From NCBI GenBank assembly GCA_013215605.1, contig JABSQW010000044.1, positions 5,532-69,531 of the forward strand: a stretch of DNA of 64,000 bases. The letters are read 5' to 3'. This stretch comes from Myxococcales bacterium (GTDB lineage Bacteria > Myxococcota_A > UBA9160 > SMWR01). Each line of letters begins with the position of its first letter. Within the stretch, counting starts at the first letter, position 1. Made by a program: the position numbers and the translations under genes. A model generated the notes under the pieces. That model made no database searches. It saw only the letters and a list, made by a program, of their open reading frames with translations, and was not told the DNA's origin. Positions 1-64,000 of the stretch are shown piece after piece.

Positions 1-973
1 ATTTCTTCCCGTGCTCGCAGCGCGGCAGCGCGAGAGCGGCAAGAGTCTTCACCCGGCCCACGACTCGACGGTGTCCGAGCGACTCGACTGGATGGACCGA
101 GTCGGGACTGACCACTGCCTCGTGAACCCAGGCGCTTATTTCGAAGAGCTCTACTTCCTCGGGCCCGAGTTTCGCGCCGAAGGGGTGAAGCGATGCAACC
201 GCTACCTGGGAGAGCAGCTCGCCGACACGAACCGCCTGCATCCGATCGCCATGATCGACTTCACCGATCTCGACGCCGCAGTGACGGAGCTCGAGGAGGC
301 CCGCAGCCTGGGCGCGCGGGGCTTCTTTCTCGTGACCGACTACGGGCGTCCCCCGGGTGCCGTCTCGCCGGGTCATCCGGATTGGGATCGCGTGTGGTCG
401 GCGGCAACCAGCCTGGGAATGATGGCGGTGATCCACGTCGGGAACACCTTTCGCGACTACGGGGGCTGGGGGGACATCGGCTGGCAGCTGCCCGAGAGCG
501 CCGGCATTCCGGGTCTCGTGCGACTCGCCAATACCAAAGTGGATCAGACGGCCGCCAACCTGTTGAGCGCACTGCTCTTCGGCGGCGTCCTCCAGCGCCA
601 CCCGAAACTCACCGTGCTGATCGAGGAAACGCACGCGGGCTGGCTGCCCTGGTTCGTGAAGTCGGCCGGCCGCGCGGCCGCCTCGAATCCGGTGCTCGGC
701 GACTGGCCCTACTCGCGAACCGGAGAGGAGATGCTCCGCGACCAGGTGCGCCTCACCCCCCTCCCGGGATTCGGGGACGACGACGCCCTCGAAGTACTGG
801 CGGCGCTCCCGGACATGACAGTCTGGTCTTCCGACTATCCCCACCAGGAGGGCAACGCCGATCCCATCGCCCTGTACCAGCCAGCCCTCGACGGCCTCGA
901 TGCCGCGCTGCGCAGACGCTTCCTCGGCGGAACGATGGAGGAGAGCTTCGCCCGCATGGGCGACCCCCTCTAG
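1..973 (+). CDS. amidohydrolase-2 family metal-dependent hydrolase (5' end probably outside window)
   Basis: ORF 11..973 stays open in frame back to base 2. The C-terminal VWSSDYPHQEG motif and overall pattern fit Amidohydro_2 TIM-barrel enzymes. The N-terminal HxH metal motif is not visible, so the true start is likely upstream of the window. Confidence 0.7.
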   Translation, partial: FLPVLAARQRESGKSLHPAHDSTVSERLDWMDRVGTDHCLVNPGAYFEELYFLGPEFRAEGVKRCNRYLGEQLADTNRLHPIAMIDFTDLDAAVTELEEARSLGARGFFLVTDYGRPPGAVSPGHPDWDRVWSAATSLGMMAVIHVGNTFRDYGGWGDIGWQLPESAGIPGLVRLANTKVDQTAANLLSALLFGGVLQRHPKLTVLIEETHAGWLPWFVKSAGRAAASNPVLGDWPYSRTGEEMLRDQVRLTPLPGFGDDDALEVLAALPDMTVWSSDYPHQEGNADPIALYQPALDGLDAALRRRFLGGTMEESFARMGDPL

Positions 974-2230
974 TCAGGCGGGGCGCAGGCGATAACGAAT
1001 CGGCAGGTGCTTGACGCCGCCCACCAGCGCTGAGTACAGGCGCTCCGGCGGACCGGCGAGCTCCATTTCCTCGATGCGCGGCAGCAGATGCTTGTAGGCC
1101 ATCTCCATCTCGAGTCGCGCCAGGTGGGCACCGGCGCAGAAGTGCTCGCCGACACCGAACGCGAGGTGTCGATTCGGACGCCGTGTGACGTCGAACTCGA
1201 ACGGCCGATCGAAGACCTCTTCGTCGCGATTCGCCGATCCGTAGAAGAGCCCGACGCGCTGCCCGTCGAGGATCTTCTGGCCGCGAATCTCGGTGTCGCG
1301 GGTGGCGGTGCGTGCGAAGTGGATGATGGGGCTCGTCCAGCGCAGCACTTCCTCGATCGCCGGGCGGAGCAGGGTCGGATCCTTCTGCACGAGGTGCAGC
1401 TGGTCGGGGTGCTCGGCAAACGCGAGCACACCGCCGCTGGTGCCGTTTCGGGTCGTCTCGTTGCCCGCGACGACGATGATGAAGCACCACGCGAGCACGT
1501 CCATCGGCTCGAGCTTCTTGCCGTCGACCTCGGCGTTGGCGAATACCGTGACCAGATCTTCGGCCGGCTTCTTCCGCCGCTCCTCGACGAGCTTGGTGAA
1601 ATAGGTGAAGAGTTCGATCATCGCGGCGTTGGCGGTCTGGGCGGCGTCCTCACCCTCCTTCTGGTACTCGGGGTCGCCGGCGCCGATCGTGCGGTTCGTC
1701 CATTCGAAGATCAGGTTCCAGTCGCTCTCGGGCACGCCGAGCAGCCAGGCGATCACGGCGATGGGCAGCGGTGCCGCCACCTTCTCCACGAAGTCGACCG
1801 TATCCCCGTCACCGCTGTCGAGCAGCTCGTCGACGATCTTCTTCGCGATTCGCTCGATGTCGGGGTGCATCTTCTTCATCGCGCGCGGGGTGAAGCGCTT
1901 GCTGATGATCTGGCGGTACTTGTGGTGCTTCGGTGGATCGAGAGCGATCAGCGTCGGCGGGGCATCGAAACGCTCCACGTCCTCCTTCGGGTCTTCGAAC
2001 TCCACGAAGAGCGTGGGGCTGCTGATGAACAGCTCGGGATTCTTGCCCACGTGCATGATGTCGGCGTGCTTGGTGATTGCCCAGAAGGAGTCGCCCGCGT
2101 CGCGCTCGATCCAGTGGACGGGCGATTCGCGTCGCAGCTCGGTCCACACATCGTGGGGGTAACCGTGCTCCACGTAGGTCCTGGGGTGGACGATGTCGAT
2201 TTCGTCCGTGCGGAGGGCGGGGGCTGACAT
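974..2230 (-). CDS. cytochrome P450 monooxygenase
   Basis: 418 aa. Heme-thiolate loop FGVGEHFCAGAHLA (FxxGxHxCxG), K-helix EEVLRW (ExxR) and I-helix AGNETT. Its stop abuts the convergent amidohydrolase stop with no gap. Confidence 0.93.
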   Translation of the reverse strand: MSAPALRTDEIDIVHPRTYVEHGYPHDVWTELRRESPVHWIERDAGDSFWAITKHADIMHVGKNPELFISSPTLFVEFEDPKEDVERFDAPPTLIALDPPKHHKYRQIISKRFTPRAMKKMHPDIERIAKKIVDELLDSGDGDTVDFVEKVAAPLPIAVIAWLLGVPESDWNLIFEWTNRTIGAGDPEYQKEGEDAAQTANAAMIELFTYFTKLVEERRKKPAEDLVTVFANAEVDGKKLEPMDVLAWCFIIVVAGNETTRNGTSGGVLAFAEHPDQLHLVQKDPTLLRPAIEEVLRWTSPIIHFARTATRDTEIRGQKILDGQRVGLFYGSANRDEEVFDRPFEFDVTRRPNRHLAFGVGEHFCAGAHLARLEMEMAYKHLLPRIEEMELAGPPERLYSALVGGVKHLPIRYRLRPA

Positions 2231-2260
2231 GGTCTCTTCCTTCCTGGTGTTCTTGGGGTT

Positions 2261-2872
2261 TCAGCCGGTGGAGCGTTCACTCGCATCGAGGCCGAGCCCG
2301 GGGATCATTCTTCGGTGAAGCAGTGAGCGGAGCTCGCTTTCGTCGCGCGGAGCGGGCCCGTCGAGGACGAGCAACGAGAGCATCCAGCGGATCAGGATCT
2401 CGGCGACTTCGTCGACGTCCTCGAGCAGGTCGGGGCGGTCGGTGAAGAGTTCGCCGAGCACTTGTCGCGCGATGGCGAGACTGGCGGGGCGCAGCGCCGC
2501 GCGCGATCCGAAGCCGTCTGCCTCGCTGGCACTCGTCACCGCGAGCCCGGGCTCGTTCGGAATCTCCCGCAGGGCAAAGAGTACGGCCTCCACGACCTGT
2601 TCGGCGGGCGTCGAAAAGTCCCGGGAGTTCGCGATGAGGCGCTCTCCCAGCGCACGGCCCGCCCGATCGAGGGCGCTGTGGAGAAGCTCGTCTCGGCTCG
2701 CGAAGTACGTGTAGATCGTGGGCTTGGTCACGCCCGCCGCGGCGGCGATGTCGCTCATCCCCGTCTTCTCGAGCCCGTAGCGCTGTAGGCAGGCGATGGC
2801 GGCGTCCATCAGGCGCTCTCGCGCCTGCTCGGTGCTCGTCGGAGGTCGGCCTGACCAGCCTCGGGTCGCCAT
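2261..2872 (-). CDS. TetR/AcrR family transcriptional regulator
   Basis: N-terminal HTH ...KTGMSDIAAAAGVTKPTIYTYFASRDEL... is typical of TetR_N. ATG at 2872 (MATRGW...) is preferred over the ORF-track start at 2890. Divergent from the epoxide hydrolase gene. Confidence 0.88.
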   Translation of the reverse strand: MATRGWSGRPPTSTEQARERLMDAAIACLQRYGLEKTGMSDIAAAAGVTKPTIYTYFASRDELLHSALDRAGRALGERLIANSRDFSTPAEQVVEAVLFALREIPNEPGLAVTSASEADGFGSRAALRPASLAIARQVLGELFTDRPDLLEDVDEVAEILIRWMLSLLVLDGPAPRDESELRSLLHRRMIPGLGLDASERSTG

Positions 2873-2956
2873 CGCGGAGAAGTTAACCAACTTTATTCAG
2901 ATTGGAAATTGGTAAGATCCGCCGACATCCTTCCCTGCTGGAACCGGAGGACTCCC
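2873..2956. promoter_or_regulatory. AT-rich divergent promoter/operator region between TetR and epoxide hydrolase genes
   Basis: agttaaccaactttattcagattggaaattggtaagat is a local AT-rich island in a GC-rich genome. It contains CCAA...TTGG inverted repeats (CCAACTTTATTCAGATTGG, TTAACCAA / TTGGTAA) and a TAAGAT -10-like hexamer at 2913..2918. GGAGG at 2946..2950 precedes GTG 2957. Confidence 0.45.
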
Positions 2957-4099
2957 GTGTCGACCGACAGCGTCAGCCCCTTCCGTATCCATGCCACGGA
3001 CGCCGAGCTCGAGGATCTGAAGCGACGGCTTCGGGCGACGCGCTGGCCCGAGCACGAAACCGTGGACGACTGGTCCCAGGGGATCCCCCTCGCCTACGTC
3101 CAGGAAATCGCCAGCTATTGGGCCGAGACGTACGACTGGCGCGCGCGCGAAGCGCGCCTCAACGCGTTCCCACAGTTTCACACCGAGATCGACGGTTGTG
3201 CCATTCACTTCGTTCACGTTCGCTCGCCCCACGAGGACGCGCTGCCCCTCTTGATCACCCACGGTTGGCCCGGGTCGATCGTCGAGTTCCAGGAGGTGAT
3301 CGGTCCGCTCAGCGATCCCACGGCCCACGGCGGCGCTGCCCGCGACGCCTTTCACGTCGTCTGTCCTTCGCTACCGGGCTACGGCTTCTCGGGAAAACCC
3401 AGCGCCACGGGTTGGGACGGGCGGCGGATCGCCGACGCCTGGGGTGTGTTGATGCAGCGCCTCGGCTACTCGCGCTACGTCGCCCAGGGCGGCGACTGGG
3501 GCGCTCTGGTCACGACCTGCATCGGCCACCAGGATCCGAAACACTGCGCGGCGATCCACCTCAACATGCCCATGGTACCGCCGGACCCCGAGACGAAGGA
3601 CGATCTGACGCCCGCCGAGCAGGCGAGCCGCGCAGCCATGCTGGAGCATCGCCGATGGGGCACGGGCTACTCGAAGCAGCAGAGCACGCGGCCCCAGACA
3701 CTCGGCTACGGACTCGTGGACTCGCCCGCGGGCCAGGCGGCCTGGATCCTCGAGAAGTTCTGGGCCTGGACCGACTGCGACGGCCACCCCGAGAACGCTC
3801 TCACGCGCGACCAGCTGCTGGACAACGTCATGCTCTACTGGCTACCCGGGACGGGAGCCTCGTCCGCGCGTCTCTACTGGGAGAGCTTCCGAAAGCCGCC
3901 CCGGGACCCGGTCCAGGTTCCCGTCGGCTGCAGCATCTTTCCGAAGGAGATCCTCTACACGTCGCGGCGCTGGGCCGAGAAGCACTTCGGCTCCCTGCTG
4001 TATTGGAACGAGCTCGAGCGCGGCGGGCACTTCGCGGCCTTCGAGCAGCCCGCGATCTTCGTGGACGAGCTTCGAAACTGCTTTCGCCCGCTGCGCTAG
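2957..4099 (+). CDS. epoxide hydrolase (alpha/beta hydrolase with N-terminal EHN domain)
   Basis: PFRIHATDAELEDLKRRL...RWP N-terminal epoxide-hydrolase domain, HGWPGS oxyanion motif and GGDWGA nucleophile elbow. GTG 2957 with GGAGG 6 nt upstream is preferred; the ORF-track start at 2909 is the alternative. Confidence 0.9.
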   Translation: MSTDSVSPFRIHATDAELEDLKRRLRATRWPEHETVDDWSQGIPLAYVQEIASYWAETYDWRAREARLNAFPQFHTEIDGCAIHFVHVRSPHEDALPLLITHGWPGSIVEFQEVIGPLSDPTAHGGAARDAFHVVCPSLPGYGFSGKPSATGWDGRRIADAWGVLMQRLGYSRYVAQGGDWGALVTTCIGHQDPKHCAAIHLNMPMVPPDPETKDDLTPAEQASRAAMLEHRRWGTGYSKQQSTRPQTLGYGLVDSPAGQAAWILEKFWAWTDCDGHPENALTRDQLLDNVMLYWLPGTGASSARLYWESFRKPPRDPVQVPVGCSIFPKEILYTSRRWAEKHFGSLLYWNELERGGHFAAFEQPAIFVDELRNCFRPLR

Positions 4100-4160
4100 C
4101 CGAAGCACCGGATTCGAGCGCGATCCGTCGAGTACTCGACTGCCCCGCCCCACGGGTCTC

Positions 4161-5054
4161 GTGCGCGTTCGACTTGTGCTCGGCCTCGGGCCGCGCCAAT
4201 CTCTCAGCTCCCCCTTTCACCACCGAGCCCCCCTCGGAGCGCCCTTGCGCCTGACCGTGATCTCCGCGGCCGCAGCACTCGGCGCGGCCCTCGCATCGGG
4301 CCACGCCCTTGCCGAAGAGTCGGCCCAGCCCGGATCGGCCGAGACTTCCGAAGAGGCCGAGCTGCTCGACTACGAGGACGACCCGCTCTTCGACATGGAG
4401 CTCGACGCCCTCGAGCCCGACGACCCCTGGGAGACCGCCAACCGCGGGATCTTCGCCTTCAATCGCGTGGTCGACCGCTGGGCGTGGCGCCCCATCACCG
4501 CGACCTACCAGTTCATCGTTCCAACGTTCTTCCGGCGCGGGATCCACCGCATCTTCTTGAACGCCGAGACACCGGCGATCGTCGTGAATCAACTCCTGCA
4601 AGCGGAGTGGCGGGCGAGCGGGCTCACGATCGCGCGCTTCGTCCTGAACTCCACGGCCGGCTACGGGGGCTTCTTCGACGCTGCCGACATCGGCGCCGGT
4701 TGGAAGCGCCACGACGAAGACTTCGGCCAGACCCTCGCGGTGTGGGGGCTGTCGAGCGGTCCCTACGTCGTCATTCCGGTATTCGGACCGTCGACGGTCC
4801 GCGACTCGGTGGGGACGATCGTGGACCGGTCCTTGGATCCGCTCACGTTCATCATCGGACCCCTCAAGTGGATCCTCTTCCTGGGAGCCGGCGAGGGCAT
4901 CTCGATCCGCGAGGCCAACGCCGACGAGCTGCGCGAGCTCGAGGAGTCGTCGATCGATTTCTATGCAGCGCTTCGCAGCGCCTACTTTCAGGTGCGCGAA
5001 TCGGATATCGCAAACCACATCGAGGAGCGCGAGCGCCAACGCGCGGAGCGCTGA
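4161..5054 (+). CDS. mlaA: MlaA/VacJ family outer-membrane lipoprotein
   Basis: NRGIFAFNRVVDRWAWRPI...LNSTAGYGGFFD...DEDFGQTLAVWG...GPYVVIPVFGPSTVRD matches the VacJ family. The start is uncertain (GTG 4161 or an internal TTG near 4245 before the signal-like LTVISAAAALGAALA). Confidence 0.85.
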   Translation: MRVRLVLGLGPRQSLSSPFHHRAPLGAPLRLTVISAAAALGAALASGHALAEESAQPGSAETSEEAELLDYEDDPLFDMELDALEPDDPWETANRGIFAFNRVVDRWAWRPITATYQFIVPTFFRRGIHRIFLNAETPAIVVNQLLQAEWRASGLTIARFVLNSTAGYGGFFDAADIGAGWKRHDEDFGQTLAVWGLSSGPYVVIPVFGPSTVRDSVGTIVDRSLDPLTFIIGPLKWILFLGAGEGISIREANADELRELEESSIDFYAALRSAYFQVRESDIANHIEERERQRAER

Positions 5055-5177
5055 GCGCCCTGGGCGCCCTGGGCGCCGATGGATCGCGTATCCTGCGCGG
5101 TCGTGCGCCAAGGGAGTCGCGGGGTGAGCGAAGCGTCTCGGCTGGGTCCGGAATACCGCACGAAGTCTCTGCGGCGG

Positions 5178-6827
5178 ATGCGCGAAGAGACGTTCGACAT
5201 CGTCGTCGTCGGGGGCGGCGTCACGGGGTGCGGTGTGGCTCTCGACGCGTGCACCCGGGGTCTGTCGGTCGCGGTGATCGAGAAACGGGACTTCGGTGCG
5301 GGCACGTCGAGTCGGTCGAGCAAGCTCATCCACGGCGGACTCCGCTACCTCGAGCAGCTCCACTTCGGACTCGTGCGAGAGGCGCTCACCGAGCAGTCGC
5401 TGCTGCTGGAGCGTCTGTGTCCGCATCTCGTGCGGCCCGTTCCCTTCCTCTTCCCACTCACCCGCCGCGGCTGGGAGCGGCTGTACATCGGTGCCGGTGT
5501 CCTGCTGTACGACCTCCTTGCCAGCCCGCGTGCGCTGCCCCGCCACCGGCACCTCTCACGCCGCGCGGCGCTCGTCGAGTTCCCGTCGCTGCGCGGGGAC
5601 GCACTCGTCGGCGCGATCCAGTACTGGGACGCGCAGATCGACGACGCCCGCCACACGATGACGTTGGCGAGGACGGCCGCTGCCCACGGAGCCGCCGCAG
5701 CCACGAGCCTGCGCGCCGTGGGATTCCCCACGGAGACTCAACGCGTGGTCGGCGTCGAGGCGCGTTGCCTCGAGACCGGCGAGAACCTCGTGGTGAGGGG
5801 GCGCCAGATCATCAACGCGTCGGGCGTGTGGTCCGAGGAAGTGCGCGACCTCTCGAGTGACGGCCCCCTGCGCGTGCGCGCGTCGAAGGGCATCCACCTG
5901 CTCGTGCCGCGCGACCGCATCACGTCGCAGTCGGGTCTCATCGCGCGGACGGCGAGCAGCGTGCTGTTCGTGATCCCGTGGAAAGAGCACTGGATCATCG
6001 GCACCACCGACACCGCCTGGGAGCTCGACAAGGATCACCCTGCGGCCAGTCGCGTCGACATCGACTACCTGCTCGCCACCGTGAACGACTGGCTGCACTC
6101 TCCACTCGGTTACGAAGACGTGGTGGGCGTGTACGCCGGTCTGCGGCCTCTCCTCCACGGGGAGGACGATTCTACGAGCCAACTCTCGCGCGAGCACGCC
6201 GTCACCACCGCGAAGTCGGGTCTGATCAGCATCGCGGGCGGGAAGTACACCACGTACCGCGTGATGGCGAAGGATGCAGTGGACGTCGCGGCGGGGCGTC
6301 TCGGGCGCAGCGTTCCGGCATCGAAGACGGATCACACGCCGCTCGTCGGTGCGCTGGGCTTCGAAGCGTGCAAGCAGCGCCGCGAGGAACTCGCCGCCAC
6401 ACTCGGCGTCCGCCCCGACGACGTCGACCGTCTGCTCGGCCGCTACGGCGACGCGATCGAGGAACTCGTCGCCCTCGTGAAGTCGCGGCCGGACCTCGCG
6501 TCCCCCATCGACGGAGCCGAGGCCTATCTGTGCGTCGAGGCCGCGTACGCGGTGAGCCACGAGGCCGCCCTGCACGTCGACGACGTCCTCACGCGCCGCA
6601 CCCGAATCTCCATCGAAACACCGGACCGCGGAGTCAGCGCGGCGCGAACGGTCGCCGACCTCATGGCCCAGACCCTCGGCTGGGACGACGCCACCCGTGA
6701 CCGTGAGCTCGAACACTATGACGCCCGCGTCGCGGCCGAGCGCGAATCGCAGGAGCAGCCCAACGACCGCACGGCCGACGCCGCCCGCCTGGGCGCCCCG
6801 GACGTTCGCACCTCGGGCTCCCCCTAG
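5178..6827 (+). CDS. glpD: FAD-dependent glycerol-3-phosphate dehydrogenase
   Basis: FDIVVVGGGVTGCGVALDA dinucleotide fold, SSRSSKLIHGGLRYLE, and the long C-terminal GlpD-type domain. ATG 5178 (MREETFDIVVVGGG) is preferred; the ORF-track start at 5079 is the alternative. Confidence 0.9.
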   Translation: MREETFDIVVVGGGVTGCGVALDACTRGLSVAVIEKRDFGAGTSSRSSKLIHGGLRYLEQLHFGLVREALTEQSLLLERLCPHLVRPVPFLFPLTRRGWERLYIGAGVLLYDLLASPRALPRHRHLSRRAALVEFPSLRGDALVGAIQYWDAQIDDARHTMTLARTAAAHGAAAATSLRAVGFPTETQRVVGVEARCLETGENLVVRGRQIINASGVWSEEVRDLSSDGPLRVRASKGIHLLVPRDRITSQSGLIARTASSVLFVIPWKEHWIIGTTDTAWELDKDHPAASRVDIDYLLATVNDWLHSPLGYEDVVGVYAGLRPLLHGEDDSTSQLSREHAVTTAKSGLISIAGGKYTTYRVMAKDAVDVAAGRLGRSVPASKTDHTPLVGALGFEACKQRREELAATLGVRPDDVDRLLGRYGDAIEELVALVKSRPDLASPIDGAEAYLCVEAAYAVSHEAALHVDDVLTRRTRISIETPDRGVSAARTVADLMAQTLGWDDATRDRELEHYDARVAAERESQEQPNDRTADAARLGAPDVRTSGSP

Positions 6828-6915
6828 GCTCGACCCCTCGCCGCGGGTCTCTCCTCCGGTCGAAAGACGCGCAACGTCGGCGAGTTGGGCAGCAGTGTCC
6901 CCAAGTTGCGCGGGA

Positions 6916-7368
6916 TCAGGTGTCGGCGCCGGGGAGGTTGCCTTGTTTGCCGAAGTGGCCCTTGCCGGGGACGAAGTTGGCTTCGACGCGGAGGCCGTCG
7001 GGGTCTTCGAAGAGGACGGAGTAGTAGCCGGGAGCGAAGTCGCCTACTTCGGGCGGGTGGACGATGTGGGCGTCGAGCTCGTCGACGGCGAAGCGGTGGA
7101 TGGCGTCCACGTCGTCGGCAGAGCGGGCGCGGAAACAGAAGTGGTGGAGACCCGGACGATCCTGGTCGAAACGGGTCGATCGGTGTTCCGGCGTCGACTC
7201 GCGAACCAGCACGCCGGTGCGACTGCCGATGCAATAGACGGTGTTCTCGCTCTTGATGAGCGTCTTCATGCCGAGGAAGTGACAGAGCTTCTCCCAGAAC
7301 GGAAGACAGCGCTCGATGTCGTTCACGCTGAGCTGGATGTGGGCGATTCCATTCACGGAGACGGACAC
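6916..7368 (-). CDS. VOC (glyoxalase/bleomycin-resistance/extradiol dioxygenase) family protein
   Basis: IAHIQLSVNDIERCLPFWEKL...HHFCFRA...VLFEDPDGLRVE is a typical VOC fold. GTG 7368 is preceded by GGAGG. The longer ORF to 7527 would overlap the upstream protease gene by 94 nt. Confidence 0.8.
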   Translation of the reverse strand: MSVSVNGIAHIQLSVNDIERCLPFWEKLCHFLGMKTLIKSENTVYCIGSRTGVLVRESTPEHRSTRFDQDRPGLHHFCFRARSADDVDAIHRFAVDELDAHIVHPPEVGDFAPGYYSVLFEDPDGLRVEANFVPGKGHFGKQGNLPGADT

Positions 7369-7433
7369 GGCGTCCTCCTGGTTTCCGGCTCGAAGAGCGA
7401 GCCTGGCAATGTGTTCGAAACCCTGGCGGACCC

Positions 7434-8729
7434 CTAGCCCGACGGAGAAGAAAATCCCCAGATCTCGAGCGAGTCGCGCGTCGCTTCGAACCAGCGCAGG
7501 TAGACCGCCGCATATTCGGCGGGACATTCGGCGGTAATCACGATGACGCGACCGTCGCCCACCTCCACGACGGTGACGTGCTCCGCGCGATCCCCGCCCC
7601 CGGTTTCGATCAGCGCTTCGACCGCGCGATGCCCGTCCACCTGGAGCGATTGGTACATCCGCAGGCGACCGCGGCCCATGTAGAACGTCGAGTAGCGCTC
7701 GAAGTACTCCTCCAGGCTGTCATACCGCTCGACCACCACCTGGAACAACGCCGAGTAGTCCCAGGTGACCCCGTCGACGGCCACCATTCCGCGCGACGTT
7801 TCGACTCGCATCCACCCGTAGGGCGGACGCAGTGTGTAGCCGAAGCGCGCGTCGACGTACGGCGCGATCGCGAGCTGCGGCGCTCCCGTCGGGGGGAGCA
7901 CGGGCCCTCGCTCGGTTTTTCTGCCCGCCGGTAGTCGCCCGAAGATTGCGCCGTTCGGCAGCTGGTAGAGCGAGACGAACGTGTTGACGTCCTCGACGGA
8001 GAGCCCCGGAACGAGCACGCGGTCCCGCACGCGCTCGAACATGAGGTCGGCGGGGATCGGGCTGTGAGAACGCATCCCCAGGAGGTGGCCGATCTCGTGG
8101 AGTGCGATCCACTTCACCTGCTCGGACGTGAGCAGCCCGAACTCGTCGGCCATGAAGATGCGCAACGCCGACACCTCGTACTCGAGCTCGAGACGCTCGG
8201 CGTCGGGGTCGACGCCCGTGGGACGACACGCGCCGCGAAGCCGAACGCTGCCGAAGATCTGCCTGTCGCGCACCTCCGGCGCAACCTCGGGAATCAGCTG
8301 CAGCGCGAAGCGTGCGTCTTCGGGCTCGGCGACGCGGCGGAAGGTGACGAGGCCCTCGAGCTCGCGTTCCCACATGGCCAGCGCCTCTTCGGCGGCACGG
8401 ACGTAGCTCGCCGGGTCGCGCGGGCCGAACTCGAACTGGAGGGTTTCGGGGATCTCGGGCGTCGCCACGTAGACGGGAAGCGGCATGTCGTCATCGGACC
8501 AGCGGCACAGCACGAGCAGATCGCCCTCGGGCCCGGCGGCGTGGAAGCGGTGCGCGACGAAGGGGAGGTAGTTGGGTTCGAGGAGGTCGGGGTACGCCGC
8601 AGCGAACGCCGCGTAGTCGCGGCGGTCGGGCGTCCACGAGCGCGAAGATTCGTCGAGGAAGCGGGGGCTGCATCCCGCGACGAGCAGGACGCTGGCGAGC
8701 GCGACACACGGGTTCGCTCCCGGCCTCAC
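7434..8729 (-). CDS. putative zinc metalloprotease lipoprotein (metzincin-like HExxH)
   Basis: Lipobox ...LLVAGCSP at the N-terminus and ALHEIGHLLGMRSH zinc-binding motif. Its GTG start overlaps the smpB stop (GTGA). Confidence 0.65.
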   Translation of the reverse strand: MRPGANPCVALASVLLVAGCSPRFLDESSRSWTPDRRDYAAFAAAYPDLLEPNYLPFVAHRFHAAGPEGDLLVLCRWSDDDMPLPVYVATPEIPETLQFEFGPRDPASYVRAAEEALAMWERELEGLVTFRRVAEPEDARFALQLIPEVAPEVRDRQIFGSVRLRGACRPTGVDPDAERLELEYEVSALRIFMADEFGLLTSEQVKWIALHEIGHLLGMRSHSPIPADLMFERVRDRVLVPGLSVEDVNTFVSLYQLPNGAIFGRLPAGRKTERGPVLPPTGAPQLAIAPYVDARFGYTLRPPYGWMRVETSRGMVAVDGVTWDYSALFQVVVERYDSLEEYFERYSTFYMGRGRLRMYQSLQVDGHRAVEALIETGGGDRAEHVTVVEVGDGRVIVITAECPAEYAAVYLRWFEATRDSLEIWGFSSPSG

Positions 8730-9205
8730 GGGCGGGATCTCCCCCGGCCGCGCATCGTGCGCGCGAGGTCGCGGTCGGTCTCGCGCCGCTTGATCGACTC
8801 GCGCTTGTCGTAGCGCTTCTTGCCGCGGGCGAGTCCGAGCTCGACCTTGGCGCGACCGTTCGCGAAGTAGAGCTTGAGCGGCACGAGCGTGAAGCCGCGC
8901 TCGGCGAGCTTGCCGCCCAGTCGACGGATCTCGGCGCGGTGGAGCAGGAGCTTCCGCTCGCGCAGCGGCTCCGCATTGGCGCGTCCCGCCTGCTCGTACG
9001 CACCGATGTGGAGGTTCAGGAGAAACACCTCGCCACGACGGATGGTCGCGTACGAGTCGGACAGGTTGGCCTTGCCGGCCCGCAGCGCCTTCACCTCCGA
9101 GCCAAGCAGCGACATTCCCGCTTCGAACGTGTCGAAGATCTCGTACTCGAAGCGGGCGCGCCGGTTCGTCGCGATGACGTCGCTTCGTTGCTGCTTCTCC
9201 GCCAT
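8726..9205 (-). CDS. smpB: SsrA-binding protein SmpB
   Basis: 159 aa, MAEKQQRSDVIATNRRARFEYEI...LLGSEVKALR...LLLHRAEIRRL...KRYDKRE, full-length SmpB pattern. The 404-aa ORF in the track is a spurious N-terminal extension. Confidence 0.95.
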   Translation of the reverse strand: MAEKQQRSDVIATNRRARFEYEIFDTFEAGMSLLGSEVKALRAGKANLSDSYATIRRGEVFLLNLHIGAYEQAGRANAEPLRERKLLLHRAEIRRLGGKLAERGFTLVPLKLYFANGRAKVELGLARGKKRYDKRESIKRRETDRDLARTMRGRGRSRP

Positions 9206-9302
9206 GTCGGGTGCGAGCGTAACGCGTCGCCGCGTGCGCCTGAAATCGCGTCGAGCCGGCGCAAACGGCTGCTCAACAGGGGGTTGCGCGCACTGACGGG
9301 CA

Positions 9303-9331
9303 TTGACCCCAGGGCACCTTTCAGGTATACA
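9303..9331 (+). promoter_or_regulatory. sigma70-like promoter candidate upstream of WS/DGAT gene
   Basis: TTGACC (9303..9308), 17 nt spacer, TATACA (9326..9331). This would give a 5' UTR of about 165 nt before ATG 9503. Confidence 0.5.
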
Positions 9332-9502
9332 GCGCCGCTGAATGGGTCGGTGTGCACTTCCTGCTGCACCCTCCGGTGACCCTCCACACCGTGCCCGCTC
9401 CCGTGCAGCTCGAATGCCCGGCTGTCGCACCCGCGCCGGTCTCGGCCCCAAACCTCCCACCCACCCCGCCCGGGCCCACGAATCCGGGGTACGGAACCCC
9501 AC

Positions 9503-11050
9503 ATGCCCAGCTACTCGTACGACCGGCTCTCCGCCCAGGACAACGCGTTTCTCCTCTGGGAGACGCCGGAAGTCCACATGCATGTGTCGGCCACGCAGAT
9601 CTACAAGGCCGGACCGCTCAAGACTCCCGACGGTGGCATCGACATCGCTGCGATCAAGCAGGCCATGAGCCGAAACCTGCACCGCATTCCGCGCTACCGG
9701 CAGAAGCTGCAGTGGATTCCCGTCGAGAACCACGCCGTCTGGGTCGACGACTCGCACTTCAACATCGACTTCCACATCCGTCACACGAGCCTCCCCCGCC
9801 CCGGGAGCGAAGAGCAGCTCAAGAAGCTGGCCGCCCGGATCATGGCCCAGCAACTCGACCGCGCGCGGCCGCTGTGGGAGATCTGGGTCGTCGAGGGGCT
9901 CGAGGGCGATCGGTTCGCGTTCATCAGCAAGACCCACCACTGCATGATCGACGGCGCTTCGGGCATCGGCATCGCCGACATCCTGATGTCGACTTCCCCC
10001 GACGCCGAGCTCGCAGAGGCCCCGGTCTTCATACCGCGCACTGCACCCACCTCATCGGAGCTCTTCACCGACTCCGTGCGACGTCGATTGTCCCTCCCGT
10101 TCGAGTTCGTGCGCAGCGTGCGCCGCTTCCGCGATGAGGTGGACGACTTCCGGGACGAAGTCACGGCGCGTGTGAGCGCGGTGCGTGAGCTGATGGGCTG
10201 GTCGGCGAGCCCCCCCTCGAAGACGCCGATCAACCAAAAGGTCGGCCCGCACCGGAAGATCGACTGGCTCGAGATGCCCCTCGCCGACGTCAAGGCGGTC
10301 CGCAAGGCCCTCGATTGTACGGTGAACGACGTCGTCCTCACCACCGTGACCGGCGCGGTGCGCGACTTCCTCATGCGCCGACAGGTGCGGCCGGAAGAGA
10401 TCGACTTTCGCGTCTCGGCTCCCGTGAGTGTGCGCAGGGAGGGCGACCACCAGCTCGGCAACCAGGTGTCGTCCTGGGTGGTCGCCCTGCCCGTCGCGGA
10501 GTCCGATCCGAAGGAGCAGCTCGCCGCCATCCACGAGGAGACCCAGCGGCTCAAGGAATCGAAGCAGGCACTGGGCATCGAGACCATCATCGCCATCGCC
10601 GACTGGACTACGTCGAGTCTGCTTTCGATGGGCGCCCAGGCGTCCTCGGCGGCCACGAACACGATCGTTACGAACGTGCCGGGCCCACAGATGCCGCTCT
10701 ACATGCTCGGTGCGGAGATGATGTCGATGTTCCCGCAGGTTCCGCTGCTGCCGAACCTCGGTCTCGGGATCGCGCTCATCAGCTACAACGGCAGGGTCTG
10801 CTGGGGCTTCAACGCAGACGCCGACATGATTCCCGACCTCGACGCCTTCAAGGAGCTCATCGCAAAGTCGTTCGCCCGTCTGGCGACCGCCGCCGAGGTC
10901 ACGCTGAGCGACGGCGACGTGATCAACCTCGATCCCGAAGCGCCGAAGAAGAAGACGCGCAGCCGTCGGTCGCGCGCCGCCGCGAAGCCGAGCGCTCCGC
11001 CGTCGGACGACGCCGAGTCGCTCCACGCAAAGGGCGACGCTGGCTCTTGA
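9503..11050 (+). CDS. wax ester synthase/acyl-CoA:diacylglycerol acyltransferase (WS/DGAT)
   Basis: 515 aa with catalytic HHCMIDGASG (HHxxxDG), an N-terminal SAQDNAFL... region and the C-terminal NVPGP motif, all typical of the WS/DGAT family. Confidence 0.92.
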   Translation: MPSYSYDRLSAQDNAFLLWETPEVHMHVSATQIYKAGPLKTPDGGIDIAAIKQAMSRNLHRIPRYRQKLQWIPVENHAVWVDDSHFNIDFHIRHTSLPRPGSEEQLKKLAARIMAQQLDRARPLWEIWVVEGLEGDRFAFISKTHHCMIDGASGIGIADILMSTSPDAELAEAPVFIPRTAPTSSELFTDSVRRRLSLPFEFVRSVRRFRDEVDDFRDEVTARVSAVRELMGWSASPPSKTPINQKVGPHRKIDWLEMPLADVKAVRKALDCTVNDVVLTTVTGAVRDFLMRRQVRPEEIDFRVSAPVSVRREGDHQLGNQVSSWVVALPVAESDPKEQLAAIHEETQRLKESKQALGIETIIAIADWTTSSLLSMGAQASSAATNTIVTNVPGPQMPLYMLGAEMMSMFPQVPLLPNLGLGIALISYNGRVCWGFNADADMIPDLDAFKELIAKSFARLATAAEVTLSDGDVINLDPEAPKKKTRSRRSRAAAKPSAPPSDDAESLHAKGDAGS

Positions 11051-11710
11051 TCAGCGACCTCCGTGCTCGCGGAGATAGTCGACGATTTCGCTGTGGGACA
11101 GGCGGCGCGCGCGACGCAGCGGAGTGTCACCACGGCGGTCCCGGTAGTTCACGTTTGCGCCCCGCTCGACGAGCAGCACCACGACGTCCGCGTGATTGGC
11201 GTCGACCGCGATGTGGAGCGGCGTCGTGCGGCGCTTGCCGCGCGCATCGATTTCTGCATCGGCGTCGAGGAGCACGCGCACGACCCCGACGCGACCGAGT
11301 CGGGCCGCCCGGTGGAGGGGCCGATCGCCGGATTCGTTCTGCGCCTCGACGTCCGCTCCGGCGCGAAGCAGTGCCTGTGCGGATGCCACCTGCCCTCTCC
11401 GCGCGGCCGCGTGGAGCGCAGTACCCTCGGGTCGCGCATCCACCTCGAGCCCGCTTCCTCGTTCGATCAGGAGCTCGACGACCTCCGTGTGACCGCGGAG
11501 CGCAGCGAGATGCAACGCGGTGGTGCCGTCTTCGAGCGTTGCGCTGGTAGCTGCGCCGCCGTCGAGCAGGACCCTGGCCGCTTCGAGGTCGCCGAAGAAT
11601 GCGGCGCGGTGGAGCGGCGGGCGTTCCGCGACTCCCGTGTCCTGCGCTGCGCCCCCCGCCGCGACGAACACCGCGCACGCGGCGAGCAGAAGCCGCCGGA
11701 TTCGATCCAT
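11051..11710 (-). CDS. secreted ankyrin-repeat protein
   Basis: Signal-like MDRIRRLLLAACAVFVAAGGAAQD followed by repeated TALHLAA..GH..VV.LL...GA units (4-5 ankyrin repeats). ATG 11710 is preceded by GGAGA. The longer ORF to 11890 is rejected. Confidence 0.85.
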   Translation of the reverse strand: MDRIRRLLLAACAVFVAAGGAAQDTGVAERPPLHRAAFFGDLEAARVLLDGGAATSATLEDGTTALHLAALRGHTEVVELLIERGSGLEVDARPEGTALHAAARRGQVASAQALLRAGADVEAQNESGDRPLHRAARLGRVGVVRVLLDADAEIDARGKRRTTPLHIAVDANHADVVVLLVERGANVNYRDRRGDTPLRRARRLSHSEIVDYLREHGGR

Positions 11711-11798
11711 CAGCTGTCTCCTTCCACGGCCCCGTGGCCGGGGCAGCGCAACGTGGAACGCAACTTGGCGACTTGGGGACCTTGGTAGCACCGTTGCA

Positions 11799-13313
11799 TC
11801 AATGGATTTCGCGGTCGCGTCCCTTCCAGAACGGCGCGCGCAACTCGCGTTTGAGAATCTTTCCCGCCCCGGACTTCGGCAGCGGCTCATCGCGGACCTC
11901 GATCACCTTCGGAACCTTGTACCCGGCGAGCGAGGCGCGGCAGTGCACGGCGAGGGCCTCGGCGCTCACGTCGGCGCCGTCGCGTGGGTGCACCGAGGCC
12001 TGCACCGCCTCGCCCCACTTCTCATCGGGCACGCCGTAGACCGCGCACTCCGCGACCGCCGGGTGCTGGTAGAGAATCTCCTCCACCTCGGTCGAGTAGA
12101 CGTTCTCACCGCCCGAGATGATCACGTCCTTCTTGCGGTCGACCAGGAACAGACAACCTCCCTCGTCGAGGAAGCCGACGTCACCCGACGCATACCAGCC
12201 GTCGCGGAGCACCTCGGCGGTCTGCTCGGGTTTCTCCCAGTAGCCGACCATCACATTCTCGCCGCGCAGCTCGACCTCGCCCACCTCGCGGGGCCCGAGT
12301 TCGCTTCGCGACGCGTCCACGATCCGCAGGTCGACGCCGACGATGGCGCGTCCCGCGCTTCGCGCGCGTTCGTCGTCGATGTACCGCTCGAGGTGCTCGA
12401 TGGTCGTCCCCATGGGCCCGAGCTCCGTGGCGCCGTACATCGAGACGAGCTCGACGTGCGGGAAGCAGTCATGTACCCGGCGCAGCAGGGACGTCGAAGC
12501 GGGCGCCGCGCCGTAGCCGAGCAGGCGGAGAGTCCCGACATCGCGCGGCCGCGCCTCCTGCTCATCGACGAGCGCCGCCAGCATGGTGGGCACGCCGAAG
12601 GTGATGCTCGTCTTCTCCGCCGCGATCACATCCAGGGCCCCGGCGGCGTCGAAGCCGGGGAGCACGATCTGCCGCGCGCCGACCCAGAGACACAACAGGA
12701 CGTTGAACGTTCCCGAGGCGTGGAACATCGGCCCCATGATCTGCCAGGCGTCGCCCTCCTCGAGGCGCACGCTGCACTGCAGATGGAAGGTGTCGGCGAT
12801 CTTGTTGCGGTGGCTGAGCATCACGCCCTTCGCCGCGCCCGTGGTCCCGCCGGTGTAGAAGAGGCCCGCGAGATCGCGATCGGAGACCCCCACCCCGAGC
12901 GGCAGCGCCCCGGCGTGGTCGATCCGCTCCTCGTAGCCGTCGCCGAGGGGAACCACGACCTCCACCCGCTGCGACAGCGCGTCGATGTCCTGCATGCGGT
13001 CCGTGAACAGGATCCGCGGGCGTGCGTCGCGAAGCGCGTACTCGACTTCCGGGAGCGCGTGGCGGTTGTTGAGGGGGACGACCACGCGACCGCACGCCGG
13101 AACCCCGCAGAACAGCTCGAGCACCTGGTGGGAGTTCGCGGCGAGGATCGCGACCCGGTCGCCGTGGGCCGTGTGCTGGGAGACAAAGCCCGCGAGACGC
13201 CGGCAGCGATCGACCAGCTCTCCGAAGCGGAGTCGCACCCGGCCGCACACCACGGCCTCGGCGTCCGGAAAGCAGCGCTCGGCCCGGTGGAGGGGGTCGG
13301 CGAAGGTGTTCAC
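11799..13313 (-). CDS. AMP-dependent acyl-CoA synthetase/ligase (fatty-acid--CoA ligase)
   Basis: 504 aa with the AMP-binding motif LFYTGGTTGAAKGV, GYGATE, and the C-terminal SGAGKILKREL. GTG start at 13313. Confidence 0.9.
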   Translation of the reverse strand: MNTFADPLHRAERCFPDAEAVVCGRVRLRFGELVDRCRRLAGFVSQHTAHGDRVAILAANSHQVLELFCGVPACGRVVVPLNNRHALPEVEYALRDARPRILFTDRMQDIDALSQRVEVVVPLGDGYEERIDHAGALPLGVGVSDRDLAGLFYTGGTTGAAKGVMLSHRNKIADTFHLQCSVRLEEGDAWQIMGPMFHASGTFNVLLCLWVGARQIVLPGFDAAGALDVIAAEKTSITFGVPTMLAALVDEQEARPRDVGTLRLLGYGAAPASTSLLRRVHDCFPHVELVSMYGATELGPMGTTIEHLERYIDDERARSAGRAIVGVDLRIVDASRSELGPREVGEVELRGENVMVGYWEKPEQTAEVLRDGWYASGDVGFLDEGGCLFLVDRKKDVIISGGENVYSTEVEEILYQHPAVAECAVYGVPDEKWGEAVQASVHPRDGADVSAEALAVHCRASLAGYKVPKVIEVRDEPLPKSGAGKILKRELRAPFWKGRDREIH

Positions 13314-13595
13314 GCAATCTCCTGAGTGCGGCCGGCACGCGGGCGGCTTCGAATTGTACTGTCCCGCGACTCCTCACAGGCGGACTCGCACCCGGTCCGG
13401 ACAGAGGGGGCTTGGGACCTCGATCGCCCCATCCGGCGCGCGTCGACCCCGGTTGCTGGGCGACTCTTCGAGGCGGTCGCGTGGCTCGTCTCCGACATCG
13501 GCAAAGCTGACTCCGAGTCGCCGCGCGACCCCAACCCAGCCGGCCCCGACCTGCGGCTGAACGACGAGAAAGTCGTTATCTCTTGAGGAGTTGCA

Positions 13596-13625
13596 TTGAC
13601 GGACCCGTGTCGTAAGCGGCACTCT
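13596..13625 (+). promoter_or_regulatory. sigma70-like promoter candidate upstream of 3-hydroxyacyl-CoA dehydrogenase gene
   Basis: TTGACG (13596..13601), 18 nt spacer, CACTCT (13620..13625). The -10 is weak. It resembles the TTGACC-N17-CACACT arrangement at 42578. Confidence 0.3.
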
Positions 13626-13725
13626 GTCGGTGCGCGTCGAGTAACCCGCCGCAAGACCGACGAGAGTCGGGAGACAGCCCCGACCGGGTACAACCGGTCA
13701 ATTCGGGAGAGCCGAGAACATCCCC

Positions 13726-15072
13726 ATGTCTGGAAGCAGTCAAAAGAGCGCGGCCGAAGTGCGGCGCCTCCTCACCAGCCGCAACATCGAGCGCGTCGTC
13801 GTGCTCGGCGCCAACGGCACGATGGGCTTCGGCAGCGCCGCGCTGTTCACACAGGCCGTCCCCCACGTCACATTCCTCGCGCGATCGCGCGCAAAGGCGG
13901 AGGAAGGTCTCGCCGCCGCGATCAAGCAGGTGCGATCACCCACGGTCGCATCGCGATCGGATGTGGGCGACTACGACAACGATCTCGACGCAGCCGTGAG
14001 CCAGGCGGACATCGTCTTCGAAGCCCTCACCGAGGACTTCGACATCAAGAAGGCGATGTTCGACCGAGTCGAAGCCACCCGCCGCGACGACTCCATCATT
14101 GCCACCGTCACGTCGGGCCTGTCGATCAACGGGTTGTGCGACGGACGCGGCGACTCGTTCCGCAAGAACTTCCTCGGCCTGCACTTCTTCAACCCGCCGA
14201 ACGTCATCACCGGCACCGAACTCATCGCCAACCGGGACACTGACGCCGGAGTCCTCGATTTCATCGAGGCCTTCGCCCGTCTGCGACTCGGTCGCGAGAT
14301 GATTCGCACGCACGATACTCCGGCATTCGCGGGCAACCGCGTCGGCTTCAAGGTACTCAACGAATCCGCGCAGCTCGCCGAGCAGCTCGGCCCCGTGCTC
14401 GTCGACAAGATCGTCGGACCCTATACGGGCCGTGCGCTCACTCCGCTCGCCACGATCGACCTCGTCGGATGGGACATCCACCGCGCCATCGTCGACAACG
14501 TCTACGAGAAGACGAGTGACGAGGCCCATGAGACCAACAAGCTCCCCACCTACATGGCGAAGCTGATGGAGCAGGGCGTCCTCGGCGACAAGACGGGCAG
14601 CGGCTTCTTCAAACGCGACGGCAAGACACGCCTCGCCCTCGACATCGCGAGCGGCAACTACAAGCCGGCGTCCGACATCGTACTGCCCGACATGGCGTAC
14701 GTGGGCGAGGTCGCAAGCCTCTACGCCCAGGGCCGCTACGAGGAGGGCATGCGGATCTTCCTCGCCGCCGAAGGCGACGAGGCGAGCCTCGCCCGCAAGG
14801 TGATCGGCGGCTACATCAGCTACGCGTTCCACCGCGTGGGCGAGGTCACCGACGACATCGGTGGTATCGACCGCATCATGGGCATGGGCTTCAACTGGGC
14901 GCCGCCGAGCGTGCTGGTCGACGTCATGGGCGCGCCTGCCGCGTGCAAGATGATCGACGGCGCCGGCCTGCCCGTGCCCCCGGCCCTCGAGACCGCCGCT
15001 CGAACGGGTGAGCCGCGGCGCTTCTTCCAACACCCTTCCATCAACACTGGACGCTTTTTCGTCGCGGGTTGA
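13726..15072 (+). CDS. 3-hydroxyacyl-CoA dehydrogenase family protein
   Basis: N-terminal Rossmann [15 protein letters not shown], followed by ...HFFNPP...TELI and a C-terminal 3HCDH-like domain. Adjacent to thiolase and acyl-CoA ligase genes. Confidence 0.85.
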
Positions 15073-15095
15073 GCCCGAACGCATCAGAGGACGAC

Positions 15096-16328
15096 ATGGC
15101 CAATTCTGAAGTCTACGTACTGGGCGGATATCAGACCGACTTCGGTCGCAACTGGACCAAGGAGAACAAGCACTTCTCCGCGCTCATGCGCGAGAGCGTG
15201 CTCGGAGCGCTCGAAGCGTGCGACATCGCGCCGGAAGAAGTGGAGAGCGCCCACGTCGGCAACTTCGCCGCAGAGCTCTACTGCATGCAGGGACACCTCG
15301 GTGCCTTCTTCACCGAAGTGCACCCGGATTTCAGCGGCCTGCCCACGAGTCGCCACGAGGCAGCCTGCGCATCGGGGAGCATCGCGGTCCTCGCGGCTTC
15401 GGCCGAGATCGAGGCCGGTCGCTACGACTTGCAGGCGGTGGTCGGCATCGAGCAGATGAAGACCGTCTCCGCGGCTGACGGCGGCGCCTTCCTCGGCACC
15501 GCGGCCTGGTACGAGGAAGAGGCGAAGGACATCGAGTTTCCCTTCCCGAAGCTCTTCGGTCGCCTCGGCGACGAGTACGACAAGCGCTACGGCCTGAAGG
15601 ACGAGTACCTCGCCGAGATCAGCAAGATCAACTACGCCAACGCCAAGCTCAACCCGAACGCTCAGACGCGCACCTGGTACATGAACAAGGAGCACGCGCT
15701 GTGTCGAACGGACGACAACCCGGCGGTCGGTGGGCGCATCCGCATCGCCGACTGCTCGCAGGTCACCGATGGCGCGGTCTGCGTGTTTCTCGCATCCCGC
15801 ACGTACGCCGAGAAATACGCCAAGGGCATGGGGAAGAAGCTGGCGGACATTCCGCGCATCAAGGGCTGGGGTCACAACACGGCCCGCCTGCGCTTCGCCG
15901 ACAAGGTCGCCGAGAGCAAGGACGACCGCTACGTGCTCCCGCACGTGCGCTCGACGATCACCTCGGCCATGGAACGCGCGGGCGTCGAAGATGTGAACGG
16001 CATCGACGGGATCGAGACCCACGACTGCTTCACCACGTCGGAGTACATGGCCGTCGACCACTTCGGCATCACCAAGCCCGGTGAGAGCTGGAAGGCCGTC
16101 GAAGAGGGCTGGCTCGAGATCGACGGCAAGCACCCCATCAACCCGAGCGGCGGTCTGATCGGCGCCGGCCACCCGGTGGGAGCGACGGGAACGCGCCAGC
16201 TGCTCGACGCCTATCTACAGGTCGCTGGCCAGGCCGGTGACTATCAGGTCGAGGGAGCGAAGAACTTCCAGACCCTGAACATCGGCGGAAGCGGGACCAC
16301 CAGTGTGAGTTTCGTGGTAGGGCGCTGA
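15096..16328 (+). CDS. thiolase (acetyl-CoA acetyltransferase / SCP-x-type) family protein
   Basis: [18 protein letters not shown]..., active-site-like ACASGS, C-terminal [10 protein letters not shown] and NIGGSGT. ATG 15096 is preferred; TTG 15069, which overlaps the upstream stop, is the alternative. Confidence 0.88.
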
Positions 16329-16348
16329 CCGGCACGAGCGGTCGACGT

Positions 16349-17665
16349 TCACTCCGCGTAGCCGAGGGCCCGGATCGCCTCGCGCTCTTCTGGGGTCAGC
16401 TCCCGGGGAGCGAGCCGCGGGTGGGAGCGGCTCGCGGACAGGATGTCGTCGAGGTTCCGCTTCAGCTCGCTCCGCGTAGCGGGACGTGCGGAGGCGAGAT
16501 TCGAAAGCTCGTGCGGATCCGCGGCCACATCGAAGAGTTGGTGGCGGCCGTCCTTGCGCGTGCGCAGCTTCCAGTGGCGCAGCACAGTGTCGTCGATGCT
16601 CGAACCGACGATCGCGTAGTCGGCGCGGGGCTGCTCGATCGACACCGGGGTCTGGGAGACGAGGTGGCTCCGCGAGCCGGCCAGCAGGTCGATGCCGTCG
16701 CTGGATCCGAAATCGAGATGCAGGTTCAGCGCTCCGGACAGCGTGGGGAAGATGTCGACCGTCGACGCGAGGTCCGTCCGGCGACCCCGGTACCCGTTCG
16801 GCAGGTGAACGATCAATGGCACACGCAGCTGCTCGTTCCAGATCTCCGAGTGCTTCTCGTGCCGGTGTTGACCGAGGCCCTCGCCGTGGTCGGCCGTGAC
16901 GACGATCGCCACCGGACCGAGCTCTCGCAGGCGCTCGAACAGGCGACCTAGCTGGGCGTCGGCGTAGCGGATCTCGTCGTCGTAGGCGTTGGCGGCACCC
17001 GCGAGGTGGCGCGGGATGCGACGTTCCCGCATGAAGGCGTGGAGTTCGGGACTCGTGGCGAAGAAGTCCTGATACGGCGCGGGTGCGGCGTACGGAAGGT
17101 GGGGATCGAAGACGTGGAGCCACAGAAAGAACGGGGCAGCGGCGGTGGAGAGCCACTCGAGAGCGGCGCTCACGGTCTGCTCGGCGCGAAACTCCGTGCG
17201 CTGCTTCACGGAGTCGTACGGGGGTGTGCCGTAGAAGCTCGCGAAGCCCGCCGCGACTCCCGAGGGCTCTGCCAGGGCCGAGGCGCTCGTGAAGGCAGCG
17301 GTGTCGAAGCCGGCCGCCCGAAGGCGCTGGGCCATGCTCTGCAAGCTGTCGTCGGTGGCGAGCGGATGCTTGTAGAAACGGAAGTTTCCCTCGACACCGT
17401 GGCGCGCGGGGTACGTCGACGTGAGGATCGAGACGTGGCTCGGTAGCGTGTTCGACGATGTCGCGTACGCGTTCTCGAAGAGCAGCGATTCGCTCGCAAG
17501 GCGATCGAGGTGCGGTGAGGTGTCGCGGAAGTAGCCGTAGCTGCCGAGGTGATCGGCGCGCAGCGTATCCACCGTCACCAGGACGATCGACGTCGGAGGA
17601 TCGCCGCAGCCCACGAGTCCGATCGCCGCGAGCCAGCCGGCGGCGCGGCGCAGCCACACGTTCAT
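16349..17665 (-). CDS. sulfatase-like alkaline-phosphatase-superfamily lipoprotein (non-canonical nucleophile motif)
   Basis: Lipobox LVGCGD and VTVDTLRADHLGSYGY metal site. The canonical C/S-x-P-x-R position reads T-L-P-S-H, so no formylglycine motif is present. The ATG 17665 overlaps the upstream stop (ATGA). Confidence 0.8.
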   Translation of the reverse strand: MNVWLRRAAGWLAAIGLVGCGDPPTSIVLVTVDTLRADHLGSYGYFRDTSPHLDRLASESLLFENAYATSSNTLPSHVSILTSTYPARHGVEGNFRFYKHPLATDDSLQSMAQRLRAAGFDTAAFTSASALAEPSGVAAGFASFYGTPPYDSVKQRTEFRAEQTVSAALEWLSTAAAPFFLWLHVFDPHLPYAAPAPYQDFFATSPELHAFMRERRIPRHLAGAANAYDDEIRYADAQLGRLFERLRELGPVAIVVTADHGEGLGQHRHEKHSEIWNEQLRVPLIVHLPNGYRGRRTDLASTVDIFPTLSGALNLHLDFGSSDGIDLLAGSRSHLVSQTPVSIEQPRADYAIVGSSIDDTVLRHWKLRTRKDGRHQLFDVAADPHELSNLASARPATRSELKRNLDDILSASRSHPRLAPRELTPEEREAIRALGYAE

Positions 17666-19566
17666 CGAGGGGAGGATACCGGCTGCTCGATGACGATGCG
17701 CCGGTTCACGGACCTTGGACCGGTCGACGTCGTCGTGCCGTCGGGCCACGTGACCGTGACGTCGTCGACCCGCTCGACCGCGCCGAGTCCGCGGTACAGG
17801 CGATGGTGGCCCTGCGAAAAGTGCGAGCCCTCGGACTCACCCACCACGTGTGCGGTGACACGATTGCCCGTGCGGATCCGCACCGAGCTGCCGATCGCCG
17901 CCCGGTTGCCGGGCGGCCCCACGAGGTCGATCTGCAGCCAGCTCCGCGCCGGCGAATCGTTGCGCAGGAAGGTGGCGTTCCAGCGCCCTGGTCCAGGCTT
18001 CGACGTGGTCAGCGTCGTCTGCAGGAGATCGCGATCGCCATCGCCGTCGACATCGAACCACGCGACGCGCGCGTCGTGGATCGGTCCTGGCTCACCGCCG
18101 CCCGGGAGAGCATCGATCCGGCTGAAGGTCCCGGCCTCGTTCTGGAGGTACAGCCCGCCGGGCACCTGGTGGACGTCGAGCCTGCCGTCGCCGTCGACGT
18201 CCACCCAGTTTGCGGTACGCGTGCGGCTCCGGAGTCCGACCGATTTCGCGGCGATGAAACGCCACGTCGCGCCGGTGCGTTTGGCGATCCAGCTCTTGGC
18301 CTGCGAAGCCACGAAGAGATCGAGGTCGCCATCCGCGTCGTAGTCGCCGAGACTGAGTTTCGACGTCTTGGCGGCGCCGCGATCGCGGCGGACGACCGAG
18401 CGCACGAAACGGGCCGGTCGGTTCTCGAACAACGTGAACGCCCGGTCCTCCACGAGGAAGAGATCCGGGTCGCCATCGGAGTCTGCGTCGAACCACACGG
18501 CGGGTCCGTCGCTGCGGCTCGCGAGACCGAGCTGCTCGGCGCGGTCTTCGAACGATCCGTCTTCGCGCTGGTGGTACAGGCGGTTTTCCTGATCCCGTGC
18601 GCAGACGACGTGGAGATCGAGACGCCCGTCGCGATCCGCGTCGACCCAAGACGTCTGGCGGCTCGAGCAGCCGGTGTTCCGAAGTCCCTTCTCGGCGGCG
18701 CGGTCGACGCGAAACGAGTCGCTTCCGCTGCGCAGCTCGGCGAAGAACTCGAAGGGAAACGACGCCATCCGCCCCTTCAAGCCGCCGCGCGTGATGGCGA
18801 CGTCGATCCGCCCATCGGCGTCACGGTCGGCCACCGCGTAGGCGTGACGGTCGCGCAGTCGAACCTCGAAGCGCGCCGATGCCGCCGGCACGGCTTTCGA
18901 GCCCACGAAGATCCGTTGCGCGTCGGAGCCGAGGCGGATCGAGAAACGCATGGGGATCGCGACGAACTCGGGCTTCACGACCAGCCGCCCGTCGGTGCGG
19001 CTCGCGAACTTCACCCGCGAGGCGGGGATCCCCCCTGCCGTGGCTTCCCGATGCGTCTCCACCTCGAAGCCACGCGATTTGACGACTTCGACGGGGGAGG
19101 CGACCTCGAGCTCGCCCTCGACCGGAGCCTCCGGCGTCACTCCCGAGGCTCGAATCACGAGCTGTCGCCGATGCCAGTAGACGTGCACGCCCGAGCCCGG
19201 TACGGGCGGCTCCCGGTCGCCGTCCTCGAAGCCGGGAAACGCCGGGTCCTGCTGGAGCCCCCACTCCGTGCCCCGGTCGACGAACCCCCCGGCGCCGTCG
19301 CCCACGAGGTGACTCTGGCGGGCATTGTGGTTGGTGGTGACCACATCGAGGATGCCATCGGCATTCAAGTCCGCCACGAGGAGATCGTAGACGTGGTAGG
19401 TCTCGAGCGGTAACGAGATCGGCGAGAATCGCACCGACGACTCTCCCCGGGCAGCCGGGGCGACGGCCACGACGAGCCCCAGCAGCAGCAACGCGGCGAG
19501 ATTCGCGGGCTTGGCGCGACCCCTGCACGCGAGCACGAAAGCGAACCTGGGCGCCTCGTCGCTCAT
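17662..19566 (-). CDS. CRTAC1-family protein (FG-GAP/VCBS repeats plus ASPIC/UnbV C-terminal domain)
   Basis: Repeated D.DGDG..D motifs (FDADSDGDPDLF, DYDADGDLDLF, DVDGDGRLD, DVDGDGDRDL) and a C-terminal NRAAIGSSVRIRTG...SQGHHRLYRGLG...VTVTWPDGT. ATG 19566 (MSDEAPRF..., signal-like) overlaps the upstream stop (ATGA). Confidence 0.85.
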   Translation of the reverse strand: MSDEAPRFAFVLACRGRAKPANLAALLLLGLVVAVAPAARGESSVRFSPISLPLETYHVYDLLVADLNADGILDVVTTNHNARQSHLVGDGAGGFVDRGTEWGLQQDPAFPGFEDGDREPPVPGSGVHVYWHRRQLVIRASGVTPEAPVEGELEVASPVEVVKSRGFEVETHREATAGGIPASRVKFASRTDGRLVVKPEFVAIPMRFSIRLGSDAQRIFVGSKAVPAASARFEVRLRDRHAYAVADRDADGRIDVAITRGGLKGRMASFPFEFFAELRSGSDSFRVDRAAEKGLRNTGCSSRQTSWVDADRDGRLDLHVVCARDQENRLYHQREDGSFEDRAEQLGLASRSDGPAVWFDADSDGDPDLFLVEDRAFTLFENRPARFVRSVVRRDRGAAKTSKLSLGDYDADGDLDLFVASQAKSWIAKRTGATWRFIAAKSVGLRSRTRTANWVDVDGDGRLDVHQVPGGLYLQNEAGTFSRIDALPGGGEPGPIHDARVAWFDVDGDGDRDLLQTTLTTSKPGPGRWNATFLRNDSPARSWLQIDLVGPPGNRAAIGSSVRIRTGNRVTAHVVGESEGSHFSQGHHRLYRGLGAVERVDDVTVTWPDGTTTSTGPRSVNRRIVIEQPVSSPR

Positions 19567-20960
19567 CGCTTCCCGCGTTTCCGTCTGGAGGCCCCCGCCT
19601 TCTGTGCTCCGACGGAATGCAGATGGCTGAGCAGCGCAGCCCGCAACGCGTGCGCCTTCAGGGGCTCTCGGCGCGCCAGGTTCCGCTCCGCTTCGCGGGG
19701 ATCCGGGTCGACACGGTAGAGCTGGGATTTCCCGAAGCGGCCGTTTCGCTTCCACGACAGGAGGAGCTTGTAGTCGCCGCGTCGGATCGCCGAGGCGTTG
19801 CGCGCGGGGAGGTGGAAGAACAGCGCGTCGGTGGGCCGGTCGAGCTGCGCCGCTCCCGGGTCCCCCAGCAGCGGGCGAAAACTCACCCCGTCGACCTCGG
19901 GCGGCAAGGCGTCACGCCCCCCGGCCAGGTCGTAGAAGGTCGATAGGAAGTCGTAGGCAACGACAGGCGTGTGATCGACCGAGTCGGGCTCGATGCCCGG
20001 CCCACGGACGAGGAGGGGAACGCGAATTCCTCCTTCGTGGAGAGTGTGCTTGCCCCCGGTCAGCGGGTAGTTGGGATCGAGCCGGTTCGGATCTCCGCCG
20101 GGGATCGATTCTCGGCCGCCGTTGTCGGAGGTGAGGAATACGTACGTGTCGTCCTCGATCCCGAGCTCTTCGAGTGCGCTCATCAGACGTCCGATGCCGA
20201 CGTCGAGCTCTTCGAGCATGGCGGCCCAGGCCGGCGTGTAGCCGCGATCCGGCGGCCCCTTCCGCTCGTACTTCTCCCAGGTGGACTTCCGGCTCACCAC
20301 CGAAAGGTGCACGGCGTAGTAGCTCACCTGAAGATAGAACGGCCGCTTCGCGAGGGCCTGCTCCCGCGCAAAGGCGATCGCGCGGTCGGTCACGCTACGA
20401 GTCCGCTTGGGATCGTCGTCATCGATGAAGTGCGGCGGTCCGTCCTCGTGTTCGCCCGAAGCCACTCCCAGCGTAGCCGGCATGCCTCCGCTGTCGTTGC
20501 TCGTCGGCCCGTCGCTCACATCGTAGCCGCTCTCTTTGGGCGTCGAATTCATGCTCTCCCCCCACTTTCCGAGATGGGCAGAGCGGTAGTTTGCATTGGC
20601 GCGCTCGAGGGCACGCGGGATCGTCAGATGCTCGGCCGGGATCCATCGGCTCTCGATCTCGCCGCCGCTGCGCGCGGCGCTCGAGCCCGACAGGATGCTG
20701 CGACGGCTCGGTGAGCAGAGCGGCGCGGCTGCGTAGGCGTTGGTGAGACGCAGTCCCTCGCGCGCAAGGCGGGTCATGTTCGGCGTCTCGAGATACGTCG
20801 ACCGAGACGCCGCGACGCGCGGATCCATCGCTAGAGCGACCTGACTCCACCCCTGGTCGTCGGTCAGGATCAACACGATGTTGGGCGCGGCCTCGGCGGC
20901 GATCGAAGCGCTCGCGATCCAGAGGGCCGCGAGGGGGAGAAAGGGGATCGTCCATCGCAT
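19563..20960 (-). CDS. arylsulfatase (Cys-type, formylglycine-dependent)
   Basis: Signal peptide MRWTIPFLPLAALWIASASIAAEA, then NIVLILTDDQG and the canonical PLCSPSRRSILSG signature. ATG 20960 is preferred over the ORF-track start at 21056. Confidence 0.92.
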   Translation of the reverse strand: MRWTIPFLPLAALWIASASIAAEAAPNIVLILTDDQGWSQVALAMDPRVAASRSTYLETPNMTRLAREGLRLTNAYAAAPLCSPSRRSILSGSSAARSGGEIESRWIPAEHLTIPRALERANANYRSAHLGKWGESMNSTPKESGYDVSDGPTSNDSGGMPATLGVASGEHEDGPPHFIDDDDPKRTRSVTDRAIAFAREQALAKRPFYLQVSYYAVHLSVVSRKSTWEKYERKGPPDRGYTPAWAAMLEELDVGIGRLMSALEELGIEDDTYVFLTSDNGGRESIPGGDPNRLDPNYPLTGGKHTLHEGGIRVPLLVRGPGIEPDSVDHTPVVAYDFLSTFYDLAGGRDALPPEVDGVSFRPLLGDPGAAQLDRPTDALFFHLPARNASAIRRGDYKLLLSWKRNGRFGKSQLYRVDPDPREAERNLARREPLKAHALRAALLSHLHSVGAQKAGASRRKRGKR

Positions 20961-20970
20961 GACGAGCTTC

Positions 20971-23079
20971 CTATCGGCGGCCAGCGGCGCGCTCGGAGAC
21001 GGTTCCACGTGCGGAAGCCTCGGACCCTGCGAGCTTGCGCTGTGTGACCACTCCATCCGCCAACCGGTACACGTTCTCGATGTCCTTGTAATCCGGATCG
21101 ACAGCGTAGAGCGTACGAGCCACGGCGAGCGCCTCCTCGGCGCGACCGAGCTGCAGCAGTCCGTCCGCCAGGCGACGCCGCGGCTCCCGGCTGTCCGGAG
21201 CCCGCTCGACGAGCTCGGCGTCGAGGACCACCTGGTCCGCGTGATTCCCGATTCTCCAGTACCGCTCGGCGAGGGCTTCGAGGGCGTGGTCGCGAGCGGG
21301 CGAGGCGCCGGCTTCGAGGTCCGCCAGCAGGTCGGCGTGGCTGGGGGACAGAAGACCGCTCTCGAACGCGAAGGGCGGCGCCGCGGCGACGATCGCCGCG
21401 ATATCCAGACCTTCGCGACCGTCGAACGGCACCCCCCGCTCGCGGTAGTGGGCGGCGATGCGGAAGAAGTTGAGCTCGTTCCGCGCGTGGCGTCGCAGGT
21501 ACACCGCGTGGTAGTGGGACTGGAAGACGCGCACCCACTCCGGCAGTCGTCGGATCGCGGCTGTCTGCTGAAGGTTCGCGTAGCGCTCGCTGGGAAAATT
21601 GACGGCGAAGAAGATGTCGATCGCTCGCTCGTCCAGCAGCGCCCGGAGCTTTCCGTGAGCTCCCGAGGTCGCCGCCGTCACGGTGTCCCGGTAGTCGTGG
21701 TAGACCGCGCGGGGGTAGTGGTCCATTCGACCGTCGATATAGGTGCGCAGGCGCGGAGCGTGCCAGTAAGCGAGGAAGCCGCCGAGGAAGTAGGGATTGA
21801 ACAAGCGCCCCTCGAGCTTCGTGTCCGCGAGAAACCGGCTCCCGGCGTCACAATACCGGGTCTCGAGGTATCCGGGCGCCAGGTATCCGCGGCCGCTCTG
21901 CGCAACCTCCGACGCGAAGTCGCCGAGCCGGTTCGCGGCCGGAAACGCGACGGCGATCGCGACCGCGAGGGCGGCGAGGGTCCACGACCCGGCATGCCGC
22001 AAACCACCGCGCGCCTCGGCTTCCCGACGCAGCGCGCGCACGACGTAGAGAAGTGGGAAGACCGAAAGCCAGTGGAAGCGGACACTCGCGAACATCGCCA
22101 CGAGGCCGGCGCCACCGAGAGCGAGGTGAACGGGATCGAGCAGAGCGACGCAACGCGCGCGATCCCGCGCCGCGCACCACAGCGAACGAAGCGCCGCCGC
22201 CGCAAAAGCCACGAGAAGAGCGTTGGCGAGCCCCCACGAGAAGAGCGTCAGTGCCCGGTTGCCCTCGAGCGGCGCGAACGGGTTCCAGGGGGTCCAGTCG
22301 TCCTCGATGGCCCACATCGCCGATTCCCGGGAGTACTGGAAGAAGGTCGCGAGCTGGTGGAATCCGCGCGGGTTCAGAGCGGTGACGCCCATCGCGAGGA
22401 CCAGGAACAGCACCAGGGCCGCGAAACGCGCGCGGTGCACCGCGGCAGCCGCGGGGGTTCCGCGATCGGCCCACCACGCGGTGCCCACGCCGACACAAGC
22501 TGCGAAGACCAACGCGAGCCCCACGCCGAACACGGAGTGGGCATTCGCCCAGGCGAGCAACAGGAGCAAGCCGCCGATGAAAGTCGCGCGTCCCGGTGCC
22601 GAAGGTTCGCGGAGTACAGCGCGGTAGAGGACCAGGGTCAGGGGAATGCTCAGGAGATCCGGACGGAACTGGACCAGGCGATACCAGGAAAGGGCGGCAA
22701 ACACGCTCGTCGCGAGGGCGGCGACCCCCAGGTCGTTCGAACCGCGGCGCAGTGTCGCGAAGGCGAGGCTCAGAACGACGACGACGGCGAGAGCGTGCAG
22801 AACCCGCAGCCCGTGGTGGCCGGCCGCGACGTCCACCCCGTGCACTGCCACCTGGAAGAGCCACTCGTGGGGCACCGGTGGGCGGCCGTGGGTCGTGTGA
22901 ACCAGGGGATCTTCGTCGGGCCAGAGATCGCCCGTCGCGTAGACCTCCCCCATGCGCAGGTGCCACCAGAGGTCGTCGGTGGCCAGCGGCCGGGCAGCGA
23001 CAAAGAGGATGGCGGCCGCGACCCCGAGGAGCCCGAGGCCAGCGATCCGAGCGGCACCCGGGGATGCGACCGGCGCCAT
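20971..23079 (-). CDS. large polytopic membrane protein with soluble C-terminal helical/TPR-like region (possible GT-C-like glycosyltransferase)
   Basis: 702 aa with about 10-12 hydrophobic segments in the first ~400 aa, an acidic loop motif TDDLWWHLRMGE after TM1, and a C-terminal alpha-helical region. Sits 10 nt upstream of the sulfatase gene on the same strand. The functional call is inference. Confidence 0.45.
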   Translation of the reverse strand: MAPVASPGAARIAGLGLLGVAAAILFVAARPLATDDLWWHLRMGEVYATGDLWPDEDPLVHTTHGRPPVPHEWLFQVAVHGVDVAAGHHGLRVLHALAVVVVLSLAFATLRRGSNDLGVAALATSVFAALSWYRLVQFRPDLLSIPLTLVLYRAVLREPSAPGRATFIGGLLLLLAWANAHSVFGVGLALVFAACVGVGTAWWADRGTPAAAAVHRARFAALVLFLVLAMGVTALNPRGFHQLATFFQYSRESAMWAIEDDWTPWNPFAPLEGNRALTLFSWGLANALLVAFAAAALRSLWCAARDRARCVALLDPVHLALGGAGLVAMFASVRFHWLSVFPLLYVVRALRREAEARGGLRHAGSWTLAALAVAIAVAFPAANRLGDFASEVAQSGRGYLAPGYLETRYCDAGSRFLADTKLEGRLFNPYFLGGFLAYWHAPRLRTYIDGRMDHYPRAVYHDYRDTVTAATSGAHGKLRALLDERAIDIFFAVNFPSERYANLQQTAAIRRLPEWVRVFQSHYHAVYLRRHARNELNFFRIAAHYRERGVPFDGREGLDIAAIVAAAPPFAFESGLLSPSHADLLADLEAGASPARDHALEALAERYWRIGNHADQVVLDAELVERAPDSREPRRRLADGLLQLGRAEEALAVARTLYAVDPDYKDIENVYRLADGVVTQRKLAGSEASARGTVSERAAGRR

Positions 23080-23239
23080 GCACCAACACTACCCCACACG
23101 CCGCGCCATCCGGGTCACGCCCAGGCCCGAACCCCCGTGGGGGGAAGCCCGAGCCGGCGTCACGCAGCGCGCCGCTCGAAGGACGACACGTCGCCCGCGG
23201 CCCGAATGCTCGCGAGGGACGCGTCTGCCGGAACCGGCT

Positions 23240-24067
23240 CTAGTCCTGCGGCGACCCGGTGATCGAGAGCCCGCGATCGATGAGGAAGCGTCGACTCGCC
23301 TCGAGGGCGTCGAGCATGTCCGTTGCGCAGTCGTCGAGCTCGACGATGTGCCAGTCGGAGTACTTCGCGGCGGCCACACACGCTTCGATGTCGACGCTGC
23401 CCGTGCCGAGTGCGACCTGCGGCTCGCCGAGGACGCAGGGACCGTCCTTCAGGTGCACCCGGCGACAGCGCGGTCCCAGGGCCACGATCTCCGCGACCGG
23501 ATCCCGGCCCGCCGTCTGCGCCCAGTACACGTCGACCTCCGCGTTCACACGCGCGTCGACACCGTCCCAGAAGACGTCCCACGCGAAGCGACCGCCGAGA
23601 TCGACCTCCCACTCGAAGTGGTGGTTGTGAAAGCCGAGCGATACACCGCGCTTCGCCGCAAGCTCGGCCGCCGCGCCAAATCGCTCGATGGCCAGCGCGA
23701 GTACGTCGGCATCCGCGTGGGCATTTCCGGCATCCGGCAGCGCCAGGAAGCTCGCGAGAACCAACTGGTCGGTGCCGAGCGCCTCGGCGTAGTCGAACAC
23801 GTAGTCAGCGACCTCACTCTCGGGCAGCGGCGCGTGCAAGCTCGCCGTGCGAAGCCCCAGTCGGGCGAGCATCGCCGCGAACTCGGCGGGCCCCGGCGTC
23901 GGAACGCGCATGTCCTCGGGCAACGCCTCGAGGGGTATCGGCCCGAACAGCATCGGCTCGACACCGGCGTAACCCATCTCGGCAATCCGCCCCAGCGTGC
24001 CCTCGAAGTCCTCGATCAGCTCGCGCCGGACACTGAACAGATTCACGGCGATCGGCTTCGGTTCCAT
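23240..24067 (-). CDS. sugar phosphate isomerase/epimerase (xylose-isomerase-like TIM barrel)
   Basis: 275 aa with ...GYAGVEP..., ...LGFHNHHFEW... and ...VHLKD..., typical of the AP_endonuc_2/TIM-barrel family. Confidence 0.8.
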   Translation of the reverse strand: MEPKPIAVNLFSVRRELIEDFEGTLGRIAEMGYAGVEPMLFGPIPLEALPEDMRVPTPGPAEFAAMLARLGLRTASLHAPLPESEVADYVFDYAEALGTDQLVLASFLALPDAGNAHADADVLALAIERFGAAAELAAKRGVSLGFHNHHFEWEVDLGGRFAWDVFWDGVDARVNAEVDVYWAQTAGRDPVAEIVALGPRCRRVHLKDGPCVLGEPQVALGTGSVDIEACVAAAKYSDWHIVELDDCATDMLDALEASRRFLIDRGLSITGSPQD

Positions 24068-24254
24068 CTCAGCTCTCCAACGACGACGCGGTTGGTCCGC
24101 AAGTATAAGGAATCAAAGGAGAACCTTTTTCTCTTGGGGTGGGGCCTCGCCGAGCCAGGCTCGCAGCGGAACGCGACCCGCCGCTGCGACACGAAAGGTC
24201 ATCGAAGCTCTTCTCCGGGCAACAGACCGGCTTCCACGGCAACGGGTCGCCTGC

Positions 24255-25559
24255 CTAGGGCTTCGGGTCTGCTGCGTAGAGGCGATCGCGGTCCGCGAAG
24301 AAGCGGCGCCCCGCGATCCAGAAGCACGGGATCGCGACCGCCGAAAGCGCGGTGAAGACGAGCAGGGTCGTGGTAAACGGCTCCGGATTCCCGGCTTCGG
24401 CCAGGGCGTCGATCAGGATTCCGCCGCCCGTGATGCCGATGCCCAGGCCGACGAAGTTGAGCATGAGGATGTAGAACGCGACGACCGACGCGCGGATTCG
24501 GGGCGGCACGAGTTCCTGCACCGTGGCGAACGTCGGGCCGTAGAACGTGCCCAGCTGGAAATAGCCGACGCCGACACCGATCCAGAACCAGGCGGAGTCC
24601 GGATCGACGATTCGATACACGAAGGCGATGGGCGTCAACAGCAGGCCAACCCAGAAGAGGAACATGGGGCGACCGCTGTTCGTGTTGCGCTGCCACCAGT
24701 CGCCGGCGAAGCCGCCGAAGAGATTGCCCGAGACGCCGCCGATGAGGCCGATCCAGCCGGTCCACTGGGCGATCACGTTTCTGTCGAAGCCCCGTTCCTT
24801 CACGAGCCAGAGCTGATCGAAGGCAGCCGCACCCAGGATGAAATGAAAGGCCACGCCGCCCGCGATGGTCGCGACGAGCGCCCGGGACGACAGTGCGCCA
24901 CGCAGGGTTTGGACGATCCCGCGAAATCCCTCACGCTCGGCGCCGTTGGCGTCCGGGGTGACGTGCTTCCGCGGCGTCTCCTTCACCAAGAGCATGACGA
25001 CGGCGAGCACCACACCCAATCCGCCGAGCAGCATGAAACAGCTCCGCCAGCCAATGGCGGGACCCAGGTAGCCCACGATCAGGAGGCTCGCCGCGACGCC
25101 GATCGGCACCCCCATGTAGTAGAAGCCCGCAGCAAAACCCATCCGGTCCGACGGAAAGCGATCCGAGAGCATCGACATCGACGCGGGGGTGAGCACGGAC
25201 TCGCCGACGCCGATGAACATGCGCGGGACGAGCAGCGTCGCGAAGCCGCGAGCGGCTCCGGAGGCCGCGGTGAGAACGCTCCACAGCACGAGGGCGCCCG
25301 CGATGAGGCGCGGCCGGTGCACCATGTCCGCCAGGGCACCGGCGAAGAGGCCCATCGCCGAGTAGAAGACGATGAACGCGAAGCCCGTGAGCAAGCCGAA
25401 CTCGGTGTTCGTGAGACCGAGGTCGGGCACGATGTAGTTCGCGAAGCTCGCGAGGAGCTGGCGATCGACGAAGTTCATCACGTTGAGGAGCGTCAGCAAC
25501 GCGAGGAAGCCGTAGTGGCGCACCTCGACCCGGTCGGATTCGGGAGTCGCAGATCTCAA
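24255..25559 (-). CDS. MFS transporter
   Basis: 434 aa with 12 predicted TM-like segments and an MFS-type loop motif (...DRFPSDRMG...). TTG start at 25559 is preceded by GGAGG. Confidence 0.85.
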   Translation of the reverse strand: MRSATPESDRVEVRHYGFLALLTLLNVMNFVDRQLLASFANYIVPDLGLTNTEFGLLTGFAFIVFYSAMGLFAGALADMVHRPRLIAGALVLWSVLTAASGAARGFATLLVPRMFIGVGESVLTPASMSMLSDRFPSDRMGFAAGFYYMGVPIGVAASLLIVGYLGPAIGWRSCFMLLGGLGVVLAVVMLLVKETPRKHVTPDANGAEREGFRGIVQTLRGALSSRALVATIAGGVAFHFILGAAAFDQLWLVKERGFDRNVIAQWTGWIGLIGGVSGNLFGGFAGDWWQRNTNSGRPMFLFWVGLLLTPIAFVYRIVDPDSAWFWIGVGVGYFQLGTFYGPTFATVQELVPPRIRASVVAFYILMLNFVGLGIGITGGGILIDALAEAGNPEPFTTTLLVFTALSAVAIPCFWIAGRRFFADRDRLYAADPKP

Positions 25560-25717
25560 CGGGCCCTCCAGCTCGGGCCAAAGAGTTGGCCCAGGTCGCC
25601 GATCTCCTCGACGACCTCGACCGACGCTACCCCCGCATTCGATTCCGCAGGATCGACGGGCAGGACGGAACCCGTCGGCACATCCGGATCTTCATCACCC
25701 GAGAACGCACGTGGAAG

Positions 25718-26074
25718 TCAGGCCACCTCACGCACCGCGTTCTTCTCGTCGACGAACACCCGGGTGCCCTGCCAACCTCGGCACTCTTCGTCGGGCATCT
25801 GCGCGTAGCTGCAGATGATCACGAGGTCCATCGGCTTCACGAGGTGGGCAGCCGCGCCGTTCACACAGATCTCGCCGGAGCCTGCCTCTCCCTCGATGAC
25901 GTAGGTCTGGAGGCGATTGCCGTTCGTGCAGTCGTAGATCTCGACCCGCTCGTAGGGCAGGATGTTCGAAGCGTCGAGGAGATCCTTGTCGATCGTAACG
26001 CTCCCCTCGTACTCGATGTTGGCTTCGGTCACGGTGGCGCGGTGAATCTTGGATTTGAGCATGGTGCGGATCAC
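25718..26074 (-). CDS. panD: aspartate 1-decarboxylase
   Basis: [29 protein letters not shown]... includes the G-S self-processing site (YEGS). 118 aa. Confidence 0.95.
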
Positions 26075-26091
26075 GGGGGGTCCTCCGGAAT

Positions 26092-26979
26092 TCAGTCCAC
26101 GTGTCCGCGTGCGGGACGCAGTACACGATTGTCGATGAGGCGAATGGACTCGCTGTCGCCGTCCTTCGCGGGGAAGCCAACGGCGAGCGCGAGCAACGCC
26201 GCACGGTCGGTGATCTCGGTCACGGCAGAGAGGGAATCGGGGTCACGGAGCTCCACGTAGTCGATGCGCGCGAGGGGCGCCTTGCCGATCTCGTTGCGCA
26301 CCAGGAACAGCAGCCGCTCGATCGACGTCTCGCCCGCGGTCACGGCTCGTTCGGCGGCGTCGAGCGCCGCGACGAGCACACACGCCTGCGCGCGCGATGC
26401 GTCGGACAGACGCACGTTGCGACTCGACAGCGCGACCCGGTCGGGTTCGCGGACCGTCGGGACGCCGTCGATTTCGACGTCGAAGCCCAGATCGGAGACC
26501 ATCCGCCGGATGATGGCCAGCTGCTGGTAGTCCTTCTCGCCGAACACGGCGACGTGCGGCTTCGCGGCGAGCAGGAGCTTCGATACGATCGTCGTGACGC
26601 CGTCGAAGTGGCCCGGGCGCGACGCGCCACAGAGCGGTTGCGACAGTTCGCGAACCGTCACCACCGTCTGCGCGCCGTCGGGGTACATCTCTTCGACCGA
26701 CGGGTGGAACACGACGTCGACGCCGCGTTCTCGACACGCGGCCAGGTCGGTCGCGAGCTGACGCGGATAGGCGTCGAGGTCCGACGGCTCGTTGAACTGC
26801 GTCGGGTTCACGAAGATCGACACCCACACGCGGTCCGCCCGAGCGCGCGCCGCGTCGACGAGCGCGAGGTGGCCCTCGTGGAGCGCGCCCATCGTGGGCA
26901 CGAGTGCAATCGTTTGACCGGCGCCGCGTTCGGCCTCGGACAGCAGTTGCAGCGCTCTGATGGTTTCGATGACTTGCAT
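26092..26979 (-). CDS. panC: pantoate--beta-alanine ligase
   Basis: [10 protein letters not shown]...[18 protein letters not shown]... (HIGH-like motif) and [12 protein letters not shown] 26979 is preferred; the ORF-track N-terminal extension to 27087 is rejected. Confidence 0.95.
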
Positions 26980-27001
26980 GGAGGGCTCGCGACCCGACGG
27001 G

Positions 27002-27829
27002 CTACCGGTACGAGTGGGCGTCGTCCGGGAACTTCTCGTTCGCCACCTCTTCGGCGAACGTGCGTGCCGCCGAGGACGCCACAGCACCGAGATTCGCGTA
27101 CTGCTTGACGAAGCTCGGCGTCCAGTCGGAAAGCCCCAGAAGATCGTGCATGACCAGCACCTGACCGTCGCAGTGAACCCCCGCGCCGATGCCGATCGTC
27201 GGGATCGAGAGCGAGTCGGTCACCTCGGCCGCGAGCTCGGCGGGCATGCCCTCGAGCACCACGGCGAACGCGCCAGCGTCCTGTACGGCCTTCGCGTCGT
27301 CGAGGACGCGCTGTCGGCTCTTCTCGGTGCGCCCCTGGACGCGGTGCCCCCCCATGCGGTGGACCGCCTGGGGGGTCAGGCCGACGTGGCCCATCACGGG
27401 GATCTCGGCTACGACGATTCGCTCGATCGCGGAGGCGACCGCCTTCCCTCCCTCGAGCTTCACCGCCTGGGCACCGCCTTCCTTGACGAAACGGATCGCG
27501 CTGCGAACGGCGTCTTCCGCGCAGACCTGGTAGCTGCCGAACGGCATGTCGCCGACCACGAGCGCCCGCTGGGCGCCGCGCGCGACGAGCCTCGTGTGGT
27601 AGATGACCTCGTCGAGGGTGACCGGGAGCGTGGTCTCCACTCCCTGAACGACATTGCCGAGTGAGTCCCCCACCAGCAGGACATCGATTCCCGCGGTGTC
27701 GAAGATGCGCGAAAACGTGAAGTCGTAGGCGGTCAGCATGCTGATCTTCTGCCCGCGGCGTTTGCGTCGGGCGAGACCGGGGACGGTGACCCGGTGTTCT
27801 CGTGTGGACTCGATCGTTACGGATGACAT
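27002..27829 (-). CDS. panB: 3-methyl-2-oxobutanoate hydroxymethyltransferase
   Basis: KISMLTAYDFTFSRIFDTAGIDVLLVGDSLGNVVQG...VKLEGG...GHVGLTPQ matches PanB. Confidence 0.95.
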   Translation of the reverse strand: MSSVTIESTREHRVTVPGLARRKRRGQKISMLTAYDFTFSRIFDTAGIDVLLVGDSLGNVVQGVETTLPVTLDEVIYHTRLVARGAQRALVVGDMPFGSYQVCAEDAVRSAIRFVKEGGAQAVKLEGGKAVASAIERIVVAEIPVMGHVGLTPQAVHRMGGHRVQGRTEKSRQRVLDDAKAVQDAGAFAVVLEGMPAELAAEVTDSLSIPTIGIGAGVHCDGQVLVMHDLLGLSDWTPSFVKQYANLGAVASSAARTFAEEVANEKFPDDAHSYR

Positions 27830-27910
27830 GGCGCCTCCAGGTCCCCTTCACGGTCGCCTTGCGCGGCTGTCCTGCCTCGATGCTGGCCATCGAATCCGAG
27901 ATGTGTCCGG

Positions 27911-27952
27911 AAAAGAAAAAACGCGCCGACCGGAAAAGAGTCCGGAGGCGCG
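27911..27952 (-). terminator. intrinsic (rho-independent) terminator 82 nt upstream of panB ATG
   Basis: Minus strand reads CGCGCC-U-CCGG, loop ACUCUUUU, CCGG-UC-GGCGCG, followed by UUUUUUCUUUU. Confidence 0.75.
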
Positions 27953-28160
27953 GCGTGTCGAGCGGTGGAACGGATTCCGGGGCGCTCGAGGATTCGCCAG
28001 TTCAGCCCCCGTCTCGCTCCCTGTTGACCGGGATACGAGCGTAGTCTGAGTTTTGGCGGCTTCATCTGTTCCGGTCGCACCCGACTGTCGGCCAGCTCGC
28101 GTGACGCCCGGTGGGGGGTTTCGTCAAATGAGGATCGCTACCTGCGAGACCTCTCTGAGT
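27953..28160 (-). ncRNA. candidate structured leader RNA or sRNA upstream of panBCD (class unassigned)
   Basis: Non-coding stretch between a promoter-like element and the terminator. Nested complementary segments are GUCUCGC/GCGAGAC, ACCGGG/CCCGGU and GCGAGC/GCUCGU. No credible ORF is present. Confidence 0.4.
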
Positions 28161-28167
28161 CACTGAA

Positions 28168-28197
28168 AGCGTAGATCCCCGCACTCGATGCCGTCAA
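28168..28197 (-). promoter_or_regulatory. sigma70-like promoter candidate for the panBCD leader/sRNA
   Basis: Minus strand TTGACG (28197..28192), 18 nt spacer, TACGCT (28173..28168), about 20 nt after the stop of the upstream small gene. Confidence 0.45.
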
Positions 28198-28216
28198 CCC
28201 CGATTCTCTATCGCCA

Positions 28217-28522
28217 CTAGAACACGTTTCGGCCCGCCTCGGGATCGGGGGCCTCGAGCCGCTCGCGGACGGCGGGCGAGAGGTAGCGGGTCTCGAGGAA
28301 CTTCGAGCAGTGGTCGCGCAGCGCCCCCACCAGCACCGCGATGCGCGCCTCGACGGGCTCCTGGCGTGACAGCAGCACCCAGCGCGCACCGCGCAGCACG
28401 CACACCCCGCTGGTCGCAACCGGTTCGCCATCGACCCCGGCCCCCGGTCGCATCGAGTCGACCCGCAGCCCGGCGGCTTCTGCGAGCGCGGACAGCTCGT
28501 CGAGGAGGGACTCGGGATTCAC
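28217..28522 (-). CDS. hypothetical protein (101 aa), translationally coupled to rsmA
   Basis: GTG start overlaps the rsmA stop (GTGA). Codon third positions are GC-biased like neighbouring genes. I recognise no family. Confidence 0.55.
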   Translation of the reverse strand: MNPESLLDELSALAEAAGLRVDSMRPGAGVDGEPVATSGVCVLRGARWVLLSRQEPVEARIAVLVGALRDHCSKFLETRYLSPAVRERLEAPDPEAGRNVF

Positions 28523-29433
28523 GCCTCCGCCCCGCTCCGTCCATCTGCGCGCGGTCGCCAGCCGCGCGTGCGCAGCTCGGCCACGAACGTCGCAAACTGC
28601 GGGGCGGTCAACACTTCGGCGCGGACGCCGGCATCGACCCCGGCTGCTGCCAGCGCTGCGCGGACGTCTTCGGCGGCAACCGGCGGATCGAGGCCCCCGC
28701 GCAGGGCGTTCGCGAGCGTCTTGCGTCGTGTCGAGAACGCCGCCCGCACGACGATCTCGAAGCCCGCCATTTCGGCCGGGGTCACGATCGGATCGTCGAT
28801 CGGAGTCAGTCGGAGGAAGCTCGAACGAACCTTCGGAACCGGGTAGAAGTGGTTCGGAGAGATGCCGAGCTTCCGATCGACGCGGACCGCGGAGTGGTGC
28901 AGCACGGTCAGCGAACTGTAGTCGCGTGTTCCCGCCGTTGCGACGAGGCGATCCGCCACCTCGCTCTGCACCATCACCGACCAGTCTTCGAGCGCTTCGC
29001 GGAGATCGAAGACGCAGCGCAGCAGTGGACCGGTGACCGAGTACGGCAGGTTCGCCACGAGACGCACCGGGCCCTCGACTGAGGCGACGATCGCTTCGAG
29101 GTCGACGTCGAGGACGTCGCCGTGGACGAGCTCGACGTTGTCGGGAAGGAGCGCCTCCGAACGCAACGCCCTGACGAGTCCCGCGTCGACTTCGATGGCC
29201 ACGACCCGTCGCGCGCGCTTCGCGAGTGCCAAAGTAAGCTGACCGAGACCCGGGCCGATCTCGACCACCGTATCGTCGGGCGAAACGCCGGCCGCCGCGG
29301 CGAGGCGCTCCGCCATGGTGGCGTCGACGAGGAAGTTCTGACCCAATCGCGGGTTGGGACGAAGACCGTGACGCTCGAGGAAGCCGCGAACCCCGGCGCG
29401 AGAGATCGGCGCTATTCCGGCGTCGGCGCCCAC
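28519..29433 (-). CDS. rsmA: 16S rRNA (adenine1518-N6/adenine1519-N6)-dimethyltransferase RsmA/KsgA
   Basis: GLRPNPRLGQNFLVD...VVEIGPGLGQLT...NLPY motifs. The start is uncertain. GTG 29433, overlapping the tsaD 3' end, is the nearest canonical start; the ORF-track start at 29547 is too long. Confidence 0.88.
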   Translation of the reverse strand: MGADAGIAPISRAGVRGFLERHGLRPNPRLGQNFLVDATMAERLAAAAGVSPDDTVVEIGPGLGQLTLALAKRARRVVAIEVDAGLVRALRSEALLPDNVELVHGDVLDVDLEAIVASVEGPVRLVANLPYSVTGPLLRCVFDLREALEDWSVMVQSEVADRLVATAGTRDYSSLTVLHHSAVRVDRKLGISPNHFYPVPKVRSSFLRLTPIDDPIVTPAEMAGFEIVVRAAFSTRRKTLANALRGGLDPPVAAEDVRAALAAAGVDAGVRAEVLTAPQFATFVAELRTRGWRPRADGRSGAEA

Positions 29434-30440
29434 GGCGCGGCCTCGATGGGCACCCGGGAGAACGAGTTGAGCTCGAGGCCGTGGCGTTCTCCGCCGACCA
29501 GTAAGCGGGTTCCGGCGCTCGCGATCATCGCCGCGTTGTCGGTGCACAACTCCGCGGGCGGAAACGTGACGCGAAAGCCGTCGTCTCTACCGGCGCGCGC
29601 CATGTCTGCGCGCAGGCGCCGGTTTGCCGCGACACCCCCCACCACGGCCACCTCGCCGAGGCCCTCCGCGCGAATCGCCTTGCGCGCCCGCGCCACGAGG
29701 ACGCCGATGGCCGCGGCCTCGAAGGACGCCGCGACGTCGGCGACGTCCTCTTCACCGAGCGCACCGCGCCGCTCCACCTCGAGCGCGACCGCGGTCTTGA
29801 GACCGCTGTACGAGAAGTCGAGGCCGTCGCGATTCAACATCGGTCGGGGAAACGCGATCGCATCGTCGCGGCCGCGCGTGGCCGCCTGCGACACGGCGGG
29901 CCCACCCGGGTAGGGGAGACCGAGCAGCACCGCGACCTTGTCGAACGCCTCGCCGACCGCGTCGTCGCGCGACGTCCCGAGCAACGCCGGAGCGCCCTGC
30001 TCCTCCACGCGGTACAGCGACGTGTGGGCTCCCGACGCCACGAGCCCGATGTACGGCGCTGACAGATCCGGGTCCGCGAGCTCCGCGGATGCGAGGTGCC
30101 CGGCCAGGTGGTGCACCCCGACCACCGGCACCCCCAGCCGATACGCCAGAGACTTGCCAAACGACAGCCCCACCAGCAGCGACCCCACGAGGCCGGGCCC
30201 GGCGGTCACGGCGACGCCATCGACCTCCTCGAGTCCCACCGCCGCCGTGCGGAACGCCTCCTCGACCACCGCCGACACCACCCTGACGTGATCACGCGAC
30301 GCGAGCTCCGGTACTACGCCCCCGTACGGCGTGTGTACGTCCACCTGCCCGCGAACCACACTCGACAGGATCTCGATCCCGTCGCGCACGAGTGCCGCGG
30401 CCATTTCGTCGCAGGAGGACTCGATACCAAGAACGAGCAT
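29412..30440 (-). CDS. tsaD: tRNA N6-adenosine threonylcarbamoyltransferase TsaD
   Basis: MLVLGIESSCDEMAAALV..., HHLAGH metal motif and GGVAAN. ATG 30440 is preferred; the longer ORF to 30695 is rejected. Confidence 0.95.
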   Translation of the reverse strand: MLVLGIESSCDEMAAALVRDGIEILSSVVRGQVDVHTPYGGVVPELASRDHVRVVSAVVEEAFRTAAVGLEEVDGVAVTAGPGLVGSLLVGLSFGKSLAYRLGVPVVGVHHLAGHLASAELADPDLSAPYIGLVASGAHTSLYRVEEQGAPALLGTSRDDAVGEAFDKVAVLLGLPYPGGPAVSQAATRGRDDAIAFPRPMLNRDGLDFSYSGLKTAVALEVERRGALGEEDVADVAASFEAAAIGVLVARARKAIRAEGLGEVAVVGGVAANRRLRADMARAGRDDGFRVTFPPAELCTDNAAMIASAGTRLLVGGERHGLELNSFSRVPIEAAPWAPTPE

Positions 30441-30513
30441 GACGGGGGAGCATAGCGGCGTCGCGCCCCGCGGAGCCGAGACTGCCCCGGGTTCGGGCCA
30501 CGAACGCGGCCGA

Positions 30514-30585
30514 CGCGCGCAGCGAGGCGAAGCCGAGCGAAGGCTGGCAGCTGGGCTCTGCCCGCCGAACCCCAGCCGAACTACC
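30514..30585 (-). repeat. intergenic repeat element copy abutting the dksA TAG stop
   Basis: Gene-sense strand reads GGTAGTTCGGCTGGGGTTCG...GGCAGAGCCCAGCTGCC...CTTCGCTCGGCTTCGCCTCGCTGCGCGCG. The first 20 nt are identical to the copy at 41255..41274. The core is shared with copies at 39728, 39811, 44199 and 61275. Confidence 0.7.
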
Positions 30586-30943
30586 CCGTGCGGCGCTCGA
30601 GCTTCTCCTGATCCGACTTGCAGTCGATGCAGAGCTGCGCCACCGGGCGCGCCTTGAGGCGCTTCATGCCGATGTCTTCGCCGCAGTTCAAACACTCGCC
30701 GTAGTCGCCCCGCTCGATCTTCTGGAGGGCTTCCTCGATCTTGGCGAGGAGCCCCTGCTCGCGCTCGCGAAGGCGACCGGTGAACTGGAGGTTCACCTCG
30801 GACGAAGCGGTGTCGATCTCGTCCGGGAAGTCGTCCGGGTCGACGTGGATGTCGCCCGACATCGCGCGCCGAGCGTTGCCGACGAGGTCGTCACGCTGCT
30901 GGTTCAGAATCTTTTGAAACTTCTCGCGATTGCGCTTGTTCAA
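30581..30943 (-). CDS. dksA: DksA/TraR family C4-type zinc-finger transcription factor
   Basis: 120 aa with a coiled-coil N-terminal part and CLNCGEDI...CIDCK four-Cys zinc finger. Confidence 0.9.
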   Translation of the reverse strand: MNKRNREKFQKILNQQRDDLVGNARRAMSGDIHVDPDDFPDEIDTASSEVNLQFTGRLREREQGLLAKIEEALQKIERGDYGECLNCGEDIGMKRLKARPVAQLCIDCKSDQEKLERRTG

Positions 30944-30972
30944 CGTCTTCCCCTGATCCGTGATCCGTTCGA

Positions 30973-31725
30973 CTACCCGGAACTCAGCAGGTCCAGTTGT
31001 TTCTTCGCTTCCGGGACCCGCGCAGAATCGGGGTATTCGTTTAGCACCCTCTCGAACGCCTTGCCCGCCGCATTCGCATAGTTGGGGCCCAGCCGAAGCA
31101 GGGCTTCTCCTTGTCGGTACAGAGCGTCGGCGGCTTTATTCCCTGTGGGATAGCGCGCTACGACGTCATCGAAGCGCAGAACGGCGGTCTTGTAGTCTCC
31201 ATTCTTGAAGAAGCAGTCAGCCATCCAAAACGCGCCGTCGTCGGCGTACGCCGAATCCGGGTAAGTCTGCAAAAAGTGCCGAAACTGGTCGATACAGTTG
31301 GAGTATTCGCCGGAGCGCCAGGCGCCGTACGCGGCGCGGTAGGCACCGACCTCGGCCGCGTTCTCGCCGTCGCCGGCTGGAAGATCTGGCTGGTCCCCGG
31401 GGATCGGCGCCGCGACGATCGCCTTCGCCGCGTCGGAGCGAGCGCTGCGAGCCTCGCTCAGCGCCGACTTCGCCTGGTGCTCGACGACGTCCAGGCGACC
31501 GCCGAGCTTCGCGAGCGTCTTCGCGAGGCGGTCGATCTCCGCGGCGAGCTCGGCGACGCGCTCGCGTTCGCTGGACGAGCCCGCGGGCAGCGTCTGGGCG
31601 CGCTCCATCTTCACGACCTTGACTCGCACCTTCTCGAACTCCGCAGGCGTCACGCAGGCGGACGACACCGCGACAGCGAGCGTCAACGGCGGCAGCAGCC
31701 AGCGGTGGCGCGTCCGGTTCCCCAT
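30973..31725 (-). CDS. cpoB: Tol-Pal system protein YbgF/CpoB (coiled coil plus TPR)
   Basis: Signal peptide, coiled-coil segment (...RVAELAAEIDRLAKTLAKLGGRL...) and C-terminal TPR with YP.S..A.DA.YW.G.. pattern. Located directly after tolB. Confidence 0.85.
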   Translation of the reverse strand: MGNRTRHRWLLPPLTLAVAVSSACVTPAEFEKVRVKVVKMERAQTLPAGSSSERERVAELAAEIDRLAKTLAKLGGRLDVVEHQAKSALSEARSARSDAAKAIVAAPIPGDQPDLPAGDGENAAEVGAYRAAYGAWRSGEYSNCIDQFRHFLQTYPDSAYADDGAFWMADCFFKNGDYKTAVLRFDDVVARYPTGNKAADALYRQGEALLRLGPNYANAAGKAFERVLNEYPDSARVPEAKKQLDLLSSG

Positions 31726-31831
31726 GGCTTCCTCCCTCCCTGAATCAGTCGAACTCGCGCCTGTCCAGGAGTGTGCGCGGTAGCAGCCGCCGGGCTTCTG
31801 CCGCGTGCTTCCGGAGAAGCGTATCGTCGCC

Positions 31832-33244
31832 CTAGCGCGGATACCGGCCCCACGCGGGATTCTTGTTGTCTCCCGCGTTCCGGGTGATCCGGCGCAGATT
31901 GTCTCCGTTCACGTCGATCACGTAGATGTCCGAACGTCCGCGCCGCATCGAGCTGAAGGCCAGCTTGCGGGCGTTTGGCGCCCAGGTGGGCGCCTCGTCG
32001 CTCGCCGGATGCGACACCAGCGGCACGCTCGAGCCGCCGTGGGGATCAATCAACCAGATGTCGAACTGGCCGCCGACCCGCGATTCGTAGGCGATCCACA
32101 GGCCGTCGGGCGACCAGGCCGGCGCGCTGTTGTAGCCGCCGTCGTAGGTCAACCGCCGGATGTTGCCGCCGTCAGCGTCCATCACGTAGACCTGAGGCGA
32201 GCCCGAGCGATCCGAGACGAAGGCGATCTGCTCGCCGTCCGGTGACCAGCTCGGCGAGACGTCGATGGAGCGATTGCGCGTGAGCCGGCGCAGATCGCCG
32301 CCCGACACGTTCACGGTGAAGATCTCGGCGGGTTCGTCGGAACTCAACACGAGTGCCAACCGCTCTCCGGACGGGTCGAATACGCCGCGAAACTGCTGTC
32401 CCTCGATTTCCAGCGAATCGAGCACCCGCCCGCCGGGGCGCCGCCCGCCGCGCGCGGACAGGAAGAGGAACGGGCGATTCAGGTGACGGTACGACGTGTA
32501 GACGATCGCGTCGCCGCCCGGCGACCACGAGGGAAAGACATTGATCGAGCCGTTCTTCGTGGCGGCTCGCGCCGACCGGCCGTCCGCGTCCATGACGAAG
32601 ATCTCGGGGTTTCCCGTGCGCGTCGACACGAAAGCGATCTCCGTGCTGGAGACGCCTCGCTGTCCGACAAATGCGCCCACGATGTCGTCCGCGATCCGCT
32701 TCGCCACGGCGTCGACTTCGCCGCTGACGTCCTGGCGGTAGCGCTTCGCGACGAGTCGGCTGCAGCGGGTGCCGTCCCAGACGCGGAACTCGGCGGTGAA
32801 ATTCTGGGCTTCGACGATGAGGCGCCCGTCGACCATGCCGTCTGCCCCGATCTGCGTCCAGTCGCCGCAGTTCGCGAGCACCTCTTCGTTGTCGAGTCCC
32901 TCGGTGACCGTGGGCCCGAGGAACGCGTCGAAGTCGATCACCTGGAACACGCCGGAGAAATCGAGGCCCGCGACGATCTCGTCCCGGAATGCCGAGACAT
33001 CGGCCCGGTCGGGCGCGACGGAGCCGTCGGCGAAGAGCTGCAGCGCGATGCGGAAGGTGCGCTCGCTACCGGGCGTGACCACGACGGGGGGACGGGCCTC
33101 GGCGGCTCCCTGACGCGGAGCGCCGAGAGCGACGACGCCGGCCGCGGCAACGGCCAGCAGCCACGCGACCCAGCCCCCGCCGCGCGTCGAGGCGGGCGAA
33201 GGATCGGGATGCTCGAGGACGCTGTGGCGCGTGGTTCGCGACAT
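31832..33244 (-). CDS. tolB: Tol-Pal system beta-propeller protein TolB
   Basis: Repeated P.WSPDG..IA(F/Y).S.R.G...I(Y/F)V(M/I)D beta-propeller blades. ATG 33244 shares one base with the tolA stop (TGATG). The longer ORF to 33505 is rejected. Confidence 0.92.
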   Translation of the reverse strand: MSRTTRHSVLEHPDPSPASTRGGGWVAWLLAVAAAGVVALGAPRQGAAEARPPVVVTPGSERTFRIALQLFADGSVAPDRADVSAFRDEIVAGLDFSGVFQVIDFDAFLGPTVTEGLDNEEVLANCGDWTQIGADGMVDGRLIVEAQNFTAEFRVWDGTRCSRLVAKRYRQDVSGEVDAVAKRIADDIVGAFVGQRGVSSTEIAFVSTRTGNPEIFVMDADGRSARAATKNGSINVFPSWSPGGDAIVYTSYRHLNRPFLFLSARGGRRPGGRVLDSLEIEGQQFRGVFDPSGERLALVLSSDEPAEIFTVNVSGGDLRRLTRNRSIDVSPSWSPDGEQIAFVSDRSGSPQVYVMDADGGNIRRLTYDGGYNSAPAWSPDGLWIAYESRVGGQFDIWLIDPHGGSSVPLVSHPASDEAPTWAPNARKLAFSSMRRGRSDIYVIDVNGDNLRRITRNAGDNKNPAWGRYPR

Positions 33245-33984
33245 CAGTAGCTGTCCTCGGGCAGGAAGACGAAGGGCCAGCGGTCGGCTTCCGGCGGCGC
33301 CGGCAGCGGGCTCGCCTTCTGGATCGCCCGCACGACGCCGTCGTCGTACCAGGGATTGCCCGATCGGCGGGTAATCTCGGGGTCGCCCCGCACGCGACCG
33401 GTGGCGTCGAGAGCGACGAGCACGTGAGTCTCGAGTTCCTGCGTGCGGAACCCGGGCGGCACCACCCAGCTGCGACGGACGTGGGCCTTCGCGCGCCGAA
33501 TCCACGCGGCCACCTCCGGAGACACGGTCGAAGAAGTCGCGGAAGCGCTGGGCGTCAGCGCTGCCACGCGCCGGGGTTTCCGCGCCTCGGGTCGGATTTC
33601 GCCCGCCTCTGCGCGGAGTTGCGCGAGCACGTCGGTGTACTCCTTCGGTGCGGGCTGCGCCGCTTGCGGGGTCGGGGCGGGCCGTGGTTTCGGAGGCGCG
33701 GGTTGGGGCTTGGACGGATCAGCCCTCGCTTGCTTCGGTAGGACGACCTTTTTCGGTTCGCGCCGCGCCGGGGCGGGCGGAGGAGCGGCCCTGGAGGACT
33801 CGGGGGGCGCCGCCACGAGTTCCACCGCGATCACCGTCAGCGGGGTGGCAACGCTCGTGCGATCGAGCGTCCCCACGAGGATCGCCCCGCCGACGTGGAG
33901 CGCACCCGACAGGGCGAACCAGGTGGCGAGCTCGCGGCGCCGCGCCGCACTCCACCCATCGTCGAAGATCGTCGCAAAGCTCAT
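33244..33984 (-). CDS. tolA: TolA/TonB-family energy-transducer protein
   Basis: N-terminal TM anchor, a Pro/Ala/Lys-rich linker (PKPQPAPPKPRPAPTPQAAQP), and a C-terminal TonB_C-like domain (...SGNPWYDDGVVRAIQKASPLPAPP). Sits between tolR and tolB. Confidence 0.8.
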   Translation of the reverse strand: MSFATIFDDGWSAARRRELATWFALSGALHVGGAILVGTLDRTSVATPLTVIAVELVAAPPESSRAAPPPAPARREPKKVVLPKQARADPSKPQPAPPKPRPAPTPQAAQPAPKEYTDVLAQLRAEAGEIRPEARKPRRVAALTPSASATSSTVSPEVAAWIRRAKAHVRRSWVVPPGFRTQELETHVLVALDATGRVRGDPEITRRSGNPWYDDGVVRAIQKASPLPAPPEADRWPFVFLPEDSY

Positions 33985-34413
33985 TCAGCGCTCGGGCTCG
34001 GTGACCATCCCGAGCTTCGTTGCGCCGGCGTTGCGCGCCGCGGCCATGGCCTTCACGACACTCCCATAGGCGGCCTTGGCGTCCGCTCGGAGGAAGATCT
34101 CCTTGTCGTCGCGGCCCTCGAAGATCGCTTCGAGCTTCGCCCGCAGGCCTTCGAGCGGGACCTGCTTGCGGGCCAGGAAGACCTTGCCGTCCGCCTTCAC
34201 GGTGAGGATGAGAGGCTCGCTGCGGATGCGCAGCGCCTGGGTGGTCGTTTCGGGGAGATCGACATCGACCCCCTGCTGCATCATCGGTGCCGTCACCATG
34301 AAGATGATCAGCAGGACGAGCATCACGTCGACCATCGGAGTGACGTTGATCTCCGACATCGGGCGGTGCACCGAGCCCGCGCGCGGTGCGGAGTCGGGGA
34401 TCGCCGTACCCAT
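33985..34413 (-). CDS. tolR: biopolymer transport protein TolR/ExbD
   Basis: EINVTPMVDVMLVLLIIFMV is the ExbD/TolR signature. 142 aa, 2 nt after the tolQ stop. Confidence 0.9.
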   Translation of the reverse strand: MGTAIPDSAPRAGSVHRPMSEINVTPMVDVMLVLLIIFMVTAPMMQQGVDVDLPETTTQALRIRSEPLILTVKADGKVFLARKQVPLEGLRAKLEAIFEGRDDKEIFLRADAKAAYGSVVKAMAAARNAGATKLGMVTEPER

Positions 34414-34415
34414 GG

Positions 34416-35168
34416 CTACCTCTGCGCCGCGCGCGGAGGCGCCGGCGCCGAATCGGAGTTCCCCACGATCCGCCTGAGGTCGCTCTCGTATTCGCTGCTG
34501 AACAGATCGATGGAACTGGTGAGTTCTCGCAGCGTGCCGACGAAGTAGTTGTAGAAGATGGTGGCGGGGATGGCGGCGAACAGACCCATGGCGGTGGCGA
34601 TCAGCGCCTCGGCGATGCCCGGCGCCACTACGGCGAGGCTGGCGGAGCCCGCCCGGCCGATGGCCTGGAACGAGTCGATGATTCCAATGACGGTGCCGAA
34701 GAGACCGATGAACGGCGCCGAACTCCCCGTGGTGGCGAGAAACGGGAGCCCGCGCTCGATGCGAAGCCCCTCTCTCGCGGCGGTCCAGCGCACGTGACGG
34801 AACAGCCCGTCGAGGTGAGCTTGTGTCAGCGAGGAAAGCTTGCGATCCCCGGAGAAACGCGCCCTCCGGTTCATCTCGGCGTTGGCGGCGAGGAAGATCG
34901 TGGACAGGGGGCTCTTTTGGAGGTCCCGCGCGGCCTCGAAGGCGGCGTCGAGTGAGCCCCCCTGATACACCTCGAGGAACGCCTCGCTATCCTGCCGGGC
35001 GCGGCGAAGCTCGCGCCACTTGAACAAGATGATGGTCCAGGAAATGACGGACAGCAGTACGAGGATGCCCAACACGAGCTGCACGACCAGGCCCGCCTGA
35101 AAGACCAGGCTGAGCGCGTCGAGGCTCGCGAGACGTCCCCCCATCGCCGTCCCGACGATCAACAACAT
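34416..35168 (-). CDS. tolQ: MotA/TolQ/ExbB proton-channel protein TolQ
   Basis: Three TM segments and ...LATTGSSAPFIGLFGTVIGII..F...G, typical of TolQ/ExbB. ATG 35168 is preferred (ATG 35144 alternative); the ORF-track start at 35405 is rejected. Confidence 0.9.
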   Translation of the reverse strand: MLLIVGTAMGGRLASLDALSLVFQAGLVVQLVLGILVLLSVISWTIILFKWRELRRARQDSEAFLEVYQGGSLDAAFEAARDLQKSPLSTIFLAANAEMNRRARFSGDRKLSSLTQAHLDGLFRHVRWTAAREGLRIERGLPFLATTGSSAPFIGLFGTVIGIIDSFQAIGRAGSASLAVVAPGIAEALIATAMGLFAAIPATIFYNYFVGTLRELTSSIDLFSSEYESDLRRIVGNSDSAPAPPRAAQR

Positions 35169-35250
35169 GCAGTTCTCGCTTTGAGTCCGGGCGAGTCTAG
35201 AAAAGCGCCAGCGGGACTTCAACCAAAGTCTCGATGTCAAAGGAGAGGTG

Positions 35251-36780
35251 ATGAAGATCACAGTCGACTCGCGAAAACCGGCGGATTCGCCCGCAGACCT
35301 GCTGGCGGTGATCGTCGCGAAGATCACGGACCCGAAGAAACGCCTCACGCCGCGCCTGGCGGCCATCAATCGCGCCCTCGGCGGCGGCCTCTCCGACGTC
35401 GTCACAAACGGCGACTTCCGCGGCGGGTCCGCCCAGACGCTGCTCCTCTACCCCGGAAGCAACTCGCTCCGCGCGAAGCGTGTGCTCTTCGTCGGGCTGG
35501 GGGACGAGAAGGAAAACGATCTCAACGCGCTCCGGGTGGCCGCGGGTACGGTCAGCCGACAGGCCTCCGCAAAGAAGGCCCCGAAGGTCGTCCTCGCGGT
35601 GCCCTCGGTAAAAGGCATCTCGGCCGAGGCCATGTGCCAGGCCCTCGCCGAGGGAGCGGTGCTCGCCGCCTACCGATTCGATCGCTATCGCGAGAAGCCG
35701 AAGGAACCGGAGCGTCCCGTGGAGACGCTCGCCATCAGCATCGAGCGCGCCGGGGACCTGCGGTCCGCCCGTGCCGGCGCCAGGGCGGGCGTCATCCTCG
35801 CCGAGTCCCAGAACATCGCCCGTGATCTGTCCAACGAGCCCGGCAACGCCATGACCCCAATCGCGCTGGCCCACGCCGCACAGAAGGTGGCGAAGGAGGT
35901 GGGCCTCCGCGTCCGGGTGATGGACGTGCCCGAGCTCAAGCGCCGGAAGATGGGCGCGATCCTCGCCGTCGGCGGCGGCAGCGCGAATCCGCCCCGGATG
36001 ATCGTGCTCGAGCACAACGCGCCGCGCGGGCGCAAGAAGACCGGAAAGAAGCCGCCGACCCTCTGCTTCGTCGGCAAGGGCATCACGTTCGACTCCGGCG
36101 GCATCTCCATCAAGCCGTCGGGCGGCATGGAGGAGATGAAGCACGACATGTCCGGCGCGGCCACCGTGGTGGGCACACTGCGGGCGTGCGCGCTCCTCGA
36201 CATCCCGCACCACGTCGTCGGCGTCATCGCCGCCGCCGAGAACATGCCGAGCGGCACCGCCTACCGGCCCGGCGACGTCGTGACGGCCATGTCGGGAAAA
36301 ACCATCGAAGTGTTGAATACCGACGCCGAGGGGCGCGTCGTACTGGCCGACGCGCTCCACTATGCGCGCAAGGAGTACTCGCCGCTGGCCATGGTGGACC
36401 TCGCGACCCTCACGGGCGCGTGCATGGTGGCCCTCGGAAAATGGGCGACGGGACTCTTCTCGAATGACGACGATCTCACCGAGCGCCTGCGCCGCGCCGG
36501 AGAGGAATCCGGGGAACGGGTGTGGCCGTTGCCCCTGTGGGAAGACCACAAGAAGGCGATTCGCAGCGATGTCGGAGACATCAAGAACACGGGAGGCCGC
36601 GAAGCCGGTGCCTCGACCGCCGCGGCGTTCCTCTCGAACTTCGTCGGCGACACCCCATGGGTGCACCTCGACATCGCGGGCACCGGCTGGTCGGGCAAGA
36701 CCAGCTCCTACCAGAAGAAGGGCGCGACGGGCGTGGGCGTCCGAATGCTCCTGCAGATGCTGCGCGGTTGGGAGGAGTAG
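35251..36780 (+). CDS. pepA: leucyl aminopeptidase (M17)
   Basis: VGKGITFDSGGISIKP and NTDAEGRVVLADAL signatures. ATG 35251 is 5 nt after AGGAG; GTG 35248 is the alternative. Confidence 0.95.
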   Translation: MKITVDSRKPADSPADLLAVIVAKITDPKKRLTPRLAAINRALGGGLSDVVTNGDFRGGSAQTLLLYPGSNSLRAKRVLFVGLGDEKENDLNALRVAAGTVSRQASAKKAPKVVLAVPSVKGISAEAMCQALAEGAVLAAYRFDRYREKPKEPERPVETLAISIERAGDLRSARAGARAGVILAESQNIARDLSNEPGNAMTPIALAHAAQKVAKEVGLRVRVMDVPELKRRKMGAILAVGGGSANPPRMIVLEHNAPRGRKKTGKKPPTLCFVGKGITFDSGGISIKPSGGMEEMKHDMSGAATVVGTLRACALLDIPHHVVGVIAAAENMPSGTAYRPGDVVTAMSGKTIEVLNTDAEGRVVLADALHYARKEYSPLAMVDLATLTGACMVALGKWATGLFSNDDDLTERLRRAGEESGERVWPLPLWEDHKKAIRSDVGDIKNTGGREAGASTAAAFLSNFVGDTPWVHLDIAGTGWSGKTSSYQKKGATGVGVRMLLQMLRGWEE

Positions 36781-36832
36781 ACGCCGCACCGCAGCGCTGA
36801 TCGCCGGGTCGCTCCCCGGTCTTCTCCCGAGA

Positions 36833-36861
36833 TTGACGCCCCGGATTCCGCCCCCTAGAGT
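36833..36861 (+). promoter_or_regulatory. sigma70-like promoter candidate upstream of c-type cytochrome gene
   Basis: TTGACG (36833..36838), 17 nt spacer, TAGAGT (36856..36861). Confidence 0.45.
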
Positions 36862-36978
36862 TCGCGCCCTCATGGACGGCGCAGGTCCGTCCGGTGCGCT
36901 CAGGCGTCGGCCCCGCAGCCGCGACTTCAGAAAATTCCCGTGCCGGAAACCCCCGTGCGGATCGACAGGGAGAACCTC

Positions 36979-37362
36979 ATGAACCGAACACTCCGCAGCC
37001 TCCTCGTTTCAGCGTGCGCCCTGTTCGCGCTCGGGCTCGCGATGAGCGCCTCGGCGGGCGACGCCGCGGCCGGGAAGGCGAAGTACGACATGTTCTGCGC
37101 GTCGTGCCACGGCCCTGAGGGCAAGGGAGATGGTCCGGTGGCCGTAGCGATCAATCCGCCGCCCCGCGACTTCTCCGAAGGAGCGTTCAAGTTCGACACC
37201 GACGAGGACGGTTCCGCCGGCACAGACGCCGACTTGAGGAACGTGATCGCGAATGGCGCCGCCAAGTACGGCGGCAATCAGATGATGGCACCCTGGGGCG
37301 GCACGATGAGTGCCGCGGACCTCGACAACGTGGTCGCCTTCATCCATTCGCTGAAGCAGTAG
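36979..37362 (+). CDS. monoheme c-type cytochrome (secreted)
   Basis: Signal peptide MNRTLRSLLVSACALFALGLAMSASA, CASCH heme-binding motif (CxxCH), and a distal Met region (...GNQMMAPWGG). ATG 36979 is preceded by GGGAGA. Confidence 0.88.
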   Translation: MNRTLRSLLVSACALFALGLAMSASAGDAAAGKAKYDMFCASCHGPEGKGDGPVAVAINPPPRDFSEGAFKFDTDEDGSAGTDADLRNVIANGAAKYGGNQMMAPWGGTMSAADLDNVVAFIHSLKQ

Positions 37363-37557
37363 ACGCGCCGGCGGTTTCCCCCGCGGGCCCGGGCGCGCGA
37401 ACGCTGGCCGTTCGCGCCACAGGCCCCTGGCGGCGAACGTCCGCTCGCTGCGGACCACGGTTCCGACGCTCGCTGGCCTTCGGCCCCGTAAACTCCTAGC
37501 CTTGTTAGCGATTCCCGTTCCGGCGCAGGATGCGCACAACGCGCGGACGCGAACGGC

Positions 37558-38667
37558 GTGAGCGGGGAGCCGGTTGTGAACACCAACAAATCCTCTTCCA
37601 CACCTCTCGCCCCTGCGGATCAGGAGGCACTCGAGCCCGTCGAACTCGATCCGAACTCCGACGCGACCGTGCTCGCCGACGACCCGGAGTTCGCCGACGC
37701 AGGCCCCGACGACGAAACGGAGAGTGCCGGCGCGGGCGGGGGAACGAGCGCCGGCGAAGTCCCCGAGTCGACGCGTCTCCCCGTCCCGAGTTCCGGCGAT
37801 CGGTCGCTCGAGCCCACCGACACCCTCTCCGCCTATATGGCCGAGCTCGCCCACCACGCGCCCATTTCGCGCGAGGAGGAGCACGACCTCGCCGTGCGCT
37901 GGGTCGAGCAGGGCGATGTCGACGCCGCGCGGAAGCTCGTGCTGTCGAACCTGCGCCTCGTGGTCAAGATCGCGATGGAGTATCGGCGCGCCTGGACGAA
38001 CATCCTCGACCTGATCCAGGAGGGGAACGTCGGGCTCGTGAAGGCCGCTCACCGCTTCGACCCCTACAAGGGCGTGAAGCTCTCGACGTACGCCGCCTAC
38101 TGGATCCGCGCGTTCATCCTCAAGTACATCCTCGACAACTTTCGCATCGTGCGGATGGGCACGACGCGGGCCCAGCGCAAGCTCTTCTTCCGGCTCAACA
38201 AGGAGAAGCGCCAGCTCGAACGCGAGGGTTACGAGGTCGAGCCCAAATTGATCGCCGAGCGGCTCGAGGTCAACGAGGACGACGTCCGCGACATGGACCG
38301 GCGCCTGAATCAGAGCGACCTCTCCCTGAACGCGCCCACTCGGCACGAGGACAGCAATGCCGAGGTGGGCGATTTCATGGCGATCTCGGGCGAGAGCGCC
38401 GAGGAGCAGGTGGCGAGCACGGAGCTGCTCGGTGTCTTTCAGGAAAAGATCGCGGAGTTCAAGACCACGCTCCAGGAGCGCGACCTGCAGATCATCGATC
38501 AACGGGTGCTCGCGGAGGAACCGAAAACCCTGCAGGAGCTCGCCGACGAGTTCGGGGTGTCGCGCGAGCGGGTTCGCCAGCTCGAGGCGCGCATCGTCGA
38601 CCGACTGCGAGACTATTTCAAAGAGAACCTCGTCGATTTCGAGTACTACGCGTCGCCGCGGGAATGA
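37558..38667 (+). CDS. rpoH: RpoH-family (sigma-32-like) RNA polymerase sigma factor with long acidic N-terminal extension
   Basis: Region 2 DLIQEGNVGLVKAAHRFDP, RpoH box TTRAQRKLFFRLNK, and region 4 LQELADEFGVSRERVRQLEARI. The start is uncertain (GTG 37558 or a downstream in-frame GTG). Confidence 0.88.
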   Translation: MSGEPVVNTNKSSSTPLAPADQEALEPVELDPNSDATVLADDPEFADAGPDDETESAGAGGGTSAGEVPESTRLPVPSSGDRSLEPTDTLSAYMAELAHHAPISREEEHDLAVRWVEQGDVDAARKLVLSNLRLVVKIAMEYRRAWTNILDLIQEGNVGLVKAAHRFDPYKGVKLSTYAAYWIRAFILKYILDNFRIVRMGTTRAQRKLFFRLNKEKRQLEREGYEVEPKLIAERLEVNEDDVRDMDRRLNQSDLSLNAPTRHEDSNAEVGDFMAISGESAEEQVASTELLGVFQEKIAEFKTTLQERDLQIIDQRVLAEEPKTLQELADEFGVSRERVRQLEARIVDRLRDYFKENLVDFEYYASPRE

Positions 38668-38671
38668 GCCA

Positions 38672-38965
38672 GTGGAATCCACCGATCCGCGCGCTCGAAC
38701 GCGCCGGCGCGTGGTGGTCCACGGCCGGGTCCAGGGCGTGTTCTTTCGCGGCTCGACGGAGGACGAGGCGCGGCGAAGGGGCGTGACCGGCTGGGTGCGC
38801 AACCGGCGCGACGGCAGCGTGGAGGCGGTTTTCGAAGGCGCCGACGAGGCGGTGGCCGCGATGCTGAGGTTCTGCGAACGGGGTCCGGGCGCCGCGCGCG
38901 TCGATCGCCTGGAGAGCTTCGAGGAGTCGCCCGAGGGCCTCCGGGATTTCAGTGTGCGCGGATAG
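38672..38965 (+). CDS. acyP: acylphosphatase
   Basis: 97 aa from GTG 38672, with VVVHGRVQGVFFRGST...GWVRNRRDGSVE, the canonical acylphosphatase signatures. The longer ORF from 38357 overlaps rpoH and is rejected. Confidence 0.88.
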   Translation: MESTDPRARTRRRVVVHGRVQGVFFRGSTEDEARRRGVTGWVRNRRDGSVEAVFEGADEAVAAMLRFCERGPGAARVDRLESFEESPEGLRDFSVRG

Positions 38966-39028
38966 CTCAGTCGCGCCAGCGTCCCGCGGGGGTTCTCTGG
39001 TCAAGCCGCGGCACGGGTTTGCCGACCC

Positions 39029-39727
39029 GTGAACGGCATGCCGACGGCCGATCGCCCGATGCTCTTCATTCCCCCGGAGCCGCCGCTCGCCCTGCGGCCG
39101 GACGCGACGCTCGTGATCGGGCGGAGCCGCAGCTGTGACCTGCGCCTGCCCACGGGCGACGCGTCGCGCCGTCACGCAGAGATCATCCACTCCGAGGGCA
39201 GCTATTGGGTCCGCGACCTCGCGAGCACCAACGGCACATACGTCAACGGGACGCGCATCACCGAGCACAGCCTCGCCGCCGGCGACCGCATCGAGATCGG
39301 CTCGAGTGAGATTCGCTACTGCCAGGTCGGTGCCGGCCTCGACGAAACCCCGTCGATGAGCGACATCGAGACCGGCGAGGCGAAGACGATCATCGCGGAG
39401 CGCCCCGCGTTCCAGGTGTTCCGTGGCGAGCTCGCCGAGATTCCGCCCTTCGCCGTCCTCCAGATTCTCGAGATGGGCCGCAAGACGGGCATCCTGAAGC
39501 TCGAGACCGACCAGGGAGTCGGAACCCTCTGGTTCGCAGAGGGCGCGCCCGTGCACGCCGAGTCGAAGAACCAGATCGGCTTCGACGCGGCGCTCACGAT
39601 CATCCAGGCCTCGGCGGGTCAGTTCACCTTCGAGCCGCTCACGACCGCTCCGGAACCCACCATCGCGGCGTCGGTCACGGAGCTGTTGCTCGAGGCGTCG
39701 CGGCTGCTGGACGAGGCGATTCTCTAG
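39029..39727 (+). CDS. FHA domain protein with C-terminal DUF4388-like domain
   Basis: FHA core LVIGRSRSCDLRL...ASRRHAEI......WVRDLASTNGTYVNG. The C-terminal LAEIPPFAVLQILEMGRKTGILKLE...GTLWFAEG resembles DUF4388. The start may be ATG 39038. Confidence 0.8.
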   Translation: MNGMPTADRPMLFIPPEPPLALRPDATLVIGRSRSCDLRLPTGDASRRHAEIIHSEGSYWVRDLASTNGTYVNGTRITEHSLAAGDRIEIGSSEIRYCQVGAGLDETPSMSDIETGEAKTIIAERPAFQVFRGELAEIPPFAVLQILEMGRKTGILKLETDQGVGTLWFAEGAPVHAESKNQIGFDAALTIIQASAGQFTFEPLTTAPEPTIAASVTELLLEASRLLDEAIL

Positions 39728-39855
39728 CTTTCCGGGCTTCGCTCGCCTACGGCTCGCTGCGCGGCGGCCCGGAGAGCTCGTTCCGGGACCGATGGAGGCG
39801 GCTGGCCGGTCTTTCCGGACTTCGCTCGCCTGCCGCTCGCTGCGCGGCGGCCCGG
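39728..39855 (+). repeat. two tandem 45-nt copies of the dispersed intergenic repeat (period 83 nt)
   Basis: 39728..39772 CTTTCCGGGCTTCGCTCGCCTACGGCTCGCTGCGCGGCGGCCCGG and 39811..39855 CTTTCCGGACTTCGCTCGCCTGCCGCTCGCTGCGCGGCGGCCCGG (42/45 identical). The first copy starts immediately after the TAG stop of the FHA gene. Confidence 0.85.
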
Positions 39856-39869
39856 TGGGCCGCCTTGCT

Positions 39870-41129
39870 TCAATCGCTCGAGAAAACCGGGAACTCGGAG
39901 CGGATGGCTTCGCGGACGGCTCGATCGATGCCATCGGTGTCGAGGCCCACGGCCTCGACGAGCGCCCGGTCGGAACTCGCTCCGTTGCCAAGGCGCATGA
40001 GCAACCGGCGGCGCGCGGCGCGGTCGGTGTGGGCATCGATCCAGGCGGCTGCGGCCGTGGCCTCGAGATAGGCGACCCGCGCGTCGCTGTTGTCGAGACC
40101 GGAGAAGCTCGGAGCCAGCCGCCGGAGAGGGATCCAGCTGCCCTCGTCGATGCGGATATGCAGGCTGACGCGCTCGCTGCGCGTGAGACCGTCGTGGCTC
40201 AGATCCTCGCGCTCGGAGAGCTCGGCGAGCCCCTCATTCAGCCAGAACGGGCGATCGCCCCCCGTCTGCTCGCGGAACATCGCGTGCGTGTATTCGTGGA
40301 ACAACAGGTCGCGCAGCTCGCGCTCAGGGTGGGCGGCGGAGACCACGTGGATGCGCCCGTCGAAGAACCCGACGGTCTGGAACGAGAAGCGGTGGCGATG
40401 GGCCCGCAGGTACGCGGCCTTGCCGTACAGCACGACGCCCATCGGCTCCTCGGGGGTGACGCCGAGGCCCTCACCCACGCGAATCCTTGCGCGTTCGAGG
40501 AAGCCGACCACGATCTCGGAGTAGTGGGGAGACGCGCGACCGAGCTCCGAGTCGAAGCTCACGCGGAAGTGCGGGCTCTCGAGATCGACGAACGAACCCG
40601 GACCGCGCTCGATCGACTCGTCGGCGAGGTGCCGCTCATCCGACAGCACCTCGAGTCGACGCTCGGCCTGGACGCGCCACGGCTGGAGGTCGTCGCCGGC
40701 GGACGCCAGGAAGAAGCGCAGGTGGGTCTCCGAAGAATCGAAGCGGCCGCGGTGCCGGTCGAGTTCGGCCAGGTACCAGTGGGCCTTTGCGTTCGCGGGG
40801 GATGTGCGCAGGACGCTCTCGAGCGCAGCGGCGGCGCGACCGCGCTCGCCGCGTTCCATGTCCGCAACCGCGCCGTGGACCAGGCGCTCGTCGCGTCCCG
40901 TGGTTCCGCCCACCGAAGCGGCGCGCTCGCCCTTCGGGCCATCCACGTGGTCCCAGAGGCCGCCGAGATTCCGCGCCCGGGCACCGGCCCCCTCGAGCGA
41001 ATCCGGCGGCACCGCGCTGCGGTCGTCCGTGATGTGCGTGACGCCGGAAACGTCGACCCAGACGAAGGTCTCGGCTCCAGCAGGAACGGAGAGGAGCCAG
41101 CAGACCGCAGCACAGACACGAAGGCGCAC
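39870..41129 (-). CDS. secreted DUF4124/TPR-like protein with peptidase-MA-like HExxH domain
   Basis: Signal peptide MRLRVCAAVCWLLSVPAGA, then TFVWVDVSGVTHITDD (DUF4124-like). LLFHEYTHAMF plus a downstream NEGLAELSE gives a gluzincin-like arrangement. Confidence 0.6.
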   Translation of the reverse strand: MRLRVCAAVCWLLSVPAGAETFVWVDVSGVTHITDDRSAVPPDSLEGAGARARNLGGLWDHVDGPKGERAASVGGTTGRDERLVHGAVADMERGERGRAAAALESVLRTSPANAKAHWYLAELDRHRGRFDSSETHLRFFLASAGDDLQPWRVQAERRLEVLSDERHLADESIERGPGSFVDLESPHFRVSFDSELGRASPHYSEIVVGFLERARIRVGEGLGVTPEEPMGVVLYGKAAYLRAHRHRFSFQTVGFFDGRIHVVSAAHPERELRDLLFHEYTHAMFREQTGGDRPFWLNEGLAELSEREDLSHDGLTRSERVSLHIRIDEGSWIPLRRLAPSFSGLDNSDARVAYLEATAAAAWIDAHTDRAARRRLLMRLGNGASSDRALVEAVGLDTDGIDRAVREAIRSEFPVFSSD

Positions 41130-41194
41130 GAGCTTCTCTTCGGAGGAGTGGCGCTTCAGATTGAACGAACGGCAGGGCGACCTGCCCGCCCGCG

Positions 41195-41274
41195 CACGCG
41201 AAGCGCGCAGCGAAGCTGAAGGCTGTCAGGCGGGCATGTGGGCTTCCGGCCCGGCGAACCCCAGCCGAACTACC
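41195..41274 (-). repeat. intergenic repeat element copy abutting the moaB TAG stop
   Basis: Gene-sense strand reads GGTAGTTCGGCTGGGGTTCG (41274..41255, identical to 30585..30566) followed by ...CAGCCTTCAGCTTCGCTGCGCGCTTCGCG. Confidence 0.7.
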
Positions 41275-41800
41275 GGCTCTTGCCGGCCTCGGCCGCGAGA
41301 TGGCCGATCTCAGGGAGGATCAGCTTCTCCATGGCGAGGCGTACGGCACCTCGAGAGCCCGGCAGAACGAATACCACGACACCGCTCGCAAGACCCGCGA
41401 GCGCGCGAGAGAGCAACGCCGCCGACCCGATGTCCTGGTACGACAGCATGCGGAAGAGCTCGCCGAAGCCCGGCACCACGCGATCGAGCAGCGGTTCGAT
41501 CGTCTCCGGCGTCTGGTCGCGCGGCGCCACGCCCGTGCCGCCGGTGAGGATCACGGCCCGCGCGCGGCCGCCGTCGAGCTGGTCGCGCAGTGCAGCGGCG
41601 ATCGCCTTCGGCTCGTCGGCCACGACCTCGCGGTGAACGACGTCGTGCCCACCTCCAGTGAGCAGCTCCTCGACTGTGGCGCCGCCCGTGTCGGTCTCGA
41701 GGGTGCGCGTGTCGCTCACGGTGATGATCGCCGTGGGGACGGAAACAGCGGCCTGCTTGCGGTGATGGTGGGCGCGGGACGAGGGTTTGTGCTCGCTCAT
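41270..41800 (-). CDS. moaB: MoaB/Mog-family molybdenum cofactor biosynthesis protein
   Basis: 176 aa with ...ITVSDTR..., ...[13 protein letters not shown]... and ...PG.P.., typical of the MoCF_biosynth domain. The ATG overlaps the upstream stop (ATGA). Confidence 0.88.
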
Positions 41801-42456
41801 GGTCGATCGTCCACCCAGTACTCTCCGTCCGTCGCCACTTCCTTCTTCCAGATCGGCACGGTCTGCTTGAGCGTGTCGATCGCGTAGCGACAGGCTTCGA
41901 AGGCCTCGGCGCGGTGCGCTGCAGCAGCGACTACCACCACCACGACTTCGCCGATCTCGAGGTGACCCGCGCGGTGGGCGATGGCGACCTTCGTTCCGCT
42001 CCAGCGCTGAGCGGCCTGCTCGCAGATCTTGTCCATCTCGCGCTCGGCCATGCCGGGGTAGGCCTCGTACTCGAGGTGGCGGATGTCGCGTCCGCGTGCG
42101 CTGTCGCGCACGGTGCCCACGAAGGTGACGATGCCCCCCATGCCGGGTCCCGACACGCGCGACACGACCTCGCCGACGTCGAGCGGGGTTTCCGAGAGCG
42201 TGCAGCTGCCGCCCCCCCCGGAGACCGGGGGCAGGAATGCGACCTCATCGCCATTCGACAGAACGCAGTCTGCCGACGCGATCTCGAAGTTCACCGAGAT
42301 CGCGAGCCGGTCGCCGAGTTCCTCGAAGATCGGGTGATCCGCGGCGAGCAGGTCGCGCAGATCCGCCGCCGTGGATGCATCGGCGAGCACCGCGGAGAGC
42401 TCCTTCACGCCGGCGGCCTCCCGCACGGCGCCGAACAATTTTACATTTACCCTCAC
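41797..42456 (-). CDS. moaDE: fused molybdopterin synthase MoaD-MoaE
   Basis: The N-terminal ~80 aa VNVKLFGAVREAAG...GDEVAFLPPVSGG is MoaD/ThiS-like and ends in GG. It continues directly into a MoaE-like domain ...GGIVTFVGTVRD...HLEYEAY..MAE......AHRAG.LEIGE..V...AAAHR.EAF.AC.Y.ID.LK..VPIWKKE. GTG 42456 is proposed; the 402-aa ORF in the track is over-extended. Confidence 0.8.
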   Translation of the reverse strand: MRVNVKLFGAVREAAGVKELSAVLADASTAADLRDLLAADHPIFEELGDRLAISVNFEIASADCVLSNGDEVAFLPPVSGGGGSCTLSETPLDVGEVVSRVSGPGMGGIVTFVGTVRDSARGRDIRHLEYEAYPGMAEREMDKICEQAAQRWSGTKVAIAHRAGHLEIGEVVVVVVAAAAHRAEAFEACRYAIDTLKQTVPIWKKEVATDGEYWVDDRP

Positions 42457-42577
42457 GGCGAAACAGACTACTCGATCGGGGGCGCCACGCGCGTCCTCGA
42501 CAGCGTATACGGCCTTCAGCCGCTGAGTGAGCCGTCGTCGTCGCGGCGGCGGGACTCGGACGACCGGAATCTCGGCG

Positions 42578-42606
42578 TTGACCCGGTTTCCCGGCAGCGC
42601 CACACT
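42578..42606 (+). promoter_or_regulatory. sigma70-like promoter candidate upstream of the polybasic protein gene
   Basis: TTGACC (42578..42583), 17 nt spacer, CACACT (42601..42606), 20 nt before ATG 42627. Confidence 0.35.
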
Positions 42607-42626
42607 TCTCGCGAAGGGGGCTGGGG

Positions 42627-43412
42627 ATGGCGGCACGAAAGAAGAAGACGACCAGGAAGACCGCTCGCCGCGGGAATGTGAAGAAGAAGACCGCCCGAAA
42701 GACGGTCCGCAAGAAGGCGCCGCGGCGCGGCGCTCGCAAGGCCGCTGCGAAGAAGAAGACGTTGCGCCGCAAGAAGGCCACCACCAGGAAGACCACGCGC
42801 AAGAAGTCCACCCGCAAGAAGGCGACGCGGAAGAAGACCGCCCGAAAGAAGACAGCAAAGAAGAAGGCCAGCCGGAAGCCGGCGACCCGGAAGAAGACGG
42901 TCCGCAAGAAGGCGACTCGCAAGAAGGCCACCCGAAGGAAGACCGCTCGAAAGAGCTCGCGGAAGAAGGCCGCGTCGAAGAAGTCGACGCGGCGCAAGGT
43001 CGCAACCCGCAAGAAGGCCTTGGCCACCGCGCGAAGGACGGCGTCGAAGAAGACCGCGCGGCGCAAGACGACGACGCGCGCCGCGGCGCCGAAGCCGGTC
43101 CGAAAGCCGGTGCCCGCCACCAAGGCGCCCACGCCGGCGACTTCGCTGGCGGCCCGGCTGCCCGAGCGAATCGGGCAAGTGACCCACTACTTCGCCGGGG
43201 CGGGTGCCGCGATCGTGGACGTGGAGCAGGGAGAGTTGAGGCGCGGCGACACGATCCACGTCCGCGGGCACACGACCGACTTTTACCAGCGTGTCGAGCG
43301 AATCGAGGCAGACCACATCGAAGTGACTTCAGCGAGGGCGGGTCAGCGGGTGGGCGTGCAGGTCTCGCAGCGAGTACGTGAGGGAGACGACGTCATCCGG
43401 GTCTCGGGCTGA
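42627..43412 (+). CDS. polybasic histone-H1-like repeat protein with C-terminal EF-Tu-domain-2-like beta-barrel
   Basis: The first ~170 aa are about 20 degenerate (S/T)RKK(A/T)-type repeats (K+R are roughly half of residues). The C-terminal ~85 aa IGQVTHYFAGAGAAIVDVEQGELRRGDTIHVRGHTTDFYQRVERIEADHIEV...GQRVGVQV...REGDDVIRV resembles stand-alone translation-elongation-factor-like barrel proteins. Confidence 0.75.
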   Translation: MAARKKKTTRKTARRGNVKKKTARKTVRKKAPRRGARKAAAKKKTLRRKKATTRKTTRKKSTRKKATRKKTARKKTAKKKASRKPATRKKTVRKKATRKKATRRKTARKSSRKKAASKKSTRRKVATRKKALATARRTASKKTARRKTTTRAAAPKPVRKPVPATKAPTPATSLAARLPERIGQVTHYFAGAGAAIVDVEQGELRRGDTIHVRGHTTDFYQRVERIEADHIEVTSARAGQRVGVQVSQRVREGDDVIRVSG

Positions 43413-43451
43413 CGTTCCAGTACTCCCACATCTCGGGGGCGCGGCGAGCGC

Positions 43452-43937
43452 TCAGCCCTTGTCGTCGCTCTTCTTCTCGTTCATCCCACCGCCGTCGATG
43501 GCCTTGAGGGAGGCGGGATTGGTGCTCTTCTCACTGGTCTTCCCGGTCTTCATCACGATCTGACCGTTCACGAAGGCGCCCTCTTCGATCACGATCGAAG
43601 GCGTCTGGATGTTTCCCTCGACCCGGGCGGTCTTGTGGAGCACGACCTTCATGGCGGCGTGAACGTCGCCCTTCACCGTGCCACTGATCGAGATCGTGTT
43701 CGACTTGATCGTCGCCTCGATCTCGCCGCTCTCGCCGATGATCAACGTGTTCTCACTCGTGATCTCGCCGTGGAAGCGACCGTCGATGCGGACCGTGTCG
43801 CGGAACGAGAGCTTCCCCTCGAATTCCGAACCCTGATCGATGAAGGCAGTGAGCCCACCGGCGGTGGGGACGGGTGTCGGAGCGCGCGGGGCCTCGATCT
43901 CGTCGGTTCGGTCTCGGCCAAAAGGCGTAAGCGACAT
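43452..43937 (-). CDS. bactofilin (polymer-forming cytoskeletal protein, DUF583)
   Basis: 161 aa from ATG 43937 (GGAGGG upstream). FEGKLSFRDTVRIDGRFHGEITSENTLIIGESGEIEATIKSNTISISGTVKGDVHA...VVLHKTARVEGNIQTPSIVIEEGAFVNG is a typical bactofilin beta-helix repeat pattern. The ORF-track extension to 44273 is rejected. Confidence 0.9.
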   Translation of the reverse strand: MSLTPFGRDRTDEIEAPRAPTPVPTAGGLTAFIDQGSEFEGKLSFRDTVRIDGRFHGEITSENTLIIGESGEIEATIKSNTISISGTVKGDVHAAMKVVLHKTARVEGNIQTPSIVIEEGAFVNGQIVMKTGKTSEKSTNPASLKAIDGGGMNEKKSDDKG

Positions 43938-44140
43938 CTGGGATTCCCTCCATTTCCTCGAGCGGGAGCACGTCGAAGTGGTAAACGCTCCAACTTTTCG
44001 GCCGGGGGCCGCGAAGACTTGAGAAGGTCCGGGCGGGGTCCACTTGGACGAGCAGCTGCGCGCGATTGATCCACGTAGGTCGTGCCCCACGCCGAGAGTC
44101 CGACACACCCGCTGAGCCCCGGGACCGAGGGCAGAGGTCG

Positions 44141-44245
44141 GCGGAACCCACCTCGTGCAGGCGAACGAAGTTCGAAAGGGCAAGGCCTCCGACCCCCGGG
44201 CCGGCGGCCGCGCGGTGAGCCGTAGGCGAACGAAGTTCGAACGAA
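44141..44245 (-). repeat. repeat-family copy with duplicated palindromic 17-mer in the bactofilin/holB divergent region
   Basis: GGCGAACGAAGTTCGAA occurs at 44150..44166 and 44215..44231, each containing CGAAC-GAA-GTTCG. 44199..44225 GCGCGGTGAGCCGTAGGCGAACGAAG matches the family core GCGCAGCGAGCCGTAGGCGAGCGAAG. Confidence 0.65.
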
Positions 44246-44260
44246 CTAGACTGCGGCGCC

Positions 44261-45160
44261 ATGAGTCGCGCACCGTCTGACGAACTCGCGCTGCTCACGC
44301 GCAGCCTCGAGAGCGACCGCATCCACTCGGCCTACCTCCTCTCAGGACGCGGCGATCGCCCGCGGGAGGCCGCTCAAGAGTTCGCCCGCGGCGTCGTGTG
44401 CACCGGCGCGCACCCGCGTCCGTGCGAGTCGTGCGGCGACTGCCAGCGCTCGACGACCCGAAAGGAGATCGCGATCGACGGAACCGGCAAGAAGGGCCCG
44501 CTGCTGCGCCACGTGGGCGACCATGCCGATCTCCTCTGGGTCGAACGCGGCGCAAATGACACGCGCGTGCGTATCGGCCAGGTGAGATTCCTGCAGAACG
44601 CGCTGCGCCTGCGTCCCGCCGGCTCGGACCGCCGCGTCGCCGTGATCGCCGACGCCGAGTGGCTGAACGAGGAGGCTCAGAACGCCCTGCTCGGACTCCT
44701 CGAGGAGCCGCCGCCGCGCACGACGCTCGTGCTCGTTGCGGCGACCTCCGCGGGCATGCGCGCCACCGTTCGTTCGCGCTGCCAGAAGGTCGCGTTTCGA
44801 CCCGAGGCGAACGATCCCCTCGATGACCCGGACAACATCGAGATCGCAGAGCGACTGTCGCGAATCGGCCAGACCAGCGTGCCCGACGTGCTCGATTGGG
44901 CCGAGGACTACCGCGGCGCACGCGCCCCGGCCGCAGCGGCGGTCCAGCACCTGCTGCTCCTGGGTTTGGCGTCGCTGCGGCGGAGCGTCGGCGGGCGTCT
45001 CTCGACCGAGGGGTCCGACACCGGGACTGCGTACCGCCCGGCCCTCGACGCCTTCCGGACCCTCGGCGACTGCCGAAAGACCCTCGTCCAGCGCAACGCG
45101 AACCCCCAGATGGTCGCGGAGCGCGCGCTGTTGGCGCTCCGCGAGGCCGAGCGGCGATGA
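44261..45160 (+). CDS. holB: DNA polymerase III subunit delta-prime
   Basis: HSAYLLSGRGDRPREAAQEFARGVVC..C..C..C zinc-module pattern, then ...NALLGLLEEPP (SRC/sensor region). Its stop overlaps the metG ATG (ATGA). Confidence 0.85.
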   Translation: MSRAPSDELALLTRSLESDRIHSAYLLSGRGDRPREAAQEFARGVVCTGAHPRPCESCGDCQRSTTRKEIAIDGTGKKGPLLRHVGDHADLLWVERGANDTRVRIGQVRFLQNALRLRPAGSDRRVAVIADAEWLNEEAQNALLGLLEEPPPRTTLVLVAATSAGMRATVRSRCQKVAFRPEANDPLDDPDNIEIAERLSRIGQTSVPDVLDWAEDYRGARAPAAAAVQHLLLLGLASLRRSVGGRLSTEGSDTGTAYRPALDAFRTLGDCRKTLVQRNANPQMVAERALLALREAERR

Positions 45161-46719
45161 GCGACTCGTTCTACATCACCTCGCCGATCTACTACGTGAA
45201 CGCAGAGCCCCACATCGGCCACACGTACACGACCGTCGTGATCGACACTCTCGCGCGCTACCACAGACTCGCCGGCGAGGACACCTTCTTCCTCACCGGC
45301 ACCGACGAGCACGGCGAGAAGATCGCCGAAGTCGCCGCTGACCGCGGCGTTCCCCCGCGCCAGGTCGCCGACGAGATCTCGGGGGCGTTTCGATCGGCCT
45401 GGGAGCAGCTGGGCTTCTCGTACGACCGTTTCATCCGCACCACCGAGGACGAGCACATCCGTACCGTGCAGGCGTTCCTGCAGAAGGTCTACGACGCGGG
45501 CGAGATCTACTTCACCGAGTACGAGGGGCTCTACTGCGTCGGATGCGAGCGCTTCCTCACGGACCGCGACCTCGTCGACGGACTCTGCGCCGATCACGAG
45601 CGTCCGCCCGAGGCGCGCGTCGAGTCGAACTATTTCTTCCGGATGACCGCTCATTTCGAGTGGCTCGCCGACTACATCGAGAATCATCCCGACTTCATCC
45701 GACCCGAGCGCTACAGGAATGAAACCCTCGCGATGCTGCGCGAGGAGAGCGGACTCGGCGATCTATGCATCTCCCGGCCGAAGAATCGCCTCGAGTGGGG
45801 CATCGAGCTTCCGTTCGACGACAAGTATGTCTGCTACGTCTGGTTCGACGCGCTGATCAACTACCTGACCGGCATTGGCTACCCTGACGATCCCGGCTTC
45901 GAGCCGCGCTGGGCCGTGGCCGAGCACGTGATTGGAAAAGACATCCTGAAGCCCCACGGCGTGTACTGGCCCACGATGCTGCGGGCCGCCGGCCTGCCAC
46001 CCGCCCGCCACCTCAACGTACACGGGCACTGGAACGTCGACGACCGCAAGGTGTCGAAGAGCCTCGGCAACATGATTTCGCCCCTCGTGATGAAGGAGAA
46101 GTACGGCTTCGATGCGTTCCGCTACTTCCTCCTGCGCGACATGGTGTTCGGCCTCGACGCCAACTTCAGCGAGGCCGCTCTCATCAGCCGCATCAACGCG
46201 GACCTCGCGAACAACCTCGGCAACCTCGCGAGCCGCACGCTCAACATGACGGAACGCTTCGCGGACGGCGCGGTTCCCTCGCCTGGCGAAGCGGGTGAGC
46301 CGGAGCTCGTGGTGCAGCGCGCGCTGCCCGTCGCGGCGGAGCGCGTCGACGCCCACCTGCGCAAGTTCGAGTTCCACCGCGCGCTCGAGGCCGTGATGGA
46401 GCTCGTCGACACCGTGAATCGCTACCTCGAGATCCGCGCACCGTGGAAGGCCGCAAAGGACCCCGAGCTCGCGGATCAGGTCGCGACGGCGCTCTACACG
46501 AGCTGCGAAGCCCTGCGCGCCGTGGCGCTGCTGATGGCACCATTCCTGCCGGAGACGGCTCCCGTGATCCTCGAGCGCCTCGGCCTTCCCGACGCGCTCA
46601 GCGGGACGCGCCTTCCGGACGATGCCGCGCGTTTTGGCGCGCTGCAGCCCGGAACGCCCACGACGAAGGGAGCCCCGCTCTTCCCGCGCATCGAAGTTCC
46701 CGACGGAGACGCCGACTAG
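45157..46719 (+). CDS. metG: methionine--tRNA ligase
   Basis: [25 protein letters not shown] (HIGH), zinc knuckle CVGCERF...C, and KVSKSLGN (KMSKS). ATG 45157. Confidence 0.96.
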   Translation: [520 protein letters not shown]

Positions 46720-47513
46720 TGTGGCTCGACAGCCACTGCCACGTCAGCGCGGACGAATTCGCCGAGGATCGCGCGGAGGTTCTGGAACGCGCGACGCAGT
46801 CCGGGGTCGAGGCCTTCGTGGCGATCGGCTCGGGCTACGGCGTCGCTCAGAACGAACGCGCCGTGAAGCTCGCCGCGGAGGACCCGCGGGTCTTCGCCGC
46901 GGTCGGCGTGCATCCCCACGAGGCGAGCGAGCTCGACGACGACGCCCGCACGCTGCTCGAGCGACTGCTCGGAGCACCGCGCGTCGTCGCCGTAGGCGAG
47001 TGCGGGCTCGACTACCACTACATGAACTCCGACCGAGACGTGCAGCGCAGCGTGTTCGCCGAACAGGTCGGATGGGCGGTGGCGCGAGACCTGCCGGTCA
47101 CCGTCCACGTCCGCGGCGACGAGCCGAATGCCTTTGATGAACTGCTCGACATCTGGAACGCGGAGTCACACGGGCGCCTCGAAGGCGTGCTCCACTGCTA
47201 CACCGGCACGCTCGAGTTCGCGAAGAAGGCGATCGCCGCGGGCTTCTTCGTCTCGTTCTCGGGCATCCTTACCTTCAAGCGCGACCGCGGACTGCGCGAC
47301 GTCGCGGCCGCCCTCCCGCTCGACCGCCTGATGGTCGAGACGGACGCACCGCTGCTTTCGCCCGAGGGACACCGGGGACGCCGCAACGAGCCCGCACACG
47401 TCACGGAGGTGGGAAAGGTGCTCGCCGCGACGCAGGGCGTCCCCCTCGAGGACGTGGCGCGCATCACCACCGCGAACGCCCGCCGACTGTTCCGCCTGCC
47501 GGAGGCCGCGTGA
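46719..47513 (+). CDS. tatD: TatD family metal-dependent hydrolase
   Basis: VWLDSHCHV...GECGLDYH...VHVRGD...HCYTG...ETDAPLLSP, the TatD signature set. GTG 46719 overlaps the last base of the metG TAG. Confidence 0.9.
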   Translation: MWLDSHCHVSADEFAEDRAEVLERATQSGVEAFVAIGSGYGVAQNERAVKLAAEDPRVFAAVGVHPHEASELDDDARTLLERLLGAPRVVAVGECGLDYHYMNSDRDVQRSVFAEQVGWAVARDLPVTVHVRGDEPNAFDELLDIWNAESHGRLEGVLHCYTGTLEFAKKAIAAGFFVSFSGILTFKRDRGLRDVAAALPLDRLMVETDAPLLSPEGHRGRRNEPAHVTEVGKVLAATQGVPLEDVARITTANARRLFRLPEAA

Positions 47514-48301
47514 CGGGCGAAGACGACACGGTTCTCGAACTCGCGGTGCGCCTCGCGCGAGCGGCGGGGGCCATCCAGCGCGAGCGCTACGAGACGAATT
47601 TCGAAGTGCGCACGAAGAGCGCCGCCATCGACCTCGTCACCGAGGTCGACCATGCGTGCGAGGCGCTGATCGTCGAGACCCTCAATGAGGAGCGACCCGA
47701 CGACGCCATCGTCGCCGAAGAGGGCGGCGGCGAAGACTGGGAGAATGCCTCGTGGCGTTGGGTGATCGACCCCCTCGACGGCACCACCAACTACGCCCAC
47801 GGCTACCCGCGCTTCTGTGTCTCGATCGGCGTCGAGCGCGACGGCGATGGCGCGGTGGGCGTGGTCTTCGACCCGATGCTCGACGAACTCTACACCGCAG
47901 TTCGCGGACGCGGCGCCGCCCTGAATGGCCGCCGCCTCCGCGTCTCAGAAGAGACCGAGCTCAACCGGGCACTCGTCGCCACCGGCTTCGCCTACGACGT
48001 GCAGCGCAGTCGGGAGGACAACCTCAACCACTTCGCGAGCTTCATCAAGACCGTTCGAGCGGTACGCCGCGACGGCAGCGCCGCGCTCGACCTCTGCTAC
48101 GTCGCGGCCGGACGCCTCGACGGCTTCTGGGAGCTGAAGCTCCACCCCTGGGACGTCGCCGCCGGCAACCTCATCGTGGCCGAAGCGGGAGGCCGCGTCT
48201 CCGACCTCTCCGGCGGCCCCGCTCTCCGCTCGGGCCAGCAGACCGTCGCGAGCAATGGCCACCTCCACGCCTCCATCCTCAACCTCCTCGCCCGCCCCTG
48301 A
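47510..48301 (+). CDS. suhB: inositol monophosphatase family protein (SuhB-like)
   Basis: WVIDPLDGTTNYAHG and WDVAAG motifs. The GTG start overlaps the tatD stop (GTGA). Confidence 0.9.
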   Translation: MTGEDDTVLELAVRLARAAGAIQRERYETNFEVRTKSAAIDLVTEVDHACEALIVETLNEERPDDAIVAEEGGGEDWENASWRWVIDPLDGTTNYAHGYPRFCVSIGVERDGDGAVGVVFDPMLDELYTAVRGRGAALNGRRLRVSEETELNRALVATGFAYDVQRSREDNLNHFASFIKTVRAVRRDGSAALDLCYVAAGRLDGFWELKLHPWDVAAGNLIVAEAGGRVSDLSGGPALRSGQQTVASNGHLHASILNLLARP

Positions 48302-48321
48302 CCCCACGCAGCTTGGGGGTC

Positions 48322-49740
48322 TCAGGGGAGTTCGGGGTCGGCGAGGAATCGATTGTGGAGCGCTTCGAGGCTCACGGGAATCTCCGCGGCGAGTTCGAGA
48401 TCGATTTCGAAGATTCGGGTGTTCCCGGCGCTCTGGGCGACGATGCCGTCGCTGCCCTTGAACGCACCGATGAAAACCTCGGCGAGCAGCACCTCGGTTT
48501 CCTCCCCGTCTTCAGCGGCGTCCGCGTCGGCCTTGCCGAAGACTCGGTAGGTGACTTTCGGCGGCGCGAGGTCGAGTTCCGCCCGCTCGCCCTCCCCCAT
48601 GCTTTCCGCGAGGATGCCAACGGCGCGCAGGTTCGACAGCCGCATTCCGAGCGTGCGCAGCTTCTCGGGGTCGATCGTCTCCGGCTCCGAACTCCAGGAT
48701 CCGTCGGTCTTCGTCGCGGTGATTGCCAGCGTCTCGCCATCCTGGAAGAGGATCTCCATCCGCTGGGCATCCCAGGAATCGAACTCCGCGAGCGTGCGGA
48801 AGCGAAACTCGAAGAGGGTCTGCGGGAGCTCGAGCATCTGCTCCGACGGGATCTGGAAGAGTGTCGGCAGCCCGGCGCGCACGAGGCGTTTTCCCCGTTC
48901 GGTGCGACGGCCGATCGAGAGCTCGAGGTCGACGACGGGATCACTGCCGCGTCCGACGAGGCGCGCGTGGAATGCGGGCGGTGTCAGACCGGCGAACTCT
49001 GCGTCGGTGGGCTGGTCGATGAAATGCTCCGCGCGCAGGAACGAGAGCGTCGAAAGCAGGCCGTCGACGGTCTCCTGATCGGCGGCCTCGCGGCGCGGTT
49101 CGACGAGGGCCCACGCGCCGTCGCTACGCTCGGCGACCACGCGATCTTCTCCGAGATCCACCTCGATGCGATCGATCGCGCTGGTGTCGAAGTCTGCGAT
49201 GCGCTTCCGGCGGAGGTCGTGGAGCAACTTCTGGAACGAGTTGACGCTGAAGCTCTTGACGAGGTGCACCGTATCGTCGCCGACGACGGACACGTAGGTG
49301 TTGCCGCCCACCGGCGAGCTCTTCCCGATGCGCACCGTGTACTCGGTGTGGGCGTCGCCTCGAGTGACGCGAAACGTCAGCGCCCCCCCATCGCGGTCGA
49401 AGCCGTACACCGACGGCGCCTGCGGATCACCGAGCTCGCGCTCGCTCGAGAGCCCGGACAGCGCCGCGGCGATCGCGTCCACCGCGAACTCATCGGCGGG
49501 AAAGACGAGGGGCTGTGCGAGGTGCCACCCGTCGCCGTCGCGCACTAGGTGCACGAGCTTCGCGTCGCTGGTGGTGAGGTCGATCTCGGTGATCGCGTCG
49601 GCGTCGACCCCGTCGAACAGGCGCTTCGCATCGACTTCGGCCTGGTCGCGGGCGTCCTGCCCTTCGATCTCGTAGAAGTAGATGAAAGCCGCAATGGCGG
49701 CGGCAATGAGAAACAGGATCCCCGTGGTGCGCGGGTTCAC
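48322..49740 (-). CDS. DUF4340-like membrane-anchored protein (accessory to GldG-type ABC system)
   Basis: N-terminal TM anchor MNPRTTGILFLIAAAIAAFIYFY and repeated beta-rich modules. Its position directly after a GldG-like gene is the usual context of DUF4340. The family call is from memory of this context. Confidence 0.55.
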   Translation of the reverse strand: MNPRTTGILFLIAAAIAAFIYFYEIEGQDARDQAEVDAKRLFDGVDADAITEIDLTTSDAKLVHLVRDGDGWHLAQPLVFPADEFAVDAIAAALSGLSSERELGDPQAPSVYGFDRDGGALTFRVTRGDAHTEYTVRIGKSSPVGGNTYVSVVGDDTVHLVKSFSVNSFQKLLHDLRRKRIADFDTSAIDRIEVDLGEDRVVAERSDGAWALVEPRREAADQETVDGLLSTLSFLRAEHFIDQPTDAEFAGLTPPAFHARLVGRGSDPVVDLELSIGRRTERGKRLVRAGLPTLFQIPSEQMLELPQTLFEFRFRTLAEFDSWDAQRMEILFQDGETLAITATKTDGSWSSEPETIDPEKLRTLGMRLSNLRAVGILAESMGEGERAELDLAPPKVTYRVFGKADADAAEDGEETEVLLAEVFIGAFKGSDGIVAQSAGNTRIFEIDLELAAEIPVSLEALHNRFLADPELP

Positions 49741-49747
49741 GACGGGC

Positions 49748-51361
49748 CTAGGATCCGATGTCGCGCCGGCGAGACCACCAAGTAAACACCCCCATCACCG
49801 CGATGGTCTCGGGCAGCACGAACAGCGAGAGCGACCGGATGCGCTGAAATTCGTCGTTCGACAGCTGGAAGCGCGACGCTCGCGCCCGGTTGGGCCGAAT
49901 CGAGATCGCCTCGACGTCGCCGAGGAGCCAGTTCACCGTGTTTACGAACAGGTCTCGATTGCGATACGACTCGATGAACTCGTTGGCCGCGAAGTCGGCG
50001 TCACCGAACACCGCCACCCGGGCCTCCCCGACTTCGGCTTCGGCTTCGGGATCGTCCGCGTCCGGGCCGCCGTCGACCGGCACCGCGCGCGGCAGCGTGC
50101 CAGCCACGGCGATGGAAACCGGCCCCGGGAGGTCTTCGGGACCGAGCTCCGCCGTACCCTCGCCGAAGAAGCGCTCGAGGTCGCGCTCCGCCCAGGAACT
50201 CTCGCCCGTGTAGGCGATCTCGGTAAGGCGCTCGGCCGCTTCGCTGCCGACCCGGGTGCTGCGGACAACGTGGAAGAGCGTCGTCTCGCGGAGCTCACGC
50301 GTGATCGGGTGGTCGGGCGCGTAGTGGCTCGCGAAGGGTGTCGTCGCGCGGCCGAACAATGCGAGGTTGCGGTCGACGACGATGTCGTCGCCGAGATCGA
50401 CTCCCCAGCCCTGCACCACGTCGACGAGGTTGGTGTTCGCGCGTGGGTCGATGAGCGCGAGTACCGCGCCGCCGCGCGCGAGGTAGCGATCGATCGCGCC
50501 GCGCTCGACGTCGAGCAGCGGACGGGTCGCGCCCGGTAGGATCACGACGTCGGCGTCGGCGGGGACATCGGCCTTCGAGGCGAGCAGGAGCGACTCGACC
50601 TCGTAGTTCTCGTTCCGAAGGGAGTCGGCTGCGCGCGCGTAGCCCTCCTTCGCCGTTCCGCCCTCCCCGTCGAACGGCCGCTCATTGTGACCGACGACGA
50701 AGTAGACGCGCTTCACGTTCGTACGCGATAGCTTCACCATCGCGTTGGTGACGTTCTGCTCCGTGACTTCGGTGACCTCGACGGACTCATTGCCGATCGC
50801 TACGCGCACGAGCCCGGGGTTGAGCTTCTCGGGCCCGATCGCGTAACGCTCGAGCAGGTCCGGCCGCTCGTTGGGGTCGGCGAACTCGAGCTTGAAGCGA
50901 TCGCTCACGTAGGCGTAGCGCTCGAGCAACTCGCGAACGGGCGGGGCGTCGATGGGTCCGTAGAACGCCGCGACGTCGATGTCATTCTCGAGGCCTTCGA
51001 GCAGCTTGATCGACTGGTCCGAGAGCGAGTGGATCTTCTGATCGGAGAAGTCGAAGCGCACCGAGTGACGCTTCGCCATGTAGCCGCCAAAACCGACGAT
51101 CGCGATCGAGAGCAGCGTCGAGAGAACGGCGCTCGAGCCGTACCTCCCCGCGCGCTTCGCCTCTCCGGAGCTCATGCGCTCCCGCAGCGACTCGAAATTG
51201 AGCACAACGCCGACACCGAGCAACATCACGCCGAGAACGAGATTGCCGGCGATCCACAGGAGATCCGTGGGCGCGCCGAAGAGGAACATGAGGAAGCTCA
51301 GCAGGCCGAACGCGAGGCCCACCGTCCCGAGACCGACGAGCAGTGCGGAGTAGGAGGTCAT
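49748..51361 (-). CDS. GldG-like ABC-transporter auxiliary protein (ABC_transp_aux)
   Basis: 537 aa from ATG 51361 (ATGA overlap with the permease stop). N- and C-terminal TM anchors flank a large periplasmic domain (...DVVILPGATRPL......VAVFGDADFAANEF...). The 807-aa ORF in the track is over-extended. Confidence 0.65.
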   Translation of the reverse strand: MTSYSALLVGLGTVGLAFGLLSFLMFLFGAPTDLLWIAGNLVLGVMLLGVGVVLNFESLRERMSSGEAKRAGRYGSSAVLSTLLSIAIVGFGGYMAKRHSVRFDFSDQKIHSLSDQSIKLLEGLENDIDVAAFYGPIDAPPVRELLERYAYVSDRFKLEFADPNERPDLLERYAIGPEKLNPGLVRVAIGNESVEVTEVTEQNVTNAMVKLSRTNVKRVYFVVGHNERPFDGEGGTAKEGYARAADSLRNENYEVESLLLASKADVPADADVVILPGATRPLLDVERGAIDRYLARGGAVLALIDPRANTNLVDVVQGWGVDLGDDIVVDRNLALFGRATTPFASHYAPDHPITRELRETTLFHVVRSTRVGSEAAERLTEIAYTGESSWAERDLERFFGEGTAELGPEDLPGPVSIAVAGTLPRAVPVDGGPDADDPEAEAEVGEARVAVFGDADFAANEFIESYRNRDLFVNTVNWLLGDVEAISIRPNRARASRFQLSNDEFQRIRSLSLFVLPETIAVMGVFTWWSRRRDIGS

Positions 51362-52143
51362 CGCCACCTCGACGATTCGACCGACGCCTTCGTGAGCAGG
51401 GCGAAGGTCACGATCATCACGGCGAAGTACGCGAGGTCGCCGGTCTCGACGAGGCCGTGCATCAGCTGCTCGAAGTGAGCATTCGCCGAGAGGTAGCGAA
51501 AGAACTCGCCGATCCACGGCGCACCGGTGGCGACTCCGAGGTCGGCCACCGCCGGAAGAAGCAGCACCACCAGCAGCATGACGAGGGAGATCAGGAACGC
51601 GATGATCTGGCTGCGCGTGACCGACGAGGCGAACGCGCCAATCGCCACGTACACCCAGCCCACGAGCAGCAATCCGAGGAGCCCCGTGAGCGTCCGCCCC
51701 AACTCGGGATCGCCGTAGAAGAACAGCAGCCCGGGAAAGAGCCCGACGATGCCCACGAGGATCGCCACGAAGAGGCCACCGCCGAGCAGCTTGCCGAGCA
51801 CGATGTCCCAGGCGGTGAGCGGACTCGTCAGCAGGAGTTCGTCCGTGCCGTTGCTCTTCTCCGACGCGAAGAGCCCCATGGTGATACCGGGAATGAGAAA
51901 GAGCAGCACCACGGACATCGACCCGTAGAACTCTCCGATCAGCTGATCGTTGAGGTTCATCCGCGCGAGCTGGTCGAACGCCTGGAACTGCTGCATGCGG
52001 ATCAACATGTCGTTGAACCACGCCACGTTCAGAATGAAGAACGTGCCGGCCAACACGGAGAACAGACTGAGCACTCCGTAGGCGACCGGTGAGACGAACA
52101 GGGAACGCAGCTCGCGCCCGGCGATGTTCGCGACGTGCTTCAC
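51358..52143 (-). CDS. ABC-2 type transporter permease
   Basis: 261 aa with six hydrophobic segments and an N-terminal ...IAGRELRSLFVSPVAYGVL..., typical of ABC-2/GldF-like permeases. Overlaps the ATPase stop by 4 nt. Confidence 0.8.
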   Translation of the reverse strand: MKHVANIAGRELRSLFVSPVAYGVLSLFSVLAGTFFILNVAWFNDMLIRMQQFQAFDQLARMNLNDQLIGEFYGSMSVVLLFLIPGITMGLFASEKSNGTDELLLTSPLTAWDIVLGKLLGGGLFVAILVGIVGLFPGLLFFYGDPELGRTLTGLLGLLLVGWVYVAIGAFASSVTRSQIIAFLISLVMLLVVLLLPAVADLGVATGAPWIGEFFRYLSANAHFEQLMHGLVETGDLAYFAVMIVTFALLTKASVESSRWR

Positions 52144-52919
52144 GGCGTCGCCTCCCGCGCTCCGCCGTCACTGGCTTCGCGCTTGGCCACGGCGTCGCTC
52201 GCGGTCTCGCGAACGAACAGCTCCTCGAGGCTCTGCCCGTTGCGCGTGAGATCCTCGATGGGCGCGTCGACTACCTTGCGTCCCTGGTTGATGAGAATCA
52301 CGCGCCGACAGATCGCCTCGACCTCGGCCAGGATGTGGGTCGAGAGGATGACCGTCTGCTGCGTGTCGCCCTTGCCCGGCGCCGCGAGGTCGCGGATGAG
52401 CGAGCGGATCTCGTGGATCTGCAGGGGGTCGAGTCCCACGGTGGGCTCGTCGAGAATGAGCACGGGCGGCTCGTGGACGATCGCCTGGGCGAGACCGACG
52501 CGCTGGCGGAACCCCTTCGACAGGGTCCCGATCACGCGGCGCCGAACCGACGTGAGGCCGCAGCGCTCCACAGCGCGGTCGATATGCTCGCGGCGCGCGC
52601 GCCGCGGAATGTCCTTGATGCGGGCGATGAACGCGAGATACGACGAGACCGTCATCTCGGGGTACAGGGGCGGCGTCTCGGGCAGGTAGCCGATGCGCCG
52701 ACGCGCCTCGAGCGGGTTCTCGAAGATGTCGTAGTCGGCGATGGTGGCGGTGCCGTTGGTTGGTGGAATGAACCCGGTGAGCATGCGCATCGTGGTGGTC
52801 TTGCCCGCGGCGTTCGGCCCGAGAAAGCCCACGACCTCGCCCTTCTGCACCGAGAAGTCGACACCGTCCACCGCAACGGTATCTCCGTAACGTTTGGTGA
52901 GCTCTCGCGCCTCGATCAT
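52140..52919 (-). CDS. ABC transporter ATP-binding protein
   Basis: Walker A GPNAAGKTTT, ABC signature LSKGFRQR, Walker B VLILDEPTVGLD. Confidence 0.93.
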   Translation of the reverse strand: MIEARELTKRYGDTVAVDGVDFSVQKGEVVGFLGPNAAGKTTTMRMLTGFIPPTNGTATIADYDIFENPLEARRRIGYLPETPPLYPEMTVSSYLAFIARIKDIPRRARREHIDRAVERCGLTSVRRRVIGTLSKGFRQRVGLAQAIVHEPPVLILDEPTVGLDPLQIHEIRSLIRDLAAPGKGDTQQTVILSTHILAEVEAICRRVILINQGRKVVDAPIEDLTRNGQSLEELFVRETASDAVAKREASDGGAREATP

Positions 52920-53188
52920 TCCGCCTCCACTCGATCGCGTCCCGATCCGTCCGACCCCGGCGCATGCGGCCCTCGCCCAGATCGGGAGCGGGCCCGCGGT
53001 GAACGCTCCCGGGGGTCCTGCAGCCGCGACACGGAGCGTCGACGCCGAAGCGCGTCAGGTGGGCGAATTCTATGGATCGCGATCCGTTCGTCAAGACGTG
53101 ATTCCGCGCATTTACAGCCCTTTTCGCCGCGTGGGCGTTCCTCCACGTTGTCCCGTCGTTCGCCCAGCGGGCCTTTCGAGGTACCTTT

Positions 53189-53485
53189 TTGGAGATGTCC
53201 GCCACACGCAGAAGCACCGCGTCGTCGGCCAGCCGGCTCGCCGCGCTGATCGCGGGACTCGTATGGGCCAGTGCCGCGTCGGCTGCCCTGCCGGGTCCGG
53301 CCCTTTTCGCCCAACCGACCGCGAAGCGCCCAATCGGATCGGCCGCACAGTGGGCGGGTCGCTACTGCACGCCGCAGGGATGCAGCGGAGCGTCGCAGGC
53401 TCCGCTCTCGAACGCGGCGGGCTTCGGTACCGCAGTTCTCTGCGCCGCGCTGCTCGCGCGCCGCGGCACCGCGACGAAGCGCTGA
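53189..53485 (+). CDS. possible 98-aa secreted mini-protein with MYXO-CTERM-like C-terminal sorting tail (speculative)
   Basis: N-terminal signal-like RRSTASSASRLAALIAGLVWASAASA. The C-terminus is GCSG...AAGFGTAVLCAALLARRGTATKR (Cys motif, hydrophobic helix, basic tail). GGAG lies upstream of the two ATGs. It overlaps the ATG-53380 reading of the GT gene in another frame. Confidence 0.3.
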   Translation: MEMSATRRSTASSASRLAALIAGLVWASAASAALPGPALFAQPTAKRPIGSAAQWAGRYCTPQGCSGASQAPLSNAAGFGTAVLCAALLARRGTATKR

Positions 53486-54681
53486 CCCACCCCTCGCAGC
53501 CGCTGCGGGTCGGACTCGTCATCGAGCGCTTCCGGCGCGACGGCGGCGGCGCAGAGTCCGTCACCTGGCGAACCGCGCACGCTCTCCGCGACGGCGGTGA
53601 CGAGGTCTCCGTGCTCGCGCGCGAGAGCGACGACGCGCCGGGGATCGCGCTCCATCGTCTCCGCGCCCCGCGGACCTGGCAGCCACTACGCGTACTGCGC
53701 TTTTCGCGGGCCGCGACGGATTGCGCGCGGCGGCTTTCGCTCGACGTCGTCTACTCGCTCGCGCGCACCGCGGAGCAGGACGTCTACCGCGCCGGCGCCG
53801 GTTCCCACGCCGACTACCTCGAGGCGCGGCACCCGGGCTTGTCGGGCGCACTGCGGCGGGTCTCGCCCCGCCACGCCGCGCTACTCGCTCTCGAGCGGCG
53901 CGTCTTTCGCGACCCCGACCAGTTCGTGATCTGCAACTCCCACGCGGTGCGCCGACAGATCGTCGCGCGGTACGCGGTACCCGAAGAGCGGATCGCCGTG
54001 CTCTACAACGGCGTCGACCTCGAGACCTTCCAGCCGCGCCCCGAGGAGCGCAGCCGGGTGCGCGACGAGGTCGACCCCTCCGGCCCGGCCGACGCACCCG
54101 TCTGGTTGTTTGCCGCGAACGACTACGCGCGCAAGGGCCTCGACACGGCGCTCGATGCCCTCGCGCGTGCGCAACACGGGCGAAGCCGTCTCTGGGTGGC
54201 GGGTGGACACGGCGACCCACCCCTCGATTCCGCGTGGCGACGGCGCGCTCTCGAACTCGGGATCGGCGAACGCGTCCGCTTCCTGGGTCCGCGCCGCGAT
54301 CTCGGGCGCGTGTTCGCCGCCGCGGACGGGTTGATCCTGCCGACCCGCTACGACGCGTTTGCGAACGTCTGCCTCGAGGCGGCGTCGAGCGGTCTGCCCG
54401 TGCTCACCAGCACGGCCAACGGAGCGGCGGAGCTCTTCCAGGGAATCGGGCCGGCGCCCCTCCCGGCGACCGACGCGTCGGCGTTCGCCGCGCAGCTCGA
54501 CGCACTCGCATCGGCCGACGCACGCCGAGCGATCGGCGCGCAGATGCGATCGATGGCCGAACGCCACGGCTGGGCACGACACGTTGCCGAGCTCCGCGCT
54601 CTCCTGCGGCGCCGCGTATCCGAGCGCCGGTCCGCAGCCACGTTCTCGGTGAGACGTCCTGCTTTCCGGCCTGGCCTCTAG
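53380..54681 (+). CDS. glycosyltransferase family 4 (GT-B, GT1 superfamily)
   Basis: LRVGLVIERFRRDGGGAE... is a typical GT4 N-terminus, with C-terminal ...LLPTRYDAFANVCLEAASSGLPVLTS (E-x7-E region). The start is unresolved: ATG 53380 adds 41 atypical residues, while the family-typical N-terminus would begin at CTG 53503. ORF-track 52894 is rejected. Confidence 0.85.
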   Translation: MQRSVAGSALERGGLRYRSSLRRAARAPRHRDEALTHPSQPLRVGLVIERFRRDGGGAESVTWRTAHALRDGGDEVSVLARESDDAPGIALHRLRAPRTWQPLRVLRFSRAATDCARRLSLDVVYSLARTAEQDVYRAGAGSHADYLEARHPGLSGALRRVSPRHAALLALERRVFRDPDQFVICNSHAVRRQIVARYAVPEERIAVLYNGVDLETFQPRPEERSRVRDEVDPSGPADAPVWLFAANDYARKGLDTALDALARAQHGRSRLWVAGGHGDPPLDSAWRRRALELGIGERVRFLGPRRDLGRVFAAADGLILPTRYDAFANVCLEAASSGLPVLTSTANGAAELFQGIGPAPLPATDASAFAAQLDALASADARRAIGAQMRSMAERHGWARHVAELRALLRRRVSERRSAATFSVRRPAFRPGL

Positions 54682-54983
54682 CGGGAGAGCGTGACCCAGC
54701 GGAACGAGCTCGACGATCCCGCAACCCGACCGCCCGTCCCGAGCTCGTAGTTCAGCTCACCGGTGGCCGACGAGGCCCCGATGATCTCCTTGAAGGCTTC
54801 GATCTTCGCCTCGGGGTCCTCTGGGTTGAGCCCGTGGAAGACGATCTCCACGCTCGGCTTCGCGTCGAGCACGTTGAGCACGAGGGTCGCGAGCGTAAAG
54901 AGCTTGCCGATGCCCTCGACGGCCTCTACCGAGAAGCGAGGCACCTCGACATTCGAGAGTTCGAAGCCATATTCGAGTCGCAT
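54678..54983 (-). CDS. hypothetical protein (101 aa)
   Basis: ATG preceded by GGAGG at 9 nt. About 86% G/C at third codon positions by my count, like bona fide genes here. I recognise no family. Its stop shares CTAG with the convergent GT gene. Confidence 0.6.
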   Translation of the reverse strand: MRLEYGFELSNVEVPRFSVEAVEGIGKLFTLATLVLNVLDAKPSVEIVFHGLNPEDPEAKIEAFKEIIGASSATGELNYELGTGGRVAGSSSSFRWVTLSR

Positions 54984-55256
54984 GTTGGAAACCTCCAGTG
55001 AGCCCGCGGACGCTGGCGAGCGCCGGGAGGATGCGCGGGCGACGCAGACTCACCTCGGCAGGCGCACGTGTCAAGCGCTTCCGGGGGACGCTCGCGAGCC
55101 GTCCTACCGAGCGCCGTCCTCTGCCTCGGAAGACAGGGAGGTCGCCGAGCACGGGGCGCAAAGCCCACGCTGAGTTTCGTGGTGCTCGAGGTTCGGATGG
55201 GCGATAACTCCTCCACCCCCCCCCACAGTCGGCGACCGGAGGAATGCACGGCGCAC

Positions 55257-56630
55257 ATGGCCGCGGATCCGAACCCCACGAGATCGTCGAAGTACCGAAC
55301 CGCGCCGGCGGACACGGCGGAGATGCCGAAGGGCGTCCCGTACATCGTCTCGAACGAGGCGGCGGAGCGCTTCAGCTACTACGGCATGCGGACCATTCTC
55401 GTGGTCTTCATGACGACTCATCTGCTCGGGTCGGACGGCGCGCTCGATCCGATGACCGAAGACGACGCGACCGGCTGGTACCACCTCTTCTCCTCCGCCG
55501 TGTACTTCTTTCCCCTGCTCGGCGCGATCCTCTCCGATGCGCTGCTCGGGAAGTACCGGACCATCCTGTGCCTCTCGATGGTCTACTGCCTCGGGCACTT
55601 CGCGCTCGCCCTCGACGAGTCGCGCGTCGGCCTGGCCGCGGGTCTGACGCTCATCGCCATCGGGTCGGGGGGCATCAAGCCGTGCGTGTCGGCGCACGTC
55701 GGCGACCAGTTCGGTCGCTCGAACCAGAATCTGCTCGCGCGCGTCTTCTCGTTCTTCTACTTCTCGATCAACCTCGGCGCCTTCATCTCCCAGTTGCTGA
55801 CCCCCTGGCTGCTTCTCCACTACGGATCGTCGGTGGCCTTCGGGGTGCCCGGAATCCTGATGGCCCTCGCGACACTCGCGTTCTGGATGGGACGGAACAA
55901 GTTCGTGCACATCCCCGCCGCGGGGATGGGATTCGTTCGCGAGGTGTTCAGCAAGGAGGGATTGGGTTCGCTGCTGCGTCTCTTTCCCGTCTACGCGTTC
56001 GTTGCGATGTTCTGGGCGCTGTTCGACCAGACCGGATCGAAGTGGGTCTTCCAGGCCCAGAAGCTGGATTTGAACTTCCTCGGTATCGAGTGGCTGCCGT
56101 CGCAGATGCAGGCGATGAATCCGTTGCTCGTGATGCTGCTGATCCCGCTCTTCACGTACATCGTGTACCCGGCGATCGACCGCATCTTCCCTCTGACACC
56201 GCTGCGAAAGATCTCGATCGGCTTCTTCGTCACGGTTCCCGCCTTCCTCGTACCGGCGTGGATCGAGATGCAGATCAGCGCCGGGGCGACGCCGTCGGTG
56301 GGCTGGCAGCTGCTCGCCTACATCATCCTCACCACGGCTGAGATCTTCGTCTCGATCACCTGCCTCGAGTTCTCCTACACCCAGGCGCCAAATCGCATGA
56401 AGTCGCTCGTGATGTCGCTGTTCCTGATGTCGATTTCGCTGGGCAACCTGTTCACGTCGGGTGTGAACTTCTTCGTCCAGAACCCCGACGGGAGCAGCAA
56501 GCTCGAGGGCGCGGACTACTACCTGTTCTTCGCCGCTGCAATGTTCGCGACAGCCGTGGGCTTCGTCTTCTACGCGAAGCGCTTCAACGAGAAGCGCTAC
56601 ATCCAACACGCCGAGGCGGAAGCCGCCTAG
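55257..56630 (+). CDS. proton-dependent oligopeptide transporter (POT/PTR2 family)
   Basis: ...EAAERFSYYGMRTILVVFM... (PTR2 signature 1), GGIKPCVSAHVGDQF (signature 2) and multiple TM segments. The start is ATG 55257 or ATG 55197. Confidence 0.9.
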   Translation: MAADPNPTRSSKYRTAPADTAEMPKGVPYIVSNEAAERFSYYGMRTILVVFMTTHLLGSDGALDPMTEDDATGWYHLFSSAVYFFPLLGAILSDALLGKYRTILCLSMVYCLGHFALALDESRVGLAAGLTLIAIGSGGIKPCVSAHVGDQFGRSNQNLLARVFSFFYFSINLGAFISQLLTPWLLLHYGSSVAFGVPGILMALATLAFWMGRNKFVHIPAAGMGFVREVFSKEGLGSLLRLFPVYAFVAMFWALFDQTGSKWVFQAQKLDLNFLGIEWLPSQMQAMNPLLVMLLIPLFTYIVYPAIDRIFPLTPLRKISIGFFVTVPAFLVPAWIEMQISAGATPSVGWQLLAYIILTTAEIFVSITCLEFSYTQAPNRMKSLVMSLFLMSISLGNLFTSGVNFFVQNPDGSSKLEGADYYLFFAAAMFATAVGFVFYAKRFNEKRYIQHAEAEAA

Positions 56631-57424
56631 TGGGGCTGTGGAAGGAGGGCGGAGGGGGGGGCTCGTAGTCGGAACAGCGACGCGGGCACCGGCGGGTCGA
56701 GTTCGGGGTTCTGGAGCGTGATCAGGGCGGAGCTGCCGCCCGCGGCGACCTCGATCTCGATGCTGTGAGCGACGACTCCCCCTTCGACCTCTCGGTAGTC
56801 GCGGTACGCGGCGCGCCACTCTCGGGCGCCGTCGGCACGCCGCACCTCGAGCTCGGTGAGCCGTCCCAGGGCGTCGAACGCAACGCGCTCGCGCACGGTT
56901 CCCGCTTCGTCGACGAGTTCGGTCACGATCCCGCCGTCGGGCAGGATTCCCGAGCGCGTCGGAACGAGGGTCCGGTCCAGGGTGGGTGCGCCGAGCAGGA
57001 TCTCGACCGCCTCTTCGGGCGTGAGCGCGAGGTGCGCGACCTCGAAGAGGAGAGCGTCGTGCACCGCTCCGCTCTCGTAGTAGCGGTCGTTGGCGCGAAA
57101 GAACTCGTAGTGGTCGCCGTCGGTCACAAGCACGGCGGCCGTCTGGTCGAGCCAGCCGAGAATCTCGACGCGCAGTCGCCCCGGTCGCTCGACCACCAGG
57201 ATCTGCTTCGCACGCAGGTTGATGCCAGCGGCGTCGGCGTCGACGGCGAGGCGGGCGGTGGCGCGCAGCCCCTCGCGCTTGCGGGCGTGCTCGGTCCACG
57301 CGTCGACGAGGGCACGCGGTCGCGGATCCGAGGGATCGAGGGGGGTCGCCCGGGGCGCGACCGTCTGACAGCCGACGAGAACGATCCCGAACAGCGCGAT
57401 CGCGAGGCGGCCGAGCGACCGCAC
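56627..57424 (-). CDS. LolB-like outer-membrane lipoprotein (DUF4292-like)
   Basis: Lipobox LFGIVLVGCQT, about 265 aa and beta-rich, located next to a TPR lipoprotein as is usual for DUF4292/LolB-like genes. The family call has moderate support. Confidence 0.55.
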   Translation of the reverse strand: MRSLGRLAIALFGIVLVGCQTVAPRATPLDPSDPRPRALVDAWTEHARKREGLRATARLAVDADAAGINLRAKQILVVERPGRLRVEILGWLDQTAAVLVTDGDHYEFFRANDRYYESGAVHDALLFEVAHLALTPEEAVEILLGAPTLDRTLVPTRSGILPDGGIVTELVDEAGTVRERVAFDALGRLTELEVRRADGAREWRAAYRDYREVEGGVVAHSIEIEVAAGGSSALITLQNPELDPPVPASLFRLRAPPSALLPQPH

Positions 57425-57443
57425 GAACGACGTGCGAGTGTCG

Positions 57444-59258
57444 CTAATGGAGTTCGCGCCTCAGCGTCTCGAGCTTCTCGTAGAGATTCGGCTGCTCCGA
57501 GAGCCGCGGATCGAGCCCGACCGCCTCTTCGAACATCTCCACGGCTCGCTCGCGCTCGCCCTTCAACAGGTAGATGTCGCCGAGGTGTTCGGACACGACG
57601 GGATCGCCGCCGGTGAGCTCCTTGGCGCGCTCGAGCTCGCGGAGAGCCTTCTCGATGAGGGGGCGGGCGCTCTCGTCGCTCCCGTTTTCGACCAGGGAGA
57701 GCGCACGCATGTAGTAGACCCAGCCGAGGCTGTCGGTGATGTAGCCGTCGTTCGGTCGCAGCTCGAGGGCGCGCTCGATCATCTCCTGCGCCTCGTCGAG
57801 GTGCTCTCCCTTCTCCGCCCAGGTATATCCCACGTAGTTGAGGGCGCTTGCGTTGTCGGGATTCTCGCGCAAAGCGAGCTGCATGTAGCGGATCGACTCG
57901 TCGCGGCGCTTGGCTTCGCCGTACACGACACCGAGGTTGTAGAGGAGCTCGTCGTCGGTAGGCTGCTTGCTGAGGAGGCCTTCGAGGTGAGCCACGGCGC
58001 CGTCGAAGTCTCCCGCCTTCGCCTGCAGCTGCGCCGAATACAATTCGAGTGCTCGCGACGGACCCGCGTCGCGGGCGCGAGCCACCTCTTCGAGCGCGCG
58101 TGGGTAGTCGCCGCGCCGCTCGTAGATACTGGCGAGCTCGGTGCGGGCGTCGGCGTAGTTCTTGTGCTCCAGGGGAATGCTCTCGAACTCTACGATCGCA
58201 CCCCCTTCGTCACCGCCGCGACGTCGCACGCGTCCGAGGAAGTAGACGACGTCGTACTCGTTGGGGTGCATCGCGAGGAACTTGCGAAAGCGCTCGGCTG
58301 CGCTGTCCCACTCGCGCGCCTCGAACTTGAGGAAGCCGAGCCGCACGACGGAGCGGAGATCGTCCGGGTAGTAGCGCTCGATCTTCTCGAAGGTCTCGAT
58401 GGCGGCCGCGAGGTCATCGCGGCTCATCTGGACTTCGGCGAGGGCGATGAGCGTGAGGTGGTGACGCGGGTGCAGCTCGAGGAGCTGCTCGTACAGCGCG
58501 ATCTCCTCCTCGTAGGCCTTCCGCGCGCGGTACGACCGCGCCAATGCGGTCGAGATGCGCAAGTTGCTCGGATTCGATTCGAGTGTCTCGCGATAGACGG
58601 CTTCCGCTTCGAGATTGCGACCGAGCTTTTGGTAGGCCGTTGCGAGCGCGAGGCTCGCGCGCAGGGACTCGGGATCCTGCGCGAGCATCCATTGCGCGAT
58701 GCTGAGCGCGTGCTCTGGGCGCTCGGATTCGAGCATCACCTGGAACAGCAGAAGCCCGGCGCGCTCGTCGATCGGATCACCCGCTGCATTGGTCAGCACG
58801 CGCTCGGCCGCTGGCAGGTCGCGGCGCATGCGGTGCAGCTGACCGAGGAAGAGCCGTGTGGGAATTTCCTCCGGCTCGATCTCGTGCGCGCGCGTGGCGT
58901 GTTCGAGTGCCTCGTCGAGGCGGTTCTCGCGGGCGAGACCCTCGGCGACCTTGCGATGCAGGTACGCGGATTCGGAATCCTTCGCGACCGCCCGCTCGTA
59001 CGCGGCGAGCGCCGCGTCGCCGTCGCCCTCGCTCTCGTGCTGATGCGCCACGAGCACGTCGTAGGAGGCATCGGCATCGGGACGGATCTCCACGTCCTCG
59101 GCGCCCCCGAAAATGCCCGCCGGGAGCGTGGACGCGCAGCCACCCAGCAGCCAAGCGAGGCACAGCGCGAGAGCGAGGCCCCGCGGCCTCGGCCTCCCCC
59201 GGTTGCCGGCGGAGCGCCTCTTCGCGCCGATCGGCCTAGCCTCAGACGGTCCTACCAC
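57444..59258 (-). CDS. TPR-repeat lipoprotein
   Basis: Lipobox WLLGGCAS and more than 10 TPR-like units (A..Y..AL...P....A...LG..Y). Confidence 0.85.
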   Translation of the reverse strand: MVGPSEARPIGAKRRSAGNRGRPRPRGLALALCLAWLLGGCASTLPAGIFGGAEDVEIRPDADASYDVLVAHQHESEGDGDAALAAYERAVAKDSESAYLHRKVAEGLARENRLDEALEHATRAHEIEPEEIPTRLFLGQLHRMRRDLPAAERVLTNAAGDPIDERAGLLLFQVMLESERPEHALSIAQWMLAQDPESLRASLALATAYQKLGRNLEAEAVYRETLESNPSNLRISTALARSYRARKAYEEEIALYEQLLELHPRHHLTLIALAEVQMSRDDLAAAIETFEKIERYYPDDLRSVVRLGFLKFEAREWDSAAERFRKFLAMHPNEYDVVYFLGRVRRRGGDEGGAIVEFESIPLEHKNYADARTELASIYERRGDYPRALEEVARARDAGPSRALELYSAQLQAKAGDFDGAVAHLEGLLSKQPTDDELLYNLGVVYGEAKRRDESIRYMQLALRENPDNASALNYVGYTWAEKGEHLDEAQEMIERALELRPNDGYITDSLGWVYYMRALSLVENGSDESARPLIEKALRELERAKELTGGDPVVSEHLGDIYLLKGERERAVEMFEEAVGLDPRLSEQPNLYEKLETLRRELH

Positions 59259-59312
59259 ATCAATTCCATCGGCGTGCCCGGTGGCCTCACTTCGGCGTCT
59301 CTCGAGCGCCGT

Positions 59313-59942
59313 TCAGTCGGCCGGAGGGACGTAGCCATTCGCCTCGAGGTAGTCGATCACGGTCTGGACGCTCTCTTCGACCGTCTGGCCGTTCGTGTCA
59401 ACCACGATCTCGGCGTTTTCGGGAGCTTCGTAGGGTGCGGAGATCCCGGTGAAGTCGGAGATCTCACCGGCGCGAGCCTTCTTGTACAGGCCCTTCACGT
59501 CGCGGCTCTCGCAGGTCTCTACGGTGGCATCGACGTGAACCTCGATGAAGTCGCCGTCGTCCATCATCTCTCGGATGGCGTCGCGATCGGCGCGGTACGG
59601 CGAGATGAAGGAGCTGAAGCAGAGGATGCCCGAGTCGGTGAACAGCTTCGCCACCTCGCCGATGCGGCGGATGTTCTCGCTGCGGTCTTCCGGCGAGAAT
59701 CCGAGGTTCTTGTTCAGACCGTGGCGGACGTTGTCGCCATCGAGCACGTAGGCGGCACGCCCGCGGGCGATGAGCACACTCTCTGCCGCCACCGCGACCG
59801 TGCTCTTGCCCGATCCCGACAGACCGGTGAGCCAGACCGTCGCCCCCTTCTGTCCGAGGACCCGCTCGCGGTCAGCGCGGGAGACGGCCCCTTCATGCCA
59901 GGTGATGTTGGTGCTCTTCGACGCCAAGAAACTGGACCCCAC
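59313..59942 (-). CDS. cysC: adenylyl-sulfate kinase
   Basis: [19 protein letters not shown]-loop, [11 protein letters not shown], and FISPY motifs. Confidence 0.95.
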
Positions 59943-60059
59943 TGGGAATCTGGGTTGCGCCAGGGGATGCGGGATCGCCCCGGTGATCGATGGTTCCAGA
60001 GTAGCGCGGAGTACTGCTCCCGCAGCGCTCGCGACCGAACGAGCCCCGAAACGCGGGGC

Positions 60060-61226
60060 CTACCGGGCCGCACGCGCCAGCCGAACCTGCTCGATCACGG
60101 CATCCGCGGCGCAATCGATCTCCTCGGCCGTCGTGGAACGCCCGAGTCCAAAGCGCAGTGCGGCGCGCGCCATCGCATCCGAAAGGCCGATCGCCCGCAA
60201 CACGTGGCTGGGTTCGCCTCGGGCGGACGAACACGCCGAGCCCGATGACACGGCCAGCCCGTGAAGCTTCGCGATCAACCCGTCGGCCTCGATACCCGCG
60301 AAGGAGACGTTCAGATTGCCCGGCAGGCAGAACTCGGTGTGGCCGTTTCGAACCACGTCTTCGAGGGCTTTCGAGAGGCGCTCCCACAACCGGTCGCGGA
60401 GGGCGCCCACGCGCGCCGCTTCTTCGGAAAGCTCGGCCACCGCGAGCTCGACCGCCGCGCCGAAGCCCACGATCGTGGCGACGGGGAGGGTGCCGGAGCG
60501 CAGCCCCCCCTCGTGCCCCCCGCCGTGGATCAGCGGCTCGAGGCGCAGTCGGGGGCGCCGTTTCCGCACGTAGAGGGCCCCGACTCCCTTCGGCCCGTAC
60601 AGCTTGTGCGCGCAGAGACTCAGGAGATCGACGCCGAGAGCATCCACGTTCACCGGGATCTTTCCGACCGCCTGGGCGGCGTCGGTGTGGAGGACGACGC
60701 CGCGCTCGCGACACACCTCGCCCACCGCATCGAGGCGCTGCAAGACACCGATCTCGCTGTTCGCAGCCATCACGGAGACGAGGAGAGTTCGTTCGGTGAG
60801 GGCTCCCGCGACTTGATCGCAGTCGACCCGTCCGCTGGCATCGACCGGCAGAACCGTCACCTCGAAGCCCTCGACTTCGAGCTGCCGGCACGCATCGAGC
60901 ACCGCCGGATGCTCCGTCGCGACGGTAACGATGTGGTTCCCGCGCCGGCGATTCGCCCGCGCGAAGCCGATCACGGCGAGGTTGTCGCTCTCGGTGGTCC
61001 CGCTCGTGAAGACGATCTCCGACGGATCGGACGCACCGATCGCATCGGCGATCCGCTCACGCGCAAGCCCCACGGCCGCCTCGGCCCGCCACCCATACAC
61101 GTGTGTCGACGACGACGCGTTGCCAAAGTCCTCAGCAAAGAACGGCAACATCACCTCGACGACCCTCGGATCCACCGGTGTCGTCGCATGATGATCGAGA
61201 TAGATCGGCGGCTTCAAACCCATCAC
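60060..61226 (-). CDS. iscS: cysteine desulfurase (class V aminotransferase, IscS/NifS-like)
   Basis: IYLDHHATTPVDPRV..., SLCAHKLYGPKGVGALY (PLP lysine), and the SSGSACSS active-site Cys loop. Confidence 0.93.
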   Translation of the reverse strand: MMGLKPPIYLDHHATTPVDPRVVEVMLPFFAEDFGNASSSTHVYGWRAEAAVGLARERIADAIGASDPSEIVFTSGTTESDNLAVIGFARANRRRGNHIVTVATEHPAVLDACRQLEVEGFEVTVLPVDASGRVDCDQVAGALTERTLLVSVMAANSEIGVLQRLDAVGEVCRERGVVLHTDAAQAVGKIPVNVDALGVDLLSLCAHKLYGPKGVGALYVRKRRPRLRLEPLIHGGGHEGGLRSGTLPVATIVGFGAAVELAVAELSEEAARVGALRDRLWERLSKALEDVVRNGHTEFCLPGNLNVSFAGIEADGLIAKLHGLAVSSGSACSSARGEPSHVLRAIGLSDAMARAALRFGLGRSTTAEEIDCAADAVIEQVRLARAAR

Positions 61227-61274
61227 CTCACGCCGCTAGCACGCGGATGCTTCCGACCCGCAAGCACGGAGCGC

Positions 61275-61342
61275 GCGCAGCGAGCCGAAGGCGAGCGTAG
61301 AACGGGTCAATCTGGGCTCCGCCCAGATTGGGACCTCGTAAA
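61275..61342 (-). repeat. intergenic repeat element copy abutting the erpA TAG stop
   Basis: Gene-sense strand after TAG reads TTTACGAGGTCCCAATCTGGGCGGAGCCCAGATTGACCCGTTCTACGCTCGCCTTCGGCTCGCTGCGCGCGC. This is the 9-bp hairpin CAATCTGGG/CCCAGATTG followed by the family core. Confidence 0.7.
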
Positions 61343-61675
61343 CTAAGCGGCGAAGGACTCGCCGCACCCGCAGGTGGTGCTCGCGTTGGGATTGACCATC
61401 TTGAAGCCCGATTCGTTGAGCGTGTCGACGAAATCGAGCGTGGTTCCGACGAGGTAGAGAGCGCTCTTCTCGTCAACGATCACGCGAACACCGTTGCGCT
61501 GAATCTCGTTGTCGTTCTCCGAGATCTGGTCGTCGAAGGCGAGCTCGTAGCGCAGCCCGGAGCAGCCACCTCCCACCACTTTGAGGCGCAGGCCGTGGGT
61601 CTCGGTCTTGGATTCCTTCTCGAGCAGCTCGAGGATCCGCTCGGCGGCGATGTCAGTGACTTCGATGAGGGCCAT
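61343..61675 (-). CDS. erpA: iron-sulfur cluster insertion protein (IscA/ErpA, HesB family)
   Basis: 110 aa from ATG 61675. LRLKVVGGGCSGLRY and the C-terminal NPNASTTCGCGESF give the three conserved Cys. The ORF-track extension to 61909 is rejected. Confidence 0.93.
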   Translation of the reverse strand: MALIEVTDIAAERILELLEKESKTETHGLRLKVVGGGCSGLRYELAFDDQISENDNEIQRNGVRVIVDEKSALYLVGTTLDFVDTLNESGFKMVNPNASTTCGCGESFAA

Positions 61676-61770
61676 GGTGTCTCCGCTGGGCGCGCCTCGC
61701 GGCCGCCTGGGGCTCGGTTCGCCCCCGGGGCTCCGCTCGATGAGAGAGGATACGCTCGCACTCCCCCGCG

Positions 61771-62541
61771 TCAACCAAGCGTTTGGGTTTCCCCACACGC
61801 ATCGGACGAACTCCGGCGCAGCCAGAGGAAGATTTCCCGGTTCCCCTTGGGGCCGTGAATCGCACTGTCGACCTGGCCCAGCGGCTCGTAGCCGAGTCCG
61901 GCGGCGCACATTCGAACACGGTCGACCGCTGCCTCGCGCAGGCCGTCATCGCGAACCACGCCACCCTTCCCCACCTGGTCGCGACGCAGCTCGAACTGCG
62001 GCTTCACCATGACGAGGAGCTCGGCGGCCGGGGCTACCTCCGCGAGACGCGGCAGCAAGAGCGTCACGGAGATGAACGACGTGTCGACGGTGACGAACTC
62101 GACGGGGTACGGGAGCTGCGACGCTTCGAGGTGACGCGCATTGACGCGCTCGAGGGCGAAGACGCGCGGGTCCTGGCGCAGCTTCTCGTGGAGCTGACCC
62201 GTGCCGACGTCGAGGGCCACGACGTGGCGCGCGCCGCGTTGGAGCAGACAATCGGTGAAACCGCCGGTCGACGCTCCGACATCGAGGCAGTGGCGATCGG
62301 TACAGTCGACGCCGAGCGCGTCGAGCGCCCCGGCGAGCTTGTCGCCGCCCCGAGATACGAACCTGCGTACCCCGCCCTTGATGCGCAAAGACGCTTCGGA
62401 GCGGATACGCGTACCCGGCTTGTCGACGGGGGTGTCGTCGACCAGGACGCGGCCGGCGCGAATCAACCCCTGCGCGATCGACCGCGACTCCGCGAGGCCT
62501 TCGGCGAGAACGCGCTCGTCGAGTCGCTGGCCCGCGGCCAC
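61771..62541 (-). CDS. tlyA: TlyA family rRNA (cytidine-2'-O)-methyltransferase
   Basis: N-terminal S4 domain (RLDERVLAEGLAESRSIAQGLIRAGRVLVD), FVSRGGDKL, and DVGASTGGFTDCLLQRGA SAM motif. Located downstream of dxs, as in many bacteria. Confidence 0.9.
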   Translation of the reverse strand: MAAGQRLDERVLAEGLAESRSIAQGLIRAGRVLVDDTPVDKPGTRIRSEASLRIKGGVRRFVSRGGDKLAGALDALGVDCTDRHCLDVGASTGGFTDCLLQRGARHVVALDVGTGQLHEKLRQDPRVFALERVNARHLEASQLPYPVEFVTVDTSFISVTLLLPRLAEVAPAAELLVMVKPQFELRRDQVGKGGVVRDDGLREAAVDRVRMCAAGLGYEPLGQVDSAIHGPKGNREIFLWLRRSSSDACGETQTLG

Positions 62542-62556
62542 GTCGGGCTCTCCCTC

Positions 62557-64000
62557 TCAGCCCTTCGCTTCGAGGAGGTCCGTCGCGGCGGCGATGATGC
62601 CGTCGCGGTCGAGCCCGACTTCCGCGCGCTGCTTGCCGGGATCGCCGTGCTCCATGATGCGGTCGGGAATCGCAAGACAGCGCACCGGGACGGCGAGCCT
62701 CGCATCGGCCAAGGCCTCGAGCACCGCGCTGCCAAAGCCGCCCATTCCGCTGTGCTCCTCGACGGTGACGATGGCACCGCAGCGCTTCGCGAGTGCAATG
62801 ATGCGGTCGCGGTCGAGGGGTTTCACGAAGCGCGCGTTGAGCACGGCCACCGAGTGGCCGCGAGACGCCAGTTCGGACGCGGCGTCCATGGTGTCGTGCA
62901 CCCGGTTCCCCAACGCGATCAGCGCAATGTCGTCGCCCTGTCGGAGCAACTCGGATTCGCCGAGGGACAGCGCCTTGATCTCGGGGTCGAGCGGCACGCC
63001 GACACCGTTTCCGCGCGGGAAGCGCAGCGCGGCGGGGCCAGGATACTCGATGGCCGTCGCCAACATGTGCTGAAGCTCGTTCTCGTCCTTCGGCGCCATC
63101 ACCACGACGTTCGGGAGCGTGCGCAGATAGGCGAGATCGAACATGCCCTGGTGCGTCGTGCCGTCGGCCCCCACGAGACCGGCGCGGTCGAGCGCGAACG
63201 TGACATCGAGATTCTGGATGCAGACGTCGTGCACCACCTGATCGTACGCGCGCTGCAGGAACGTCGAGTAGATCGCTGCGACCGGCTTCATCCCCTCGGT
63301 GGCGAGACCCGCCGCGAACGTGACGCCGTGCTGCTCGGCGATGCCGACATCGTAGAAACGGTCGGGAAACACCTTCGCGAAGCGGTCGAGACCCGTGCCG
63401 TCGGCCATGGCGGCCGTGATGCCGATGATGCGCTCGTCTTCTCGGGCGAGGCGGATCAGGGTGTCGGCGAAGACGTTCTGATACTTCGGCGGCCCGGGCT
63501 TCGTCGGCGCGAAATGGCCCGACGCGACGTCGAACTTGCCGACGCCGTGGTAGGTGAACGGATCGTTCTGAGCCGGCTCGTAGCCGAATCCCTTCTCCGT
63601 GATGGCGTGCACGAGCACGGGGCCGTCTCCGTTCGCGAGCATCTCCTTCACGTTCTCGAAGGTCTCGAGCAGCACCTCGACGCGATGCCCCTGGATCGGG
63701 CCGACGTAACGGAAGTTCAGCGCCTCGAAGAGCAGCCCGGGCGAGAAGAAGACCTTCACCGACTCCTCGGCCTTCTGCGCCCAGTGGAGCATGTCGCCGG
63801 GCATCGAGCTCAGAAAGTCCTTCGCGAGCCCCTTCATGCGCCGCACCAGTGGCTTGCTGAACTTCGCGGACAGGTACGAGGACAAGGCGCCCACGTTGGG
63901 TGAGATCGACATCTCGTTGTCGTTCAGCACGACGACGAGGTTGCTCTGCTTCAGGTGGCCGGCGTGATTGAGGGCCTCGAAGGCCATGCCCGCCGTCATG
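62557..64000 (-). CDS. dxs: 1-deoxy-D-xylulose-5-phosphate synthase (N-terminus outside window)
   Basis: ...LNDNEMSISPNVG..., DVGIAEQHGVTFAAGLA and FLQRAYDQVVHD, with C-terminal transketolase-like domains. The ORF runs off the right edge. Confidence 0.95.
   Translation of the reverse strand, partial: MTAGMAFEALNHAGHLKQSNLVVVLNDNEMSISPNVGALSSYLSAKFSKPLVRRMKGLAKDFLSSMPGDMLHWAQKAEESVKVFFSPGLLFEALNFRYVGPIQGHRVEVLLETFENVKEMLANGDGPVLVHAITEKGFGYEPAQNDPFTYHGVGKFDVASGHFAPTKPGPPKYQNVFADTLIRLAREDERIIGITAAMADGTGLDRFAKVFPDRFYDVGIAEQHGVTFAAGLATEGMKPVAAIYSTFLQRAYDQVVHDVCIQNLDVTFALDRAGLVGADGTTHQGMFDLAYLRTLPNVVVMAPKDENELQHMLATAIEYPGPAALRFPRGNGVGVPLDPEIKALSLGESELLRQGDDIALIALGNRVHDTMDAASELASRGHSVAVLNARFVKPLDRDRIIALAKRCGAIVTVEEHSGMGGFGSAVLEALADARLAVPVRCLAIPDRIMEHGDPGKQRAEVGLDRDGIIAAATDLLEAKG

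Follow-up and report, generated by a model that had tools for sequence, protein, structure and literature searches.

A probable pan-motif transcription attenuator in the panBCD leader of Myxococcota-like bacteria

The closest described relative of the RNA considered here is the pan motif (RF01749), which is found upstream of panB, panC and panD and in which its describers saw a possible binding site of a protein dimer (Weinberg et al. 2010, PMC2864571). The motif occurs upstream of vitamin B5 genes in several phyla and has remained an orphan since 2010. The window analyzed here, a stretch of 64,000 nucleotides from a Myxococcales bacterium (contig JABSQW010000044.1 of assembly GCA_013215605.1), contains a panBCD 5' leader that is probably a transcription attenuator built on the pan motif, and this leader appears to turn the genes of vitamin B5 synthesis off by an early end of transcription. 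A previous sequence-only reading of the window had noted a promoter, complementary segments, and a terminator in front of panB, had set the pan motif aside as too short to account for them, and had considered a stand-alone small RNA, possibly 6S-like, as an alternative to an attenuation-type leader.

The leader lies on the minus strand in a gap of 387 nt (27830-28216) between an ORF of 101 amino acids (28217-28522) and panB (27002-27829), so that the layout first described for the gap is confirmed by the sequence and the ORF list; the panB product matches Pfam PF02548 (E 2.4e-114), and panC and panD are directly downstream. The σ70-like promoter that had been proposed within the gap is also upheld, the arrangement TTGMY-N16-18-TAnnnT being recovered in most distinct relatives (Table 1), where the end of the −10 hexamer is 8-14 nt from the first hairpin, P1 (GAGGGG). 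It should be noted that the −10 hexamer is identical with TATAAT at only three of six positions and that a simple consensus scanner missed both the promoter and the terminator of the leader, the stem of the latter being bulged. As judged from sequence, transcription would start near 28161.

Table 1. Coordinates of features in and around the panBCD leader, in order of transcription
Feature	Position	Strand	Sequence and basis
−35 hexamer TTGACG	28192..28197	-	Sequence; TTGMY at the same relative position in 87/98 distinct relatives, spacer sequence variable
−10 hexamer TACGCT	28168..28173	-	N18 after the −35 hexamer; TAnnnT 16-18 nt past −35 in 87/98 relatives
P1, equivalent of pan hairpin 1	28125..28157	-	CAGA-GAGGU-[C]-UCGC, loop AGGUA, GCGA-UCCUC-[A]-UUUG; covariation
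P2 hairpin, base CCGG/CCGG	28071..28111	-	Changes on both sides at 6/7 modelled pairs
Linker AACAGAUGAAGCCGCCAAAACUCAGACUA	28042..28070	-	Family consensus ..cag..acg.CGCC.......GCCC.......; the window departs from the consensus
P4, equivalent of pan hairpin 2	28010..28041	-	CG-CUCGU-[A]-UCCC, loop GGUCAACA, GGGA-GCGAG-[A]-CG
G box GGGGGC (family GGGGGCG)	28005..28010	-	Proposed switching strand; partners P3 upstream or GCCUCC 27949-27944
P5 spacer hairpin UCGAGCG ... CGCUCGA	27958..27989	-	Predicted from the minimum-energy fold
Intrinsic terminator hairpin CGCGCC-U-CCGG, loop ACUCUUUU, CCGG-UC-GGCGCG	27922..27952	-	Sequence and comparison
U tract UUUUUUCUUUU	27911..27921	-	Sequence; among the 12 nt past the stem, 5-10 are U in 83/89 relatives
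Shine-Dalgarno GGAGG (27838-27834) and panB ATG (27829-27827)	27827..27838	-	Sequence, ORF list, panB Pfam match

Three genome loci (L001-L003; nhmmer E 2e-8 to 2e-4) have the same conserved gap in front of panB, and inspection of the alignment by eye added a fourth (L004), all four being from Myxococcota-like MAGs. A metagenome search with a DNA pattern derived from the leader returned at least 120 stretches; among the matches listed, 116 adjoin panB, or the conserved genes upstream where the contig is cut short, with the gene order ksgA, 101-residue ORF, RNA, panB, panC. Four further listed matches have no flanking pan-locus genes and are read as chance; three of these (L112, L120, and L140) are inside long ORFs and the other (L106) is at the end of a long ORF. 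P4 and the first five residues of the G box (GGGGG) were fixed by the search pattern, and their invariance in the 116 metagenome copies is therefore uninformative, the unbiased sample at these positions being the window and the four genome loci only. With R1, the covariance model built from the family, the window reaches 66.6 bits (E 8e-12) and the relatives 59-134 bits. A full-length match to this model is also present in L073, and the matches in L047 and L009 are judged spurious in their hairpin-1 part because it overlaps an apparent conserved upstream coding region.

Alignment of the regions upstream of panB and folding of the leader had both been suggested as checks from the sequence alone, and both favor a structured element. 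In the covariation test, in which 93.9% of cells are paired, both sides have changed at 19 of the 35 modelled pairs, as compared with 10.0 ± 1.2 in shuffled alignments, none of 500 of which reaches 19, and the covariation score is 0.181 versus 0.087 for the shuffles and at most 0.064 for slid controls; the leader is thus conserved in sequence and structure, with covariation. The leader RNA is also somewhat more stable than its shuffled counterparts (−107.8 versus −95.6 ± 5.0 kcal/mol, z = −2.4).

The covariation supports three local hairpins, P1, P2, and P4. Both sides of P1 have changed at 8 of 12 pairs among 91 relatives, and its 3' bulged A, at 28129 in the window, is present in 90 of the 91, a count that is unbiased by the search pattern. 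P2 has a long apical insertion in the window according to the model alignment. P4 has changes on both sides at four pairs, with the caveat that most of this hairpin was fixed by the metagenome search pattern, as were both of its bulged A residues (28034 in the 5' strand and 28012 in the 3' strand), which are A in 91 of 91 relatives. A further helix, P3 (GCCC:GGGC), has a change on both sides at one pair only and is absent in register from the window, in which UCAG (28049-28046) is complementary to CUGA (28005-28002). The CGCC and GCCC elements of the linker, both outside the search pattern, are at least 90% conserved in the family, and the position of P5 is occupied in relatives by a hairpin of varying length and sequence.

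The nested complementary segments of the sequence-only reading are present as strings but do not form the helices implied, as the strings belong to the separate local hairpins. For the long-range helix GUCUCGC:GCGAGAC, 91 relatives offer no case in which both sides have changed, and its score does not differ from that of the shuffles; the similarity of P1 to P4 alone accounts for its being 74% paired. ACCGGG/CCCGGU and GCGAGC/GCUCGU were likewise rejected as long-range helices, these strings falling inside P2 and P4. An outer closing helix between CGCC(U) of the linker and (A)GGCG of the tail was attractive by eye in L001 and L101, but the duplex energies of native and cross-paired strands are the same (−9.29 and −9.22 kcal/mol, with 1809 of 5000 permutations as low) and hence give no covariation support for this CGCC:GGCG helix, which was rejected. 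GAGACG of the linker as an alternative partner of the P4 5' strand was dropped because, by eye, the C-G change of the L004 group is not followed.

From the sequence and layout, the leader appears to be an enlarged version of the pan motif that falls below Rfam detection. It is longer than a pan hairpin because both pan hairpins are present and are split by a large insertion, and the dismissal of the motif on grounds of length does not hold. P1 and P4 follow each other in the order of pan hairpins 1 and 2, with a gap of 83 nt in the window and 80-110 nt in the family versus about 31 consensus positions in RF01749. In both the leader and the pan motif, each hairpin is a stem with one bulge per strand, 5 bp apart, both hairpins have a conserved A as their 3'-side bulge, and there is a purine tail ending in AGG. 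The layout of hairpin 1 is common to the two RNAs, and hairpin 2 is nearly identical, the family having CGCUCGGAUCC..GGACCGAGACGG where RF01749 has uGCCUgGAUCc..gGACcGGGACaG. P4 has the bulged A residues characteristic of pan in full but P1 only in part, because its 5' bulge is C in the window and in 47 of the 91 relatives (A in the other 44). The leader differs from pan in its insert, which contains the covarying P2, with no counterpart in Rfam pan, and the conserved CGCC and GCCC; in the GGGGGCG box between hairpin 2 and the AGG tail; and in being carried by Myxococcota-like MAGs. The genomic location is that of a pan element, panB, panC, and panD being downstream in the window and likewise at the four genome loci. 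Hairpins of the P4 type are also found just upstream of panB in loci from Binatia and Desulfuromonadales, and similar ones in Terriglobia (L047) and Polyangia (L009). In a locus with a true RF01749 match (L010), hairpin 2 is followed by a tail, GGAAGGC, that is complementary to GCCUUUC, the 5' strand of the terminator, and the terminator is arranged as in the leader. A classical pan RNA is also carried by Bacillus subtilis.

At the level of the curated model, RF01749 has no match to the window at the gathering score (36.2 bits) or, in regions of 901 and 71 nt, at E ≤ 10; it has none to L001, and none of 20 family members tested reaches the gathering threshold. In L004, however, RF01749 is the best sub-threshold match for P4 (19.4 bits, E 0.27), with a second alignment at P1, from model position 1 (12.8 bits, E 8.4), in the right order. 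With no match above threshold, the homology with pan therefore rests on this double hit, on the resemblance in layout and sequence, and on gene context.

The terminator that had been described at 27952..27911, 82 nt before panB (U-tract end to the ATG at 27829), is confirmed by the sequence and by its presence in about 90 distinct relatives. The distance from the end of its stem to the start of panB has a median of 48 nt in 89 relatives, leaving no room for a separate panB promoter, and the evidence supports a cis-acting leader, in which transcription from its own promoter must pass a strong terminator to reach panBCD. The proposal of an attenuation-type leader is thus sustained as regards cis action, with a structured part that is conserved and covarying. 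The two strands of the terminator are conserved to different extents: the 5' strand is near-invariant in 91 relatives, with its unpaired U in 89 of them, whereas the opposing internal loop has 16 variants. Between the G box and this 5' strand 7 bp can form; in 91 relatives, six of these positions are complementary in 96-100% of sequences and the seventh in 77%. The pair at box position 6 is C-G in 78 relatives, U-G in 7, and U-A in 2; in both U-A cases the partner within the terminator is left mismatched, one of them (L200) having a poor terminator, and in a third variant (L126) the compensation is within the terminator instead of the antiterminator. The minimum-energy fold is the antiterminator in 90 of 91 relatives before the terminator 3' strand has been made and the terminator in 72 of 91 when the platform is full length. 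The complementarity, the asymmetry in conservation, and the two compensatory cases point to an alternative pairing of box and terminator, and the direction of the switch, off when bound, is suggested by the overlap of strands.

The following sequence of events may be envisaged. Transcription from the σ70-type promoter would produce an RNA of ∼250 nt that folds into two double-bulge hairpins, P1 and P4, equivalent to pan hairpins 1 and 2 and separated by a lineage-specific insertion with P2 and the conserved single-stranded CGCC/GCCC. An effector that holds this pan domain closed would keep the G box in its upstream pairing (GCCC:GGGC in the family and UCAG:CUGA in the window), the terminator hairpin and U tract would form, and transcription would end before panB is reached. 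With the domain open, the box would pair with CGCCUCC of the terminator 5' strand, as a result of which the terminator could not form and read-through into panBCD would follow.

Other identities for this RNA can be weighed against the attenuator. The conserved promoter and strong terminator would yield a discrete RNA of ∼250 nt whenever termination occurs, and the 82 nt that separate U tract and ATG in the window might be thought to accommodate a separate start, as expected of an independent trans-acting small RNA followed by a separately promoted panBCD. Such an RNA is nevertheless very improbable: the shorter median distance in relatives has to include the U tract and ribosome-binding site and is too short for a promoter and 5' UTR, the 116 genuine copies among those listed adjoin panB or its upstream genes, in the same orientation where panB is present, and the motif with which the hairpins are shared is known solely from the 5' UTRs of pan operons. 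The suggestion of a stand-alone small RNA thus fails on terminator distance and panB linkage. A divergent 6S or other housekeeping RNA can be dismissed with near certainty. 6S RNAs (RF00013 and related) are of similar size (about 200-250 nt) with their own promoter and terminator, and a resemblance of GAAGCCGCCAAAACUCAGACUACGC to a stretch of Escherichia coli 6S had been noted, but this stretch is at the point of the linker where the family alignment is least conserved, and the comparison with 6S is not sustained. P1, P2, and P4 are local, and the long-range helix is without compensatory change, so that the supported structure consists of local hairpins rather than a closed rod with a central bubble; in addition, unlike 6S, the leader is strictly linked to panB. 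The comparison with Rfam that had been proposed, made for the whole window at gathering score and for the 901-nt and 71-nt regions at E ≤ 10, gave no match of pan, 6S, or any other family to the leader (minus) strand. On the plus strand the terminator hairpin gave one weak hit, to Cupriavidus-1 (19.4 bits versus a threshold of 45.5), which is noise. It is also unlikely that the logic is reversed, the effector stabilizing the antiterminator in an on switch, or that there is no switch but a constitutive terminator that lowers read-through from the upstream operon. The direction is read only from which strands overlap, and the terminator is thermodynamically favored in the full-length platform of most relatives, but a constitutive terminator would need neither an invariant 5' strand opposite a variable loop nor a dedicated promoter and a conserved upstream domain of 150 nt. 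Against a reversed switch, end-product repression is the usual logic of biosynthetic operons.

Within the attenuator reading, two proposals differ only in the nature of the effector, and we lean slightly toward a dimeric protein over a pathway metabolite. The protein proposal, which we regard as plausible though short of an even chance, is that a dimeric RNA-binding protein, possibly a pathway enzyme acting on its own mRNA, recognizes P1 and P4. It is favored by the dyad symmetry of the central 5-bp block with one bulge per strand, two such hairpins being present per leader, by stem sequences (GGAUCC, GGACC, and GAGAC) that are conserved across distant taxa instead of covarying, and by the original suggestion of a dimeric protein site (PMC2864571). 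On the other hand, the distance between P1 and P4 varies by tens of nucleotides, and the neighboring 101-residue ORF was rejected as a candidate effector. This ORF has no match in Pfam, NCBIfam, or PDB sequences; its single-sequence AlphaFold model is mediocre (pLDDT 68) and gave nothing below E = 2.6 in a Foldseek search of the PDB, and it is clade-specific, with no copy in L118, in L175, or in any non-family panB locus, and so does not accompany pan RNAs outside the clade. The alternative is a riboswitch for pantothenate, CoA, 4'-phosphopantetheine, pantoate, β-alanine, or a related compound, with P1, P2, linker, and P3/P4 forming the pocket, which seems possible but rather unlikely. As in riboswitches generally, a conserved and covarying structured domain lies beside an expression platform in which the alternative pairing is inferred; the conserved part is ∼150 nt with 35 modelled pairs, the strongly conserved unpaired CGCC, GCCC, and GACGGGGGC are reminiscent of known aptamers, and the switching strand directly adjoins the conserved domain, as in terminator-type riboswitches. 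No conserved regulator gene is found beside the motif across phyla, and control of a single biosynthetic pathway would suit end-product feedback. However, the basic unit of pan, usually present in tandem, is a simple hairpin of dyad symmetry that has been read as a site for a dimeric protein (PMC2864571); the loci from Binatia seem to have a single hairpin, which is small for a pocket; the stem sequences are conserved rather than freely covarying; and no ligand report since 2010 was found in the literature searched. That the enlarged pan domain (P1, P2, linker, and P3/P4 with the G box) is by itself a self-sufficient aptamer for a metabolite of the pantothenate/CoA pathway is doubtful.

For the pan motif, this lineage provides a larger and more informative representative, in which the promoter is mapped by conservation, three hairpins covary, and a clear terminator/antiterminator arrangement offers a concrete and testable mechanism, attenuation via a G-rich strand; it also reveals that the curated RF01749 model misses a whole clade of relatives. 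Were the effector a metabolite, the leader would be the first riboswitch for vitamin B5/CoA, settling the question of the pan ligand and filling the long-noted absence of a pantothenate/CoA riboswitch, whereas if it is a protein, the pan hairpins are ready-made bait for finding that protein.

Protein-dependent attenuators include the PyrR-regulated pyr leaders and the antiterminators of the LicT/SacY type, which bind RAT hairpins; these hairpins are pseudo-symmetric stems, recognized by a protein dimer, in which A residues are bulged or looped out. The panBCD leader has no sequence or family relation to these systems and matches no Rfam leader or riboswitch family, but it has in common with attenuators in general a promoter, a conserved sensor domain, a strand with two possible partners, and a terminator just before the first gene, and its pseudo-symmetric stems with bulged A residues are a RAT-like trait. 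The difference is in the role of the bound RNA: a RAT hairpin when bound is itself the antiterminator, whereas in the leader the bound domain would withhold the antiterminator strand.

The gap upstream of panB holds a genuine and conserved leader RNA of panBCD, which appears to attenuate transcription. On the minus strand of the window the gene order is tsaD, ksgA, a 101-aa ORF, a 387-nt gap, panB, panC, and panD. The promoter proposed for this gap in the sequence-only reading, TTGACG-N18-TACGCT, can be read in the window, and the terminator, a GC-rich bulged hairpin with UUUUUUCUUUU, is present exactly as described there; a strict consensus scanner flagged neither element, the −10 being a poor match and the stem of the terminator carrying bulges. 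The predicted fold of the window RNA is marginally more stable than that of shuffles (z = −2.4). Rfam 15 gave zero matches at gathering score over the whole window, and searches of 901-nt and 71-nt sub-regions at E ≤ 10 left the minus strand empty. A weak plus-strand match to the Cupriavidus-1 sRNA (19.4 bits versus a threshold of 45.5, E = 3.1) falls on the strand opposite the terminator and P5 (spacer hairpin) region and is regarded as noise.

Positions of features in the window and in related loci
Sequence	Feature	Positions	Strand
Window	ksgA	28519-29547	minus
Window	101-aa ORF	28217-28522	minus
Window	Promoter	28197-28168	minus
Window	Match to R1	27996-28165	minus
Window	Terminator	27952-27911	minus
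Window	panB	27002-27829	minus
Window	Cupriavidus-1 match	27922-27988	plus
Window	Very weak R1 match	55073-55196	plus
L005 (Binatia)	Hairpin	2766-2826	
L007 (Binatia)	Hairpin	2779-2831	
L008 (Binatia)	Hairpin	2857-2882	
L027 (Binatia)	Hairpin	2802-2855	
L010 (Desulfuromonadales)	Terminator region	2854-2950	
L010	tmRNA gene	6122-6478	
L114	tmRNA gene	4891-5255	

A panB-based scan of species-representative genomes yielded 80 loci, the four closest being MAGs labelled Myxococcota, delta proteobacterium, and, in one case, Spirochaetales (panB identity 73–79%). The gap is conserved in the three closest, L001–L003 (nhmmer E 2e-8 to 2e-4), and its conservation in the next, L004, was recognised in the alignment. 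A degenerate pattern from the best-conserved stretch of the leader retrieved at least 120 stretches from metagenomes. Among the matches listed, 116 share the order and orientation ksgA, 101-aa ORF, RNA, panB, panC, the small ORF being absent in 2 of them; four others lack all of these flanking genes, lie inside long ORFs (L112, L120, L140) or at the end of one (L106), and are read as chance matches. One 9846-nt contig, SPKZ01016816.1, matches the window with 100% identity over ksgA, the 101-aa ORF, panB, and panC and probably derives from the same organism or assembly. The 101-aa ORF, which ends right at the leader promoter, is kept in nearly all family loci (38–63% identity) and is absent from L118, L175, and every panB locus outside the leader family; it is clade-specific. 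It had zero matches in Pfam, NCBIfam, or PDB sequences, and a single-sequence AlphaFold model (pLDDT 68) found nothing in the PDB under E = 2.6 with Foldseek. Two unrelated loci have a tmRNA gene within a few kb of the downstream end of the pan operon, a proximity that is probably coincidental.

Helices were assigned in an alignment of 74 relatives from RNAalifold, pair counting, and inspection by eye, and the resulting covariance model, R1 (153 positions, 35 pairs), scores 66.6 bits in the window (E 8e-12) and 59–134 bits in relatives; a second, very weak match (10.1 bits, E = 6.7) is most likely due to chance. In the R1 alignment of 91 sequences, 93.9% of cells are paired, as against 88.1% in shuffles and 35–50% with slid partners. 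Changes on both sides occur at 19 of the 35 pairs (10.0 ± 1.2 in shuffles, none of 500 reaching 19), and the covariation score is 0.181 (shuffles 0.087, slid ≤0.064). Most of this signal comes from hairpins P1 (8/12 pairs) and P2 (6/7 pairs); hairpin P4 has four such pairs and P3, the GCCC:GGGC helix, only one. The search pattern fixed P4 and, in the G run behind it, the first five G, so their invariance in metagenome copies is no evidence. The long-range helix GUCUCGC:GCGAGAC suggested earlier shows zero compensatory changes and a score equal to shuffles; its strings are, in this order, the P1 5′ strand and the P4 3′ strand. The window copy is among the most divergent of the family, with a long insertion in P2, the linker GAUGAAGCCGCC where the family has GAGACGACGCC, and P3 out of register, UCAG (28049-28046) still being able to pair with CUGA (28005-28002).

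The sequence-only reading had also considered a free-standing sRNA, possibly 6S RNA. The 6S identity is rejected, there being no Rfam match, and the 6S-like stretch proved to be the atypical linker of the window copy. Of 98 distinct sequences upstream of panB, 87 have a promoter of the form TTGMY-N16-18-TAnnnT, its −10 ending 8–14 nt before the first hairpin and its spacer being variable. The distance from the terminator stem to the panB start codon has a median of 48 nt, including the U tract and ribosome-binding site (92 nt in the window, among the longest in the family). The terminator is therefore so near panB that the gene must be transcribed through it, which favours a leader acting in cis over an independent sRNA.

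P4 is followed by GACGGGGGCG, a tail ending in AGG, the variable hairpin P5, and the terminator, whose 5′ strand, CGCCUCC, hardly varies among 91 distinct relatives and lay outside the search pattern. Its U, unpaired in the terminator, is kept in 89 of 91, and the opposing internal loop has 16 variants. The G box (GGGGGCG, just after P4) is complementary to CGCCUCC over 7 bp. The single informative pair is C-G in 78 sequences, U-G in 7, and U-A in 2 (L092, L200), the partner within the terminator remaining mismatched in both U-A cases; in L126 the compensation is instead within the terminator. When the RNA is folded without the aptamer 5′ strands and before the terminator 3′ strand is made, 90 of 91 sequences have the box:terminator helix as their minimum-energy fold; with the 3′ strand added, 72 of 91 have the terminator instead. 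In the window, forcing the antiterminator costs only 3.4–4.7 kcal/mol relative to the minimum-energy fold. The G box doubles as the P3 3′ strand, so that a closed pan domain would withhold the antiterminator strand, permitting termination before panBCD; a free box would pair with CGCCUCC and allow read-through. We infer both this alternative pairing and the direction, off when bound.

As effector we slightly favour a protein dimer, to which the dyad symmetry of the hairpins, their occurrence in tandem, and the conservation of their stem sequences point; a dimeric protein site was suggested as possible by those who described the pan motif (PMC2864571), and our literature search for its effector found no report. 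A metabolite-binding riboswitch is also plausible, given that the expanded domain is large and conserved and that no regulator gene is co-conserved with the leader; if the RNA does bind a pathway metabolite directly, its interest would be high.

According to its original description (PMC2864571), the pan motif (RF01749) is a stem in which two bulged A are conserved; it mostly occurs in tandem and precedes panB, panC, or the aspartate decarboxylase gene. Transcriptome papers place it in 5′ UTRs of pan operons. In Binatia, Desulfuromonadales, and other loci, R1 gave weak partial matches (P4 region) that directly precede panB, and an Rfam scan of 20 such loci contained one true pan match, L010 (37.2 bits, threshold 36.2). 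The consensus it displays has hairpin 1, uGGgcgGU-A-UC..GA-ACcgc-A-CCa, a linker of ∼31 nt, and hairpin 2, CuGCCUgG-A-UCc..gGA-CcGGG-A-CaG, then AaGG. Family P4, CG-CUCGG-A-UCC..GGA-CCGAG-A-CG, is near-identical in sequence to hairpin 2 and shares both bulged A, and P1, CGA-GGGGU-[A/C]-UCGC..GCGA-[U/A]CCCC-A-UCG, has the layout of hairpin 1 (3 bp, 3′ bulged A, 5 bp, 5′ bulge, UC/GA). In L004, P4 has RF01749 as its top sub-threshold match (19.4 bits, E 0.27), and P1 is aligned by the same model (12.8 bits, E 8.4), the two lying in the correct order; RF01749 gave no match in the window or L001 and reached threshold in 0 of 20 family members tested.

Binatia MAGs carry an apparently single hairpin of the hairpin-2 type, CGCUUGGAUCC ... 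GGACCGAGACGG, just upstream of panB, in three of the four loci (L005, L007, L027) directly 3′ of what resembles a conserved coding region upstream. Rfam gathering scores were reached in none of the four, which suggests that the motif is more widespread than the curated model allows for, and more frequently a single hairpin. In L010, an intrinsic terminator (GCCUUUCUGAC..GUCGGGAAGGC and a U tract) lies downstream of the pan match; its 5′ strand, GCCUUUC, is complementary to the tail GGAAGGC, which includes the conserved GGAAGG of hairpin 2, and classical pan RNAs may therefore also work by the kind of attenuation proposed for the window. We take the RNA of the window to be an expanded pan motif, in which 80–110 nt with P2 and the conserved elements CGCC and GCCC separate the two hairpins; the leader is a new variant of this known orphan RNA.

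Follow-up and report, generated by a model that had tools for sequence, protein, structure and literature searches.

Two tandem units behind an FHA gene belong to a family of short two-hairpin DNA repeats in uncultured soil Myxococcota

The gap between an FHA gene and a convergent TPR/peptidase-MA-like gene in the window (the whole stretch of DNA analysed, 64,000 nt) holds two nearly identical sequences, and this raises the question of whether they are a signal of the two adjoining genes or members of something more widely spread. The original prediction had taken them for a dispersed intergenic repeat family, which is borne out: the tandem pair (39728-39870) consists of two units of a short interspersed repeat, of about 45-75 nt each. 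As reported, the first 45 nt of the units agree at 42 of 45 positions, and the identity of 39728-39777 to 39811-39860, a stretch of 50 nt, is 90%. The first unit does start right after the TAG of the FHA gene and, since TAG and TGA stops abut both ends, units A and B fill the entire 142-nt convergent gap. Its parts are as follows (P1 and P2 are the two hairpins of a unit):

39725..39727, + strand: TAG stop of the FHA + DUF4388 gene (39029-39727); unit A begins at the next base
39728..39736, + strand: unit A, weakly conserved 5′ flank, CTTTCCGGG
39737..39763, + strand: unit A, 27-nt core, CTTCGCTCGCCTACGGCTCGCTGCGCG; 0 mismatches to the consensus, 39.2 bits by the covariance model
39764..39810, + strand: unit A, remainder; first 9 nt (GCGGCCCGG) common to unit B, then a different hairpin, imperfect (GGCCCGGA...TCCGGGACC), and a spacer
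39811..39819, + strand: unit B, 5′ flank, CTTTCCGGA
39820..39846, + strand: unit B, 27-nt core; one consensus mismatch (G15 to C), by which the P1 upper stem loses a pair
39847..39863, + strand: unit B, variable upper stem-loop of P2, GCGGCCC-GGT-GGGCCGC, 7 base pairs
39864..39868, + strand: unit B, conserved 3′ motif CTTGC, closing the P2 base against GCGCG
39870..39872, - strand: TGA stop of the convergent TPR/peptidase-MA-like gene (39870-41129), reading TCA on the + strand and separated from CTTGC by one base

The core of unit A contains P1 (G5-C21, C6-G20, a TC/TC internal loop and GCC-TAC-GGC) as well as the 5′ half of the P2 base, GCGCG. Unit A lacks CTTGC, and its 3′ end is therefore incomplete or degenerate.

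The 27-nt core, allowing up to 3 mismatches, was found five times in the window and not once in 100 shuffles, so the similarity survives this control. A covariance model run over the window gave five matches of 35-50 bits (E <= 2.6e-7), the next being at 14.4 bits (E = 0.045). There are thus exactly five significant copies by the model (39728-39767, 39811-39870, 30513-30551, 44178-44244 and 61258-61309), or about one per 13 kb, accompanied by one fragment (44157-44178) and one plausible remnant (41194-41213). The copies and modules outside the tandem pair are:

30513..30551, - strand: copy after dksA, 35.3 bits; core 30516-30542, with the GGC...GCC variant of P1
30560..30585, - strand: genome-specific 5′ module, GGTAGTTCGGCTGGGGTTCGGCGGGC, with the dksA TAG stop (30581-30583) inside it
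41194..41213, - strand: probable degenerate remnant of a 3′ half after moaB, 19/20 identical to TCGCTGCGCGCTTCGCTTGC; E = 1.4, or 0.3 by the covariance model, non-significant alone
41249..41274, - strand: second copy of the 5′ module, GGTAGTTCGGCTGGGGTTCGCCGGGC, 96% identical to the first, with the moaB TAG stop (41270-41272) inside it
44157..44178, - strand: shortened second unit directly downstream of the bactofilin/holB copy, consisting of the 5′ flank and the first 14 core nt, CTTCGTTCGCCTGC; E = 0.041
44178..44244, - strand: copy in the bactofilin/holB divergent region, 44.1 bits; core 44209-44235
61258..61309, - strand: copy after an erpA-like gene, 49.5 bits; core 61274-61300
61308..61330, - strand: optional hairpin module, CAATCTGGGC-GGA-GCCCAGATTG, lying downstream of the erpA-like stop (61343-61345) and upstream of the core

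The dksA copy is without CTTGC and is followed by an imperfect hairpin (30493-30515); between its 5′ module and the core lies a GGGC-AGA-GCCC hairpin. Hairpins of the form GGGC-N3-5-GCCC lie upstream of 9 of 159 copies, against 1 of 159 in a control window. In the bactofilin/holB copy, P2 has its upper stem at 44185-44208 and CTTGC at 44180-44184, and the core part of the adjoining shortened unit is the 14 nt at 44157-44170. The erpA-like copy carries a short P2 insert (CGCTCCGTG, 61265-61273) ahead of CTTGC (61260-61264). The moaB remnant is credible mainly because the 26-nt 5′ module is common to it and the dksA copy; at both sites in this genome the module opens with GGTAG.

Measured against this census, the original prediction was partly right, as the repeat is real but part of the copy list and of the patterns drawn from it is not. 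The copies after dksA and the erpA-like gene are among the significant ones, and the flanking genes were correctly named (FHA, DksA, MoaB-like, ErpA-like, bactofilin, HolB and cytochrome c). A copy does exist between bactofilin and holB, but its core is not at 44199-44225, and what was called a copy after moaB is the remnant of a 3′ half. A claimed copy at about 37430-37470 is at chance level (37430-37488 gives E = 2.6), and nothing was detected at 23150-23200. TGA had been thought the commonest stop codon, but the predicted genes of the window end in 30 TAG and 29 TGA.

On the strand of the original prediction, a unit is built of about 8 nt of loose 5′ flank, the 27-nt core with P1, then P2, with optional extra modules at the 5′ side, and has the consensus CTYCGCTCGSCTNCGSCTCGCTGCGCG...CTTGC. 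In P1, a 2-bp base is followed by an invariant 2x2 internal loop and a 3-bp top, which ends in a TNC triloop. The base of P2 is GCGCG...CTTGC with a 2x2 loop, and its upper stem is perfectly paired, its sequence and length differing between copies. The core had been described as a direct duplication and not a hairpin, but compensatory changes reveal two hairpins. Over 150 aligned copies, pairing holds in 98.2% of pair cells, and shifting the partners by 1-3 columns lowers this share to 19-54%; none of 500 shuffles reached the observed pairing, and changes on both sides were seen in 183 pair cells. The P1 top, whose positions were unconstrained in the search pattern, reads GCC...GGC in 103 copies, GGC...GCC in 47, and differs from both in 9. 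C6:G20 is replaced by T:A in two of the 150, one of them being the copy at 44209 in the window, with its compensated T6:A20 pair. In the P2 upper stem, 77 of 95 inserts are distinct, and the run of Watson-Crick pairs counted from the outside in averages 3.07, compared with 0.54 in shuffles; five of its pairs each show a CG-to-GC switch. This stem is 94% Watson-Crick, with G:T in just 4 of 454 cells, and the near-absence of G:T is a better fit to DNA than to RNA pairing. Folding-energy z-scores of single window copies were unremarkable (-1.0 to +1.7), a measure that is uninformative in DNA of 68% GC.

The unpaired positions are nearly invariant (TC/TC in 148, GC/TT in 132 and the TNC loop in 144 of 150 copies), although the conservation of the core is partly a product of retrieval, as both the search pattern and the model require it. 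On this strand TNC loops occur and GNA loops never do. The opposite strand is purine-rich, GCAAG-(stem-GNA-stem)-CGCGCAGCGAGSCGNAGSCGAGCGRAG, with GNA loops and a tandem G·A loop in P1, and is the more stable strand in 124 of the 150 copies with RNA parameters and in 134 with DNA parameters. Mini-hairpins of the type GCGNAGC, with a sheared G·A pair, have been described as exceptionally stable single-stranded DNA structures (PMC13037366; PMC3201870). Both P1 of the purine strand (GSC-GNA-GSC) and the commonest forms of P2 (e.g., GCGAAGC) match the C-GNA-G motif with sheared G·A of the d(GCGNAGC) mini-hairpin of Hirao and co-workers (PMC13037366), which is a structural motif and not a genomic repeat family, and which the repeat would be expected, from its sequence, to form.

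A scan with the core pattern found the repeat in at least 120 stretches; these come from about 45 metagenome-assembled genomes, of which nearly all belong to uncultured Myxococcota, and the covariance model gave 162 + 31 matches. Among the carriers are complete long-read genomes, e.g., CAWHTE01, CAVPRM01, CAVQUJ01 and CBDFGR01. The distribution of the family is restricted to a clade of soil Myxococcota that are uncultured and high in GC. Rfam had 0 matches in the window at gathering thresholds (with permissive thresholds, the best in 39700-39900 scored 13.7 bits against a family threshold of 45), and searching the literature for the core sequence, or for REP/RAYT in Myxococcota, turned up nothing of relevance. 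The family of short two-hairpin DNA repeats is real and has not been described before. Pattern matches in Longimicrobiaceae (inside an IS3 element), Pseudomonadota and Solibacteraceae were set aside, as they lack CTTGC and lie mostly within genes, and a single match in Mycobacterium, reported by neither nhmmer nor the covariance model, was taken as chance. A phage origin was rejected, the unit occurring in 3 of 2.9 million viral contigs. A coding repeat was also rejected, as the arrays have periods (about 42, 46, 59 and 83 nt) that do not keep to multiples of three and P2 varies freely in length.

About 88% of copies are intergenic, while 87.5% of the DNA is coding. Gaps that carry the element are co-directional in 65 cases, convergent in 23 and divergent in 12, as against 61%, 10% and 28% among element-free gaps (p = 4e-6 to 6e-5, depending on the expectation chosen). 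Within co-directional gaps, 22 arrays are in sense and 43 in antisense orientation (p = 0.0125), so that the better-folding purine-rich strand is the sense strand in 43 of 65. Orientation relative to local GC skew, a proxy for the replication strand that is too noisy at 8 kb, gave 77 of 139 (p = 0.23, non-significant). The genomes carrying the repeat show a very high usage of TAG stops overall, in addition to a mild link between TAG and the copies. The same-orientation and all-TAG patterns that had been proposed are true within the window but fail across the family: stops near copies are TAG in 47 of 90 cases (52%) against a background of 36.7% (p = 0.003), a mild enrichment and no TAG rule, and nearly half of the stops adjoining copies are TGA.

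These positions would suit an element that acts in RNA, i.e., a stabiliser of 3′ ends or intercistronic regions, a terminator or a site for an RNA-binding protein, kept for its function and spread by ordinary duplication. Enrichment at gene 3′ ends, depletion between divergent genes and copies that often abut stop codons on either side all agree with this, as do the excess of arrays with the purine-rich strand in sense and the strand-specific, invariant loops and internal loops. But one third of the copies in co-directional gaps are oriented the other way, which leaves the fixed sense orientation of the proposed 3′-UTR module unsupported, and the dksA gap, with one copy in the window, has two oppositely oriented copies in a 70%-identical relative (L040). 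Orthologous sites are also empty in relatives: the FHA-peptidase gap is without a copy in three of them, and L063 is filled where the orthologous site in L047 is empty. Nor is a termination role favoured, as no T-run (U-tract) follows the hairpins, the sequence after CTTGC is not T-rich, and a scan for promoter and terminator consensus sequences found nothing, and no terminator-like match, at any window copy. Taken with the scarcity of G:U pairs in the stems and the lack of an Rfam family match, this makes an RNA element unlikely.

A protein-binding site, also suggested in the original prediction, is plausible because the unpaired positions are nearly invariant. If the target were double-stranded DNA, the core would be the recognition sequence of a nucleoid-associated or regulatory protein, comparable to IHF or gyrase binding in E. 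coli BIMEs, and its near-invariance even at positions unpaired in the hairpins, the intergenic location and the high copy number could be understood in this way. A duplex site would, however, need neither compensatory CG-to-GC swaps nor a perfectly paired stem of arbitrary sequence and length, and the loop preference (TNC, never GNA) is strand-asymmetric; this reading is very unlikely. A MITE targeting TA/TAG, which would explain the TAG stops beside copies, is scarcely credible, for although the TAG enrichment, a TAG directly after CTTGC in 6 of 140 copies, CTAG beside some units and the GGTAG opening of the 5′ module would agree with it, there are no terminal inverted repeats (the ends CTTCGC... 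and ...CTTGC are similar directly, not inverted), no consistent target-site duplication (flank identity 3.39 against 3.23 bases; flank complementarity 3.37 against 3.15, both negligible differences, without a positional TA/TAG duplication), the TGA share of adjoining stops is too large, and the unit is far below typical MITE length.

Among known systems, the closest likeness is to REP/BIME elements, which are found in Enterobacteria and Pseudomonas and are mobilised by RAYT transposases. Like them, the repeat is a short, GC-rich, hairpin-forming palindrome with covariation, mostly extragenic and concentrated after 3′ ends, and present in many copies (5 per 64 kb); it occurs in both orientations, in clusters and as genome-specific subfamilies, with the same subfamily at unrelated loci within one genome and with presence or absence varying among relatives. 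It differs in that the GTAG/CGTC tag is not fixed in the consensus (GTAG arises only via the free loop base or the GGTAG module), and in having two dissimilar hairpins with invariant internal loops, one stem being hypervariable. Its clusters, arrays of 2-3 units spaced about 42-105 nt apart, are direct tandems in 48 of 50 neighbouring pairs, the window pair among them, and not alternating or inverted doublets. The two inverted pairs are both in L042, where two units face each other tail-to-tail across a centre of about 110 nt and the composite of about 260 nt occurs twice, flanking ruvCAB-yebC; this resembles a REPIN, and is exceptional here. No transposase, RAYT or IS200-like gene was found to recur beside copies in about 0.9 Mb around them, a sample in which fewer than one would be expected. 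The genes next to copies have housekeeping functions, clustering of 867 predicted proteins from the loci gave housekeeping families only, and phmmer searches with E. coli RayT and IS200 TnpA queries found nothing below E = 0.6.

The ends of IS200/IS605 and palindrome-associated transposable elements also carry, on one and the same strand, two subterminal hairpins of similar structure, and the conservation seen here would agree with recognition, in single-stranded DNA, of shape and a small number of unpaired bases; however, the hairpins of the repeat are adjacent, 1 nt apart, and not at the ends of a longer element, and no full-length parent with tnpA or tnpB was seen. Integron attC sites function as folded single strands. 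They share with the repeat conserved short flanks around a stem whose pairing is kept and whose sequence and length are free, but the consensus has no R′′/R′ sites (RYYYAAC/GTTRRRY), and neither integrase nor cassette arrays accompany it. BOX elements of Streptococcus pneumoniae and RIME-type elements are similarly modular, with optional 5′ modules, a core and variable numbers of units, but are unrelated in sequence and host phylum, and the units here are much smaller. CRISPR does not fit arrays of 2-3 units without uniform unique spacers and copies dispersed singly. The exclusions made originally (CRISPR, a recognisable IS end, a classical REP) therefore stand, there being no inverted-repeat ends of IS or MITE type and no REP tag; of the original interpretation, it is the repeat family and these exclusions that are supported, and not the 3′-UTR and MITE-like roles.

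The repeat is probably a REP-like element that exists and spreads at the level of DNA by means of a putative mobilising enzyme, and not a gene-specific signal. When single-stranded, the purine-rich strand would fold into a pair of highly stable mini-hairpins that have C-GNA-G triloops and contain a tandem G·A loop, and an enzyme acting in trans, most likely a single-strand-specific transposase of the HUH/Y1 type or a comparable recombinase, would recognise the invariant unpaired bases together with the hairpin shape. Copies may also multiply locally through tandem duplication. Selection would exclude copies from genes and promoters, and they would therefore accumulate right behind stop codons. 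The FHA/peptidase pair could double as a transcript-end hairpin in both directions, which would be a side effect and not the reason for the conservation of its sequence. Counting against this explanation are the failure to find an enzyme gene beside copies in the roughly 0.9 Mb sampled, the absence of a GTAG/CGTC tag, the rarity of inverted doublets, the unremarkable folding energies of single window copies, the non-significant GC-skew test and the part that retrieval plays in the conservation of the core. The 43:22 bias in gene orientation could instead reflect a function in RNA.

A more specific proposal, which goes further than the REP-like explanation and is itself quite unlikely, is that the unit is the folded single-stranded DNA substrate of a Myxococcota recombinase or transposase not yet recognised, with the P2 stem rebuilt at each event. 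The enzyme would read the two GNA-triloop mini-hairpins and the invariant internal loops, and P2 would be renewed during mobilisation or replication, through hairpin-templated synthesis or template switching and not by slow compensatory mutation.

The defined consensus, structure and covariance model describe a repeat with abundant copies in soil Myxococcota, which are poorly known. The model lends itself to masking and annotation, to flagging assembly-prone sites and to marking membership of the lineage, and it guards against mistaking copies for gene-specific regulatory RNAs. The invariance of the unpaired bases, the strict pairing of a stem whatever its sequence, and the restriction of mini-hairpin loops to one strand make the family a clean case for studying the recognition and copying of hairpin repeats, and for discovering the enzyme involved. 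If the unit is indeed a folded substrate, it would represent a new class of structure-specified mobile DNA site, with a logic nearer to attC than to classical REPs.

The 27-nt core of the repeat, with up to three mismatches allowed, occurs five times within the window and not once in 100 dinucleotide-preserving shuffles. The same five copies were recovered by a profile search and by a covariance model search of the window run with filters off (35–50 bits, E ≤ 2.6e-7; the next match scored 14.4 bits, E = 0.045). The cores and the weaker matches are as follows:

30516-30542, minus strand, core with at most three mismatches
39737-39763, plus strand, core with at most three mismatches
39820-39846, plus strand, core with at most three mismatches
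44209-44235, minus strand, core with at most three mismatches
61274-61300, minus strand, core with at most three mismatches
44157-44178, repeat fragment (profile search, E = 0.04)
41195-41223, weak match (profile search, E = 1.4)

In the covariance model search, 41192-41230 had E = 0.3. Together, these searches show that the window holds five genuine copies of the repeat, as well as a fragment and a plausible remnant. Two further partial copies in the original prediction, at 37430-37488 (E = 2.6 by covariance model) and near 23150 (no match to the model), are noise.

The tandem pair was borne out, with 90% identity over 50 nt between 39728-39777 and 39811-39860, and its first unit does start with the base immediately following the TAG stop of the gene 39029-39727, which encodes a protein with FHA and DUF4388 domains (Pfam). 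The two units are arranged as follows:

39728-39810, plus strand, unit A: flank, perfect core and the first 9 nt of hairpin P2, then diverging, without CTTGC
39811-39868, plus strand, unit B: complete, with a P2 stem of 7 base pairs and one pair of hairpin P1 broken

The TGA of the convergent TPR/peptidase gene lies one base past the CTTGC of unit B, so that units A and B occupy the entire 142-nt convergent gap. The same CTTGC-T-TCA junction is found at the dksA stop in L040, a syntenic locus of another genome (~70% identity to the window).

A scan of one genome per GTDB species with the pattern CGCTCGSCTNCNNCTCGCTGCGCG gave matches in at least 120 eight-kb stretches (L001-L120). The matches listed fall in about 45 metagenome-assembled genomes. 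Almost all of these carry the label Myxococcota, Myxococcales or 'delta proteobacterium', and several are named 'Spirochaetales'. The last label is likely wrong, at least for the L040 bin, because of its synteny with the window. Many carriers are binchicken bins named 'uncultured Spirochaetales' (L004, L006, L009, L010, L013, L017, L040 and others), and the label is possibly wrong for these as well. A protein of a 'Myxococcales bacterium' genome bin matches the window's FHA protein with 100% identity. Pattern matches in Longimicrobiaceae, in Pseudomonadota and in Solibacteraceae (one stretch each for the latter two) lack the 3′ motif, lie mostly within genes and are not family members. Those in Longimicrobiaceae (L007 6419-6445 and L085 1050-1076) are chance look-alikes, forming an arm of a different hairpin inside an IS3-family element. 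A single Mycobacterium match, reported by neither nhmmer nor the covariance model, was taken as chance. Among 2.9 million viral contigs, units occur in just three, and these IMG/VR 'viral' contigs could be either Myxococcota prophages or misclassified host DNA:

L125, 337-392, unit (49.8 bits)
L127, 4688-4743, unit (49.8 bits)
L126, 7525-7569, unit (32.9 bits)

The anatomy of the unit was derived from 159 lined-up copies among the matches listed. A loosely conserved 5′ flank of ~8 nt (information fades beyond -9) is followed by the 27-nt core, an insert of 2 to >40 nt, and the 3′ motif CTTGC (138 of 159 copies; CTAGC in 6 more). Nearly all inserts are perfect palindromes about a 3-nt centre, most often TTC (24), TGC (7) or AAG (5). 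Inserts of 7-35 nt comprise 95 sequences, 77 of them distinct, in which the outside-in run of Watson-Crick pairs averages 3.07, compared with 0.54 in shuffled inserts, and 60% pair over their full length. Core positions 9-11 and 15-17, which were left free in the search pattern, read GCC...GGC in 103 copies and GGC...GCC in 47, and are unpaired in 9. Two neighbouring hairpins account for these features:

P1: G5-C21, C6-G20, 2x2 internal loop, G9-C17, S10-S16, C11-G15, loop T-N-C
P2: G23-C, C24-G, 2x2 internal loop, G27-C, then the variable stem

In 16 gap-free copies, 99% of cells are paired, six pairs are changed on both sides, and the covariation score was reached by none of 500 shuffles. 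Across 150 model-aligned copies pairing holds in 98.2% of cells, with 183 cells changed on both sides, and falls to 19-54% when the partners are slid by 1-3 columns; two aligned copies, including that at 44209 in the window, have T:A in place of C6:G20. Hardly any variation is seen at the unpaired positions (TC/TC in 148 of 150, GC/TT in 132 of 150), and the P1 loop is TGC, TTC, TAC or TCC in 144 of 150. What had been described as a direct duplication of CGCTCGC is therefore the similar arms of the two hairpins. Even among copies of one genome the P2 stem varies in sequence and length while its pairing stays perfect, whereas the rest of the unit barely changes. The constancy of the core partly results from how copies were found, but the contrast within single copies is real, and suggests that either shape alone is under strong selection or the palindrome is rebuilt as the repeat is copied.

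Genes were called by our own codon-position GC method (coding fraction 87.5%). Among the matches listed, 150 of 170 copies are intergenic, and most of the 20 'intragenic' ones lie within 5-40 nt of a gene end. Element-bearing intergenic regions comprise 65 co-directional, 23 convergent and 12 divergent cases, against 61%, 10% and 28% of element-free regions (p = 4e-6 to 6e-5 by the expectation used); copies are thus over-represented at gene 3′ ends and under-represented in divergent promoter regions. The proposal that the element shares the orientation of its upstream gene does not extend to the family: between co-directional genes, the strand originally described matches the sense strand in 22 arrays and the antisense strand in 43 (p = 0.0125). 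With local GC skew as the proxy, no significant replication-strand bias emerged. Copies next to one another have the same orientation in 48 cases and opposite orientations in 2. The only inverted doublets among the matches listed are two ~260-nt composites of tail-to-tail units with a partly palindromic centre of ~110 nt (L042 3018-3250 and 6381-6597), in intergenic regions either side of a ruvB-ruvA-ruvC-yebC operon.

The association with TAG stops was noted alongside an impression that TGA is commonest, but the window has 30 TAG, 29 TGA and no TAA stops, and TAG is not rare in carrier genomes: pooled loci have 37% TAG, 57% TGA and 6.5% TAA, at every gene-score threshold tried TAG was not rare, and it reached 45% among the highest-scoring genes. 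Such a frequency of TAG is unusual for a genome of 68% GC (window; L001-L120). Four real window copies do lie behind TAG genes, with a chance probability of ~0.07. Across the family, TAG accounts for 47 of the 90 stops that lie no more than 60 nt from a copy (36.7% expected, p = 0.003), a mild enrichment and not a rule, arising in part because units abut or supply the stop; TAG directly follows CTTGC in 6 of 140 copies. A 26-nt 5′ module (GGTAGTTCGGCTGGGGTTCGSCGGGC), starting GGTAG, holds the stop codons of dksA and moaB:

30560-30585 and 41249-41274, minus strand, 26-nt module, 96% identical

The module begins two bases ahead of both stops, leads via a GGGC...GCCC hairpin into the core or a core remnant, and was seen in this genome only among the sampled DNA.

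Comparison of orthologous sites revealed gain and loss. The tsaD-dksA gap has one minus-strand copy in the window and two on the other strand in L040, and where L063 carries copies the orthologous site of L047 is a ~25-nt gap. In three relatives with the same gene order (65-74% protein identity), the FHA and peptidase genes are separated by 38-89 nt of unrelated sequence, which in one (L121) contains a plain 17-bp palindrome, and no copy was found anywhere within their 18.7 kb of sequence. In one relative (L123, ~2360-2495) the 3′ end of the FHA ortholog, stop codon included, falls within a ~46-nt tandem repeat of at least 2.5 copies, unrelated to the two-hairpin family; it could be genuine or a product of misassembly. 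Members of one subfamily also occur at unrelated loci of a single genome, an example being the 'aaa' P2 type with flank gcccaccYgatggt in CAWHTE01. Placement, orientation, ortholog differences and subfamily recurrence show that the repeat behaves as a dispersed, gained-and-lost DNA repeat, and not as a signal tied to particular genes.

Two other features of the window were seen. A 261-aa ORF adjoins the bactofilin gene (42627-43412, plus strand), its first ~170 residues a lysine/arginine/threonine-rich repeat of 15-nt (5-aa) period (...RKKATRKKTARKK...). A 90-nt tRNA-Pro(CGG) called by ARAGORN (29926-30015, minus strand) is probably false, as it lies within the TsaD gene (29412-30440; Pfam E = 1e-85).

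The opposite strand of the unit reads GCAAG-[stem-GNA-stem]-CGCGCAGCGAGSCGNAGSCGAGCGRAG. Here each loop is a GNA triloop with a closing C-G pair, the internal loop of P1 takes the form of a tandem G·A/A·G in a CGAG context, and GCGAAGC is present in the shortest of the common P2 forms. As single-stranded DNA, 'mini-hairpins' of the GCGNAGC type, in which a G·A pair is sheared, are exceptionally stable (PMC13037366; PMC3201870); the purine-rich strand of the repeat may form them too. This strand is the more stable in 124 of 150 copies with RNA parameters and 134 of 150 with DNA parameters. Taken singly, the window copies have unremarkable folding-energy z-scores, as expected for DNA of 68% GC.

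The chief competing explanation is a function in RNA, with which the 2:1 orientation bias and the 3′-end preference would agree. Evidence against it comes from the occurrence of both orientations, from copies gained and lost at orthologous sites, from the missing U-tract and from the scarcity of wobble pairs: Watson-Crick pairs make up 94% of the variable stem and G:T occurs in only 4 of 454 cells, a rarity unlike most structured RNAs, if a soft argument. A duplex protein-binding site leaves the compensatory changes unexplained. A MITE model fails, its defining features being absent; no target-site duplication was found at the copies, and no terminal inverted repeat in the unit.

Propagation as DNA might involve the purine-rich strand folding when single-stranded and being recognised by a single-strand-specific enzyme of HUH/Y1 type or similar; this specific mechanism is offered tentatively, as less likely than not, and no HUH/Y1-type gene was seen in the sampled 0.9 Mb. 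The repeat differs from REPs in their defining features, the GTAG tag and the inverted doublets. What sets its architecture apart is the pair of mini-hairpin-type stems, the unvarying internal loops, the hypervariable stem and the arrangement in direct arrays. No Rfam family matches the window repeat, and the core sequence had no match in the literature searched. The family is genuine, apparently undescribed and of a familiar general kind, and we conclude that its members are REP-like interspersed repeats that spread as DNA.
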